Source: a virus. Taken from it: 45,717 bases of DNA. This document shows, piece by piece, positions 1 to 45,717 of the stretch. The position numbers and the translations under genes were made by a program. The stretch's first letter is position 1. Every line of letters begins with the position of its first letter. Under the pieces are notes generated by a model that had not been told where the DNA came from, made no database searches, and was given only the letters and a program-made list of their open reading frames with translations. Location: IMG/VR virus record IMGVR_UViG_3300045988_052195; one strand, written 5' to 3'.

Positions 1-119
1 AATGCCGGTGACCGGACTTGAACCGGTTTATAGGGCGATAAGGGAATTTCTTGAAAATACAGGGGTTTCTTGAAATTCCCTTATTTTATGCGGCTTTTTG
101 GTGTGCTATCAAGTGTAGT
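1..119. repeat. Left copy of exact 119-bp terminal direct repeat
   Basis: Bases 1-119 are identical to 45599-45717 by direct comparison. Confidence 0.95.
40..82. repeat. 11-bp stem hairpin in the att region containing two TTTCTTGAAA direct repeats
   Basis: AAGGGAATTTC (40-50) pairs with GAAATTCCCTT (72-82) around a 21-nt loop. TTTCTTGAAA occurs twice. Duplicated at 45638-45680. Confidence 0.6.
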
Positions 120-131
120 TATCTACACTTG
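110..131. repeat. Perfect 9-bp palindrome with 4-nt spacer
   Basis: CAAGTGTAG-TTAT-CTACACTTG. It spans the inner edge of the terminal repeat. Confidence 0.7.
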
Positions 132-162
132 ATTGACGTACTCTTTACTATAATTGTAGATC

Positions 163-192
163 TATGCAACACGAAATGCAACACGAAATGCA
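163..192. repeat. Tandem 12-mer ATGCAACACGAA (about 2.4 copies), candidate integrase arm-type site
   Basis: TATGCAACACGAAATGCAACAC at 163-184 is identical to 45541-45562 on the other side of the att core. Confidence 0.6.
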
Positions 193-909
193 TTACAGAT
201 CCCACCGCTCTAACGCACCCTCTGTCCCCTTCGCATGCCAGAGTGCGCCTTGGTACTCTCCGGACTCTTCAAGGTAATACCAGTCACCTACACCTGTTTT
301 GGATCCATCAAACTGCACCCAGCCGGTCAGCATATAACCAGATGCGCCAAAGAGGTAGTAGTGGCGGTTGATTACTTTCCAACACATCTTCGGATAAGAC
401 CCATCCGCATTCCGCCACCACCAGCCGTGAGCGTCATGTACCCAGCCTTCCGGCAGATCCTCCGTATCTTTCTCCCATGTTGCCATAAAAGCCTCTGGCG
501 TGGCGTACAGGGATCTTATGTGACTTGTACCGCTGCCCCAGTCTGGGAGCTGGAAATGCGGCTTGTCCTGGATAGATTTCCAGTTACCGCCCCACTCAAG
601 TCCGAGGGAAACTCCGATCGCACCTACACGGGAAAAGAAACCGTCAGCGTCATAGTATGCGCCACGGCCATCAGCCCGGTAGATATCAAAGGCCGTCCCC
701 CACTGGTGGAAGGAGCTGTAACTGGATCCGCGAGCGTTCGTCACCTTGTTTCCCGGTTTTGTTCGCCCCTGTGCATAAAACGCATCCTGCTCTGCCACGG
801 TGCGGAAGGTCTCGCCGATCTTGATTTTTAATCCTTGATCGGCGCATTTATGTATCAGCTCTGCCGCGAGCTTCTGGAGCCGCGGATGACATAATGTAAC
901 ATCTCTCAT
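193..909 (-). CDS. Endolysin: M15 (VanY/D-Ala-D-Ala carboxypeptidase-like) peptidase domain plus C-terminal cell-wall-binding repeats
   Basis: N-terminal region with FRTVAEQDALY-like and HQWGTAFD motifs typical of peptidase M15. C-terminus has GW..xG.WYY-type repeats (GWVQFDG..., DWYYLEESG). It is the last gene of the late operon. ATG at 909 follows GGGGAA; the track start at 915 is TTG. Confidence 0.8.
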   Translation of the reverse strand: MRDVTLCHPRLQKLAAELIHKCADQGLKIKIGETFRTVAEQDAFYAQGRTKPGNKVTNARGSSYSSFHQWGTAFDIYRADGRGAYYDADGFFSRVGAIGVSLGLEWGGNWKSIQDKPHFQLPDWGSGTSHIRSLYATPEAFMATWEKDTEDLPEGWVHDAHGWWWRNADGSYPKMCWKVINRHYYLFGASGYMLTGWVQFDGSKTGVGDWYYLEESGEYQGALWHAKGTEGALERWDL

Positions 910-1020
910 AATCAATTCCCCTATCTATAATATCAGTTTTCTTCCATCTGACCACGCTTCCAGAAGCTCAGATAATTGCAACGGTTATCTCTATTGGCAT
1001 CTTCTTCTCCCCTTTCTCTG

Positions 1021-2466
1021 TTAGATACAAGCATACATATTTCCATAGAAATATGCTGTTTTCGTTCCTGTGATATCGTTTCCGTTTGCATTTTGATCCC
1101 ACCAATAACAGCTAAACTTAGCTGGTCCAAAACATACTATATTTTCTATAGTAGTTACGGATCCATCGACCATACTTTCAGACGTATATCTGGCATTAAA
1201 TACATTAGAGAGACCTGCTGCTGCATATTTCTTATATGGTTCATGATTTGCAGCACCATTTTCATAGCTTCCATGCTCATATACGGTACTCAGTTGCGTT
1301 CCGTTGTACTTTTCGCTTCCAAATGCTTCGATATCTACACCATTATACGCTTTAGATGGCGGTGTGTTTCCGTTGTATCCGAATGTATGTTTGTTGGTTA
1401 CAACAATTGTTCCTGTCTCACCGCTATATGAATCCTGCCATGTAGAGCTGTTGGTAATGTCTCTACCTGTAGGGTATGCAGAATATACGGCTTTGTCCGT
1501 ATAATAATCTCCGCTGCTGCTTGTAACACGATAACTTGGAGATAATGTGAAATCCTGCTTTTTCGAAAAATATGTTGCATTGGCAAGAGAATTCACAATC
1601 TTATCATAGTATGATGGAATCGTTGCTGAGAGGTTTGCATACATACATGCCTTTTTATTTTTGGCAAGCGCATTAAGGGCATACGCTGAGCCTGCAATAG
1701 CTTTCGCACCTTCTGTGCTCCAAACCATGTTCTTGAATTTTCCATCCACATCATTAAGCACAGTCGGGAATTTGCTTGGAGTAACCCATATAGCCATACT
1801 TTGAGCATTTGAAGTATCCCACCATTCTGGCGTTTTGGCTTGCACATTCGTCACTCCTGCATTATCCAGCCCTGTAAAATAGCTCATGCAAGTGAAATAA
1901 TATGTGGTTTCATATGTCAAGCCGGTGATATCCACATAGTTATCTCCGCCAGCCTGACTCGGATTGTTTCCAGCTCCCCTGTATTTCTCTGTACCGCCGC
2001 TCGCTCCCGGTGTGCCGGACGTAGACATCCGCACAATAATTCCCTGCCACGGTCCTTTTGCCGGATTCTTCCAGCTGATGCGGATCGTGTTATGAGAGCG
2101 AGCGGCCGCGCTAAAAGATATTGCGGACTGGGTTTCCATTGTCCCAGTGCGGAGAACACCGTCTTTCCAGTATGTTTTTCCCTTCACGACATAGCGATCT
2201 TCCGCTGTAGCTCCGCTTGTCTGGCTTGCCAGGTTCTTCGCTGATACGGAGCCGCCGGTATAATGTCCTTCTGATAAGGTCACGGACTCACCAGCGGAAA
2301 GTGTTCTTGACAGGTTTCCACGCTCCGGCATTGTGCCGGTCAGCGCTTCATCATCGCTGTCGTTGGTGACGGCCGTCACGCCTGCGAGCACCTGATTTCG
2401 TTTTGCTGTGCAGTCATCGGATCCGGTTCCGGATCCGCCATACTGCTTTAAAAAGGCATCTGCCAT
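1021..2466 (-). CDS. Tail fibre / receptor-binding protein with fibronectin-III-like domain
   Basis: 481 aa. Region ISFSAAARSHNTIRISWKNPAKGPWQGIIVRMS...YYFTC resembles an FN3 module. It sits between the fibre genes and the endolysin. Start moved to ATG 2466, preceded by AAAGGAGA. Confidence 0.65.
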   Translation of the reverse strand: MADAFLKQYGGSGTGSDDCTAKRNQVLAGVTAVTNDSDDEALTGTMPERGNLSRTLSAGESVTLSEGHYTGGSVSAKNLASQTSGATAEDRYVVKGKTYWKDGVLRTGTMETQSAISFSAAARSHNTIRISWKNPAKGPWQGIIVRMSTSGTPGASGGTEKYRGAGNNPSQAGGDNYVDITGLTYETTYYFTCMSYFTGLDNAGVTNVQAKTPEWWDTSNAQSMAIWVTPSKFPTVLNDVDGKFKNMVWSTEGAKAIAGSAYALNALAKNKKACMYANLSATIPSYYDKIVNSLANATYFSKKQDFTLSPSYRVTSSSGDYYTDKAVYSAYPTGRDITNSSTWQDSYSGETGTIVVTNKHTFGYNGNTPPSKAYNGVDIEAFGSEKYNGTQLSTVYEHGSYENGAANHEPYKKYAAAGLSNVFNARYTSESMVDGSVTTIENIVCFGPAKFSCYWWDQNANGNDITGTKTAYFYGNMYACI

Positions 2467-2551
2467 AATATAATATCTCCTTTCTTTGCCGAAAAATTTC
2501 GAACGGTTCAATACCATTTTCCTGAGCCTGCGAAAATGGTTTGTGACCGCC

Positions 2552-2618
2552 TTTAATTCAACTCGTTTTAACTCGTTTTTTGCTAATGTAACTCATTTTA
2601 ATTCAAGTTGCCAACTTG
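2552..2618. repeat. Cluster of short direct repeats and a palindrome in the spacer outside the fibre cassette
   Basis: AACTCGTTTT at 2560 and 2570, AACTCATTTT at 2590, TTTAATTCAA at 2552 and 2597, and palindrome CAAGTTG-C-CAACTTG at 2604-2618. Confidence 0.6.
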
Positions 2619-2657
2619 CTAGTGTTCTTGAATAACAAGTCTCGAAGTAAAAAGTAA

Positions 2658-3302
2658 TTGGAATATTGTGCTCCTCGATCAATCCATAATCCCATAACTT
2701 TTATTCCTCATCAAAATAACAATTTGAGTAAGAGAATTCCATCTACCAAGGGCTCTTATAGCATGAACGACCTTCCTAAATTGCAACAAGGCTCCACAAA
2801 AGAGCAAGAACGCGCGAAAATATTAGAATGGTTCAACAGCCTTCCGAACTATTCGTATGGAATGTCTACAATGCATACTAACAATCCGAAAGGGTTCTTT
2901 AAATCTGGAGGAACACGACTCTTATCTGCATATCGCGCTCAAGACGGGAACTATGGTGGAATTTTTGCTCTTCCGTACTGGCATACTGAAGGACCTTCTT
3001 TCGCAACTGTCGAAAATGGAACATTATCAGATCTTCATCAGCTTGCTTTAAAGGATGATTTGTTATCCATTGATGTTAAAAAATATACAAGTGGCGCTCT
3101 GTCTAAAGGCGCTCAGAAGGAAATCAACCTTACATTTGAACCCAGAACAGGATATACGAGAAGATACTTTGTAGGAGAATTAACCGGAACCGGGTCTAAT
3201 AGTTCCCTTGTCAACGTTCATGGGTCAACGCTTAGCTTCTTTGCTTTTGATAGGGATGCTAACATTACAGCAACTATTTTGTGTATATATACAAAAGATT
3301 AG
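2658..3302 (+). CDS. Start-less alternative tail-fibre C-terminal cassette (open frame; in phase with the inverted repeat from 2715)
   Basis: It is the only plus-strand ORF in the tail module and converges on the fibre gene, with stops 1 nt apart. There is no SD, the track start is TTG, and the first ATG is codon 36. Codons 20-24 (NNNLS) are encoded by the inverted repeat in the same phase as in the fibre gene. Confidence 0.6.
   Translation: MEYCAPRSIHNPITFIPHQNNNLSKRIPSTKGSYSMNDLPKLQQGSTKEQERAKILEWFNSLPNYSYGMSTMHTNNPKGFFKSGGTRLLSAYRAQDGNYGGIFALPYWHTEGPSFATVENGTLSDLHQLALKDDLLSIDVKKYTSGALSKGAQKEINLTFEPRTGYTRRYFVGELTGTGSNSSLVNVHGSTLSFFAFDRDANITATILCIYTKD
2714..2729. repeat. Left arm of perfect 16-bp inverted repeat (candidate recombination site)
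   Basis: AAATAACAATTTGAGT. Its reverse complement is at 3919-3934. Confidence 0.85.
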
Positions 3303-3303
3303 G

Positions 3304-4209
3304 TTACTCCGCTGGATACGATATAGTTTGTCGCAAAAAGAACCCAGAAACATCAATATTATTATTAAAAAGCGAAAACTGTCCATTGGGGTCTATCTTT
3401 AAGGTCATCGGTTTTCCGGTTTGTGTAGTATAAACCTGGAAATGCTGCTTAAGCGGACGGTATTTCACGTTCAGCGTTCCAAGTAGCATAAAATCAGATA
3501 CCGCTTTCATAGTGCCAGAGGTATTGAATGATAAAGTAACCATATTTCCACAGCGTTCTGCTAATGCAGTCCAGCTACTAAAAGTAACTCCGTTAAGAGA
3601 TGGCCGTGTTATGACTTCTGAAACCGTCGTCAAATCATCCTTTGTAGCAGTTGTGGTCCAGTTTGTCCAAGCACCATTATTGAAGGACCTACTCGCATGT
3701 TTCCCATATACGTCGGTGTATTCTTGAACATATACGCAATTGCTGTTTGTTGGATGGAGGCTGTATGGACTCCGCATACATAAGAGAATTCCGTAATTTG
3801 AAAATCCGGAAGGTAAAGCACCGATATTATTGCCCGTTACATAATACACACCTGTGCGTTCAGGGCTATTTAAACTTGTTTTTTCTATTAAAACATTCAG
3901 ATTGATCCGATCAGGGTCACTCAAATTGTTATTTACAGCCGAGATGTCTCCGGCGTTCTTCGTTACCTGAGACTGTAAATCCTTGATTACATCAACGGCG
4001 GAATTGAGTGCATCCGTGACGCGTTTGATCGCCTGTTCCGGCTTATTCAGATGCTCCGCATCAATGTCCGGAGATGAGTTGTCTACCCAAGTAGTGGGGG
4101 TGTAAGCTTCGATTTTTGCAAGAGCATCAGCAAGAGCCTGTGCGGATGCGAGGGAAACTGTATTTTCTTCTGCCTGCGTGCTGTTCTCGTTTTTCTCTAA
4201 TTCTTCCAT
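3304..4209 (-). CDS. Tail fibre protein (constant N-terminus plus currently expressed C-terminal domain)
   Basis: 301 aa with AAGGAGGA RBS. The N-terminus is helical with an AEHLNKPEQAI fibre-type motif. The C-terminal beta-rich domain follows NNNLS at residues 93-97. Confidence 0.75.
   Translation of the reverse strand: MEELEKNENSTQAEENTVSLASAQALADALAKIEAYTPTTWVDNSSPDIDAEHLNKPEQAIKRVTDALNSAVDVIKDLQSQVTKNAGDISAVNNNLSDPDRINLNVLIEKTSLNSPERTGVYYVTGNNIGALPSGFSNYGILLCMRSPYSLHPTNSNCVYVQEYTDVYGKHASRSFNNGAWTNWTTTATKDDLTTVSEVITRPSLNGVTFSSWTALAERCGNMVTLSFNTSGTMKAVSDFMLLGTLNVKYRPLKQHFQVYTTQTGKPMTLKIDPNGQFSLFNNNIDVSGFFLRQTISYPAE
3919..3934. repeat. Right arm of perfect 16-bp inverted repeat
   Basis: ACTCAAATTGTTATTT is the reverse complement of 2714-2729. 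It lies inside fibre codons 92-97. Confidence 0.85.
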
Positions 4210-4220
4210 GCTGTTCCTCC

Positions 4221-4661
4221 TTATGATCTGTGGATTTCTATGGGCAAGTCAAGGTTTGGCTTGTCGAAATTGCAGTATGCCGTGAGCTGTCCATCCCCGG
4301 TAACGATCCGATCCACCTTGTTCCATTCCTTCCGGCGCGCTTTTTTGCTTGCCTTAGATGTCAGATCATCGGTGCAGGAGATATCCGGGCGGTCCGTGCC
4401 CTTAAGTCCTTCAACAGTGATCGTCTGCATGTATGGTGCACTTGTGGTCCATCCTCCAGCCGTCAATGTGCCGGTACGCACATCATAGAGTCGGTTTATT
4501 GCCATGTTTGTCGCGTTGATATCTTCGGCTTTGAACGGGTCCCCTTCCTGCGTGTATACAGTCTGATCCACGAGGGAAATTGTCCCGTCCGCGTTACTCA
4601 CCTGATTGTATTTTCTGTTCCCTTCATAGATGTCATCCTTATAGTTCGTTTTTAATGCCAT
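4221..4661 (-). CDS. Tail fibre / baseplate-associated protein
   Basis: 146 aa with AGGAGG RBS. It has an EGDPFKAEDINATNMAINRL fibre-type motif and sits in the distal tail module. Confidence 0.6.
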   Translation of the reverse strand: MALKTNYKDDIYEGNRKYNQVSNADGTISLVDQTVYTQEGDPFKAEDINATNMAINRLYDVRTGTLTAGGWTTSAPYMQTITVEGLKGTDRPDISCTDDLTSKASKKARRKEWNKVDRIVTGDGQLTAYCNFDKPNLDLPIEIHRS

Positions 4662-4664
4662 GTG

Positions 4665-5078
4665 CTACCTCCTGTCTCCGATTGACTTTGTTCCCAGCCG
4701 GAACGCAAGCCGCCGCGCCCCGGACATGGATGACTGATACATCTCATAGATATCTGCAAGGATCTGTTCGATATTGTTGGCTTCCGTAACGGACTGATAT
4801 TCGATTCTCTGCGGCGTTTCCGGGGTCGTTGGCTTTGTGAAGTATGCCTCTCTCAGCGCCTGTATGTTGCCACGGATCCGCTGCATATCGCTGTCGGTAC
4901 GGAAATCTCGCATTGTCCAGTCTGTTTTTGTGTTGATGTCCACAAGCAGGATGTCCGCAAGATCACGGCAGGCTGTTTCTACACGGTTGAGATCCGTATA
5001 AGCAATACAGCCTTTTTCCGTGCGGTTTGCTACATCGTCCGCCGTGCGGTCTGTTATCAGAGTCTCAAAAACGCTCAT
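4665..5078 (-). CDS. Hypothetical distal-tail protein
   Basis: 137 aa. It is translationally coupled (ATGA overlap) to the upstream 735-aa tail protein. No motif recognised. Confidence 0.6.
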   Translation of the reverse strand: MSVFETLITDRTADDVANRTEKGCIAYTDLNRVETACRDLADILLVDINTKTDWTMRDFRTDSDMQRIRGNIQALREAYFTKPTTPETPQRIEYQSVTEANNIEQILADIYEMYQSSMSGARRLAFRLGTKSIGDRR

Positions 5079-7282
5079 CCTATTTCTACCTCCGCTGTCA
5101 TTTCTCGTGTGAATGTGAAATCCATCTTTTTAATGGCTCCGATCCGTGTCCCGTCAAAGTCTGTATCTACTGAAACAATATCCCCCAACTCTTCCTCATT
5201 GAGTAAGACACGGCAGGAAACAGACTCGTTGCTGCCGTAATAATCGTATACACGATTAAGAACTTCATTCACATTCTGGGGGTTTACGAGTGTCGCGTCC
5301 TTCACTTCCACGAGATTCTCATTCTGTGATATGTTAGGGTTCGCTTTCTCATACAGGGTTGTCATGTGGGTGTATTTCTTGCCAGTCAGAACTACTTCGC
5401 TACCGGTTCCGGTAATGACCGCCCAGTTATCTCCGGACGCGCTGATCGCGCCGCCGGTGATTACAAGATCATAATGGGCTTCCGAGAACGTAATCTGAGC
5501 CGTCCCATTCAGAGTATCTTTATAGAGTTCCTCCGATTCCGAGGATTTCACGTAAGTGTGCGCGTATACCTTTGCACCAGTGGTGATGTCGCTGTGGTCG
5601 ATCGTCAGCCCCGATAGAGTGTTGGACTTCGTAAAGTTCTGCTTCGTGGCTCTCATGCCTGGTACAAGTCCTTTTCCCGGATGGAGTCCCATATGCGGCT
5701 TTATGATGCCTGTATTCCGAGGATAGATATACAGATTGAGATCATACGCGGTGTTGACAGATGCCCCGATTGCAAAAGCAACTTGAGCGAGCGCGTCACG
5801 CCTGCGGCAGACTGGAAGATATCCGCTTACTGTCAGATTTTCCAAGGTCTGATCAAGGAAATAATCAATCCCCTGTCCTTCGAAAATCGCCGCTATGACG
5901 TTTTTGACCGGTTCATTATTGTATATACCGCCCATAAAGTCTGTCGTGTCTAAAAGCCCCACAGCGTCCTCGGTATTAACTTCATAGTCCGTTTTACTTA
6001 CACGTTTTCCAGATTTAAGATAAAAAATACCGATGATATTTTCGTCAAAGTATAATTTCATCTGTTGGCGGCGCTGGAAATTGAATGCAATGCTCGACTT
6101 ACTCCGGATCGTGAAACTTAGTGTGTTGATACTAAGTTCTTCGCTGATCGGGCTCATCTCTATAAAGCAATCTACATTCTTCGCTTCATCATCCAGAAAT
6201 GTACGCCCAAGTCCATACTGGATATTCGATAAAAACACCGGTCTGAACGGTCTTGATGTCTTTTCAAAGGTGATCGTGATCCTATTGTAATACTCCTCTG
6301 GATGATAACAGAAATACTCATACCCGTCCGGGTGGAACGTCTCAGAGGATAATGTCTCGCCGTCACGATACCACGTGATGGTGAGCTGAGAGCAATAGTC
6401 CCCGGAATGATCATTGAACACCAGAGAGATGCCCTGACTGCTGTACTTATCTGAAAATGTCGCGGTCAGCGTAGGAGGCTCATATTCACTACCTGGATAC
6501 AGTTCGGAATGCGGAACCAAGCCACCCGTGGGGCGGATGATTCCGTGCGGGAAATCCCCGTTTTTATCCGATACCAGCCGAGATATATATCCGACTTCCG
6601 GGAAAACATCATAGTTCTTATACCCCTCATTCAGTAAGGAATACCCCGGATAGTTCAGTGCCACATCGGGGAAGGAATATTTCTTTTTCAGATCGCCCAG
6701 CCGCCCGCCATCATTCACGCTGTACTCCGCGTTTTCTTTCGCTCCGAGGGCGATATCTCCATATACGATCTTGAGCCCGCCAGCATCCACAAGCCTGTAG
6801 TTCATGATCTTCGAAATCCATATATGGCGATACGGCCGTGAAGTGTGAAGGAATGTGATTTCCACCTCATTATGGAGCTTCACGGATGCTTCACAAAAAT
6901 ATACGCTTGATGTCGGGGAAAAATCCATGTTTTCCACAAGAGCACCGCTTTTATACCACTTAATATTAACTATATCCGCATAGTCGCCGGAAACATCGTT
7001 AAAATTCAGCGTAATCCCTCTGGAAGTCTTGAGCCTGTCAAAATGGATCCGAAGAATCGGAGGGTCTACAAAGTCTCCGTTCGCGTCTGATATCTGGCTA
7101 CTGGTATACCCACTTTTTCCCTCCGGGATTCTGTCCGGAGTGTTTTTGTAGCTGCCATTCAGAAGAGCATAGCCTGGAAGGAGATAGGCATACCCAGGAA
7201 TCGGATTTTCCTGGTTCGTGAGTTCACTTGTGGAGGAATAATACTCTTCCCCATTCGCTGATATTGACACATCCCACTTCAT
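5075..7282 (-). CDS. Large distal tail / baseplate protein with two tandem about 160-aa N-terminal repeats
   Basis: 735 aa with AAGGAGA RBS, second gene after the tape measure. It has an internal duplication (PGYALLNGSYKN...RGITLNFNDVSGDY...HTSRPYR versus PGYSLLNEGYKN...QGISLVFNDHSGDY...KTSRPFR). Confidence 0.7.
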   Translation of the reverse strand: MKWDVSISANGEEYYSSTSELTNQENPIPGYAYLLPGYALLNGSYKNTPDRIPEGKSGYTSSQISDANGDFVDPPILRIHFDRLKTSRGITLNFNDVSGDYADIVNIKWYKSGALVENMDFSPTSSVYFCEASVKLHNEVEITFLHTSRPYRHIWISKIMNYRLVDAGGLKIVYGDIALGAKENAEYSVNDGGRLGDLKKKYSFPDVALNYPGYSLLNEGYKNYDVFPEVGYISRLVSDKNGDFPHGIIRPTGGLVPHSELYPGSEYEPPTLTATFSDKYSSQGISLVFNDHSGDYCSQLTITWYRDGETLSSETFHPDGYEYFCYHPEEYYNRITITFEKTSRPFRPVFLSNIQYGLGRTFLDDEAKNVDCFIEMSPISEELSINTLSFTIRSKSSIAFNFQRRQQMKLYFDENIIGIFYLKSGKRVSKTDYEVNTEDAVGLLDTTDFMGGIYNNEPVKNVIAAIFEGQGIDYFLDQTLENLTVSGYLPVCRRRDALAQVAFAIGASVNTAYDLNLYIYPRNTGIIKPHMGLHPGKGLVPGMRATKQNFTKSNTLSGLTIDHSDITTGAKVYAHTYVKSSESEELYKDTLNGTAQITFSEAHYDLVITGGAISASGDNWAVITGTGSEVVLTGKKYTHMTTLYEKANPNISQNENLVEVKDATLVNPQNVNEVLNRVYDYYGSNESVSCRVLLNEEELGDIVSVDTDFDGTRIGAIKKMDFTFTREMTAEVEIG

Positions 7283-7283
7283 G

Positions 7284-7682
7284 TTATCTCCTTCTCTGCG
7301 GTTCCATCGCTACAAAGTTGAGTTTAAGATTATCATCATAGCCCCACAAATTAACGCCCTCTCTGCGGATCATGGTGTCGTTTGCTTCTGTGATGTATGC
7401 CTTAAATGATAACGTTTCCTGTCCGTACGGAAAAACAAGATTATGGCTATCTACCGGAGCGCTTACCACATCATACAGCCTGTCGTAATCCTGATGCTTT
7501 CCTTCTTTCGCGGCAACTTCGAGAGTGTAATTGTAATATGTTCCGATGATGTCTCTATGCATTACTCCGTCAAGCGTGCGCCCAGAGTTGTCCGTATCGG
7601 TTACTTTTGCGTTTCTCGAGAGTTTCATGACATTTACGTCATATTCCACTCCATCCACGGTAAACACTGTAAAATGGCTCAT
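7284..7682 (-). CDS. Small distal tail protein (putative)
   Basis: 132 aa with AGGAGGA RBS and an ATGA overlap with the tape-measure stop. The call rests on position only. Confidence 0.55.
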   Translation of the reverse strand: MSHFTVFTVDGVEYDVNVMKLSRNAKVTDTDNSGRTLDGVMHRDIIGTYYNYTLEVAAKEGKHQDYDRLYDVVSAPVDSHNLVFPYGQETLSFKAYITEANDTMIRREGVNLWGYDDNLKLNFVAMEPQRRR

Positions 7683-10360
7683 CGGCTTCCTCCTGTTACA
7701 AGTCTCACGCTTCCGCGGTTGTTCTCTGCATCAATTACGGGTTTCAATACTCGCCCAAGCTGCGCAAGGTTTCCCTCGAAGCGAATCACGACTTGACGGT
7801 TTCCACTTACTCCGCTTTCTGCGAGTGCTTCCATAAGTGCCTGTTTCATTGTGCTGAGCGGAGAAACGACCTCAGTTTCCTGCTTGTTATCTCCCAGGAT
7901 CGCCGCAAATTCACCCGCGCGCGGCGGCACCACCGTACCGGATGCCAGACGTGGCAAATGTACCTTGCTTACGGTCGGAATGTCCAGCCCGAAGGATTCT
8001 CCGCCGATTCCCGGAATCCAGTCAGGAATGTCAAAGCTCAGATTGTTAAGTGCGCTGATCATCCTATTCAGCGCATTGATGACACCGTTCACCATCGACT
8101 CCACACCGCCGAGGATTGTGTTGATGACGGATTTCATCGCGCCCCAGATGCCATTCCATATTGTGCTGGTCTCCGATTTCAACGTTTTCCATGCGGCTAC
8201 AATACTGTCTTTGATCGCCGTGAATTTCGCCGTTGCGTTGCTCCGAATCTCCTCCCACTTCGTTGCAAGTGTGCTGTGGATAGATCCCCATGCGCTCTCG
8301 GTGCTGGATTTTGTCTCGTTCCAACGCGTTGATACAGTTTCCTTGATCGCCTGGAACTTCTCACCGGCGGATGTTTTGACCGCTGTCCATGTGCTTTCAA
8401 GTCCGCTCTTAATGCTACTCCATTTCTCCTGAGTCTTCTGCTTAGTCTCGTCCCACTTAGCGATGATCTTATCTTTAATCTCTGCAAATTTCGTGATAAC
8501 GGAGGAAATGAAATTGCTGATTCCATTTCGGAGCCCCTCCATGAGGTACTGCCCCATTTCCATCATGACTGTGGATGGGCTGTGAATTCCGAATGCAGAC
8601 TTGAAGCCGTTGATAAACGGTTTGAAAATGTTGTTCACGATCCATGAACCAATATTCCGAAGTGCACTTGTTATACCGTTATACAATCCTTCTATGATCT
8701 CCGTTCCGGACATATTAACGACTGGCGAGAAAAGAGCCACTACGCTTTCCCATGCGCTTATCAGTACATCTCCGATTCCCAGCAAAAAGCTAATTCCGGC
8801 GGCTATTCCTGACCCAATCAGCTCCATAACAGACCCAAAGAGGCTTGCATAATCAAAGCCTTTAAAAATATCTGCTATTGCTTTTAAGATTCCCATCGGG
8901 ATTGATCGCCAGTCAACGCCTTGTATCAAACCTGTAAAGAGTTGCACCGCTCCGGAAAGAAAATGGGAAATTACACTTGACAGTGTACTCCAACTAAACG
9001 TGGAGAAGAATCCTGTAAGTCCGGCAGTGATCGCCGTGCCGATGCCTTTCCAGTTCGTTGTGGAAAGAAACTGGTCCAGTTTTCCCATTGCGAAGTTTAC
9101 ACCGGTTCCGATCTGCGTTCCAATGTAGTTGCCGACTCCCTTCCAATCCTCTGCGGCAATCAGCTTTTTGATGGTGTCCGCCATGTTTTTGATGGAGGAG
9201 CTGATCTGCTCGGTGGTAAACATGTCTTTCGGGGATGTGTTGCCACCGCTTCCGGATCCGGAATCCTTGCTTTTCGATCCAATCTGCTCGATCGTATCAA
9301 AAGAGGCAAGGCTTTTTTCTGCCTGCTTCGCTGCTGATCCTGTCTTTTTTAGGGAGTCCGCATAGTTTTCCTGTACCTTCGTAGCTTTAATAAAGGTGCT
9401 TTGCCCAGTGAGTGCCGAGAAAAACTGTCCCACCGCTGTTGCTGCTGTTGTCAAGAGGCTGATCAGATAGTTCAGCGCCGGAGCTACTGCGGTGAGGATC
9501 GGGGCGAATGCTGTCGCAAGTGCGTTCTTAAGCTGCGTCAGCGATCCCATAAGCCCGGAAACCGTGCTGTTTGTGCTGCCGGAATACTGGACAAGGTTCT
9601 TCATTCCGTCTGTAACGGCACTTCTGATGCGGTTAAAGAGGGCGAAGAGAGAGCGGATACCGAATGCATAGCTCAGCATTTTTTTAAAGCTCACTGATGT
9701 TTTTCCAAGATTTTTTTGAAAATCTCCTGTGGATTTGGAAGCTTTTTTTGTTTCGCTATTGTACTCTTTCGTCTTTTCATTAAGATCTGCGTAGGAGGTT
9801 TTCAAACGATTAAGAGTGTTTTCCAATGCAGCCTGCGCTGATGTGTACTGAGCCATCGTCTTCTGGCCGGATTCGGTATCTATTCCTGTGGTATAAGCTC
9901 CACCAGAGGATTCCAGCTTTGCCTTGGCTTGCTGTGCTTCTTCCAACTTCTGCCGCAACATGTCAATGTCGTATTCCATCGCCTTAAAGGTCTGACTATT
10001 CCGGTTTCCGCCAATCTCCACAAATTTAATCTGGCGTTCAATTACTGCATCAAGCTTTTTGCTTACAGAATCGATTTCCTTGTTGAGATCTGTATACTCC
10101 TGTGTAGGTATCTTCTCCCCCTTAAGCTCCTCAACTTTTGATTTAAGCTCCTCTACTTTACGAGCCTGTTCATCATACTGGCTGTTGAGTTTCGCAAAGG
10201 AGTCTGCCTGCTTCTGCAAGGCGATTTTAGCCTTGTCCCCGATTCCAGAGACAGACTCAGCCATCCGGTGTGCCGCGGCTTCTACTTCTTTCGTGCCGGC
10301 TACAAGCCCATCAGCGCTGATCGATGTATCAATGAGTATTGTTCCGTCTGCCTGTCCCAT
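7679..10360 (-). CDS. Tail tape measure protein
   Basis: 893 aa, the largest ORF. The N-terminus is coiled-coil (KVEELKSKVEELKGEK) and the centre has Gly/Ala/Ile-rich hydrophobic segments. It lies directly downstream of the chaperone pair. Confidence 0.9.
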   Translation of the reverse strand: MGQADGTILIDTSISADGLVAGTKEVEAAAHRMAESVSGIGDKAKIALQKQADSFAKLNSQYDEQARKVEELKSKVEELKGEKIPTQEYTDLNKEIDSVSKKLDAVIERQIKFVEIGGNRNSQTFKAMEYDIDMLRQKLEEAQQAKAKLESSGGAYTTGIDTESGQKTMAQYTSAQAALENTLNRLKTSYADLNEKTKEYNSETKKASKSTGDFQKNLGKTSVSFKKMLSYAFGIRSLFALFNRIRSAVTDGMKNLVQYSGSTNSTVSGLMGSLTQLKNALATAFAPILTAVAPALNYLISLLTTAATAVGQFFSALTGQSTFIKATKVQENYADSLKKTGSAAKQAEKSLASFDTIEQIGSKSKDSGSGSGGNTSPKDMFTTEQISSSIKNMADTIKKLIAAEDWKGVGNYIGTQIGTGVNFAMGKLDQFLSTTNWKGIGTAITAGLTGFFSTFSWSTLSSVISHFLSGAVQLFTGLIQGVDWRSIPMGILKAIADIFKGFDYASLFGSVMELIGSGIAAGISFLLGIGDVLISAWESVVALFSPVVNMSGTEIIEGLYNGITSALRNIGSWIVNNIFKPFINGFKSAFGIHSPSTVMMEMGQYLMEGLRNGISNFISSVITKFAEIKDKIIAKWDETKQKTQEKWSSIKSGLESTWTAVKTSAGEKFQAIKETVSTRWNETKSSTESAWGSIHSTLATKWEEIRSNATAKFTAIKDSIVAAWKTLKSETSTIWNGIWGAMKSVINTILGGVESMVNGVINALNRMISALNNLSFDIPDWIPGIGGESFGLDIPTVSKVHLPRLASGTVVPPRAGEFAAILGDNKQETEVVSPLSTMKQALMEALAESGVSGNRQVVIRFEGNLAQLGRVLKPVIDAENNRGSVRLVTGGSR

Positions 10361-10371
10361 AATTCATCTCC

Positions 10372-10926
10372 TTATAGCCACTTCTCAAGAGCCGCCATCT
10401 CCTTCTTTTCTTCGGCACTTAGTCTCTTGCGAATGCCTACCATGTCTGCGTTTTCCCGTTCGAATTCTTTTTCCCACTTCTCTAATTTTTTATGCTTGGC
10501 TTTTTTCTGCCGGATCGCAAGGATCTGGGAAAATAAGCCGTCACCGACTTCCATAAAGAATCCCAGAAACGTCCACCAGTGAAGGAACGTGGTAGAACGG
10601 ACCTCCATTCCTGCAACTTTGTTGACCGCAGGAATGATGATCCGAGAATCCTGTTCCCAGTCAATCAGCCGAGGGCTGTTCTTCTTGTCCCGCATACCGC
10701 CGTCAATAAAGTCAGCAGCTTTCTTACAAGCTTCCTCCCGGAGTTCTCTGGGAATCTGCTCGAAATCCTTGTACAGAATTTCAAACATGATTTCCTGCTT
10801 TTCTCTATCTGTCCAATCTGGATCCTCGCAAGCTTCCAAAATTCCAATAATGGAACGGAAGTCTGCGTTGATCGCATAATCCGTTCCACCAATGTTTAGA
10901 GAAGAGGGCAGTTCATAGCTGCTCAT
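10372..10926 (-). CDS. Gp15-like tail assembly protein
   Basis: 184 aa. The pattern IGGTDYAINADFRSIIGILEA...DRE is typical of the phage Gp15 family, and it sits between the chaperone and the tape measure. Confidence 0.65.
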   Translation of the reverse strand: MSSYELPSSLNIGGTDYAINADFRSIIGILEACEDPDWTDREKQEIMFEILYKDFEQIPRELREEACKKAADFIDGGMRDKKNSPRLIDWEQDSRIIIPAVNKVAGMEVRSTTFLHWWTFLGFFMEVGDGLFSQILAIRQKKAKHKKLEKWEKEFERENADMVGIRKRLSAEEKKEMAALEKWL

Positions 10927-11333
10927 TTTCTGTACTTCTCCGTGTAATTACGGAGACGGGAAGTACTCTTTTTAATTCTCACGTTCATTTCACTTTCGAT
11001 GAATTTTACAAGCTGATCGAGAACATATTCGCAGAAAAATCTGCCATCCTTATACGGAGTCCACGGATTGCAGTGTTTGAAAAGATCGTCGGATGCTCCC
11101 TGAGTATTCAGAAGCTCATCGAAAAGCTCTTTTACAGTGCCGGACATCTTGTCCAATCCATCTGGATCGTCGTCTGCCGGAAGCTCCAGTTCCTCGAATT
11201 TCTTCTGTACTGTGTCCGCACGCTTGATAATGTCCAGATCTGCCGGATTAAACATAAAGCCGCCGGTCACTGTGCCATTTTTATCCACGATTTCGATGTA
11301 TTCCCGATCATCAATTACGATCTGTTTTGCCAT
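10923..11333 (-). CDS. Tail assembly chaperone
   Basis: 136 aa, acidic, directly after the major tail gene. Start set at ATG 11333, 8 nt after AGGAGGA. Confidence 0.65.
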   Translation of the reverse strand: MAKQIVIDDREYIEIVDKNGTVTGGFMFNPADLDIIKRADTVQKKFEELELPADDDPDGLDKMSGTVKELFDELLNTQGASDDLFKHCNPWTPYKDGRFFCEYVLDQLVKFIESEMNVRIKKSTSRLRNYTEKYRK

Positions 11334-11346
11334 TTTCCATGTCCTC

Positions 11347-11841
11347 CTATACAAGAGATGCCGTGAAGGATTTCTGTGTCATATCCCATGTGCCTTTCAC
11401 TCTGTTGCCGGCTTTGTATACCGTGAACGGTGTCTGTACGCCAGATGTATCTCCGCCCACGCTGTTCGGGATAACGTATACATCCTCGCGGTACGCCCAT
11501 ACCACGGTCGGAGCGGTTTCCTCACCTGTGCCAGGCTTAAGGAGCACATCAACCATCGTTGTTTTGCACTTGTCTCCTGTTGCTCTGGTATTGGCAATCT
11601 CCATAATCTTATTGGAGAGAGCATCGTCATAATTCTCGTAGTAGAACGGATCCACGTCTGCCTGCACTTCATATCCAGAGTGTTTTACAGACTGTTCGCC
11701 GAGAATGTTTTTGCTTACTTCTACGTCCGGGTTCAGCTCCTCGCTGTATTCTTCAAGATCTTTACCGATGCGTACATAGCCCGGTGTTTCTCCTCCAAAT
11801 GTTGCGTCCAGATAATGAGCAAGATATTTTCTCTCAATCAT
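11347..11841 (-). CDS. Major tail protein
   Basis: 164 aa, positioned between the neck genes and the chaperones. It is preceded by a conserved element shared with the capsid gene. Confidence 0.75.
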   Translation of the reverse strand: MIERKYLAHYLDATFGGETPGYVRIGKDLEEYSEELNPDVEVSKNILGEQSVKHSGYEVQADVDPFYYENYDDALSNKIMEIANTRATGDKCKTTMVDVLLKPGTGEETAPTVVWAYREDVYVIPNSVGGDTSGVQTPFTVYKAGNRVKGTWDMTQKSFTASLV

Positions 11842-11855
11842 AATAAAAAGCCCTT

Positions 11856-11892
11856 TCTGCCTATAACTTTTTAGGCGGTGTAGGTTAGCGGC
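11856..11892 (-). promoter_or_regulatory. Conserved 37-nt element upstream of the major tail gene (copy A)
   Basis: Minus strand reads GCCGCTAACCTACACCGCCTAAAAAGTTATAGGCAGA. It matches copy B at 18227-18263 at 30 of 37 positions, with invariant GCCGCTAACCTA and TTATAGG blocks 14 nt apart. Confidence 0.55.
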
Positions 11893-11915
11893 GGCACTCT
11901 CGTTGTACCGTCGGT

Positions 11916-12416
11916 TTACAGTTCAAAATCATTCGTGTAACGGACCGATACAGGCAATATCCAGTCCTGTACGCCGTTCTCCTGCGGCTCTGTGCCGTAT
12001 GAATTGTCACGAGTTATACGTTTTATCTGTCTCCCATTAGAAAGCCGTGGAAAGGCAGATAAGCGGGTCTCAACGCCATTTATCACGGCTGGTTCACGGC
12101 AAATCCATTTGCCAAGTGTGTCAAGGAACTGCTGGATGCTCAGCTTATACCGCTCTTTCTGCGCCGCTGACCGGTAAACCACGTAAAACGGATACTGGCA
12201 TACCTGATGGATACCTCCGCATACATCTTCCCTCTCACTGTATACAAGTGCACCATTGTCTGCGGAAAATGCGATTCCGCTGTCTTCGCCCAGCTCCTCG
12301 AATTTTATGGTTTCCCCCGGATCCAATCCGGGATACTGATTCAGCAACGCTTTCATGGCGGCTGTCAGAATTTCATATCCTGTCGCATCTTTTCCAATCG
12401 GTTTTGCATCAGCCAC
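11916..12416 (-). CDS. Neck / tail-completion protein (minor capsid family)
   Basis: About 166 aa, the last neck gene before the major tail. GTG at 12416 lies 8 nt after GGAGG, while the track start at 12425 abuts the RBS. Confidence 0.6.
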   Translation of the reverse strand: MADAKPIGKDATGYEILTAAMKALLNQYPGLDPGETIKFEELGEDSGIAFSADNGALVYSEREDVCGGIHQVCQYPFYVVYRSAAQKERYKLSIQQFLDTLGKWICREPAVINGVETRLSAFPRLSNGRQIKRITRDNSYGTEPQENGVQDWILPVSVRYTNDFEL

Positions 12417-12900
12417 GCCGCCCACCTCCTGCCGTTTCCTTCACATTCTTAATCCAAGTTTTCCCATCCTTCTCTTTCGCAGCGTCAAACCAATGCGCTT
12501 GCGCCGCCGGATGTTTTGTCTTTGTGTACGTCAGATACTCTTTCGCCTGTGTCTTGCCGGAATACTGGCTGACAAGCACCTTCTTTGCGCCTTTTTTCGC
12601 CCACGGTGAGCCGGTATTTTCGTCTACCATGCCCTTTCCTTCATAGAGAAATCGTCCCTGTGGACCGTACGCCGCAAACACACGTCCAGATCCCTGTACC
12701 GCCGCACTTGCCGCTTTGGTAACGCCTACGAAGATTCCGGTTTCCATCGGCATAAAAGGCACCATGCTGTTCATTACATCGCCATCAAGCTGATACTGAG
12801 CCTTCCTGTACTGCTCGTTGAAGCGAGACATATTCAGTTTTACTTTCGTATCGCCATCCACAAAGGAAAAGCCTTTGAAGTGATAGGTCTTACCCGCCAT
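12409..12900 (-). CDS. Head-tail joining protein (HK97 gp10-like / minor capsid family)
   Basis: 163 aa in the neck module, with a TAATG overlap to the upstream gene. Confidence 0.6.
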   Translation of the reverse strand: MAGKTYHFKGFSFVDGDTKVKLNMSRFNEQYRKAQYQLDGDVMNSMVPFMPMETGIFVGVTKAASAAVQGSGRVFAAYGPQGRFLYEGKGMVDENTGSPWAKKGAKKVLVSQYSGKTQAKEYLTYTKTKHPAAQAHWFDAAKEKDGKTWIKNVKETAGGGRRG

Positions 12901-13307
12901 TATTTCCGTTTCCTCTTTCCTTTATAGACAAACTCCAGATTCTTTCCCGTCCAGTCGACATCCTTTGCTTTCACGGTAGATTCAACAACTTTGACTCCCG
13001 GCTTTGGTCTCCCAAGTGGTGTCTTGGTCCATCGTTCTGCCTGTGCCTTTGAAAGAAATACCCAGTCGTTTTGATTTATACTGTCTCCGATTGTTGCCCG
13101 GTAGATCTTTACATCTGAGTTTTTGTCTTTTAAGGAATTAATCTGTGTTACGGTTTCCGTGGCAAGCTTGCTATTCACCACATTTGGGGAAAGGCTATTA
13201 AGTTTGTCTCGCATTTCAGATACATTCACACCGTTGCTCGACGCTCTGCCAGATCCTCCGTTATTTCCTTGATAGTTAAGGTTGCTACTGCCGCCACGTC
13301 CGCCCAT
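12900..13307 (-). CDS. Hypothetical protein with Gly/Ser/Asn-rich N-terminus and basic C-terminus
   Basis: 135 aa, running MGGRGGSSNLNYQGNNGGSGR...KGKRKRK. It is embedded between neck genes. No family recognised. Confidence 0.6.
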   Translation of the reverse strand: MGGRGGSSNLNYQGNNGGSGRASSNGVNVSEMRDKLNSLSPNVVNSKLATETVTQINSLKDKNSDVKIYRATIGDSINQNDWVFLSKAQAERWTKTPLGRPKPGVKVVESTVKAKDVDWTGKNLEFVYKGKRKRK

Positions 13308-13315
13308 AAAAGCAC

Positions 13316-13789
13316 CTACTTTCCGAGAATTTCAAAATGCGGAATCACAGTATATGGACCGCCTGTGCTTGTGATCTTGAACACAAAATCATGTGCATTG
13401 TTCATGTACTGATAGAATCCATTCCGATAATCACGATCATTTACCTCGCCGCCAGTCCACTCGCCCTCCCAGAAGAAATCATCCGGTCCGAATGTAATGC
13501 TTTCTGCCAGCTTATCATTCGTCTGACGTTTCCATTCTTTCGGGGATCGCCACGGGATCATTTCGTCCTCTGTCGAGATCATTATGCCGTCAACATCAGG
13601 GTTTGTGGCGTGCATATAGTACGGGATGTGGAGCTGTGCATTGTCTGTACTGTCCGCCCCGTACTTCTTGATGATCGCCCCGCGGTCCGTGTTCAAATCC
13701 ACATTATGGAGGATGTGCGGATACCACATAGCATCGCCGGATGTGGGGCTTTCATAATAGTTGAAAACTGTCACAGTTTTATCGTACAT
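13316..13789 (-). CDS. Minor capsid / head-tail adaptor protein
   Basis: 157 aa. The motifs VTVFNYYES...WYPHIL and FKITSTGG resemble neck proteins of the minor-capsid-2 type. ATG at 13789 lies 5 nt after GAGGTG. Confidence 0.6.
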   Translation of the reverse strand: MYDKTVTVFNYYESPTSGDAMWYPHILHNVDLNTDRGAIIKKYGADSTDNAQLHIPYYMHATNPDVDGIMISTEDEMIPWRSPKEWKRQTNDKLAESITFGPDDFFWEGEWTGGEVNDRDYRNGFYQYMNNAHDFVFKITSTGGPYTVIPHFEILGK

Positions 13790-13791
13790 GC

Positions 13792-14433
13792 TCACACCTC
13801 ACATAACGCATGATTGAATTTGTTATGAAACGCTTTAATTCTCACAATGCTCCCTGTGCATTCCTCCGGCACACTGCCGTAAAAGATAATGCTTTCCGGG
13901 TGTAATCGTTCCACCATTGCATTGTAGCCGGATAAGAATAGGCGTTTTTTGCCTATACTGTTCATACAGCCCACGGAAGATACTGCCACGGTTCCGCCCT
14001 CTGGTTCTCCATCAAAGCACCATTCGTATGAGTCTGGAGTGCTCCATGAAATTGTCGGAATCACCTTGCACCCGTAGTCTTGCAGATATGCACCAATCCA
14101 GTGTTTACGATAATGGTTATATATCTGGATAGCTTTAGGGAAATCGGTGTAGGTGCTAAAGTCCGGTGTCAGAACGTACCGGAACCTGCTCAGCTTGTCC
14201 ACGTATCTGTCCGGATTTCTCCAGAGTGCATCAAACTGGTAATCGTCCAAGAAAAAATGCACTGCTTTCTCTTCTGGATTACTGCATTCGCCTCTTGCAT
14301 AATTGAAACCGATAAATTCACATTCCCCTTCGAAAGCCTCTGGATAAATCTGCGGTATCCCATATTCTCCGACGCCATCAAAGATGCGGCGGTTTAAGTT
14401 TTCATAAGCTATGCTGGTTTCTCGATTCGCCAT
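13792..14433 (-). CDS. DUF4417-like protein
   Basis: 213 aa. The pattern HFFLDDYQFDALWRNPDRY...LTPDFSTYTDFP...YNHYRKHWIGAYLQ...KVIPTISW is the one I associate with DUF4417. Function is unknown. Confidence 0.55.
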   Translation of the reverse strand: MANRETSIAYENLNRRIFDGVGEYGIPQIYPEAFEGECEFIGFNYARGECSNPEEKAVHFFLDDYQFDALWRNPDRYVDKLSRFRYVLTPDFSTYTDFPKAIQIYNHYRKHWIGAYLQDYGCKVIPTISWSTPDSYEWCFDGEPEGGTVAVSSVGCMNSIGKKRLFLSGYNAMVERLHPESIIFYGSVPEECTGSIVRIKAFHNKFNHALCEV

Positions 14434-14702
14434 TATTCTTTCTGCACTGTCTGCTTAATAACCTGATTCACGCCAGTAGCCGACAGTCCGTTAAACATAC
14501 CGACTGCAACCGCTGTGATATAATCCGTTGCCGGAAAATCCGGGATAATTCCCATTCCGACCGCTCCGAGGACTCCACCAATAACCGCCATAATTACTGG
14601 AATCCATTCATCAGAGATTCTTTTTGATGCTTTACAGCCCATTCCTGCGATGTAGCAAATCATCACGATTGCTACGCATGAGCCTAACGTTGAAATGTCC
14701 AT
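14433..14702 (-). CDS. Holin-like small membrane protein
   Basis: 89 aa with 2-3 TM segments, a DEWIPVIMAVIGGVLGAVG motif and a charged tail. GAGGTG RBS. TAATG coupling on both sides. Confidence 0.55.
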   Translation of the reverse strand: MDISTLGSCVAIVMICYIAGMGCKASKRISDEWIPVIMAVIGGVLGAVGMGIIPDFPATDYITAVAVGMFNGLSATGVNQVIKQTVQKE

Positions 14703-16246
14703 TATTTGTCACCTCGTAAATCAATTTTCCCAGACATTAAATCCGGTAAAAGCGCATCTCTCAATTCTATCAAATATCTGTTTTCTTCATTGTTCAGATA
14801 CATTATGTGCTGTTTCCACATCTGTAAAATCGAAAGTAATATAGTTGATATGTTGTTCTTGCTTCCGTTTTCAAATTTCAGTTCTCCCGCTTTCTTCGTC
14901 ATGGAAATAAAGTTTTCTTTTTCGATTTTCTTTCCGGTAAAAGCAAGCATCTGATTCATGGAATCCGCTGTTTCTTCCGACTGCTTGAACATCTGGAATA
15001 TGTCATACAATCCGATTGATTTTGCAAGTGTTTCATTCATTGTCAGTTTGAGACCATTTTTCTCATTAATAACTCTGTTTAAGTCGTCAATGATTTCTCC
15101 ATAATCTCTGTGTGTAAAATCCTCTTCTTTAAATTCAAGGTATCGTGTTGGGAGAAGAGTATATTTGTTTTCTACTACAGTTTGAAAAGGCACGCTTTTT
15201 GAAAATTCGGCGACATTTTTCTGATTAACGATAGAATCAATGGCGTTTTCCATCTGTTCGTCAGTAAAAACATTAACTGTTTTTTTGTATGTTCTGTTTT
15301 CGTGACTTGCCCCACCAAGCTGTCCATTCTGTTCTCTTTGCTCTACATCGCAAGTTTTACGCATATCTAAAAATGCAATATGTGTTGTCTCTTTTTTCTT
15401 GTTCAGTGTCAAAAGACAAGTTGCAATCGAAGTAGCTTCAAACATTTTATCTGGACACAAAATAACTGATTCTATCAGATTCTTCTCAATAAGATACTTT
15501 CTTATTTCTATTTCATTTTTTAATCCTGAAGTTAATATCCCACACGGAAGAATCATTGAAACTTTTTCCTTGCAATTATCTAATGCGGTCAAAACAAAAG
15601 CATAATTTGCATTGCTTTCTGGCGGCAACTCACAGTCATTAAAGCGAGGTTGCAACTGTGCAAACGGCGGTATCTTCCACTTCATATTATATGGTGGATT
15701 TGAAATACAACTATCTGTCTTTTCTGGCTTAAAATTTTCTGTCTTTTTTACAGAAGAATATTTATCACCTTTCTTTACAAGATAAGTTGCAAAAACTTCA
15801 TCCTGCAATGCATCACCATTTACAACAACTGCATCAATATTTCTTGCCGCCAGATTGAAAAGCAAAATCGGAATAACCGTTTTATCGTACTCATAGCACA
15901 CGAATTTCAATTTATTATTCAGATTCCATTTCTGAATAGTCAGTGCTCCGCTTCCAGCGCATAAATCATATACAGCGCGTTCATTTTCTGTCTGCACCAG
16001 CTTTCCGACAAATTTTGCCAGTGAAACAGGCGTGTAATCCTGCATCTTTACTTTTCTATCAGCAAGGTAATACTGGAAGATCTTCTGCAGCCAATCAATA
16101 GACAAGTCCTCTACCATATTACAGAATTTGTCGAAATATTCCGTTCTTCCATTCAGTACAATTTCCATCAAAGAATCTGGAATCTGTTCTGGGCTTTCGA
16201 TCTTCAACAGTTCTATTACTTTACTGGTGAGTTCTTTTAATTCCAT
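14702..16246 (-). CDS. N6-adenine DNA methyltransferase (HsdM / gamma-class like), orphan
   Basis: 514 aa. AdoMet motif DLCAGSGALT and catalytic SNPPYN. There is no adjacent restriction or specificity gene. The region is AT-rich relative to its neighbours. Confidence 0.8.
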   Translation of the reverse strand: MELKELTSKVIELLKIESPEQIPDSLMEIVLNGRTEYFDKFCNMVEDLSIDWLQKIFQYYLADRKVKMQDYTPVSLAKFVGKLVQTENERAVYDLCAGSGALTIQKWNLNNKLKFVCYEYDKTVIPILLFNLAARNIDAVVVNGDALQDEVFATYLVKKGDKYSSVKKTENFKPEKTDSCISNPPYNMKWKIPPFAQLQPRFNDCELPPESNANYAFVLTALDNCKEKVSMILPCGILTSGLKNEIEIRKYLIEKNLIESVILCPDKMFEATSIATCLLTLNKKKETTHIAFLDMRKTCDVEQREQNGQLGGASHENRTYKKTVNVFTDEQMENAIDSIVNQKNVAEFSKSVPFQTVVENKYTLLPTRYLEFKEEDFTHRDYGEIIDDLNRVINEKNGLKLTMNETLAKSIGLYDIFQMFKQSEETADSMNQMLAFTGKKIEKENFISMTKKAGELKFENGSKNNISTILLSILQMWKQHIMYLNNEENRYLIELRDALLPDLMSGKIDLRGDK

Positions 16247-16285
16247 AATTACACTCCTGCATATAATACTGCCTTATTTGCCACA

Positions 16286-16660
16286 TTACATCAATTCAAA
16301 TTCGCTGAACACTTTAAAAATCTTCGGTGTCTGAATAGCAAACCAGTCAACCATTTCTTCATTGATAGCCCAACTGTCAGTACTACTTGAATTAGATTCA
16401 AGTCCAGATTCATACAGGAAAGCATGAATAATCTCATGCCGTACAACCTGTTTTCTGTACTCTTCCATATTCTTTTTCGAGCCCGGTATGTCCTGTTGTG
16501 ACTCCATGTTGTCAACAATGATCTCCCTAGTGGAAGAATCTGTATATCCGTCCATGTTCTCCAAGTTAGGATATTCTTTTAGTGTTCCAAATTTTATTGC
16601 CCATTCAGAGCCTAAGATATCTACTTTAAAATCCTGCATATAACACTGGTATCCCATCAT
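16286..16660 (-). CDS. Small HExxH metallopeptidase-like protein
   Basis: 124 aa with VVRHEIIHAFLYESG (HEIIH zinc motif). Its start overlaps the connector gene's end. Confidence 0.55.
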   Translation of the reverse strand: MMGYQCYMQDFKVDILGSEWAIKFGTLKEYPNLENMDGYTDSSTREIIVDNMESQQDIPGSKKNMEEYRKQVVRHEIIHAFLYESGLESNSSSTDSWAINEEMVDWFAIQTPKIFKVFSEFELM

Positions 16661-17123
16661 CTGTCCTAACTCCCATCAACAGCGGTAAAGCTGTCTTAAG
16701 GAGTAAATCATTTGTTTTCTGTGTATCTCCAACAGCACTATATACCGCACTCCATTCCTTAGCACTCGCCCCAATCTGCTGAGGTGTCGCATAGGAAATG
16801 GATTCACTGCCAGATGATTTTGATATAATCACTCCCGCTTTGGTGCCGCCACCTGAGACATCAGAAGATGATGTTGCGCTGGCTGCTGCAATAGCGTTTT
16901 TCTCAGCAAGATCAATCTGATACATCTGATCAGCCAGCGTGCAAACAGCCTTTTTGATTCGCTTTTGCTGCCGCTCATCGGATGGTAATCCGTCTGCCAG
17001 CCGATCAAAGGTTAAGTGGTCAATAAAGTCGCTGGCTCTTTCAGAAAACCGCATAAAATCAGATTCCGGCACGACATTGCCGAAAAATGATGTTGTGTAA
17101 AACTCATAATCTGCGTATGCCAT
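16626..17123 (-). CDS. Head-tail connector (gp6-like) protein
   Basis: 165 aa with AAGGAGG RBS, directly after the major capsid gene. The N-terminus YADYEFYTTSFFG...F.RFS.RASDFID is typical of gp6-like connectors. Confidence 0.65.
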   Translation of the reverse strand: MAYADYEFYTTSFFGNVVPESDFMRFSERASDFIDHLTFDRLADGLPSDERQQKRIKKAVCTLADQMYQIDLAEKNAIAAASATSSSDVSGGGTKAGVIISKSSGSESISYATPQQIGASAKEWSAVYSAVGDTQKTNDLLLKTALPLLMGVRTDDGIPVLYAGF

Positions 17124-17136
17124 GCCGGAATCCTCC

Positions 17137-18171
17137 TTAGCCGTTGGACTTGATCATACCCATACGGATATTCTTGTGGTTGTAAACGAGAGACCAGTTT
17201 GCTTTCGCTCCAAGCTCTGCGTTGGTCGGAGACTCTTTTGTGATCTTGCTTGTGTCAATGCTGAATCCGTTCGGGTGGAGCACATAACCCTGCTTTGTAT
17301 AAAGCTTGCGGATACCTGCCTTAGTCTCCGGATCGTAGTCCGCATAGTACGGATCCTCATAGTTTGTCTTGTCGCAGGTTAAAATGGATCCTGCGCCGAT
17401 CATGTAAGTCTTATACACCGGGATATCGCCAGAAGTATCTACCGTATACCTATCAGATACAACCGGGATAAATCCGCCGATGGACGGGAGATTTACGTCA
17501 CCAGCGAGCGCATTGGTCACGGTGTACTTGTTGTAATCTACCAGCCCAAGAGCCTTATACTTTGCAAAAATGTAGCTGTTAAGGAACAGCAATCCCATCT
17601 TCTCAGACGAATCGCCAAGTGCTTTCTGCTGTGCAAAGATTAATGTGGTTGCATCAATCTTATTCGCATCTGTTGCAGTCGCAGATCCACCGCCAGACGG
17701 CTTCGCTGCCGAAATATCTGTGATATGCGAAGACATTCCTGTCAAAGACAGTACTGCATCAACGATGGCCATAAGATCACGCACACGGGTCTGCTTGTAG
17801 AATCCTGCAACAGAGTTTGCAACGTGAGTCATCGGCTCAGCACCGGTCAACTCCTTTGTGAAGTCCTGTGCTTTCCAAGCCTTCATTCTCTGGATAAGCA
17901 TTGCTGTCTGCTTCTTTCCGGTGATTTCAACCGGCGTGTTATCTGTCTCACCATCGTTGTTAAGTGCCTGAGAATCGGCCTCATCGATCGGCACGTAGAA
18001 AGGAAGTGTTGCCACGTTACCCTTTGTTCCGATCAGATCCATGATTGTGGAATCCTGCACGAGAATGCCAGAATTGATAATTGCATCATTCCATGTTGGC
18101 TGTTCTGCCATATACCCAGAAAACACTTCCGGGTCAAAGCTAAAACCGCCAAATGTTCCAGTTCTTGCCAT
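17137..18171 (-). CDS. Major capsid protein
   Basis: 344 aa, follows the scaffold gene, and has an MARTGTFGGFSFDPEVF N-terminus. It is preceded by the conserved element and a hairpin. Confidence 0.85.
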   Translation of the reverse strand: MARTGTFGGFSFDPEVFSGYMAEQPTWNDAIINSGILVQDSTIMDLIGTKGNVATLPFYVPIDEADSQALNNDGETDNTPVEITGKKQTAMLIQRMKAWKAQDFTKELTGAEPMTHVANSVAGFYKQTRVRDLMAIVDAVLSLTGMSSHITDISAAKPSGGGSATATDANKIDATTLIFAQQKALGDSSEKMGLLFLNSYIFAKYKALGLVDYNKYTVTNALAGDVNLPSIGGFIPVVSDRYTVDTSGDIPVYKTYMIGAGSILTCDKTNYEDPYYADYDPETKAGIRKLYTKQGYVLHPNGFSIDTSKITKESPTNAELGAKANWSLVYNHKNIRMGMIKSNG

Positions 18172-18226
18172 AGATGTAGTCCTTTCCGTAGATGGACTAT
18201 TTTAGAATTGAACGTAAAAAATCCCA

Positions 18227-18263
18227 TCTACCTATAATTCTTAAGGGTGTTTAGGTTAGCGGC
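18227..18263 (-). promoter_or_regulatory. Conserved 37-nt element upstream of the major capsid gene (copy B)
   Basis: Minus strand reads GCCGCTAACCTAAACACCCTTAAGAATTATAGGTAGA. See copy A at 11856-11892. An 8-bp stem hairpin (18189-18231) follows, before the RBS. Confidence 0.55.
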
Positions 18264-18292
18264 TATGCTCGATCACATAGTCGGTCTGTCGG

Positions 18293-18961
18293 CTACTCGC
18301 TAAGTGCCGTGTAAAGCTCTGGATCAGACTGCTTTAATTTCAGCCTTTCATCCAGATTCATTTTGCGGAAATCTTCCTTTGTTAATCCCGTTCCGCCTCG
18401 GCTTCCATTCTTTGCCGGGGCTGTAAAGCGTGCCGCGTTATGCTGTGCTGCAGCCTGCTGCTTATCAACGAAGATTCCCTCTTTCTGGTTTCCGTCCTTA
18501 TCGGTGATCATCCCGTTAAAGATATCACTGATGGACTTACCTTTTGCAGAATCCTTGTCCAGTTCTTCCATGAGAGCCTTTTTATAGTACTCCTCAGTAA
18601 TGCCGTTCATGAACTCATACTGTTTTGCACCTTTTTCGTCTGTGGTTGCCAAAAACTCGTTCACCTGTTTTTCTACTTCGATTTTTCTTGCATCGGCAGC
18701 GCGCCCAGCCTTTTCGTCAGCAAGCTGCTGATTTAATGTCTGGATCTGCCCTTTGAGGTCATCAACGTCAACGTCCTTAAAACCCGCAAGCTGTTCCTGC
18801 ACGGAGTCGAGTGATTTCTTGTAATCGTCGGCTTTTGACACCTGTTTGTTGTAGTCAGCTACTGTGCGGTAGTTTTCCAACATTTTCTTTTTCAGATCGT
18901 CTTTCTTGCTCTCTGGAACCTCGATTTCAAGCTCCTGTAAAATCTGTTCAATGTTCTGCAT
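18293..18961 (-). CDS. Capsid scaffolding protein
   Basis: 222 aa, highly charged and helical (KKDDLKKKMLENYRTVADYNKQ...), immediately upstream of the capsid gene. AGGAGG RBS. Confidence 0.8.
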   Translation of the reverse strand: MQNIEQILQELEIEVPESKKDDLKKKMLENYRTVADYNKQVSKADDYKKSLDSVQEQLAGFKDVDVDDLKGQIQTLNQQLADEKAGRAADARKIEVEKQVNEFLATTDEKGAKQYEFMNGITEEYYKKALMEELDKDSAKGKSISDIFNGMITDKDGNQKEGIFVDKQQAAAQHNAARFTAPAKNGSRGGTGLTKEDFRKMNLDERLKLKQSDPELYTALSE

Positions 18962-19035
18962 ATATCCTCCTAAACGTGTATTATAACCGCTCGTCAGCGG
19001 TGTGGATTGAGCCGAATAAACCTTCGGCGTGGTAG

Positions 19036-19109
19036 TGGACCATCGGAGATTCGAACTCCGGACCGACCGGTTATGAGCCGGTTGCTCTGACCGACTGAGC
19101 TATTGGTCC
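19036..19109 (-). tRNA. tRNA-Met: tRNA-Met (anticodon CAT; could be Ile2 if lysidine-modified)
   Basis: Hand-folded cloverleaf: D-stem GCTC/GAGC, anticodon stem ACCGG/CCGGT with loop CTCATAA, and T-arm CGGAG-TTCGAAT-CTCCG. One A-A mismatch at 7:66. Confidence 0.8.
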
Positions 19110-19203
19110 ATGTGCGCCTCCCGCACAATTTCTCGTGCGGGCATTGTCAATCTCTCTGAGGCATTGCGCTACTCTCAGTTCATCCGGGAGCGACCCGGGC
19201 ACA

Positions 19204-19275
19204 TTGGAATGGTGGGGTTTGAACCCACGTTATCACGATTAAAAGTCGTGTGCTTTTCCACTAAGCTACATTCCA
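19204..19275 (-). tRNA. tRNA-Lys: tRNA-Lys (anticodon TTT)
   Basis: Hand-folded: acceptor TGGAATG/CATTCCA, D-stem GCTT/AAGC, anticodon stem CACGA/TCGTG with loop CTTTTAA, and T-arm GTGGG-TTCAAAC-CCCAC. Confidence 0.85.
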
Positions 19276-19357
19276 GTAACACCCCGGATCTGTTCGGGGT
19301 GTCCCATATGAGAAAGGTGTACCATGAAATACGGCTCCGCCCCAGCCAAAGGCGGAA

Positions 19358-19441
19358 TGAGGAGAACTGGGCTTGAACCAGCAAGGTCTAAAGACAACGG
19401 ATTTACAGTCCGCCACGCTACCAATTACGATCTATCTCCCC
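19358..19441 (-). tRNA. tRNA-Tyr: tRNA-Tyr (anticodon GTA), class II with long variable arm
   Basis: Acceptor GGGGAGA/TCTCCTC (one G-U pair), anticodon loop CTGTAAA, variable arm GTCT-TT-AGAC, and T-loop TTCAAGC. The D-stem is weak in my fold. Confidence 0.7.
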
Positions 19442-19749
19442 ACAACCGGCAAATGCCGGTTAGCAACTTGTTTTTTCGTGCTATGCTTCGCACTATACTC
19501 CTCTGGAGTAACGCTTGTTTCATGCTCCCCTGGAGCAATGCACACGCCGGAAATTGCATCCGCTTTTCAACCTCTCCAGTGTCCGGCTGGATTTCTCTTA
19601 AGGACGTGTGCTGATAAGGAGGCAATAGAAATATGACACCAATATATGTATAGAGCTGGCATTTGAATGGAGAAAAATGTCAACTCACCATGTCAACCTT
19701 ACACTATATATTCTATCATTTTTTTATTCTCCATGTATCACCACATTTT

Positions 19750-20172
19750 TCAGTTTCCGAGCTTGCGGATATACTTCTGGATCTCCTGCCTCTCATCGGC
19801 AAAGTCGCTATCCATCACCATAGTGGACAGCATGTCATACACTTCTACCATTAACCGGCCGACTGTTTCCATAAGCTTGTCCCGATGCCCTTGATCACCA
19901 TTAACCTTATATGCCTGTTTTGCCGCAATATAAGCATCGTACAGTGCGTCAATATTGTGGTCGTATCGCCCGTTGGAATACTTTTTAATGATATTCTCAG
20001 CGGCTTCTGCGATCGGGGCTTCTTCCCACTCTTTCTTCTCCATTTTTTCCAGATAAGAGATCGACACAACAAGCTTATAGATCACGTCCAGCCGGTTGGC
20101 GGTCAACGAGTTTACAGCTTCTTTCGCTTCGATACTCAGCTGCTCTTTGAGTTTCTTAATCAGTGCTTCCAT
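19750..20172 (-). CDS. Hypothetical helical protein
   Basis: 140 aa from ATG 20172, 8 nt after GGGGAGG. The longer track ORF lacks an RBS. Confidence 0.6.
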   Translation of the reverse strand: MEALIKKLKEQLSIEAKEAVNSLTANRLDVIYKLVVSISYLEKMEKKEWEEAPIAEAAENIIKKYSNGRYDHNIDALYDAYIAAKQAYKVNGDQGHRDKLMETVGRLMVEVYDMLSTMVMDSDFADERQEIQKYIRKLGN

Positions 20173-20761
20173 GCTTGACACCTCCCCGCATTTTCTTTTT
20201 ATACTTATCATGTAGTTCTTTTTGACTCTCCAAAATGTATACCGGATCATATCCAGACGTTATGAGATCAGTGATGATGCGTTCCAAGCGCTCAAGCTCA
20301 TTATCAACATCTTCCACAAGCCTATCCACAAAGATTGCATCCGCAACATACCCCTGTTCGCGCAGAGCCGTTGCATACTTCTGGTATACGTCTTTTGTAG
20401 CCTGTTCCCATCCAAGATACACGGAGAATCCGTCCTCTACTGCTTTCTGCTTCGTAGATTTCCCTACGCTCATCCGATTTGCAGACCGCCACGACTCCGG
20501 GATCATCTGCACGTTCCCCTCGAAACGGTCCGGTATCAGCTTACCGTGGTGGTTGATGTAGTAATGTGCCACGTCCCGGCGTTCTTTGCTCTCTGCGAAA
20601 TACTGGTACAGGTGTAATCGCTTGTATCCGCTCAGTCCAAGGAAATCAAAGTAGTCCGCCATCTGATCGTGCATCATAAGCGCTGCGATCTGCCGGGCAT
20701 TGATCTCTGCAAATACATCATCAACGCTCTTAACGTCCATTCTGCTTCTAAAAGCGATCAT
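20156..20761 (-). CDS. Hypothetical protein, possibly a degenerate ferritin-like four-helix bundle
   Basis: 201 aa with AGGAGGTG RBS. The segment MADYFDFLGLSGYKRLHLYQYFAESKERRDVAHYYINHHG resembles ferritin helices A-B, but the metal ligands are not all conserved. Confidence 0.4.
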   Translation of the reverse strand: MIAFRSRMDVKSVDDVFAEINARQIAALMMHDQMADYFDFLGLSGYKRLHLYQYFAESKERRDVAHYYINHHGKLIPDRFEGNVQMIPESWRSANRMSVGKSTKQKAVEDGFSVYLGWEQATKDVYQKYATALREQGYVADAIFVDRLVEDVDNELERLERIITDLITSGYDPVYILESQKELHDKYKKKMRGGVKHGSTD

Positions 20762-20774
20762 AGCCGATCACCTC

Positions 20775-21203
20775 CTACGAAAGCTTTTTAATGATGAGGT
20801 TTGCGTCCTTGACAAGGACTGCTCCGGCGGAAATATTACCCACAGATACGGTAAGAGATGTTCCGGCCGGTACCGGGATCAACGTGTCTGCACTTACATT
20901 CTGATATACATCTGCTGTAACAACCGTATAATCCATCTCGGTTCCACCGATGTTCTCGCCGTTCAGCTTAAGCACCAGTGCTGTTGCGCCAGCCGCGGAA
21001 GCCGTCACATTTGCATTAAACTGGAGTTCTACCGCCATCGGCTGATTGCTCCTGTTTGTGATTGTAAACAGCCCACTTCCCTCGATGTGATTGAGCCATC
21101 CACTCTGGCATCCGCATCTGCGAGACTTTACGCGAGTGCTACCAAAAGGAACATTCTGATTGGCTGCCACCGTCTGAGCAGCTACATTAACAACATTAAG
21201 CAT
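20775..21203 (-). CDS. BclA-C-terminal / C1q-TNF-like jelly-roll protein (putative)
   Basis: 142 aa from ATG 21203 (AAAGGAGA RBS). The pattern NVPFGST...GLFTITN...LNGENIGGTE...IPVPAGTSLTVSVGN is the layout I associate with exosporium BclA C-terminal domains. Confidence 0.4.
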   Translation of the reverse strand: MLNVVNVAAQTVAANQNVPFGSTRVKSRRCGCQSGWLNHIEGSGLFTITNRSNQPMAVELQFNANVTASAAGATALVLKLNGENIGGTEMDYTVVTADVYQNVSADTLIPVPAGTSLTVSVGNISAGAVLVKDANLIIKKLS

Positions 21204-21264
21204 AATACTTCTCCTTTCACGAAAATAGGGGCAAGCTCCACGCCTACCCCTATGATTTGCAAGA

Positions 21265-21477
21265 CTACTTCGTAGCAATGGATTCTTCCAACATGCTGAT
21301 TATTCGGTTTTGATTCTCGATGATCCTATCCAGGTACTTCCTGTCCTGCTCCTGTAGATGCTTCGCGATGTCGGCGTTGCTTGCCTGCGACAAATCGTTT
21401 TCATAATTCATCACCTGCAAGAATACGCCGAACAAATTTAGCATGTCCAACGCGGACAGCTCATCGTATTTTCTCAC
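21265..21477 (-). CDS. Small hypothetical protein
   Basis: About 70 aa. The start is uncertain: GTG 21477 (GTGA overlap with the upstream stop, GGTGGA RBS) or ATG 21504. Confidence 0.4.
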   Translation of the reverse strand: MRKYDELSALDMLNLFGVFLQVMNYENDLSQASNADIAKHLQEQDRKYLDRIIENQNRIISMLEESIATK

Positions 21478-22160
21478 AGTACGTTTCCACCATTGCCGCA
21501 GCATCCGCCAAATCCAGCCATATTATACGCGAAGTACGGGGAGCATGTAATATAAGCCGGTGTCGGTGTCGGTCTTACCGCATCAACGATGTTCTTGGTC
21601 TGGTTGACCTGGGAGATCTGCCAATACGCTGTCTGGAGGTCTCTGTCACGGTCCGCAATCTTGTCGCGAAGTCCCTGAATGGTGTTCTCCTGCATGAGCT
21701 GGCGTGTTGCCTGTCCGTCTGCAAGGACAGTTTCCTTGATGTCACAGCAACACTGCGCAAGCTGTGCCTGCATGTTCTGCGCCATCAGTGCCGCATCATA
21801 CCGGTTCTGTAAGATCTCTTTCTGTGTTTCGCAGCAACACTGCTGAGACTGAGCACCTAACTGCTGCATCCCGAGCTGCGTTGTATATCTGCTCTCAAGT
21901 ACATCTCTCTGGGTCTGACATGCTGTGTTGGATACGTTCTGATTTGTGTTGAAGATGTCGCGCTTCACAAACTCATCCGAAATGAAATTGTCCTGCACGC
22001 CGTTTTCAACACCGCCGCGGTTCCATCCGCCCATCATCGGGAAGAGGAACGCAATCAGAATGATCCAGATCCACCAGCCGCCACCGCCCCACATATCGTT
22101 GCATGTGTCGTTTCTGGTTACTGCCGCCACATCCGCAGCGGATAACATTCCCTCATTCAT
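21474..22160 (-). CDS. Membrane-anchored Cys-triplet repeat protein
   Basis: 228 aa from ATG 22160 (AAGGAGA RBS). TM segment WWIWIILIAFLFPMMGGW, then Gln-rich repeats punctuated by CCC (QQCCCETQKEIL, AQCCCDIKETVL), and a C-terminal GGCCGNGGN. Confidence 0.65.
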   Translation of the reverse strand: MNEGMLSAADVAAVTRNDTCNDMWGGGGWWIWIILIAFLFPMMGGWNRGGVENGVQDNFISDEFVKRDIFNTNQNVSNTACQTQRDVLESRYTTQLGMQQLGAQSQQCCCETQKEILQNRYDAALMAQNMQAQLAQCCCDIKETVLADGQATRQLMQENTIQGLRDKIADRDRDLQTAYWQISQVNQTKNIVDAVRPTPTPAYITCSPYFAYNMAGFGGCCGNGGNVL

Positions 22161-22250
22161 GTGGTTTTCTCCTTGCTTAAGATTTATCATGAGCCGTTGC
22201 GCACCCGGCTGTGATAGCGAATTATCGTTTTGTTGAGGTCAACAAAACCA

Positions 22251-22505
22251 TCATTTCATCATCCCGGCAAATTGTCCGGGATCCATGCCGTTCTGCTGGC
22301 ACATCTGCTTGAATACCTGTTCCGGGTTCTTCCCTTTGCACATATCCATCGCTTTCTTGATGTTCGGATTCTGCTGCGCCATTGCATTGATCGCCGCCTG
22401 TGGGTTTCCTGTCTGCCGGATCTGATTCACAACACTCATGGCTTGCATCATCGCCGCCATCGGATTGTTTCCGGATCCGCCCATCATGCTTAATAATGGA
22501 TTCAT
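22251..22505 (-). CDS. Small Met/Gln/Asn-rich protein
   Basis: 84 aa with AAGGAGGGG RBS. The composition is unusual (MMGGSGNNPMAAMMQAM...). Confidence 0.6.
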   Translation of the reverse strand: MNPLLSMMGGSGNNPMAAMMQAMSVVNQIRQTGNPQAAINAMAQQNPNIKKAMDMCKGKNPEQVFKQMCQQNGMDPGQFAGMMK

Positions 22506-22936
22506 TCAGTCCCCTCCTTCTTCTCTTCCTGCCTCTCCCCAAGTTTTACGAGCAAAGCATTGAATTCCTCACGTGTTACATAGTCCCCATTTGGAGCCGC
22601 AGGAGCCATTTGCGGGGCTGCTAAGGATGAGACGGGGATTTCCTTGAACGTGAATGCTTTGAGCGTTGCGCTCCCCATTCCGTCCACGGACTTGACGTAG
22701 AACATGGGGCTGTTGTTGTCCATCATCCACGCTGTCTGTCCCGGCTGTACAATCTGGTTCCGTGCCCCTTCAAGCCCTGCGACTTGGATCCAGTTCACGT
22801 TCTGCACCAGTGCCGTCTGGCGCTGTGGCATTCCTTGCTGTAACCCTTGTTCCATCTGCTGGATGCGCTGCTGTAACGCCGCCTGATCCGCCATGTATCC
22901 GCCCATTCCCATACTGTACGGAGTATATCCATTCAT
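22502..22936 (-). CDS. Hypothetical protein with Met/Gln-rich N-terminus
   Basis: 144 aa from ATG 22936 (GAAAGGGGA RBS). It is the first gene after a terminator. Confidence 0.6.
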   Translation of the reverse strand: MNGYTPYSMGMGGYMADQAALQQRIQQMEQGLQQGMPQRQTALVQNVNWIQVAGLEGARNQIVQPGQTAWMMDNNSPMFYVKSVDGMGSATLKAFTFKEIPVSSLAAPQMAPAAPNGDYVTREEFNALLVKLGERQEEKKEGTE

Positions 22937-23040
22937 AGGCACTTCCCCTTTCTATCGTTATCCTATACTCACATTATGGCACACGGAAGAGAGAGGCAAC
23001 AGGTCAGGAAAGTATCGAAAAAGTATCTTCAGTTCGTTGC

Positions 23041-23100
23041 AAAAAAGGAGAAAAAGGGAAGTAGACGTGCAAGTCCGGATACTTCCCTTTTTCTTCTTTT
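23041..23100. terminator. Bidirectional rho-independent terminator
   Basis: Stem GGGAAGTA/TACTTCCC (23056-23087), flanked by an A-run on the left and TTTTTCTTCTTTT on the right. It gives a U-tract on either strand. Confidence 0.7.
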
Positions 23101-23146
23101 GTTCGCTTTCCGCGATTACATCGCGTCCATTGCGTATCTGCATCTA

Positions 23147-23362
23147 TTATATCACATTATACGGGCATAAACGAATGATTTTTGCATTTACCCGGCGGCT
23201 GAGTCGCTTCGCCGTCGATGTGCTGATATTCATTCGCTCCGCGCACACTTCCAAGGGGACTCCTTTACTGCGATACTCAAAGAGTTCCCTTTCGTCTGTC
23301 GTGAAATTTGCCATCTGCCGGAACCGCTCAAGCTCTGGCACCGTAAATTGATATATCTTCAA
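23147..23362 (-). CDS. Sigma-70 region-4-like HTH regulator (small phage transcription factor)
   Basis: 71 aa. TDERELFEYRSKGVPLEVCAERMNISTSTAKRLSRRV matches the region-4/LuxR-type HTH layout. TTG start 6 nt after AAGGGGA. Confidence 0.55.
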   Translation of the reverse strand: MKIYQFTVPELERFRQMANFTTDERELFEYRSKGVPLEVCAERMNISTSTAKRLSRRVNAKIIRLCPYNVI

Positions 23363-23373
23363 GGCGATTCCCC

Positions 23374-23706
23374 TTATTTTTCTGTCAATGCTTGGATAAG
23401 TTCGTCCCTCGTTTTTTTTAAACCCTCAATGTTATTCCCTGTGATTTTGTTCTCGATCAGGTTAAACATACTCCTCATAAGGAGCTGTGTATCTTCCCGG
23501 TTCTGGTTGATGGAGTCATAGTCGTTATTGAGCTTGTTTTTTATGTCCTTGATGTCTGTCTCGATTGCGCCTACACGCTCCTCGATGTCCTTCTGTGGCT
23601 GCTTTGCCTGCTTATACGCTTTGTATATAACACTACATGCAGCTCCGATCACCGTGATCCCACTGCATATTGAGAGTAGCTCCCTAATAAATTCCAGTAC
23701 GCTCAA
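23374..23706 (-). CDS. Membrane-anchored coiled-coil protein
   Basis: 110 aa. N-terminal TM segment (LLSICSGITVIGAACSVIY), then a charged helical region. TTG start. Confidence 0.5.
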   Translation of the reverse strand: MSVLEFIRELLSICSGITVIGAACSVIYKAYKQAKQPQKDIEERVGAIETDIKDIKNKLNNDYDSINQNREDTQLLMRSMFNLIENKITGNNIEGLKKTRDELIQALTEK

Positions 23707-23710
23707 TGTT

Positions 23711-24946
23711 TTAATTCCCTTTCGCGTTTTGATATCGTCTTGCCGCTCCTCGCGCCTTTGCCGCCTGTTCTCTGCCCCATCGTGCGATACTCAGCCGATC
23801 TGCCAGAGGTCTCAGCTCATTCTCTTTGCAAAAGTCGTTGTATGCCTTGTTCTGGCGCTGGAGGAGGAACGATTTCTTGTCCAGCTGCATCTGCAATTCG
23901 GCTTTTGCCTGTGGGTCTTGGCACGCCTCCACCGCTGTCTGCATCCCGGCAACGATGCGCTTTGTCTTGCGGATCCTGCGCTCCAATGCCCTCTGGCGCT
24001 GTTCCAACTTCTCAATTTTCTCGTTATCGGCTGTCTGGATATCCTTGTATGGATTACTCTCACCGTCACCAGACCCGAAGCTGTGGCGGCAGTTCCAACC
24101 ACACAAGCCCTCGCCAGTGCCGTATCCGGTTGATGCATAGAACGGGGGAAATCGCTTGTCCTGCCCGGTCCGGGAATAGAATTGTCCTTGCCACCAGAGA
24201 TGATTTCCGGGATTCTGTCCACCGTCTCCAGTTCGTGCACCGAGATGGGCAGAGACAAGGATCGTGTCCCACCCCATCTCTTCCATGCGCTTTAAAACGA
24301 TATCTCCCGTGGCCTGTCCAATACCGGTCCGCACTGCCCTCGCCGTGGCTGTCTCGATGGTATCCTTGTGGACTCTCCCGGTCTCCTCATCGGTGTAATT
24401 TACATACACACCGCCAGACACCACCTCATCAACCGCCTCTCTGACCGCCTGTGTGTACGATACAGCGCCACTTGTGACTTTGTGGTAAGCGGTATCGCAC
24501 GAGTTGATAAAAAGCCGCTGTGCCGCGTCTGCGGTCGTGCGTGTGTAATTATCCCACTCGCCCAAGGTTGCGTCATAGTTGCGCTGCATGAGCCGGATCA
24601 GCTGCGGTGACTCCAGAAGCGGCACCGGTGAGAGACCGGCGGCTTCGTAGATTTTATCATCCTGCTCCACAGCCTTTATCCCGGCTTCTTCCATCGCCGC
24701 CTTGATTTCCTTCTGCTCTCGCTTGGTGTACTTGGCGATCTCCGGGATGATATCCTCCAGTAATGCGCCGGAGTCCTGCATGATCTCTATCTGCCATCGG
24801 TCCGCAGAGGTAAAGAGGTATTCTTCCCCTCGCCCGATGCGGATCATCATGCGGTCTACGATGCGGCGGATGATATAGCTATGGAGTTCTGAGGAGATTT
24901 CTTCCGCCCCCTCTGCGATGTGCTGTAAGTATCGCGGATCAAGCAT
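23711..24946 (-). CDS. Minor capsid protein (SPP1 gp7 / minor-capsid-2 family)
   Basis: 411 aa, directly downstream of the portal. Motifs GWDTILVSAHLGARTG...HLWWQGQ and CGWNCRH are typical of this family. Confidence 0.8.
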   Translation of the reverse strand: MLDPRYLQHIAEGAEEISSELHSYIIRRIVDRMMIRIGRGEEYLFTSADRWQIEIMQDSGALLEDIIPEIAKYTKREQKEIKAAMEEAGIKAVEQDDKIYEAAGLSPVPLLESPQLIRLMQRNYDATLGEWDNYTRTTADAAQRLFINSCDTAYHKVTSGAVSYTQAVREAVDEVVSGGVYVNYTDEETGRVHKDTIETATARAVRTGIGQATGDIVLKRMEEMGWDTILVSAHLGARTGDGGQNPGNHLWWQGQFYSRTGQDKRFPPFYASTGYGTGEGLCGWNCRHSFGSGDGESNPYKDIQTADNEKIEKLEQRQRALERRIRKTKRIVAGMQTAVEACQDPQAKAELQMQLDKKSFLLQRQNKAYNDFCKENELRPLADRLSIARWGREQAAKARGAARRYQNAKGN

Positions 24947-24958
24947 CTCATCACCTCA

Positions 24959-26407
24959 TTACTCTTCGCCAAACAATTTGTTATCTTCCTTCGGCGTGGC
25001 TTCTTCCACCATCGCCTTTGCGTCCTCTTCTGACATGCCTTCGAACTTCTGGAAGTACATCCATGCCGGAACCTTGCCCTGCATCACATATTGCCACCAT
25101 CTCGCACGGTCCTCCTCGCGGCTGTAAGTGATATCTCCGAAGTCATAGGTGATTTCATAGGTCCCCACCGGTGCAAGCCCGTAGAGGTCTGCGTAGACGC
25201 TCAGAGCATATATAGCACCGTCCAATGCGTTCTCCAGTTTGTCCCGCACATCTTTGATAAGCTGGATTGTACGGCGGTCATCAGACTCCACCTGTGTGGC
25301 TGTCACCATACCGGATTTTTCGTTAAATACAAAATAGCCGTTGCTATATCCGCATTTGTAGCCGATCTGAGACAGCAGCGCGTTGATTCCGGCAAGCCTT
25401 GCTTCCGTGTTGAGCTTCGGGTTGATCTCAGAATAGAATTCCTTTGCGTCAGATCCATAGACATTCTTGACATATCTGGGGAGTCCCATCTGCTCGCGCT
25501 TTCCTCTTATCTGCTCCGGCGTGCGGTCAGTAACCTTCTGCCCGTCTGGCATCAGCAAGCGATCATCAGCAAGCACAATCTTTTGGCTGTCCCATATCTC
25601 TCCAGCGTTCCGGCTGTATGCCACATCCAGATCTTTCAGTTCCTCAATAGCTTCTGAGTACATCGGTAGCCCTAATGGAGAATCGATATCAATGTTATTC
25701 GCCTGTGGTGTGCGGAGCATGCCGAACATCGGCCCGTCCAACTTTTCGCCGCTTGCCTTGAGGATCGGCGGAGTGTTCTCCATCATGCCAGCCCACTTTG
25801 TTTTAGCCATCGGAATCTTGTCTCCGATACTGTCCGCAGACTTTGACATGTATGTCCGGTTGCTGATGTAGTACGGGTATGTGGTCACGCCGTTATCGGT
25901 AGTCTCCACAAAGCGGTGGTACTCCAAACGCGTATAGAATCTATCTCCTTGTGTGTACGAATCCTTGAATATAATCCCCTTAATGCCCATATTGTCGTAG
26001 TCCACAAGGAGGATATCTTTCGGTGTGAAGAGATCCAAACTGTCTCCATTGGGTTTTAGGAAAACGGTGCCGTAAGCGCAGCTGAACTCCACCCACTCAC
26101 GCAGATGGAAGTACACAGCATCGATCTGTTTCTGTAGCCACTCCGCCCTTGTCGATCCCTCTATCTGGATCCCAATCGCCAGCGTTGCAAGCCGCGCTGT
26201 CTCGGAGCTAACCGCCTTTGCAAAATTGATCGTGCGTATATCGTCATCGGCACTCAGCCACGGCGGGGCACCTGCATAGATGTTCGCGCATCGCCGGAGA
26301 ATCACTTCCATCTCCGGGGACACAACGGATTTAACGTCAAAATCGTCCTCTGCTTGCTGCTTAAATATCATATCAAGCCACCTCTTAATTGATGATAAAA
26401 GTCCCAT
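24959..26407 (-). CDS. Portal protein
   Basis: 482 aa, positioned between the terminase block and the minor capsid protein. Size and position are typical of SPP1-gp6-like portals. Confidence 0.85.
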   Translation of the reverse strand: MGLLSSIKRWLDMIFKQQAEDDFDVKSVVSPEMEVILRRCANIYAGAPPWLSADDDIRTINFAKAVSSETARLATLAIGIQIEGSTRAEWLQKQIDAVYFHLREWVEFSCAYGTVFLKPNGDSLDLFTPKDILLVDYDNMGIKGIIFKDSYTQGDRFYTRLEYHRFVETTDNGVTTYPYYISNRTYMSKSADSIGDKIPMAKTKWAGMMENTPPILKASGEKLDGPMFGMLRTPQANNIDIDSPLGLPMYSEAIEELKDLDVAYSRNAGEIWDSQKIVLADDRLLMPDGQKVTDRTPEQIRGKREQMGLPRYVKNVYGSDAKEFYSEINPKLNTEARLAGINALLSQIGYKCGYSNGYFVFNEKSGMVTATQVESDDRRTIQLIKDVRDKLENALDGAIYALSVYADLYGLAPVGTYEITYDFGDITYSREEDRARWWQYVMQGKVPAWMYFQKFEGMSEEDAKAMVEEATPKEDNKLFGEE

Positions 26408-26773
26408 TTACTTATCCTCATATAGAAATTCCACACTCTTAAAAGGAGCATCTATGTGCATGTTTATTAAAAATGTATCCTCTTTACTCTTTACTACATC
26501 GAATCTGATTATTCCTTGTTTCATTTCAATCTTTAAAACATCTTTTACCGAGTAAGTTTCACCTGCAATGCAGATACCTTTTAACTTTCCTTTGCGTATT
26601 TCTTTTATAGGTTCTTTTCCTGCTATCCTCTTTCCACACATAGGGCAGTACTTGATATCATACGGGCGAGCCGTCAAACTCCCCGGCTTATCTTTTCGGC
26701 ACGTATATAGCTGAGTTCCATATATGCATTTTTCATCATTAAATTTTCTTATTTCATCGCAAAAATCACACAT
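26408..26773 (-). CDS. Zinc-ribbon protein inserted between terminase and portal
   Basis: 121 aa from ATG 26773 (TAATG overlap with the terminase stop). CDFC...CPMC pairs. The segment is AT-rich. Confidence 0.6.
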   Translation of the reverse strand: MCDFCDEIRKFNDEKCIYGTQLYTCRKDKPGSLTARPYDIKYCPMCGKRIAGKEPIKEIRKGKLKGICIAGETYSVKDVLKIEMKQGIIRFDVVKSKEDTFLINMHIDAPFKSVEFLYEDK

Positions 26774-28398
26774 TATGCACTGTTCCCCCTTCTCTCCCAT
26801 AGTGATTCTGTGGCGTATCGGGCCGCGTCTATGAGGTGATTGTCTTTGTCCGGGTATCCGCTGATAATGTTCCCATCCTTGTCACGCTCATACTCGTATT
26901 TTTTAAATTCCTTGCATGAGTTTGGTGTTCGTGCTGGATCCATAACGATCTTTTTCCCTTGCCACCATTTCATCGAGTATTCAATACTTCCAGGTCCTTT
27001 TTTCGCCGGTCTGGCTGGCAATCCAAAATCTCTGTAGTCATTTACAGATTTCGGTTCCGCACTATCGCAGGTGATCGTATAGTCTCCATACCCTCGGCGA
27101 ATGATTTCTTCCGCTGTCCAACTATTCGGGCGCTTATTCTCGAATATCTCGTCAATGAAATATATAGTTTCTCGGGCGGCATCGTAATATAAGCGTACAA
27201 ATGCATACTGGTCCGGGTACCATCCCCAGTCCACGCCCTGGTAGATGCGATCCATCTGGCTGATCTCCTCATCGGTGATGGTCCGCTCCTCAATATACTC
27301 AAAGACGTTGCCACCATTGCCATTGGCTACACCCATGTATTCATGTTCATAAGCGTTTGGATTGACTTCTTTCAGATGCTCTGCTTCGTCAATAAATGGC
27401 TGTCCCAGCCATTCTTTTGGCACATCCAAGTAAGTTGATGAATGAACTATTCTGTTCTCTTTTGGTTCAAGAACATACTTATTAGCCCAGTTATTCATTG
27501 TTTTTGGTGGATTGAAGCTCTTAAATATCCATGCAAGGTTTCCACCACGAATCGCAGACTGCTCAATCTTACGAATTTCCTCAGGCCCCGCAAATTGATC
27601 CAACTCCTCAAACCAGAGAATACCAATATATCCGAACTCAGGGTTGATAGATTTAATCTTGTCAGGGTCATCAGCGCCACGGAAGTATATCTTTTGTCCG
27701 GTTGATTTCAGTGTAATCTCCATAGGTGATAACTTAGAATCAAATTCTTCTGTAAATTCCTGTTTTCCAATGGCCCATTTGATTTTGTTGTATACAGAAT
27801 CCTTAATGGTGTTCCCGACCTTACGACAGACAACTGCATGAATATCATGGTTGTTCTTCATCAACTCTACTATAGTCATTCCAACAGTGGTTGATTTTGT
27901 GGAGCCACGTCCGCCTTTAAATACATACTCCAGATGTTCCTTATCTCGAATATCTCTAATAGCCCAGTGAAAACAATCAGGAATGTTATACAGATCCATG
28001 TGATACTCTTTTGCATTTCTGGAAGCTTCCTCTGCTGCTTTCTTTTCTTCCTGCTCTTGCTTAATTTTTAATGCTTTTTCCAGATCATTCATGGATTTCA
28101 GCTGATCGGAGAAATCCGGAGCAAATCCGAATGAATCAGTTAGCTCTCCCCTTGCGATCATGGAACGGCGTTGCTGGATTTCTGCCAGAGACATAATGTC
28201 AGTGCCTTTTTGCTTTTCGATAAGAGACTGTTTTTCGGCTATATAGGAAGAAACCTCAAGTTTTTTCAAGTTCTGTTGTCCAATTGAATATGCTGTTTTC
28301 TCGCTATACCCCGCCTTCCTCGCCGCATCAGTCGCATTCCCGCCATTCGCTATGTAATTGTCCGCAAATGCCTTCTGCTTCGGCGTAAGCTTTGCCAT
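26773..28398 (-). CDS. Terminase: small-subunit-like N-terminal domain fused to a PBSX-type large subunit
   Basis: 541 aa. Residues 1-60 (LTPKQKAFADNYIANGGNATDAARKAGYSEKTAYSIGQQNL) match the TerS HTH family. A coiled linker follows, then Walker A GGRGSTKST and the nuclease part. No separate TerS ORF lies upstream. Confidence 0.8.
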   Translation of the reverse strand: MAKLTPKQKAFADNYIANGGNATDAARKAGYSEKTAYSIGQQNLKKLEVSSYIAEKQSLIEKQKGTDIMSLAEIQQRRSMIARGELTDSFGFAPDFSDQLKSMNDLEKALKIKQEQEEKKAAEEASRNAKEYHMDLYNIPDCFHWAIRDIRDKEHLEYVFKGGRGSTKSTTVGMTIVELMKNNHDIHAVVCRKVGNTIKDSVYNKIKWAIGKQEFTEEFDSKLSPMEITLKSTGQKIYFRGADDPDKIKSINPEFGYIGILWFEELDQFAGPEEIRKIEQSAIRGGNLAWIFKSFNPPKTMNNWANKYVLEPKENRIVHSSTYLDVPKEWLGQPFIDEAEHLKEVNPNAYEHEYMGVANGNGGNVFEYIEERTITDEEISQMDRIYQGVDWGWYPDQYAFVRLYYDAARETIYFIDEIFENKRPNSWTAEEIIRRGYGDYTITCDSAEPKSVNDYRDFGLPARPAKKGPGSIEYSMKWWQGKKIVMDPARTPNSCKEFKKYEYERDKDGNIISGYPDKDNHLIDAARYATESLWERRGNSA

Positions 28399-28443
28399 GC
28401 ACTCACCATCCCATTATCTCTTAATATAGCCTATTCGTCTCGC

Positions 28444-28695
28444 TCAAGCTTGCCCTATCGCTCGTCTCATACGGCTGTTCACAATAATCTGGCGCCCGCA
28501 GCGTGGGCAATCGAATGCATCATGGATCGGTGGGCGTTCTGTGTTACTAATCCCAGCGAACAATCCAACATTCTTATCTTCCTCCGCAGAGTATCTCCAA
28601 TGTGCTATCGGGGCGAACTTCATCCCGCATACGCTACATTCAAGTATTTTATTCTGTTCCTCTGTCTCCCTGTCTCTGGTATTAATATCTCTCAT
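28444..28695 (-). CDS. Zinc-ribbon protein
   Basis: 83 aa from ATG 28695 (AAGGAGGA RBS). CSVC...CPRC. Confidence 0.6.
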   Translation of the reverse strand: MRDINTRDRETEEQNKILECSVCGMKFAPIAHWRYSAEEDKNVGLFAGISNTERPPIHDAFDCPRCGRQIIVNSRMRRAIGQA

Positions 28696-28967
28696 CACGG
28701 CTCCTCCTTATTCCATTCCCGGGATTGCTCCCATATCTCTTTTAGTGTCATCACGACATCCACCTGGGATGCAGTGCGGATAATCTCCATGTCCCGCACT
28801 CTCCATCCATTTCGTATCCTTTCGAGTGTAGGTGTGCTCACCGTCCACATCGTAATCATTCTCTTTTGATCCGCGCTGTAAAACTGGCTACTCCCGATCT
28901 TGATAATTAAACCTGTCGAGAGGATCGCGCGTTGTAATTTTTTCATGATTCCGTTCAAATTCGGCAT
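28695..28967 (-). CDS. Hypothetical protein, first gene of the late operon
   Basis: 90 aa with AGGAGGGG RBS. It follows the terminator pair. Confidence 0.6.
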   Translation of the reverse strand: MPNLNGIMKKLQRAILSTGLIIKIGSSQFYSADQKRMITMWTVSTPTLERIRNGWRVRDMEIIRTASQVDVVMTLKEIWEQSREWNKEEP

Positions 28968-28987
28968 AGCATACCCCTCCTATCATT

Positions 28988-28993
28988 ATTATA
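28988..28993 (-). promoter_or_regulatory. Candidate -10 box (TATAAT) of the late operon promoter
   Basis: Minus strand reads ...GATACATGCGGATAGAAAAAAGAGTATAATAATGATAGGAGG. The -10 is consensus and the -35 is poor, which suggests activator dependence. Confidence 0.35.
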
Positions 28994-29030
28994 CTCTTTT
29001 TTCTATCCGCATGTATCCCCACGTTGCATA

Positions 29031-29059
29031 AGCAAAAGAGGGATCATAACGGTCCCTCT
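29031..29059 (-). terminator. Weak rho-independent terminator
   Basis: Stem AGAGGGA/TCCCTCT, followed on the minus strand by TTTGCTT. Confidence 0.4.
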
Positions 29060-29143
29060 CCTATTGCATCTTTAAGATTTTGTTCTTATTTTTTTAGCTT
29101 GGCGCAGGCGGCAAAGATACCGCCATATTTTCTTAAAAGCGAG

Positions 29144-29180
29144 GAAAAACAAAAAGCCCTAAAGGATTCCCTTTGGGGCT
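29144..29180 (-). terminator. Strong rho-independent terminator ending the early/middle operon
   Basis: 11-bp stem AGCCCTAAAGG/CCTTTGGGGCT with a 4-nt loop, followed on the minus strand by TTTTTGTTTTT. Confidence 0.8.
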
Positions 29181-29216
29181 TTTCGGCTATACACTAATCT
29201 TCATCGAAATTCGCCA

Positions 29217-29408
29217 TTATTTTCCTCCTAAATACTTATAATATTCGATTGCTGGCTTTATTGTTTTTTCCACTCCTGTTAGCACATTTGCTAAGGCTAT
29301 CTCTACATCTTGGATATCAGTACCATTCATTTGGCAGGCTATGGCTAACCTCATTTTGTCTTCATCTGGAACTTCGCACAGTGCTTCGTGAATCTGTTCT
29401 TTTGTCAT
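29217..29408 (-). CDS. Small hypothetical protein
   Basis: 63 aa from ATG 29408, 6 nt after AGGAGG. Confidence 0.6.
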   Translation of the reverse strand: MTKEQIHEALCEVPDEDKMRLAIACQMNGTDIQDVEIALANVLTGVEKTIKPAIEYYKYLGGK

Positions 29409-29430
29409 AATTCGCCTCCTAAATTTCAGT

Positions 29431-29721
29431 TTACCTATCATATTTATTATCATTCAAAAGATCTACATCTGTATAATTATCAAGACACTTTTCATAACGC
29501 CCTTCCTGCTTAGTAATGCCAGAATACGTTTCATACGGATTTGGAAGATTATGCTTTTTACAACAATCATGGCAAATAACAAAGCTTCTTGTTTTTTCTC
29601 TACTTCCATATGGTTCAGTGTCCGTATGATATCTGGCAAAATTTTGAAAAGGTGTCATAGATAACAGCGTTGCGGTTCTATCGCAGTCTTTTCCACAAAA
29701 ATCACAAATTGCATGTATCAT
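29431..29721 (-). CDS. Cys-rich zinc-binding protein
   Basis: 96 aa with GGAGGG RBS. CDFCGKDC...CHDCC. Confidence 0.6.
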   Translation of the reverse strand: MIHAICDFCGKDCDRTATLLSMTPFQNFARYHTDTEPYGSREKTRSFVICHDCCKKHNLPNPYETYSGITKQEGRYEKCLDNYTDVDLLNDNKYDR

Positions 29722-29743
29722 CCTACTATCCCTCCACTAAATC

Positions 29744-29848
29744 TTAATAAAGGTCATCTGCATCATCTAAGAAATCCTCATAGACCTCGCATCCCGCGCA
29801 GATCTGCTCGTTGCATTCCGGAATATAGTTACAATATGGACACCTCAT
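29744..29848 (-). CDS. 34-aa Cys4 mini-protein
   Basis: MRCPYCNYIPECNEQICAGCEVYEDFLDDADDLY. GGAGGA RBS 5 nt upstream. Below the ORF-track size cutoff. Confidence 0.5.
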   Translation of the reverse strand: MRCPYCNYIPECNEQICAGCEVYEDFLDDADDLY

Positions 29849-29862
29849 AACATCCTCCAATC

Positions 29863-30027
29863 TTAATATCGGCGCTGTCTTATGTACTTTAATAAATCCT
29901 CTACCCCCTGCTGGTATCCGTTGTAATAATTCTGAGCCTTTTGGATATCCGCATTGCAGTTAATGCTTGCATTGTGCTGCAGGATATTAGCATTCTTTTC
30001 TATCTCTTCATATTCTTTCTTATCCAT
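29863..30027 (-). CDS. 54-aa hypothetical protein
   Basis: MDKKEYEEIEKNANILQH... with a TGGAGGAATAG-ATG RBS. Below the ORF-track cutoff. Confidence 0.5.
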   Translation of the reverse strand: MDKKEYEEIEKNANILQHNASINCNADIQKAQNYYNGYQQGVEDLLKYIRQRRY

Positions 30028-30233
30028 CTATTCCTCCAAATCTTAATTTAATATATCATCAAGGTTTTTTAGCATTTTCTGCATCTTGTTCCAATCCGCT
30101 AAAGCAAGATACTGCGACTTAAAATCGAGGCATCCCGTAATATACGCTATCTGCTGCTGTCGGCTCATGGTCTATGCACACACACGTCTCTATATGATCT
30201 ACCTTCATTTGCCATTACCTACCAACTTTCCTC

Positions 30234-30620
30234 CTATAGTCCTAATGTAGGTCTTTCAAGCGCACTCAGTCTCTGCATAAGCTCATTCCAGTTCGGAATG
30301 ATGTCCGTTGCGTCAACATGATATCGCTTGATTTTGTACAGCTGCGCAACTTCCTCTTCGACGCAGCATCCTGGGAAATATCCATATGTGCTCACACCGA
30401 TGTATACATCTGCCGTGCTCAGCATCTCCAGTGATTTTCCCAGATACCACACAGCGCTGGTCTTTGCTCCTTCTGGCGGTTCCTCCGCAATCCATGTATC
30501 AATCAGTTCCAAACTCTCACCCTCATATGCTTCCGCGATTCTCTTCATTTTTGCGAAGCTCTCGCGGATCTCTTCCTCTGTTCTTCCTCTCATCGGTACA
30601 CTTGCGAATAATTTTTTCAT
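30234..30620 (-). CDS. DUF4406 / nucleoside 2-deoxyribosyltransferase-like protein
   Basis: 128 aa with AAGGAGGAG RBS. The layout MKKLFASVPMRG...(helix)...STADVYIGV...PGCCVEEEVA matches the Rossmann-like DUF4406 pattern. Confidence 0.45.
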   Translation of the reverse strand: MKKLFASVPMRGRTEEEIRESFAKMKRIAEAYEGESLELIDTWIAEEPPEGAKTSAVWYLGKSLEMLSTADVYIGVSTYGYFPGCCVEEEVAQLYKIKRYHVDATDIIPNWNELMQRLSALERPTLGL

Positions 30621-30654
30621 ATAGATTCTCCTCCTTAAATCTTAATTTTCCACC

Positions 30655-31692
30655 TTATGCGCTCAACCTCTGGCGTACACTTCTCAGCGACTCCGTTGTG
30701 GACTGAGCGTAATACATACTGGTGACTGCCGGTGACGCGTGTCCGAGAATCTCTTGGATAATGCCGATATCAAGGCCGTGCTGTTTGAGATCCATTCCCA
30801 GTGTCTTACGCATCTTGTGCGGATACACGCGACTCTGGATCTTCGCGCGCTTGCCAATTTTTCGCATGATAGTCCGGTACGTTGCCGTCCCCATTCTTCC
30901 TCGCTTTACACCTACGGTCTGTGTAAAGAGGTACGGGCTGTTATCCTTCCTCTCATCAAGATACGCTGCAAGATAATATCTCGCCTCCGCATCCAGATAT
31001 AATGTCCTGGCACGTCCGCCCTTCTCACCAATGATCGGGATGTCCCCGGTATGCATATCCACTTGATCCAGGCGGATATCTGCGATCTCGCCTACACGCG
31101 CACCCGTGGAACGAAATACCTCGATAATGGCACGATCGCGCTTTGTTTTGCACGCATCCCGCAGCTCAATGATCTCCTCCCGGCTATAGTAGTCGATTTT
31201 CCCCATAACAACCTTTTTCGCGTCCACATTATCTACAGGGTTGTCCTGTATGATCTTTGACTTCCGCATCCATGTAAAGAATGCTGAGAGATTCCGGCGT
31301 TCGTTATTATAAGTTCGGTTCGTGATCTGTTCCGTCCTCACGCCTTTGTGCTTCTCGTACTGTGCCAGATACCAATCAATATCCAGCGTGTCGATAAGAT
31401 CCAGACGTTTCCCTGTAGCCAGTACCAAGCGGCGTACCGATCCCATATACGCCTCAATCGTGCGCTTTTTTAGGTGGCGTTTCTGGATCATAAAGAGCTG
31501 CACGAGATAGGAATTGCGCTGATCCACGCTACTTTTAACCTCTGCCGGAAGAGTCGTGATTTCTTCTACATTCACCTTCATAAGCTCATTAGCCAACACA
31601 AGCTCCAATACATCAAGGGCTTCTCTGTCCTGGATATATACGGACATCGTAACGGTTACATTATTGATAATATCGGATTTAATGTTACTCAT
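30655..31692 (-). CDS. Second tyrosine recombinase (XerC/D-like), not adjacent to att
   Basis: 345 aa from ATG 31692 (AAGGAGG RBS). Catalytic signature STGARVGEI (Arg), HKMRKT (His-x-x-Arg) and GHASPAVTSMYY (His/Tyr). Confidence 0.8.
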   Translation of the reverse strand: MSNIKSDIINNVTVTMSVYIQDREALDVLELVLANELMKVNVEEITTLPAEVKSSVDQRNSYLVQLFMIQKRHLKKRTIEAYMGSVRRLVLATGKRLDLIDTLDIDWYLAQYEKHKGVRTEQITNRTYNNERRNLSAFFTWMRKSKIIQDNPVDNVDAKKVVMGKIDYYSREEIIELRDACKTKRDRAIIEVFRSTGARVGEIADIRLDQVDMHTGDIPIIGEKGGRARTLYLDAEARYYLAAYLDERKDNSPYLFTQTVGVKRGRMGTATYRTIMRKIGKRAKIQSRVYPHKMRKTLGMDLKQHGLDIGIIQEILGHASPAVTSMYYAQSTTESLRSVRQRLSA

Positions 31693-31794
31693 AAGTACCT
31701 CCTTGATTTTGGCGCTCAAGTCGGCTATAATGGACTTAAGCGATTTATTTTCTTAGCGGCGGAATCATCTTGGCGGGTGGTCCGCCGCTTTTGT

Positions 31795-32688
31795 CTATTT
31801 TCCTGTTTCGTCAAACATAGATAATTGTCCTTCAATATTTCTATCGTTCATCCACCACTGGAAAACATCATCTCCATTCTTCCAGCTATCAGTCTGTAAC
31901 CCTTTTGATCTCCGTACCTGCAGCATCTTTTCAAAAGCTCGCTTATATGCCCGCTCGTATGTCGGAAAATCCGCAAACTCTTTCTTTCTTTCTTTCTTTC
32001 CTGCAAGAGGGCATCCGATACAGCCTACACGGGTATATCCCATCTGATAGAGTGGGTTATGGTGCTTACACTCATGCCAATAAAAATCCCATATGTCGGA
32101 ATCTTTCCAGTCTATGATCGGGTTGCATACGGTTTTTGCTTTCATCTCGCATTTTTCGATTAGCCGTCTGCTCGTATCGTTATCGTTCGCAAGCATGACT
32201 TCCGTACTTGCGGCAATCCTTCCTGATTTCGTTGACGCAATATACTCAAATGCTTCTCTACCGCGTCTTTTCACGCTTTCTGCCCATCGTACTCCGGTTG
32301 CAATCATGCGATTTGCGCCGTCTCCTTCTTTTAGTTCCTTACAACAGTACCTCGCTGTTCTGGTAGGCGGCATAAGTTTATTCGGTATGAGATTCCACAT
32401 CGTCAATAAGTGTCCATCTGGCCGTCTATGATAGTTGATATCGCAGTGGATCCCCATAAGCTCCAGGTCTCGAAACACATCTCTAATATGATATACAGTC
32501 GGCGGTGCATCTACCGTGGTGTGCGAGTTGTGAACCTCGAATGGAACGCCGGAACGCTTGAAAAGTTCCAGCATCACATCGCTATCTTTTCCTCCGGAAT
32601 AGGTGCAGATTAACGGCTTACCATAGTGGTGTAGGCTCATTTCCGATGCCATCTTGATTCTCTCAATGCTCTTCTGTTCGAGATCCAT
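31795..32688 (-). CDS. PAPS-reductase / DndC-like ATP-pyrophosphatase family protein
   Basis: 297 aa. PP-loop motif YSGGKDSDV and a C-terminal Cys cluster CIGCPLAG. Confidence 0.75.
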   Translation of the reverse strand: MDLEQKSIERIKMASEMSLHHYGKPLICTYSGGKDSDVMLELFKRSGVPFEVHNSHTTVDAPPTVYHIRDVFRDLELMGIHCDINYHRRPDGHLLTMWNLIPNKLMPPTRTARYCCKELKEGDGANRMIATGVRWAESVKRRGREAFEYIASTKSGRIAASTEVMLANDNDTSRRLIEKCEMKAKTVCNPIIDWKDSDIWDFYWHECKHHNPLYQMGYTRVGCIGCPLAGKKERKKEFADFPTYERAYKRAFEKMLQVRRSKGLQTDSWKNGDDVFQWWMNDRNIEGQLSMFDETGK

Positions 32689-32794
32689 TGCTCATCACCT
32701 CCGTCTTCCAATCCTCGCATCTCAGCTCTTCTCCTGCCTTGCTCCAGTCGCAGGCGTACTCATATAAGCAGTTGTCACAGCGTTCTCTTTCCAT
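32663..32794 (-). CDS. 43-aa Cys-rich mini-protein (putative)
   Basis: MERERCDNCLYEYACDWSKAGEELRCEDWK... GGAGA RBS 7 nt upstream. It fills an otherwise empty 86-nt gap and overlaps both neighbours. Confidence 0.35.
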   Translation of the reverse strand: MERERCDNCLYEYACDWSKAGEELRCEDWKTEVMSNGSRTEEH

Positions 32795-33293
32795 GCTCTT
32801 TTCTCCATTTCAGTATTGTCTCGTCCGCCCAATCAATGTGCTGTCCGCAGCAAGGACAGTAGCTCCATTTCATAAGTGGCTCACCGTAAAACGAATCGCA
32901 AGTCGGGCATCTCCATTCTTTTACTGGGTGTACTAAATCAGCCGGGTCGATTTCATAAAGTGGTCGGATTGCTTTACTCTTCCTAATTGCAACGGATCTT
33001 TCGGCGATTCTTGTATCATCCTTTTCTTCCCATCTCTCCCAGAATCTTTTTCGCTTCTCCTTTGCCAACTGTGCATCGATACCAAGATTAAGTTCAATCG
33101 CGCTCTGCATGGTGTCTGTAAACTCTTCTACCAGATTTCTCCTTGCTTCCTCTTCCGTCACCGGTGTAGGATTCTCTCCGCGCAGAATCCGCGCCATCTT
33201 CTGGGCGGCATGGGCCAACTCTCCGGCCTCTTCTGCAAGTTGCTCATACATTGCAGGCTCTCCGATTGCGTCTACCATGCTAATCTCTGTCAT
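32775..33293 (-). CDS. MazG-like nucleotide pyrophosphohydrolase fused to a C-terminal zinc ribbon
   Basis: 172 aa. EEAGELAHAAQK...EEFTD matches MazG metal-binding helices. The C-terminus has CPTC...CPCC. Confidence 0.6.
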   Translation of the reverse strand: MTEISMVDAIGEPAMYEQLAEEAGELAHAAQKMARILRGENPTPVTEEEARRNLVEEFTDTMQSAIELNLGIDAQLAKEKRKRFWERWEEKDDTRIAERSVAIRKSKAIRPLYEIDPADLVHPVKEWRCPTCDSFYGEPLMKWSYCPCCGQHIDWADETILKWRKEHGKRTL

Positions 33294-33606
33294 ACTGCTC
33301 CGCCTCCTTCACGCTCAGCCCCACGATCCCGGCGCTCTCTCCGCTATCAGTTGCCCGAAAGTGCGCTCCGGCAATCGCCGGGTACATGTATTCAAACATG
33401 CAGTAGTTCGCTGCGTCGCACAGGTACTCGGTGTTGCCGGTCTCCTTATACTTCTGGATGCACTTCTGCATAGTGCCGAGGGCATCCACATAGTGCTGTC
33501 CGAAGTTCTCCGCCGCCGGTCCGTACTTGTAATAGCTCATTTCCACGCGGGCTTTGCGAAGCTCATCGAACTTATCGCTGTATTCTTTCTTGATATCGCA
33601 GATCAT
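33280..33606 (-). CDS. Hypothetical protein
   Basis: 108 aa with AGGAGGG RBS. No secure motif. Confidence 0.6.
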   Translation of the reverse strand: MICDIKKEYSDKFDELRKARVEMSYYKYGPAAENFGQHYVDALGTMQKCIQKYKETGNTEYLCDAANYCMFEYMYPAIAGAHFRATDSGESAGIVGLSVKEAEQYDRD

Positions 33607-33698
33607 CTCTGTCTCACCCTCCTATCAACCACAGGCCAAATAATAGCATGGCCAGAAATATCCCAGTGGCTCCCACTATAAGCAGTTTCTCTTTTATA

Positions 33699-33956
33699 TC
33701 ATCTTCCGCAATGCAAAGGATGAAGGAAATCACTGTTATACATACGGTCCAGTAGCCAAACATTACTCTCATCTAACCTTTCTATGGCTGTCACAATCAG
33801 CCAGAACCCAAATTCAGCTGTCGCAGATGTTAACCCCAACGTTACCAGAAACGTAATCGCGCCTTTTACGTCCTCATCGTCACAAGCAATCTCGACTGAC
33901 ATATTTGCGCCTATCTCCATCACGATGAGCCAAAGCCCAATTAAAAATCTAATCAT
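33699..33956 (-). CDS. Small membrane protein
   Basis: 85 aa with 2-3 hydrophobic segments. ATGA coupling to the upstream ORF. Confidence 0.55.
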   Translation of the reverse strand: MIRFLIGLWLIVMEIGANMSVEIACDDEDVKGAITFLVTLGLTSATAEFGFWLIVTAIERLDESNVWLLDRMYNSDFLHPLHCGR

Positions 33957-34132
33957 TCCTTACCACCATCCTGTTCCATCACCGCTTTTGCAAGCTCACG
34001 ATCTACTGCGTGCTCCAAAATTATGGCGATCTGATGGACTTCACTCCTTGTCAATAGCCGGTATCCTGTGACCTCGTGAATGAGTCTTCTTAGATCTCGC
34101 AAATCTGTTGTGGTTGCCATTTCATCATTCAT
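33953..34132 (-). CDS. 59-aa hypothetical protein
   Basis: ATG 34132 follows GGGAGGG and overlaps the methylase stop (ATGA). The longer track ORF overlaps the methylase and is rejected. Confidence 0.55.
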   Translation of the reverse strand: MNDEMATTTDLRDLRRLIHEVTGYRLLTRSEVHQIAIILEHAVDRELAKAVMEQDGGKE

Positions 34133-34812
34133 AATTTCCCTCCCCATTGTTCCGCCATTGCCTTTGCGATTCCCGGAAACGTTTTTGATCTTACTCCCGC
34201 GTCCCGGCTGTATGTATCTTCCCATGTCCGGGCTTTCCCGCTCGGTAATCTTCCGAACATTTTCGCATTGTCCGGTTTTGGAAGCCCGGTTCCCTCCAAT
34301 GGTGGCAAACCTTTCAGCCATAAGCATGTACGCTTTGTTACATAGTTCTCAGTATCTTCTACACTCTCAGCGAACATATAAGGATCTATAATCTGATCCG
34401 CTTTGCGGTATGCACTATTCATAAATCCAACCGGGTTCTCAATGCAGATCTTGTCGATGTGCGCCAGTGCAAAATGCATGAAGAACACCGCGCCGTATGC
34501 TCGCTCTCTCCACCGCTCCGCAACCTTCTCCGGTTCTGTGCATTTCAGCGAGAAAAATCTCGTTGCCACGTTCGACAGATAGGTGCACGGCGGATGAGCA
34601 ATCAGCATGTCCCATTTTCCTACATTATGAACTCTGCCGTCCATCGTCACCACTGCCCCCCCCTCAAGCGTTTTGAGCGCATCGTTAAGGATGTGCCACT
34701 CTGGATGACCACCAGATGGCTTTTTGATGTCGCAGCTATACGCTTCATGCCCTAAGTCGCGAAACGCCTTGCAAACGGTCTGTGACTCTTCACATGCGAC
34801 TAACACTTTCAT
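34129..34812 (-). CDS. Short DNA cytosine-C5 methyltransferase-like protein
   Basis: 227 aa from ATG 34812. KVLVACEESQ, the catalytic-type AHPPCTYLS, ENP and TFPGIAKAMAEQW motifs are as in short phage Dcm-like methylases. Confidence 0.6.
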   Translation of the reverse strand: MKVLVACEESQTVCKAFRDLGHEAYSCDIKKPSGGHPEWHILNDALKTLEGGAVVTMDGRVHNVGKWDMLIAHPPCTYLSNVATRFFSLKCTEPEKVAERWRERAYGAVFFMHFALAHIDKICIENPVGFMNSAYRKADQIIDPYMFAESVEDTENYVTKRTCLWLKGLPPLEGTGLPKPDNAKMFGRLPSGKARTWEDTYSRDAGVRSKTFPGIAKAMAEQWGGKL

Positions 34813-34903
34813 TCTGCGCACCCTCCCATCATCGGTGATCTCTGCGCCCATCTCCCGTTATTTCTCTTTTCTGTCAGCCTGTTCATGCTTACTCCTTCCC
34901 TCT

Positions 34904-35137
34904 TTAGAATTTCTTTTTGACAATTATTCCATAATCGCCGGTCTCTACAAAATAATCCCAAATAACTTCCCTAAATTTCATCCGGCAGTCCTCGCACATG
35001 TCAACTTCACGGCTTGCCACTGAACGCGAATCACCGTCTCCAACATACGGGACTGTTTGTCTTATGATTTTACCTCTCAGCTCGGTTTCCTTTCCGCAAA
35101 TGTCGCACTGATAGATTGTCTTTTGAGTAATTGCCAT
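34904..35137 (-). CDS. Zinc-ribbon protein
   Basis: 77 aa with GGAGGTG RBS. CDIC...CEDC. Confidence 0.6.
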   Translation of the reverse strand: MAITQKTIYQCDICGKETELRGKIIRQTVPYVGDGDSRSVASREVDMCEDCRMKFREVIWDYFVETGDYGIIVKKKF

Positions 35138-35140
35138 CTC

Positions 35141-35449
35141 TCACACCTCCCACAAGAATTTATTCCACTTCACGATATCGTCCCACCGGAAGCTCTCTTC
35201 GCACCCTGTCCTCCCAGGATGCGGACTTAACAGCCTCGTGTGGACAAAATGTGGATAAACCGCAATCACCTTCGCTTTTCTGTGGACTTCCGTCCTGTTA
35301 TTGCAAGCTTCTGTTGTACTGCATTTGAGCGTCCATACCGTCAGCTTATCCCCTGGCTTAACCTTATGCGCGGCAAGCGCGATCCTGTCCATAAAAATCT
35401 GCGCCTGCGTGTACCGCTGGAGCTTTTCCTCATCTTTACCCAATAACAT
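35141..35449 (-). CDS. Hypothetical protein
   Basis: 102 aa, in an operon with its neighbours. No motif. Confidence 0.6.
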   Translation of the reverse strand: MLLGKDEEKLQRYTQAQIFMDRIALAAHKVKPGDKLTVWTLKCSTTEACNNRTEVHRKAKVIAVYPHFVHTRLLSPHPGRTGCEESFRWDDIVKWNKFLWEV

Positions 35450-35458
35450 GATTTCCTT

Positions 35459-36001
35459 TTACCTTTTCCCTCTCTTGTATGCCTCCGCAAGCCCATTAAG
35501 CACACTCTTGCGAGTTGTGTCCCAGTCCTCTCGGAATTTCTGGTCTATAATATCCTCAAGCTCTCCCTCTACCCATATGAGGTAGCGTCCATCGTGCAAG
35601 CGCCCCCCCTTCGCCATGCTTGGGATTTTCCCCGCAGGTGCTCCGGTTTTTCTGGCCACTTCTGCCAGAGGTGCATTTCGGCATATTACGTGATTCATCA
35701 CGATATCTTTTACGCCATATGCAAGCATATTACGTTCCTCCTGTTTTTCTCCGGTCAAAATCCATTTGACGGTCTTATCCCACTCATGTCTCAGTGTCTC
35801 TTTGCTCGGGTCATATCCAACTCGGCTCCCAGACTTGTATATCAGCCAACGTCGTTTATATGCATTCTGTGATTTTGCGTACTGGTGCACTCTATCGGCA
35901 TCGATTCCGATCAGGAGAGTAAGATCACGAGATGTTTTGTTGACGCACACTGTTTCGTTTGTTTCTCGGTCAATGACCGTATACAGCGCCATATTCCCCA
36001 T
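35459..36001 (-). CDS. Hypothetical protein
   Basis: 180 aa with GGAGGTGG RBS. No motif. Confidence 0.6.
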   Translation of the reverse strand: MGNMALYTVIDRETNETVCVNKTSRDLTLLIGIDADRVHQYAKSQNAYKRRWLIYKSGSRVGYDPSKETLRHEWDKTVKWILTGEKQEERNMLAYGVKDIVMNHVICRNAPLAEVARKTGAPAGKIPSMAKGGRLHDGRYLIWVEGELEDIIDQKFREDWDTTRKSVLNGLAEAYKRGKR

Positions 36002-36304
36002 CTACTTCCACCTCCCTGTCATCCGCAGCCAGTCGTAGAAATCCGCTAATGTCCGGCGCTGATATGCGTAGAAATCATCAGCCTTTGCTGGTATCCCGCC
36101 TCGCCTGCGCCTCAAGCTTATGTATCCGATTCCTTCGGTGATGCTCTCGTATATCAGCAGTTCTAATCCTGGCGCTTTCGATATCGCACACTGGAAGAGT
36201 CTGAGCTTGTCTTCTTGGTCCATGTTACGGCAATAATTCCGTAGTTTCTTCGCATCTTCCGGCGATATCCCGTAATAATCATAGCTCTTGTCCCGCGTTC
36301 TCAT
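36002..36304 (-). CDS. Hypothetical protein
   Basis: 100 aa with GGGAGGTG RBS. Confidence 0.6.
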   Translation of the reverse strand: MRTRDKSYDYYGISPEDAKKLRNYCRNMDQEDKLRLFQCAISKAPGLELLIYESITEGIGYISLRRRRGGIPAKADDFYAYQRRTLADFYDWLRMTGRWK

Positions 36305-36981
36305 CCCGCACCTCCCTTGATGTCAGCATAGATCAACTCATCGTAGTTGTAATTGCGCTGTTCAAAGTTAGAAAAGCGGGTCTGAGATTTCTTTTCTGTG
36401 CCTTTGGCGGTTGATTCCTGCCGCTGGCTTCTCTCCCAGTTCCGTGTTGCTGCTTTCCAGTCTTTCATGTGATTCTTGCCTACCATCCAGCCTTTGGCAG
36501 AGTAGAAATCTACAAATCGATCAGCATCAACATGCGTGTATCCCATTTCCCGGCAATATTCCCTCACATTCTCCGGAGTGGGTGGCGCGAAGCGCTTTTC
36601 TTTAACACCCTTTAGGGTGTTTTCTTTTATATCATTATCATTTACATTTACATTATCATTAGGTTTCGGTTTGGTTTCGGTTTGGTTTCGGTTTGGTTTC
36701 GGTTTGGTTTCTACTTGGTTTGCATTTGGTTCTGGTTTGGTTTCGGTTTGGTTATCAGTTGATTTCCTTCCGCCTTTCAAACTGTTCTCATATCGTTTGT
36801 TGTTTTTGTCAATCTGTGGTTTGACCAGCGCCAGAATTGATTTGCTTACTCCAGACACCTCTTCGCATTTTCCATCAAGCCCATATCCAAGTATTGCCAT
36901 AACCGACGCTTTAAATTCTTCCGGAGGCAAATCCTCCACGGCCTGGTAGAAACTGCGGTAGAACACCATGCTCTCTCTCAT
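36301..36981 (-). CDS. Replication initiator / replisome organiser with internal ETKPKPN repeats
   Basis: 226 aa from ATG 36981 (ATGA overlap, GGGAGG RBS). N-terminus MVFYRSFYQAVEDLP..E.F (DUF6291-like), a central repeat linker, and C-terminus VREYCREMGYTHVDADRFVDFYSAKGWMVGKNHMKDWKAATRNWE, typical of phage organiser C-termini. Confidence 0.6.
   Translation of the reverse strand: MRESMVFYRSFYQAVEDLPPEEFKASVMAILGYGLDGKCEEVSGVSKSILALVKPQIDKNNKRYENSLKGGRKSTDNQTETKPEPNANQVETKPKPNRNQTETKPKPNDNVNVNDNDIKENTLKGVKEKRFAPPTPENVREYCREMGYTHVDADRFVDFYSAKGWMVGKNHMKDWKAATRNWERSQRQESTAKGTEKKSQTRFSNFEQRNYNYDELIYADIKGGAG
36662..36753. repeat. About 8 tandem copies of 11-bp unit GGTTTCGGTTT, candidate origin iterons
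   Basis: GGTTTCGGTTT x4, then degenerate units (GGTTTCTACTT, GGTTTGCATTT, GGTTCTGGTTT, GGTTTCGGTTT). An AT-rich repeat patch (CATTATCATT x2, TTTACATT x2) lies at 36630-36660. Confidence 0.6.
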
Positions 36982-37304
36982 TTTCCCGCCTCCCACTCTC
37001 TGTAAATGGTGATCCAGTCGGAGAGACGCATCGTTACAAGCCATTCACAGTGATCCCGGCGGTGGAACACGGTCGGTAAGAGTCCGGGAAGGGCATCGTG
37101 TACAGCCTGTGAGATGGCATCCAGAATATTTAGCCGCTCTACACGCTTGCACTCAATGTGGATTCCCGGCAAACCGATCACATCGGCGTTTCCTGCTGCT
37201 CCACAATACTGCTGACCACGCTTTGTATCGTATCCGTACTCACGGAGGATTTTGGCAAGTTCTCTTTCTCCACGCTTTCCGCGCTCTCTTTCTGCCTTAC
37301 CCAT
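36978..37304 (-). CDS. PD-(D/E)XK nuclease, putative Holliday-junction resolvase
   Basis: 108 aa. GKRGERELAKIL...NADVIGLPGIHIECK gives the D...E-x-K motif. It sits in the recombination/replication block. Confidence 0.55.
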   Translation of the reverse strand: MGKAERERGKRGERELAKILREYGYDTKRGQQYCGAAGNADVIGLPGIHIECKRVERLNILDAISQAVHDALPGLLPTVFHRRDHCEWLVTMRLSDWITIYREWEAGK

Positions 37305-37647
37305 TTTTACATTCCCCCATCTCCATCTGCTGTACTCTGCTTATAAGCTTCTGTGCGCCCCTACATGACTTCCGTATGGACTTCGCCCTGCGGTTCTGCC
37401 CTGTTACCCATTCAACGGCTTCTGTGACTCCCTGTGCGTCCTCTGTGGCAATGTAGTAGCCACTTCCATCAGTGGCGGAAAGTATCGGCTCTTCTTCTCT
37501 GAGCCGCTCGATGCATTCTCTTATCAGCCGGTCCGGGTATCCTGTCGATTCCACGATCTGTCTGCGGCTGACCGCATTTTCTTTCCCTATGCCCAGCGTA
37601 TTGTACACGATGAGCATAGCAAGATTCATGTCTACCTTCTCTTTCAT
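37297..37647 (-). CDS. Winged-helix DNA-binding protein
   Basis: 116 aa from ATG 37647 (AAGGAGG RBS). AVSRRQIVESTGYPDRLIRECIERLREE is wHTH-like. Confidence 0.55.
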   Translation of the reverse strand: MKEKVDMNLAMLIVYNTLGIGKENAVSRRQIVESTGYPDRLIRECIERLREEEPILSATDGSGYYIATEDAQGVTEAVEWVTGQNRRAKSIRKSCRGAQKLISRVQQMEMGECKNG

Positions 37648-37745
37648 TGCTCCTCCTTTCCGCCCCGGAATGATCCGGGGCTTGAGGTATGTATTAAAAT
37701 GGCACTCGATAAGATGCTGTGACATGTAAATGTGCCATTTGGAGG

Positions 37746-38042
37746 TTATAAATAAGACTTCCCAAACTCTCGTATGAAGTCTTCCCTGCTGCCGTGATTC
37801 TTCTCGTAATCTCTCTGGCAGCGCTGTTTCAGATACTTATCAATCTTCAAGTTCTCTTTCGTGCGTTTGAACATCGCCCCATTTGGGTGCAGTGTCGGGT
37901 GCAACGGGATCACATATCCGTACACTTCCGATCTGCTGCGATTCGCAGCACCGAAGACATGATGTCTTTCCACTTCCGGCGATCCCGTAAAGTAGCAGTG
38001 ATCCATATCATCGGTAAAGATGCTCCATAATTTCTTAGCCAT
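37746..38042 (-). CDS. Hypothetical protein, possibly a small HNH/ββα-Me-like nuclease
   Basis: 98 aa. CYFTGSPEVERHHVFGAANRSRSE...PLHPTLH. Confidence 0.35.
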   Translation of the reverse strand: MAKKLWSIFTDDMDHCYFTGSPEVERHHVFGAANRSRSEVYGYVIPLHPTLHPNGAMFKRTKENLKIDKYLKQRCQRDYEKNHGSREDFIREFGKSYL

Positions 38043-38604
38043 GATGTCCTTTCTCGTATGCGTCCATAAGGCGGTTAAACTCGTCTGGTGCTATTGTTGG
38101 TATGCCGCACTGCTTACACTCGTCTATAAGCCCGTTCAGAAGCTCAGAGAACTCTTTGGTGTCATAGTCATGTGAGCCACGGAGGAGGAAATATACCCGG
38201 TCACGCTTGCCATTCCATTCAATTTCAATCGTCTGCGATGTTGGGCGGATATGGTACTCTGCCGCTTCCAGTGCTTTCCGTTCTGCCTCGTCCGTGTCTG
38301 GAATCCGCAGTGGAACGCACTGGCCATCAATCATTTCAAGCTGCCCATACCGTCTTAGCATCTGATTATGGAGATACGGTTTACTGACCTTCAAGGCTTC
38401 TGCCAACTCCCCTAAGAGCTTCCAGTACATCCCGTTTGCATCAAGACTCCGTTTCTTCCGGTAGACCTTCGTTACGATGGTGAGGAGCTTGTCCTTCATC
38501 TGATCGAGTCCGGCTACGATGTCTCCGTCCACCTCAAAGGTGATATTCCACTTTCCTGTCACCCAATCCTTCGCGACTCCTTTAAGCTTTCCAGTACACT
38601 CCAT
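38035..38604 (-). CDS. ninB: NinB/Orf-family recombination mediator
   Basis: 189 aa. RSLDANGMYWKLLGELAE and GSHDYDTKEFSELLNGLIDECKQCGI align with lambda NinB RSLDQNRKLWACLGDVS and STSRMRVGEFAELLELIQAFG. Confidence 0.65.
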   Translation of the reverse strand: MECTGKLKGVAKDWVTGKWNITFEVDGDIVAGLDQMKDKLLTIVTKVYRKKRSLDANGMYWKLLGELAEALKVSKPYLHNQMLRRYGQLEMIDGQCVPLRIPDTDEAERKALEAAEYHIRPTSQTIEIEWNGKRDRVYFLLRGSHDYDTKEFSELLNGLIDECKQCGIPTIAPDEFNRLMDAYEKGHHG

Positions 38605-38609
38605 GTGAT

Positions 38610-39272
38610 TTACCTCGTTGGCTCATTCCACAGCAAGCCCTCGTCTGCTTTGTCTGGCACATTCGCCGGCGCTGATGGCGTCTTCTTAAAGTTCATCATA
38701 GCCGTTTCAAACTGCTTTACGGTCAGCTCAGCAAGTGACGGTGCGCCGATGAATTTGAGGATCGCTTTTGCAGGTTTTCCGATACGCTTACACTCTGCAA
38801 GGAAAGTGTCCCGCATCTGATCTGTCGCGTATACCGGCGTACTCGGCGGTGGTGTCTCTGCGTCCGGGTCCTGCATCTCCTCTGTTGGAATGCAGAATAC
38901 CTGGAAGCACGCATATTTGAACGCTGAGCTCATCGCTTTATTGCTTGCCTTATCACCGCTGTCCATTCCTTCTCCCGGCACTATCGTGTAAATGGATGAG
39001 CCGTCTTCCGCATAAAAGGTATATTTGACAGAGAGAACGGAATAGATAGTATTTTTTCCATTCGCTGTCTGACGTTCTTCCCGCTTTTGGCTGACTACTT
39101 CCGGTACCATAAAAAGCTTATGCTTGATAAATGCCGGGTTGAGTGCGTTCATAACATCATCAACACCGCGGTACATGTAGTTCTGCTTGTCGTTTCTGCT
39201 GTTCTTCCCAACCGCTCCAATCTCTTCCATCACGGCGTTGATCGTCTCGAAAATGTTCTTTTTTTCTGCCAT
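38610..39272 (-). CDS. erf: ERF-family single-strand annealing protein
   Basis: 220 aa from ATG 39272. NYMYRGVDDVMNALNPAF..H and DSGDKASNKAMSSAFKYACFQVF are ERF hallmarks. Confidence 0.8.
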   Translation of the reverse strand: MAEKKNIFETINAVMEEIGAVGKNSRNDKQNYMYRGVDDVMNALNPAFIKHKLFMVPEVVSQKREERQTANGKNTIYSVLSVKYTFYAEDGSSIYTIVPGEGMDSGDKASNKAMSSAFKYACFQVFCIPTEEMQDPDAETPPPSTPVYATDQMRDTFLAECKRIGKPAKAILKFIGAPSLAELTVKQFETAMMNFKKTPSAPANVPDKADEGLLWNEPTR

Positions 39273-39493
39273 CACGCCACCTCGATTTCATCTGCCTTAT
39301 TCAGTGCGACATCCTTATAAATCGTCTTTCCTGCAAACTGGAATGGCTTTCCGTCATCTACATAGGCGGTGATCCATTTCCCGTTATCAACGAGGGATAA
39401 GACCTTACCCTCCAAGGTATTCCAGTCAAATCCGCCGTACCCTCTGATGATGATGTGATCCCCGACCTTAAGATCGTTTGCTTTCTTCAACAT
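39272..39493 (-). CDS. Hypothetical protein
   Basis: 73 aa with GGAGG RBS. TGATG coupling to erf. Confidence 0.6.
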   Translation of the reverse strand: MLKKANDLKVGDHIIIRGYGGFDWNTLEGKVLSLVDNGKWITAYVDDGKPFQFAGKTIYKDVALNKADEIEVA

Positions 39494-39614
39494 GTTCTTC
39501 CGCCTCCATCGTTCTTACTCTATTGATCCGGCGTTTCATATCCTTCCGGCACTTCTCACAGAGGAGACCGCCGTCTTCCAGATATGCACCGCAACAGTCA
39601 CATCTTTCCGGCAT
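39468..39614 (-). CDS. 48-aa zinc-ribbon mini-protein (putative)
   Basis: MPERCDCCGAYLEDGGLLCEKCRKDMKRR... GGAGG RBS 9 nt upstream. It overlaps both neighbours. Confidence 0.4.
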   Translation of the reverse strand: MPERCDCCGAYLEDGGLLCEKCRKDMKRRINRVRTMEAEEHVEESKRS

Positions 39615-39921
39615 ATCGTAACTCCTCCATGACATTCTTGATTTCATTCTTAAGATCTGTCAGCTCTGCGTCTTTGATATGCACATCAATATAGGATTCC
39701 ATTGCGTGGTCACTCGGGTTCCCGGAACTCCAACCATCATTGTATACATTCACAGCGACTCCTGCCGTATGCCCTGAGAAGTGAAAAAACGCTGTGGGCT
39801 TGTTCCCAGTAAGCGCTCTCTGTCTGGAATATGTGCCGTTGATCTCCAGCACCATTTCCAGAATCTCATGCACCTTCTTCCGGCGCAGCTTCTCAACTTT
39901 CTTTTCCAGTCTCTTCTTCAT
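39598..39921 (-). CDS. Hypothetical protein
   Basis: 107 aa with AAGGAGG RBS. Confidence 0.6.
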   Translation of the reverse strand: MKKRLEKKVEKLRRKKVHEILEMVLEINGTYSRQRALTGNKPTAFFHFSGHTAGVAVNVYNDGWSSGNPSDHAMESYIDVHIKDAELTDLKNEIKNVMEELRYAGKM

Positions 39922-40621
39922 TGGAATCCTCCTTGCTCAAATCGATCTGAAGCTTTGCCAGCGCAATAGCAGCTTTATAAGCTCGTGCATGTTTATTGTT
40001 CCCATGCGTTTTCTCTACGGCTTCGAAGAATTGATCTATGTCTCCTTTAAAGCATCCACATTTTACGCCGATTGTAAGATGCTTTGTGCGGAAGAAAGTG
40101 GTGAAATCATTTCTGCTACCGAGGGGGCCAACAGTAAGATAATGAGACATTCTAAACACCCGCGCATCGCCGGACACCCGCGCATTGCCGGACACCTGCG
40201 CATCGCCGTACACCTGCGCATCGCCGGACACCTGCGCATTGCCGGACACCCGCGCATCGCCGGACACCTGCGCATCGCCGTACACCTGCGCATCGCCGTA
40301 CACCTGCGCATCGCCGGACACCTGCGCATCGCCGTACACCTGCGCATCGCCGGACACCTGCGCATCGCCGGACACCCACGCATTGCCGGACACCCACGCA
40401 TCGCCGGACACCTGCGCATCGCCGGACACCCGCGCATCGCCGTACACCCACGCATTGCCGGACACCCACGCATCGCCGTACTGATCGAGATTTCCTTCTT
40501 TCTCGACAAATCCTCCAAGCTCTCCCTCTTTAACGTCTCCAAAGGCTACCAGAGCCTTAATTCTGAAAAGCGTTCTGCCGAACTTCACAATGCTTTCGGC
40601 TGTTAATTCATATTTTTTCAT
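39893..40621 (-). CDS. Hexapeptide-repeat (left-handed beta-helix-like) protein with a globular C-terminal domain
   Basis: 242 aa from ATG 40621 (GGAGGA RBS). About 18 consecutive G-[DN]-A-x-V-x hexapeptides, then a 90-aa non-repeat tail. Confidence 0.75.
   Translation of the reverse strand: MKKYELTAESIVKFGRTLFRIKALVAFGDVKEGELGGFVEKEGNLDQYGDAWVSGNAWVYGDARVSGDAQVSGDAWVSGNAWVSGDAQVSGDAQVYGDAQVSGDAQVYGDAQVYGDAQVSGDARVSGNAQVSGDAQVYGDAQVSGNARVSGDARVFRMSHYLTVGPLGSRNDFTTFFRTKHLTIGVKCGCFKGDIDQFFEAVEKTHGNNKHARAYKAAIALAKLQIDLSKEDSNEEETGKES
40157..40480. repeat. 18 tandem copies of an 18-bp unit (CACCYRCGCATYGCCGKA)
   Basis: Counted directly. The units differ at 3-4 positions. They encode the hexapeptide repeats. 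Confidence 0.9.
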
Positions 40622-40854
40622 TCCATGTCCTCCATTCCCCACATCATCGGGATCACTGACAGCCCAACAAATACTGCTGTAACTCCTGCGGATGCATACG
40701 GCACTACAAGAGCAAATACTCCGAGCATCGCCATATACAACGTTGCAAGCCGGACTATCCAGCGTACTGCCTGCCGGACCATCATCTGGCGCTTCTTCGC
40801 GCGGATCCGGCGCTTTGCTTCACTCTGGCACGTAATTAGGATCATTGACTTCAT
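40618..40854 (-). CDS. Small membrane protein
   Basis: 78 aa with AGGAGGGG RBS. A basic N-terminus is followed by two TM segments. Confidence 0.6.
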   Translation of the reverse strand: MKSMILITCQSEAKRRIRAKKRQMMVRQAVRWIVRLATLYMAMLGVFALVVPYASAGVTAVFVGLSVIPMMWGMEDME

Positions 40855-40866
40855 CTCTTTCCCCTC

Positions 40867-40956
40867 CTATATCGTTGGCATTAAGATGAGTAAGATGAAA
40901 AGCACCAGCCCCATCAGACCGAACAGCCCAAGCAGCTCGAAATCTTCTTTTTTCAT
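40867..40956 (-). CDS. 29-aa single-TM peptide
   Basis: MKKEDFELLGLFGLMGLVLFILLILMPTI. AGGAGGGG RBS 5 nt upstream. Confidence 0.5.
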   Translation of the reverse strand: MKKEDFELLGLFGLMGLVLFILLILMPTI

Positions 40957-40967
40957 CTCATCCCCTC

Positions 40968-41123
40968 CTATCTATTCATCCACGCGGAGATGATCCATGC
41001 CAAGTTGCTCCCCACCGCGAACGCCGCTGTTATAGTCCACGCGATCATCCACTTGATTGTTTCCATTCTCGCCTGCGTAATCACTTCACTTGCCAGCGGA
41101 CTATCTTTTGTGCTCTCATCCAT
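40968..41123 (-). CDS. 51-aa membrane protein
   Basis: MDESTKDSPLASEVITQARMETIKWMIAWTITAAFAVGSNLAWIISAWMNR. AAGGTG-type RBS. Confidence 0.45.
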   Translation of the reverse strand: MDESTKDSPLASEVITQARMETIKWMIAWTITAAFAVGSNLAWIISAWMNR

Positions 41124-41125
41124 CT

Positions 41126-41236
41126 TTATTCACCTTTCTTGTCGTGCTTTTCGTTATCGATCCGATCCGCCCATACACACAGCCACGCAAGCGTACCAAC
41201 GGCTCCGATCACGGCTCCCAACAGGAACATTGTCAT
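41126..41236 (-). CDS. 36-aa single-TM peptide
   Basis: MTMFLLGAVIGAVGTLAWLCVWADRIDNEKHDKKGE. GGGAGGTGG RBS. The longer track ORF lacks an RBS. Confidence 0.5.
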   Translation of the reverse strand: MTMFLLGAVIGAVGTLAWLCVWADRIDNEKHDKKGE

Positions 41237-41250
41237 TCCGTCCACCTCCC

Positions 41251-41478
41251 TTACAGATAATCCGCTTTTTCGCTGTCCGGAACCTTGCCGATCTGCATCA
41301 GAATCCACAGCTCTCCGGAGCGGAATGTCGCTGGATTGCGGAGGCGATTGTAATAAGTGCTGATCTTAAGCCCCAGACACTTCGCCATCTTCTCGTTGTC
41401 GTACTGCTTCTGCGCCTTGACTTTGGCGATCAGCACGCGGATGTTATCACTCTTCTCTTTCCCATACGTGACTTTCAT
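41251..41478 (-). CDS. Small putative DNA-binding protein
   Basis: 75 aa. KMAKCLGLKISTYYNRLRNP is HTH-like. AGGGGTGAG RBS. Confidence 0.5.
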   Translation of the reverse strand: MKVTYGKEKSDNIRVLIAKVKAQKQYDNEKMAKCLGLKISTYYNRLRNPATFRSGELWILMQIGKVPDSEKADYL

Positions 41479-41490
41479 GCTCTCACCCCT

Positions 41491-41637
41491 TTATTTGTCT
41501 TTCTGATCCTTACAGGCTTCCGTGTTGCAGTCAATCACTCCAGCCATATAGCCGAGGATATAATGCTTTTTATCTTCCGGGAGCTTGTCAATCTGCGTTG
41601 TTACATCTCTGATAAGATTTCTTTTTTCGTCTGACAT
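41491..41637 (-). CDS. 48-aa hypothetical protein
   Basis: MSDEKRNLIRDVTTQIDKLPEDKKHYILGYMAGVIDCNTEACKDQKDK. AAAGGAAG RBS 8 nt upstream. Confidence 0.45.
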   Translation of the reverse strand: MSDEKRNLIRDVTTQIDKLPEDKKHYILGYMAGVIDCNTEACKDQKDK

Positions 41638-41658
41638 GTGTTACACTTCCTTTCTGCG

Positions 41659-42504
41659 TCATCCCAAAATGTCGTTGAATGTCATTTGCTGAATTTCTGG
41701 CGGTTTCAGCATTTCGTTCTTTGCTCTTTCGTAGAAATTTCTGTCAATTTCAAATCCGAATGATGTCCGTCCCAGATCCCACGCCGCTCTGAGCGTTGAA
41801 CCGCTGCCGCAACACGGATCAATCACGACATCCCCCGGATCGGTGAACGTCTCAATCAGCTTTTTCAGCATTGCAACGGGTTTTTGCGCCGGGTGAATCT
41901 TCGGGATGCCTTTCCCGTCTCTTTCCCACTGGAACCAGTTGAAAACCATGTGTCCCGTCCCTCTGATGGTTTTACCGTTTTCGTCAAACTGTACCCCGTT
42001 ACGGAACTTCGGGAGCCTTCCACGATATAAAAGCAACGCGTATTCCGTAGCTCCCACAACTCTCATGTTGGCTTTCAATACCTGTGGACTGTAATTCTTG
42101 ATGAACACCAGTGGAATGTAATTCACAAATCCATGTTTCTTCGCCGCCTGTATCAGTGTATGCGTCTGTTCAAAGGAGCAAAACACAATCATGCATGGGC
42201 TGTCACTGCTTTTCCCGCGGTGCGTGGGTTTTGTATCTTCCTTTTTCAACATCTTTGAACAGAAATGGAAATATTCATAAAGATTGAAATTGAAGTCACT
42301 GTTAAATGCCGCTTTCCCGGCAAATTTGCTTTCGCCGTTTTTATTGTCTCCGCCGTTGTACCACATCGGATTGCTTCCATAGAAGTTATTCCCAACATTA
42401 TACGGGACGTCTGCGATAATCAGCTGTGCAGGTCTGATGCCGTACTTTTTATAGTTCTGCATCGAATCCCGGTAGATCTCGCATTTGATTTTCGATTTTT
42501 CCAT
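41659..42504 (-). CDS. Beta-class N4/N6 DNA methyltransferase
   Basis: 281 aa. Catalytic DVPY near the N-terminus and the AdoMet motif VIDPCCGSGSTLRAA near the C-terminus. Confidence 0.8.
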   Translation of the reverse strand: MEKSKIKCEIYRDSMQNYKKYGIRPAQLIIADVPYNVGNNFYGSNPMWYNGGDNKNGESKFAGKAAFNSDFNFNLYEYFHFCSKMLKKEDTKPTHRGKSSDSPCMIVFCSFEQTHTLIQAAKKHGFVNYIPLVFIKNYSPQVLKANMRVVGATEYALLLYRGRLPKFRNGVQFDENGKTIRGTGHMVFNWFQWERDGKGIPKIHPAQKPVAMLKKLIETFTDPGDVVIDPCCGSGSTLRAAWDLGRTSFGFEIDRNFYERAKNEMLKPPEIQQMTFNDILG

Positions 42505-42525
42505 CTCATCACCACTTTCTCTGTA

Positions 42526-42720
42526 TCACTCTTCGAGGATGTCTGTCACATCTACCCCCAGCGCACGGGCGATCCTGCCAAGCGTTGCCGGACTTACGCT
42601 TCTTCCGACGATTGCATTGTTTACTGTCGCTCGAGGCATGGCAGACGTTTTTGTCAGATCCGCCGAGTTCATACAAGCTCTTGCCATTGCAAGTTCGAGC
42701 TTTTTTCTGTTTGCTTTCAT
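42526..42720 (-). CDS. cro: Cro-like XRE-family HTH regulator
   Basis: 64 aa. LELAMARACMNSADLTKTSAMPRATVNNAIVGRSVSPATLGRIARALG. It is the first gene of the early leftward operon. GAGGAGGGG RBS. Confidence 0.75.
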   Translation of the reverse strand: MKANRKKLELAMARACMNSADLTKTSAMPRATVNNAIVGRSVSPATLGRIARALGVDVTDILEE

Positions 42721-43059
42721 CTTTCCCCTCCTCGTTATTTTTATATTTGAATCTGTTTGACTCTTTTTTGGCTGCGCTTGCCGTTCGCTTGTGTTATCAT
42801 TGTTATGCCTAATGGCAAAAGGAAGGAGTGGTTTTCGTGACCAAACTTTTGACTTTGCCTGCTCCCTTTGCTTTTAATCCGTCCGCACTGATACCGAGAC
42901 AGTTAAAACAGGTTAAAGACGGCTCTGACTGTTTTGTCAGCGATTAGGCATGTTGCAGATTCAAGACTGCGAAAGTGACAAGGTGCTTCAAGAAGCGACC
43001 AGTGTCGTTGGTTGCGATTTCGATCTGCAAAGTACATAGGGTAAACAAACTTGATGATG

Positions 43060-43093
43060 ATCTGGTGGGAACGACACTCCCATCAGATTTTTT
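43060..43093 (+). terminator. Strong plus-strand rho-independent terminator inside the cro-cI spacer
   Basis: 11-bp stem ATCTGGTGGGA/TCCCATCAGAT (one G-U pair) with a 7-nt loop, followed by TTTTTT. Confidence 0.75.
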
Positions 43094-43137
43094 CATTTGC
43101 GGCAAGCGCTCAAGGCTTTTTGTTTCCTTGTAAACAC

Positions 43138-43166
43138 ATTATAGTCCCTTAGAAAACATTTGTCAA
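43138..43166 (-). promoter_or_regulatory. Consensus sigma-70-type early promoter (leftward)
   Basis: Minus strand reads TTGACA, 17 nt, TATAAT, with both hexamers perfect. Confidence 0.75.
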
Positions 43167-43176
43167 TATATTTTTG

Positions 43177-43205
43177 TTGACTTTGGGAACATTTTTTATT
43201 ATAAT
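43177..43205 (+). promoter_or_regulatory. Near-consensus promoter of the repressor gene (rightward)
   Basis: TTGACT, 17 nt, TATAAT. It lies 25 nt upstream of the cI-like ATG and back-to-back with the leftward promoter. Confidence 0.75.
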
Positions 43206-43229
43206 AGTTATCAGAGAGGAGGTGCAAAA

Positions 43230-43583
43230 ATGGAAGAGCGCATAAAAGAATTAAGAAAGGCGCTTGGGAAAACGCAGCAAGATTTTGCTGATTCTTTGGA
43301 ATTAAGTAGAAACTTCATTGCTCAAGTAGAAACTGGTGCCAAAACACCAAGCGAGCGAACCCTTAAAGACATCTGCCGGGAATTTAAAGTCAACTATGAT
43401 TGGCTTGTGAACGGAACTGGGGAAATGTTCCAAGATGACGATAGCGATGCGCAGGCTATCGTGGATTCCGTCATGACGGGAGACAATGACTTTGCGAAGA
43501 AGATCCTTGTCCAGTTCGCAAAGTTGGACGAGAACCGATGGCGGCAGATCGAAGAGATCCTAAACGAACTCAAAAAAGAATAA
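43230..43583 (+). CDS. CI-like XRE-family repressor
   Basis: 117 aa. IKELRKALGKTQQDFADSLELSRNFIAQVETGAKTPSERTLKDICREF is an HTH_3-type domain. It diverges from cro. GAGGAGG RBS. Confidence 0.8.
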   Translation: MEERIKELRKALGKTQQDFADSLELSRNFIAQVETGAKTPSERTLKDICREFKVNYDWLVNGTGEMFQDDDSDAQAIVDSVMTGDNDFAKKILVQFAKLDENRWRQIEEILNELKKE

Positions 43584-43591
43584 TCGCAAAA

Positions 43592-43624
43592 GGAAGAGCC
43601 GAGGATTCATTCCCCGGCTCTTCT
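43592..43624. terminator. Hairpin shared by the convergent cI-like gene and a small minus-strand ORF
   Basis: Stem GAAGAGCCG/CGGCTCTTC with a 13-nt loop. The U-tracts are weak on both strands. Confidence 0.45.
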
Positions 43625-43625
43625 G

Positions 43626-43730
43626 CTATTCTCTCATATAGAGATACAATAATAATTTGTATACCCGTTTCAGTGTCTGATCCGTCTGCACCTTATCCAG
43701 CAAGTCGATGATTTTCTTCTTATAATCCAT
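43626..43730 (-). CDS. 34-aa hypothetical protein
   Basis: MDYKKKIIDLLDKVQTDQTLKRVYKLLLYLYMRE. GGAGG RBS 7 nt upstream. Confidence 0.4.
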   Translation of the reverse strand: MDYKKKIIDLLDKVQTDQTLKRVYKLLLYLYMRE

Positions 43731-43770
43731 ATGCGTACCTCCATTATCGAAAAATGTCGTCAACAATGTC

Positions 43771-43799
43771 TTTACTTAAAGTATACGGCGTGATATGAT
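43771..43799 (+). promoter_or_regulatory. Candidate promoter of the lysogeny membrane moron
   Basis: TTTACT, 17 nt, TATGAT. Confidence 0.4.
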
Positions 43800-43903
43800 G
43801 AATTATGATTAAATATTTATAGAACTCTGTAAATATTTAAAGCTATATGTTCGGGATATCTCACCGGATACCTCGGAAATACAGAAGAAAGGAGGGCTTT
43901 TGT

Positions 43904-44269
43904 ATGAAAGTATGGAAACTTGTGTCTGGCATCTTATCCGTTATCTTATTTGTGTTTGTTTCTTTCCAGTCCTGTGCCGCAGGTTTGGGAAATGCATTAG
44001 CGGATAATGGAGAGGTCAGCGGAAGTGCCGGAATCATAGTGGCTATTTTCATGCTGGCAGGCGGAATCGTTTCTATTTCTACTCGGAAAGGTGGAAAAGG
44101 TGGAAATATCGCACTTATTATTCTTTTCGGTCTCGCCGCTCTGATTGGATTTAGCATGGCGGGAAGCTACGGTGATCTTAATATCTGGGCTGGGTGGTGT
44201 GCGATCAACGCAATTATCGCACTTGTAGCCTTAATTACTGGAAAGAAAAATAAAAAGACAAAAGAATGA
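43904..44269 (+). CDS. Four-TM membrane protein in the lysogeny module (moron; possible superinfection exclusion)
   Basis: 121 aa from ATG 43904 (AAAGGAGGG RBS). Four hydrophobic segments and a Lys-rich C-terminus. It lies between the repressor and the integrase. Confidence 0.65.
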   Translation: MKVWKLVSGILSVILFVFVSFQSCAAGLGNALADNGEVSGSAGIIVAIFMLAGGIVSISTRKGGKGGNIALIILFGLAALIGFSMAGSYGDLNIWAGWCAINAIIALVALITGKKNKKTKE

Positions 44270-44313
44270 TAATAAGCGGCGCTCGGAATAATATCGAACG
44301 TCGCTCTTACAAA

Positions 44314-44351
44314 TGAAAAAATCGGCTCGGTGTTGGCGCACTGAGCCGATT
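44314..44351 (-). terminator. Minus-strand rho-independent terminator with no upstream protein gene
   Basis: 13-bp stem (AATCGGCTCGGTG/CACTGAGCCGATT, one G-U pair), followed on the minus strand by TTTTTT. Confidence 0.7.
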
Positions 44352-44492
44352 CGATATTCCCGAAGATGCGTATCGGAAACCTACACCCATAATATACCAC
44401 CTTCGGGACAGCTATGCAAGCAGAACCGGCCAGAATTTTCGGCGGGTTGCGGCAGGCTGTTATTTTTATACCCAAATTAAGGAGGACTGATT

Positions 44493-45569
44493 ATGGCTAC
44501 TGCAAAAAAGCTTCCGTCTGGATCATGGAGGTGTCAGGTATTCTCACACATTGAGACATCTATTGATCCGAAGACCGGAAAAAAGAAGGACAAACGTATT
44601 TACAAGAGCTTCACCTCGGATGTGCCGGGGCCGAAGGGAAAACGTATTGCGGAACAGATGGCGGCTCAATGGGCCGCTGAGAAGGAGAATGCAACGAGTG
44701 TGCAGAATCTCACGTTGGGGGAAGCGATCGACCGTTACACTGATGAGAGGTTGTCCCTGCTATCACCCAGAACGGTTATGGACTACCGCCGGACCCGGAA
44801 GAAGGACATGCAGGAGCTGATGAATCAGAAGGTGCCTACATTGACGCAGGAGCAGGTGCAGATTGCAATCAACGCCTTTGCCGCAAATCACGCACCCAAG
44901 ACAGTGCGTAACGCTCATGGACTGATCGCTGCTGTTTTAGGCGTGTATCGTCCGAATTTCGCTTTGAACACCAAGCTCCCGGAAAAAGTACGCCCGAAGA
45001 TCTACGTGCCTACAGACGCGGAGATACAGCGTCTTATGGAGTGTGCAAAAGGGACAGAGTTGGAGATCCCGATCCTGCTTGCGGCATTCGGTCCGATGCG
45101 GCGCGGGGAGATCGGTGCGCTGACATCCGACGATATCTCCGGAAACATGGTCCACATTACGAAGAATATGGTCTTGAACACGGAACGTCAATGGATCATA
45201 AAAACGCCGAAATCTTACGCCGGTGATCGCTATATTGATTTTCCGGACTTTGTAATTGAAAAGATAAAGGGGAAAAAGGGAAGGATCGTTTCGCTGGATC
45301 CGAATCAGATCACAAGGAAGTTTCATGATCTTCTCAAGAAAAATAAAATGGAGCTGTTCCGCTTTCACGATCTCCGGCACTACTCCGCATCCATCCAACA
45401 TGCATTGGGGATCCCGGATGCCTATATCATGAAGCGAGGGGGATGGGGGAACGATGGAACCCTAAAAGAAGTGTATCGCCATACAATGGATGACAAAACC
45501 ATGTCGATGAATGAGATAGCAAACACGCATTTTTCAGAGTTATGCAACACGAAATGCAACACAAAATAA
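44493..45569 (+). CDS. int: Tyrosine integrase
   Basis: 358 aa with AAGGAGGA RBS. GPMRRGEI (Arg), HDLRHY (His-x-x-Arg) and GWGNDGTLKEVYRH (Tyr). It is adjacent to the tRNA-like att core. Confidence 0.9.
   Translation: MATAKKLPSGSWRCQVFSHIETSIDPKTGKKKDKRIYKSFTSDVPGPKGKRIAEQMAAQWAAEKENATSVQNLTLGEAIDRYTDERLSLLSPRTVMDYRRTRKKDMQELMNQKVPTLTQEQVQIAINAFAANHAPKTVRNAHGLIAAVLGVYRPNFALNTKLPEKVRPKIYVPTDAEIQRLMECAKGTELEIPILLAAFGPMRRGEIGALTSDDISGNMVHITKNMVLNTERQWIIKTPKSYAGDRYIDFPDFVIEKIKGKKGRIVSLDPNQITRKFHDLLKKNKMELFRFHDLRHYSASIQHALGIPDAYIMKRGGWGNDGTLKEVYRHTMDDKTMSMNEIANTHFSELCNTKCNTK
45541..45562. repeat. Second copy of the ATGCAACACGAA repeat, embedded in the last codons of the integrase
   Basis: 22-bp identity with 163-184. 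It encodes the integrase C-terminal LCNTKCNTK. Confidence 0.6.
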
Positions 45570-45598
45570 AAAGAAGCCTGTATTTACAAGCTTCTTCC

Positions 45599-45717
45599 AA
45601 TGCCGGTGACCGGACTTGAACCGGTTTATAGGGCGATAAGGGAATTTCTTGAAAATACAGGGGTTTCTTGAAATTCCCTTATTTTATGCGGCTTTTTGGT
45701 GTGCTATCAAGTGTAGT
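45599..45717. repeat. Right copy of exact 119-bp terminal direct repeat
   Basis: Identical to 1-119. It starts 30 bp after the integrase stop. Confidence 0.95.
45601..45625 (-). other. tRNA 3'-end mimic (T-arm plus acceptor 3' strand), probable attP core; same bases at 3-27
   Basis: Minus strand reads ACCGG-TTCAAGT-CCGGT-CACCGGC-A, i.e. T-stem, T-loop, T-stem, acceptor and discriminator. No matching 5' acceptor GCCGGTG, D-arm or anticodon arm follows, so it is only a fragment. It lies next to the integrase. Confidence 0.6.

Follow-up and report, generated by a model that had tools for sequence, protein, structure and literature searches.

A putative two-level invertible segment exchanging the distal modules of a receptor-binding tail protein in a temperate Lachnospiraceae siphophage

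Introduction

Can a temperate siphophage of the Lachnospiraceae exchange the receptor-binding end of its own tail protein by inverting a short stretch of DNA? Gut phages are hard to understand and to use mainly because of their host range, and the phages of this bacterial family are almost uncharacterised. The DNA analysed here, called the window throughout, is the whole 45,717-nucleotide stretch of IMG/VR virus record IMGVR_UViG_3300045988_052195. The original prediction, made from the letters alone, was that a segment bounded by an inverted repeat swaps the C-terminus of a tail-fibre protein in the manner of the Mu G and P1 C segments, with no serine invertase in the genome. This core reading is supported by the recurrence of the locus in relatives, by inversions located at the repeats, by selection on the silent arm and by the predicted fold of the distal domain. 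The segment 2714-3934 is probably an invertible segment through which the receptor-binding tail protein exchanges its distal two-thirds.

Results

The outer repeat and the predicted inversion product

A sequence scan of the window located AAATAACAATTTGAGT on the plus strand at 2714-2729 and its exact reverse complement at 3919-3934. No further copy was found in the window when up to two mismatches were allowed. The predicted 16-nt inverted repeat is real and absent from shuffled sequences: none of 100 dinucleotide shuffles contained two AAATAACAATTTGAGT matches, and none of 200 block shuffles contained any perfect 16-nt inverted pair within 1.5 kb, of which the real window has exactly one. The 15-mer shared by the family occupies 3919-3933 of the fibre-side crossover site, as the reverse complement of AATAACAATTTGAGT, and 2715-2729 of the cassette-side site.

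Both copies encode Asn-Asn-Asn-Leu-Ser (NNNLS), as residues 93-97 of the minus-strand gene 3304-4209 and as codons 20-24 of the plus-strand ORF 2658-3302, confirming that the repeat is read in the same codon phase in the two convergent ORFs. Their stop codons, ending at 3302 and 3304, are separated by 1 nt as predicted. In-silico inversion of 2714-3934 yielded an in-frame chimera of 287 aa with a 190-aa tail in place of the present 204-aa one, and the predicted exchange of the C-terminus was reproduced in this way.

Modular architecture of the expressed protein

The gene at 3304-4209 (minus strand) encodes a receptor-binding tail protein ("fibre") of 301 aa, composed of an anchor, NNNLS, module A1, TKDDL and module B1; the exact protein was found on 9 contigs. 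Within the tail module the gene follows downstream of the tape measure, and p2/TP901-1-type receptor-binding proteins (RBPs) are likewise encoded beyond the tape measure and distal tail genes. The constant N-terminal anchor (residues 1-92; 3935-4209, minus strand) lies outside the segment. It is 85-98% identical in more than 150 database proteins, every one of which diverges directly past NNNLS. In the AF2 model, the long anchor helix (residues 56-96) stops at the outer crossover site, and both crossover sites, outer and inner (see below), coincide with domain borders.

Module A1 (3644-3918, minus strand), the proximal "knob"-type domain expressed at present, recurs elsewhere at 90-98% identity behind at least 7 other anchors and ahead of at least 7 other distal modules, to which it is fused at ATK(D/S)DL. 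One copy is annotated by NCBI as a pyocin knob domain protein, and an A1-B2 fusion, which pairs A1 with the silent distal module of this locus, exists in an NCBI Lachnospiraceae MAG protein. Module B1 (3304-3630 including the stop codon, minus strand) is the distal head domain expressed at present. Its AF2 model, with a pLDDT of 85-93, matched the RBP heads of lactococcal phages p2 and TP901-1 in Foldseek (E 8e-5 to 9e-4, probability 1.0; matches including 2bse, 3da0, 2f0c and 4ios, with TM (target) of 0.5-0.73). B1 is therefore predicted to be a siphophage receptor-binding head of the p2/TP901-1-type fold. H-type lectin and gp53-like C domains are present in other cassettes of the family.

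A nested inner repeat

A second inverted repeat, overlooked in the original prediction, is nested within the first at 3044-3062 and 3631-3649. The pair is 19 nt long with two mismatches and has an exact core of 13 nt, AAAGGATGATTTG, at 3050-3062 and 3631-3643. It is in frame in both ORFs, encoding LKDDL on the cassette side (3044-3062) and TKDDL on the fibre side (3631-3649), and lies exactly at the border between the two C-terminal domains. With this second site pair at a domain border, four fibres become possible. The reading as an invertible C-terminus swap stands, but not its restriction to two alternatives. The span of the inner pair is exactly 594 nt in all four loci that have it; a gapped pattern built on the pair gave no match in IMG/VR or GTDB genomes.

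The silent arm and its leader

The opposite arm consists of the silent proximal module A2 (2730-3049, plus strand) and the silent distal module B2 (3063-3302 including the stop codon, plus strand), preceded by a leader (2518-2713) that holds tandem copies of AACTCGTTTT. The plus-strand ORF begins with TTG and has no ATG before codon 36. The leader contains no ATG or Shine-Dalgarno sequence to serve the cassette, and no promoter or terminator signal above background was detected at the cassette. These features agree with the silent cassette that had been predicted, and no sign of independent expression of 2658-3302 was found. The leaders of relatives are wholly different; one common type consists of a hairpin and a T-run right upstream of the site.

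Both silent modules are expressed elsewhere. A2 is expressed in one relative (P0002) and silent in two others (L010 and P0123), with a dN/dS of 0.33 between two silent copies, and B2 is expressed in relative P0003/L011, with a dN/dS of 0.08 against that copy. All silent cassettes remain open reading frames, and dN/dS values of 0.08-0.33 indicate that they are under purifying selection. The AF2 model of the silent arm was too poor to assign a fold.

Conservation and rearrangement in relatives

Seventeen related loci whose flanks are unrelated show the layout of anchor, site, arm, adjacent stops, inverted arm and inverted site, and most relatives share both this layout and the 15-nt site. Codon for codon, the 15-mer AATAACAATTTGAGT stays the same whichever of at least 7 unrelated N-terminal anchors precedes it and whichever of about 75 C-terminal modules follows, and the exact 15-mer also stands beside unrelated leaders. 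Thirteen of 14 distinct fibre-side sequences agree in all five codons and the remaining one carries a single synonymous change, whereas 5 of 11 conserved codons near the 15-mer differ synonymously between lineages. This invariance beside synonymous drift shows that the site is conserved as DNA and not only as peptide. Loss of the repeat in relatives that keep both ORFs had been named as a result that would count against the switch; such relatives keep it.

Two comparisons place rearrangements at the sites. Loci L016 and L022 have collinear flanks of 73-85% identity, whereas the 851-nt segment between their 15-mers is 99.8% identical and in opposite orientation. The window aligns with L010 forward over 2714-3062, inverted over 3050-3649 (93.5%) and forward again over 3631-3933, so that L010 differs from the window by a flip of the inner 594-nt segment alone. 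These alignments support recombination at exactly the repeat sites. The opposite orientations of relatives lie in differing flanking backgrounds, and could stem from intermolecular exchange at both sites and not from intramolecular inversion.

A DNA search of the locus against 50,697 GenBank phages gave no match, and a protein search against phages returned only Dulem virus 35 and Clostridium scindens phage phiCs5676-1. The complete genome of Dulem virus 35 has the same architecture, but with a different 11-nt site. In the tail region of phiCs5676-1, an 11-nt in-phase inverted repeat lies off the module junction and was taken as chance. Scanning IMG/VR with the bare 15-mer or 17-mer gave mostly random AT-rich sequence among the matches listed. 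In GTDB, the N-terminal anchor had no match, and the sole match to module A1 was an orphan segment of Clostridium sp. AM30-24.

Orientation in sequence collections

The exact cassette protein stood in the orientation of the window in all 8 places shown (10 contigs read), with none flipped. We predicted 17 flipped products, 3 for the window together with 10 outer and 4 inner flips of relatives. None occurred in a collection of about 15 billion proteins, in which the same search found 8 observed fibres on 109 contigs, although it missed one expressed form of module Y (5 contigs) and returned Y only as silent or non-anchored copies. The lack of any flipped protein against 109 contigs of the observed forms suggests that flipping is rare or conditional; only one orientation per phage type in assemblies likewise points to a rate that is low or conditional. 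These negative population data are also relevant to the true frequency at which such switches operate in nature.

Candidate recombinases

No resolvase domain (PF00239) was found by Pfam search in the called genes of an identical contig or in the remaining scanned ORFs, in agreement with the claim that the genome lacks a serine invertase; an enzyme of this class was rejected. The genome does encode a plausible candidate invertase, a tyrosine recombinase overlooked before, 27 kb away at 30655-31719 (minus strand). This armless Xer-like protein (PF13495 and PF00589) is separate from the integrase at 44493-45569. Its best profile matches are XerA, XerD and XerC, all under the family cut-offs, and the catalytic R, HxxR, H and Y are all present.

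The Xer-like enzyme is confined to Lachnospiraceae, and among 80 phages that share a related terminase only 6 encode it. Four of six near-complete site-bearing IMG/VR contigs carry it at 97-99% identity, although in the same four the integrase (60%) and the fibre anchor (62%) have diverged. A homologue of at least 48% identity is absent from site-bearing contigs 024228 and 055288. The enzyme is present in L017, which has no inverted site, and Dulem virus 35 encodes an integrase and no other candidate. The genomes of contigs 024228, 055288 and 018157 are mosaic. Catalysis of the inversion by the Xer-like enzyme acting in trans is a tentative assignment, to which we give somewhat less than an even chance.

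The lysogeny integrase (44493-45569, plus strand) is encoded beside attP. It was judged unlikely to be the invertase, since attP, which includes a tRNA 3' fragment, is unlike either crossover site, and the integrase falls to 60% identity between genomes that have the identical site. The segment is flanked by a 498-aa fn3-like protein and by tail and lysis genes, with no recombinase adjoining. A canonical two-arm site of a tyrosine recombinase would be longer than the 15 nt conserved here between unconserved flanks.

Discussion

Alternative explanations

Evolutionary shuffling of modules might by itself account for the locus. Conserved linkers would then serve general exchange, or exchange by a phage annealing protein (SSAP, ERF type), between co-resident phages, and the inverted arm would be a by-product or passive store with no dedicated, regulated inversion. 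The missing flipped products favour this explanation, as do the unlike genomic backgrounds in which all orientation differences occur, the massive mosaicism of modules across anchors and the anchor-less orphan segments in bacterial genomes (L009, L517). The genome also encodes an ERF-family annealing protein, no recombinase adjoins the segment, and the candidate is missing from some site-bearing genomes. However, RecA-type recombination is inefficient on 13-15 nt of identity, and the sites are kept as DNA beyond the peptide they encode. Promoterless, start-less inverted arms are also open and constrained in nearly all relatives. Such constraint is hard to understand unless the arms are periodically expressed, and the only simple way to express them is one crossover between the inverted sites. 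In addition, the repeated inverted, stop-to-stop, in-frame layout is unexpected from non-programmed exchange. We consider shuffling alone unlikely, though its probability is appreciable.

It is very improbable that the plus-strand ORF is expressed independently, for example from ATG 2763 or from the TTG of the site, as a free decoy or second receptor-binding protein, with the repeat reflecting only the common ancestry of both genes. Gene callers do start the window's cassette protein (P0001) at the ATG of codon 36, with a weak AAGGG 10 nt ahead, and many relatives are called from the TTG of NNNLS, giving "MSNPDRINL...". However, the methionine of codon 36 is an internal conserved residue of A2, the promoter signal is not above background, and the leaders share nothing between relatives, one common type carrying a hairpin and T-run. 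In other phages, complete anchors carry the same modules in frame, and a head lacking an anchor would presumably have no means of joining the tail. A chance repeat or assembly artefact, for which nothing speaks but the short repeat length, has a negligible probability given the negative shuffle tests, the identical sequence on independent contigs from several samples and the recurrence in dozens of relatives.

Proposed mechanism

Under the preferred reading of 2714-3934 as an invertible segment, the promoter, the start codon and the anchor (residues 1-92) lie outside it, and the segment consists of two convergent stop-to-stop arms of two domains each, A1-B1 expressed and A2-B2 silent. Conservative recombination at the outer 15/16-nt sites (NNNLS codons) would exchange the whole arm. 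Recombination at the inner 13-nt sites (KDDL codons, at the A/B border) would exchange the distal head alone. The products A1B1, A1B2, A2B1 and A2B2 would each be in frame. Such short asymmetric sites would be the substrate of a site-specific tyrosine recombinase, for which RBP shufflons give a precedent (PMC6109161; PMC13596623), and the outcome would be a changed host range. Since both junction sequences are common to many unrelated phages of the community, they may also be docking points for cassette exchange between genomes.

A broader version is possible but doubtful: the shared 15-nt (anchor/knob) and 13-nt (knob/head) sites might form a community-wide, two-tier "universal adapter" served by a remote, trans-acting Xer-like recombinase that is active mainly in lytic growth. 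Inversion of the silent cassette within a genome would yield four combinatorial RBPs, and cassettes would also be swapped among co-resident phages and orphan segments in host chromosomes. The result would be an integron-like cassette economy for host range, switching by domain and not by whole tip.

An active switch would let one prophage encode up to four receptor specificities and would give it access, through two fixed junctions, to a common pool of at least 75 tip modules. Host range could then be predicted or engineered by module swaps at NNNLS and TKDDL, and the locus would allow the action of tyrosine invertases in trans on very short asymmetric sites to be tested.

Comparison with known systems

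Similar to Mu G and P1 C, one segment holds two convergent tail-fibre C-termini, the constant N-terminus, promoter and start lie outside, and the crossover sites are in-frame inverted repeats within coding sequence. Inversion in Mu and P1 gives an alternative host range, and the same outcome is likely here. Those segments are served by the Din-family serine invertases Gin and Cin, whereas this locus has neither a serine invertase nor an adjoining recombinase gene. Their gix/cix sites are 26 bp long, with a 2-bp crossover and a Fis-bound enhancer; the sites here are 15 and 13 nt long, in unrelated flanks. Mu G and P1 C also co-invert an assembly/chaperone gene (U/U'), whereas no such gene accompanies the one ORF of each arm here, and the distal domain alone may be swapped through a second, nested site pair. 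The host here is a Gram-positive Lachnospiraceae, and the phage is a siphophage with a p2/TP901-1-type head.

The two-level design resembles that of hsdS loci of type I restriction-modification systems, such as the pneumococcal ivr locus with its tyrosine recombinase. There, two inverted-repeat pairs swap each of two specificity domains with a silent, promoterless partial gene, and inversion yields combinatorial specificities. The present locus would work alike with a different protein family and role, and is not a member of that group.

Several sites, several C-terminal isoforms of an adhesin or tail fibre (predicted ones here) and short directional cores are shared with p15B Min and R64 Rci, in the latter of which asymmetric sites restrict the reaction to inversion, and with the BV01-like Phocaeicola tail-fibre shufflon (PMC13596623). 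These systems have an adjoining recombinase and at least 3 cassettes, and the present locus has neither. In BV01 read data all configurations coexist (PMC13596623), whereas assemblies show one configuration per phage type here.

Another close parallel is the Rin shufflon of Bifidobacterium prophages, a tyrosine-recombinase RBP shufflon of gut Gram-positive bacteria (Mavrich et al. 2018, PMC6109161). Both involve a temperate gut siphophage, an RBP with a constant N-terminus, exchangeable C-termini and a TP901-1-like head, and short asymmetric sites, of 11 bp in Rin (PMC6109161) and of 15 and 13 nt here. Both also have an armless XerD-like tyrosine recombinase apart from the lysogeny integrase, which is only a candidate here. 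The rin gene adjoins its locus (PMC6109161), whereas our candidate lies 27 kb away and its link to the sites is incomplete; the second bifidophage locus of the same paper, with an 8-bp site, has no flanking recombinase either (PMC6109161). Rin uses several tandem Rv cassettes (PMC6109161), in contrast to one convergent cassette with two nested site pairs working domain by domain, and neither the site sequences nor the proteins are related. Induced virions contained Rin variants (PMC6109161), whereas no variants appear in assemblies here. The switch is therefore less novel in a Gram-positive siphovirus than the original prediction implied, since tyrosine-recombinase tail-fibre shufflons are already described in Gram-positive gut prophages (PMC6109161). 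This type of switch is real but already familiar, and the present locus combines it with a two-level design and no adjoining recombinase.

Crossover sites in the fibre gene

The original prediction that an invertible segment exchanges the C-terminus of the tail fibre was essentially right, and the finding is real. Relatives of the phage differ by inversions at these sites. The 16-nt sequence AAATAACAATTTGAGT at 2714-2729 recurs as its exact reverse complement at 3919-3934; every predicted coordinate and count was correct. No further copy with up to two mismatches was found in the window, and none of the dinucleotide shuffles of the window contained two matches to the repeat. A perfect 16-nt inverted pair within 1.5 kb appeared in 0 of 200 block shuffles versus exactly one in the window, in agreement with the view that the repeat is improbable by chance. 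Reading of the ORFs confirmed the shared codon phase: both copies encode NNNLS in frame, as residues 93-97 of the 301-aa fibre (3304-4209, minus strand) and codons 20-24 of the convergent plus-strand ORF (2658-3302), with the two stop codons 1 nt apart. Inversion between the repeats in silico yields an in-frame 287-aa chimera, in line with the proposed joining of fibre residues 1-97 to another C-terminus. The G+C content is ~0.38-0.42 over 2550-3900 compared to ~0.5 in the flanks.

Nested within this outer pair is an inner inverted repeat, absent from the original prediction and in frame in both ORFs. It spans 19 nt with two mismatches at 3044-3062 on the cassette side, encoding LKDDL, and at 3631-3649 on the fibre side, encoding TKDDL, with an exact 13-nt core (AAAGGATGATTTG) at 3050-3062 and 3631-3643, respectively. 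At the inner repeat each C-terminal arm is divided in two: the expressed arm into proximal module A1 and distal module B1, the silent arm into proximal A2 and distal B2. With outer, inner or double inversion in silico, a total of four in-frame proteins of 301, 287, 272 and 316 aa is obtained. Both site classes share AA-N5-ATTTG, and we speculate that a single enzyme with different crossover spacers could prevent outer-by-inner recombination. In addition, an AT-rich palindrome, TTTGTGTATATACAAA, lies across the stop-to-stop junction of B2 and B1 (3276-3299) and is kept in all loci with this inner segment (L009-L011).

In the AF2 model of the fibre, a long helix (residues 56-96) runs up to NNNLS; A1 is modelled with low confidence, and B1 (residues 194-301, pLDDT 85-93) confidently as a beta-sandwich. 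Both crossover sites coincide with predicted domain limits. B1 resembles by Foldseek the receptor-binding head domains of lactococcal phages p2, TP901-1 and bIL170 (E 8e-5 to 9e-4, probability 1.0), and the model identifies the fibre as a predicted receptor-binding protein. For the silent arm, model quality was insufficient for fold classification. Among the relatives, Mtd_N or tail-fibre repeats are found in the anchors and H-type lectin or gp53-like C domains in other cassettes, and one A1 protein from a Lachnospiraceae MAG carries the NCBI name pyocin knob domain protein.

The silent cassette

Consistent with the proposal that the plus-strand ORF is a silent cassette, the window shows neither a promoter nor a terminator signal above background that would feed it. 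All silent arms at the related loci are open frames, with dN/dS of 0.33 between two silent copies of A2, 0.08 for B2 and 0.22-0.30 between silent and expressed copies of module X, a C-terminal module of relatives L016 and L022. The leader upstream of the window's cassette (2560-2600) contains tandem AACTCGTTTT, two exact copies followed by AACTCATTTT, which are absent from the relatives' leaders. Another leader type, common to L014 and L020-L023, has a GC-rich hairpin and then a T-run (GGCGGCACC...GGTGCCGCCGTTTTT) on the cassette coding strand, ~20-60 nt upstream of the cassette-side site, and would block transcription into the silent cassette. Gene callers routinely take the TTG (Leu) of the crossover site as the start of a silent cassette and so predict 'MS(N/K)PDRINL...' proteins (P0125, P0151, P0155, P0159, P0165-P0168 and others); such annotations mask the silent-cassette nature of these ORFs.

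Conserved junctions in a mosaic family

The present fibre as query matched >514 proteins and the predicted chimera >465. More than 150 of the 199 retrieved proteins share the N-terminal anchor and diverge immediately past NNNLS, where at least 75 different C-terminal modules are joined. Module A1 is found behind at least 7 unrelated anchors and, in 13 instances, as a silent cassette; the distal modules that follow it at ATK(D/S)DL are of at least 7 kinds. Among these is B2 (protein P0151 and locus L010), and this A1-B2 fusion is the product expected of the window's inner inversion. A search of relatives for the same repeat found 17 related loci (IMG/VR, ENA, Logan) in which a convergent arm without a promoter lies after the fibre and opens with the inverted 15-mer AATAACAATTTGAGT; their two-domain arms also have an inner inverted pair, encoding KDDL (AAAGGATGATTTG) or KSDL (ACAAAGTCGGAT).

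Of 14 distinct fibre-side sequences, 13 agree in all five codons of the 15-mer and one (L418) has a single synonymous change, whereas in the conserved peptide VDVIKDLQSQV nearby, synonymous differences between lineages affect 5 of 11 codons. The exact 15-mer also stands beside completely unrelated anchors and leaders, with no conservation outside it. Therefore, the sequence comparison indicates that the 15-mer is constrained as DNA.

Module Y (NIGTVTTASG...; P0205 and P0206 versus L016/L022) is found directly past either the outer junction (NNNLS-N) or the inner junction (ATKSDL-D-N), and thus the same module can dock at either tier. Orphan invertible segments, with no N-terminal anchor on either side, are present in L009 (1108-2182) and L517 (6001-6985; Clostridium sp. 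AM30-24, QUJB01000006.1); both retain the two 15-mer sites and two intact arms, adjoin a 337-aa gene and look like parts of decayed prophages. The complete lemur-gut phage genome Dulem virus 35 (PP511522.1) has the same layout of fibre and convergent cassette at 23693-25180; its in-frame inverted repeat is 11 nt long, has another sequence, TAAATAGTGAT (LNSD), and is located at 23982-23992 and 25073-25083.

Inversions between relatives and the orientations observed

The flanks of loci L016 and L022 are collinear at 73-85% identity, and the 851 nt between their 15-mers are inverted at 99.8% identity, so that one locus expresses module X and the other module Y. L015 corresponds to L016 with the silent cassette deleted. 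Alignment of the window with L010 is forward over 2714-3062 (84%), inverted over 3050-3649 (93.5%) and forward again over 3631-3933 (96.4%), which reads as a clean inversion of the inner segment, a segment of exactly 594 nt in all four loci carrying it. In L010 (8773-9576), B2 of the expressed arm stops early, leaving 76 nt between the stops versus 1, and the fibre is probably frameshifted or truncated.

We are highly confident that the segment is a recombination-based device for C-terminus exchange. With some reserve, we favour the reading that in this phage it is a programmed inversion switch driven by a recombinase. The orientation differences between relatives sit in different backgrounds, and instead of intramolecular inversion they could record an exchange of cassettes between genomes at the two sites. 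The exact cassette protein was in the window's orientation at all 8 places shown (10 contigs read). Of the 17 proteins predicted for outer or inner inversion in the window and 12 relatives, none was found in a collection of ~15 billion proteins, in which the 8 observed fibres were found on 109 contigs (41, 25, 14, 9, 8, 5, 4 and 3). For module Y the search returned only silent or non-anchored cassettes and missed its one expressed form (5 contigs). Taken as an inversion switch, the device would accordingly be slow, or conditional (e.g. on lytic growth only), or strongly selected to one state in the sampled hosts.

Genome context and candidate recombinases

The window is a circular assembly with 1-119 repeated at 45599-45717 (k=119 overlap), giving a true genome of ~45,598 nt for this temperate phage of ~45.6 kb. 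The late genes lie on the minus strand and encode terminase, portal, capsid, tape measure (7679-10360), tail proteins and the fibre, together with a 498-aa fn3-like protein and an M15/VanY endolysin with choline-binding repeats. Two DNA methyltransferase genes are present (14702-16246 and 41659-42504), one of which (N6_Mtase, 514 aa) is inside the late structural operon beside a holin-family gene. The lysogeny module comprises a repressor and a tyrosine integrase (44493-45569) adjoining a putative attP (45570-45717 and 1-192) between integrase and endolysin. This attP contains a 19-nt inverted repeat (38-56 and 66-84) and a tRNA 3'-end-like stretch, TGCCGGTGACCGGACTTGAACCGGT, which suggests integration into a tRNA gene.

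No serine recombinase was found in the genome, as had been claimed. A second tyrosine recombinase, absent from the original prediction, is encoded at 30655-31719 between the early genes and terminase (354 aa, PF13495 and PF00589). Its best matches are XerA, XerD and XerC, each below the family cut-off, and its catalytic residues (R, HxxR, H and Y) are all present. Among species-representative genomes its relatives are almost all in Lachnospiraceae (Enterocloster, Lacrimispora, Hungatella, Roseburia, Dorea), and it is an accessory gene, carried by 6 of 80 phages with related terminases.

Of six near-complete IMG/VR contigs with the site, four carry this Xer-like enzyme at 97-99% identity, although their backgrounds are mosaic. 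However, two contigs with the site lack any homologue at ≥48% identity, the partial contig L017 has the enzyme and lacks the inverted site, and Dulem virus 35 encodes only an integrase, 1.6 kb from its fibre/cassette locus. With these exceptions, we regard the Xer-like enzyme only tentatively as the driver of inversion, the alternatives being a host enzyme or another phage enzyme. The window's own integrase is unlikely to be the invertase, as its attP has no similarity to the outer or inner site and as identity of the integrase falls to 60-63% in L022 and L023, which keep the site unaltered.

Comparison with known systems

The logic of the Mu G and P1 C segments, to which the segment had been likened, applies to its geometry; the genome lacks the serine invertase that defines them, the segment has no such gene beside it, and no assembly gene is co-inverted. 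The nearest parallel is the Rin shufflon of Bifidobacterium prophages, in which an armless tyrosine recombinase acts at 11-bp asymmetric sites on a TP901-1-like receptor-binding protein; a second bifidophage locus has an 8-bp site and no flanking recombinase (PMC6109161). The shufflon of a BV01-like Phocaeicola phage uses 10-bp motifs, and all its configurations are seen in read data (PMC13596623). Tail fibres are among the inversion targets in systematic surveys (PMC9881135). A C-terminus inversion switch is of a kind already known; the segment described here is set apart by its single convergent cassette with two nested site pairs at domain boundaries, its remote candidate enzyme, its junctions common to many unrelated phages and its apparently stable orientation.
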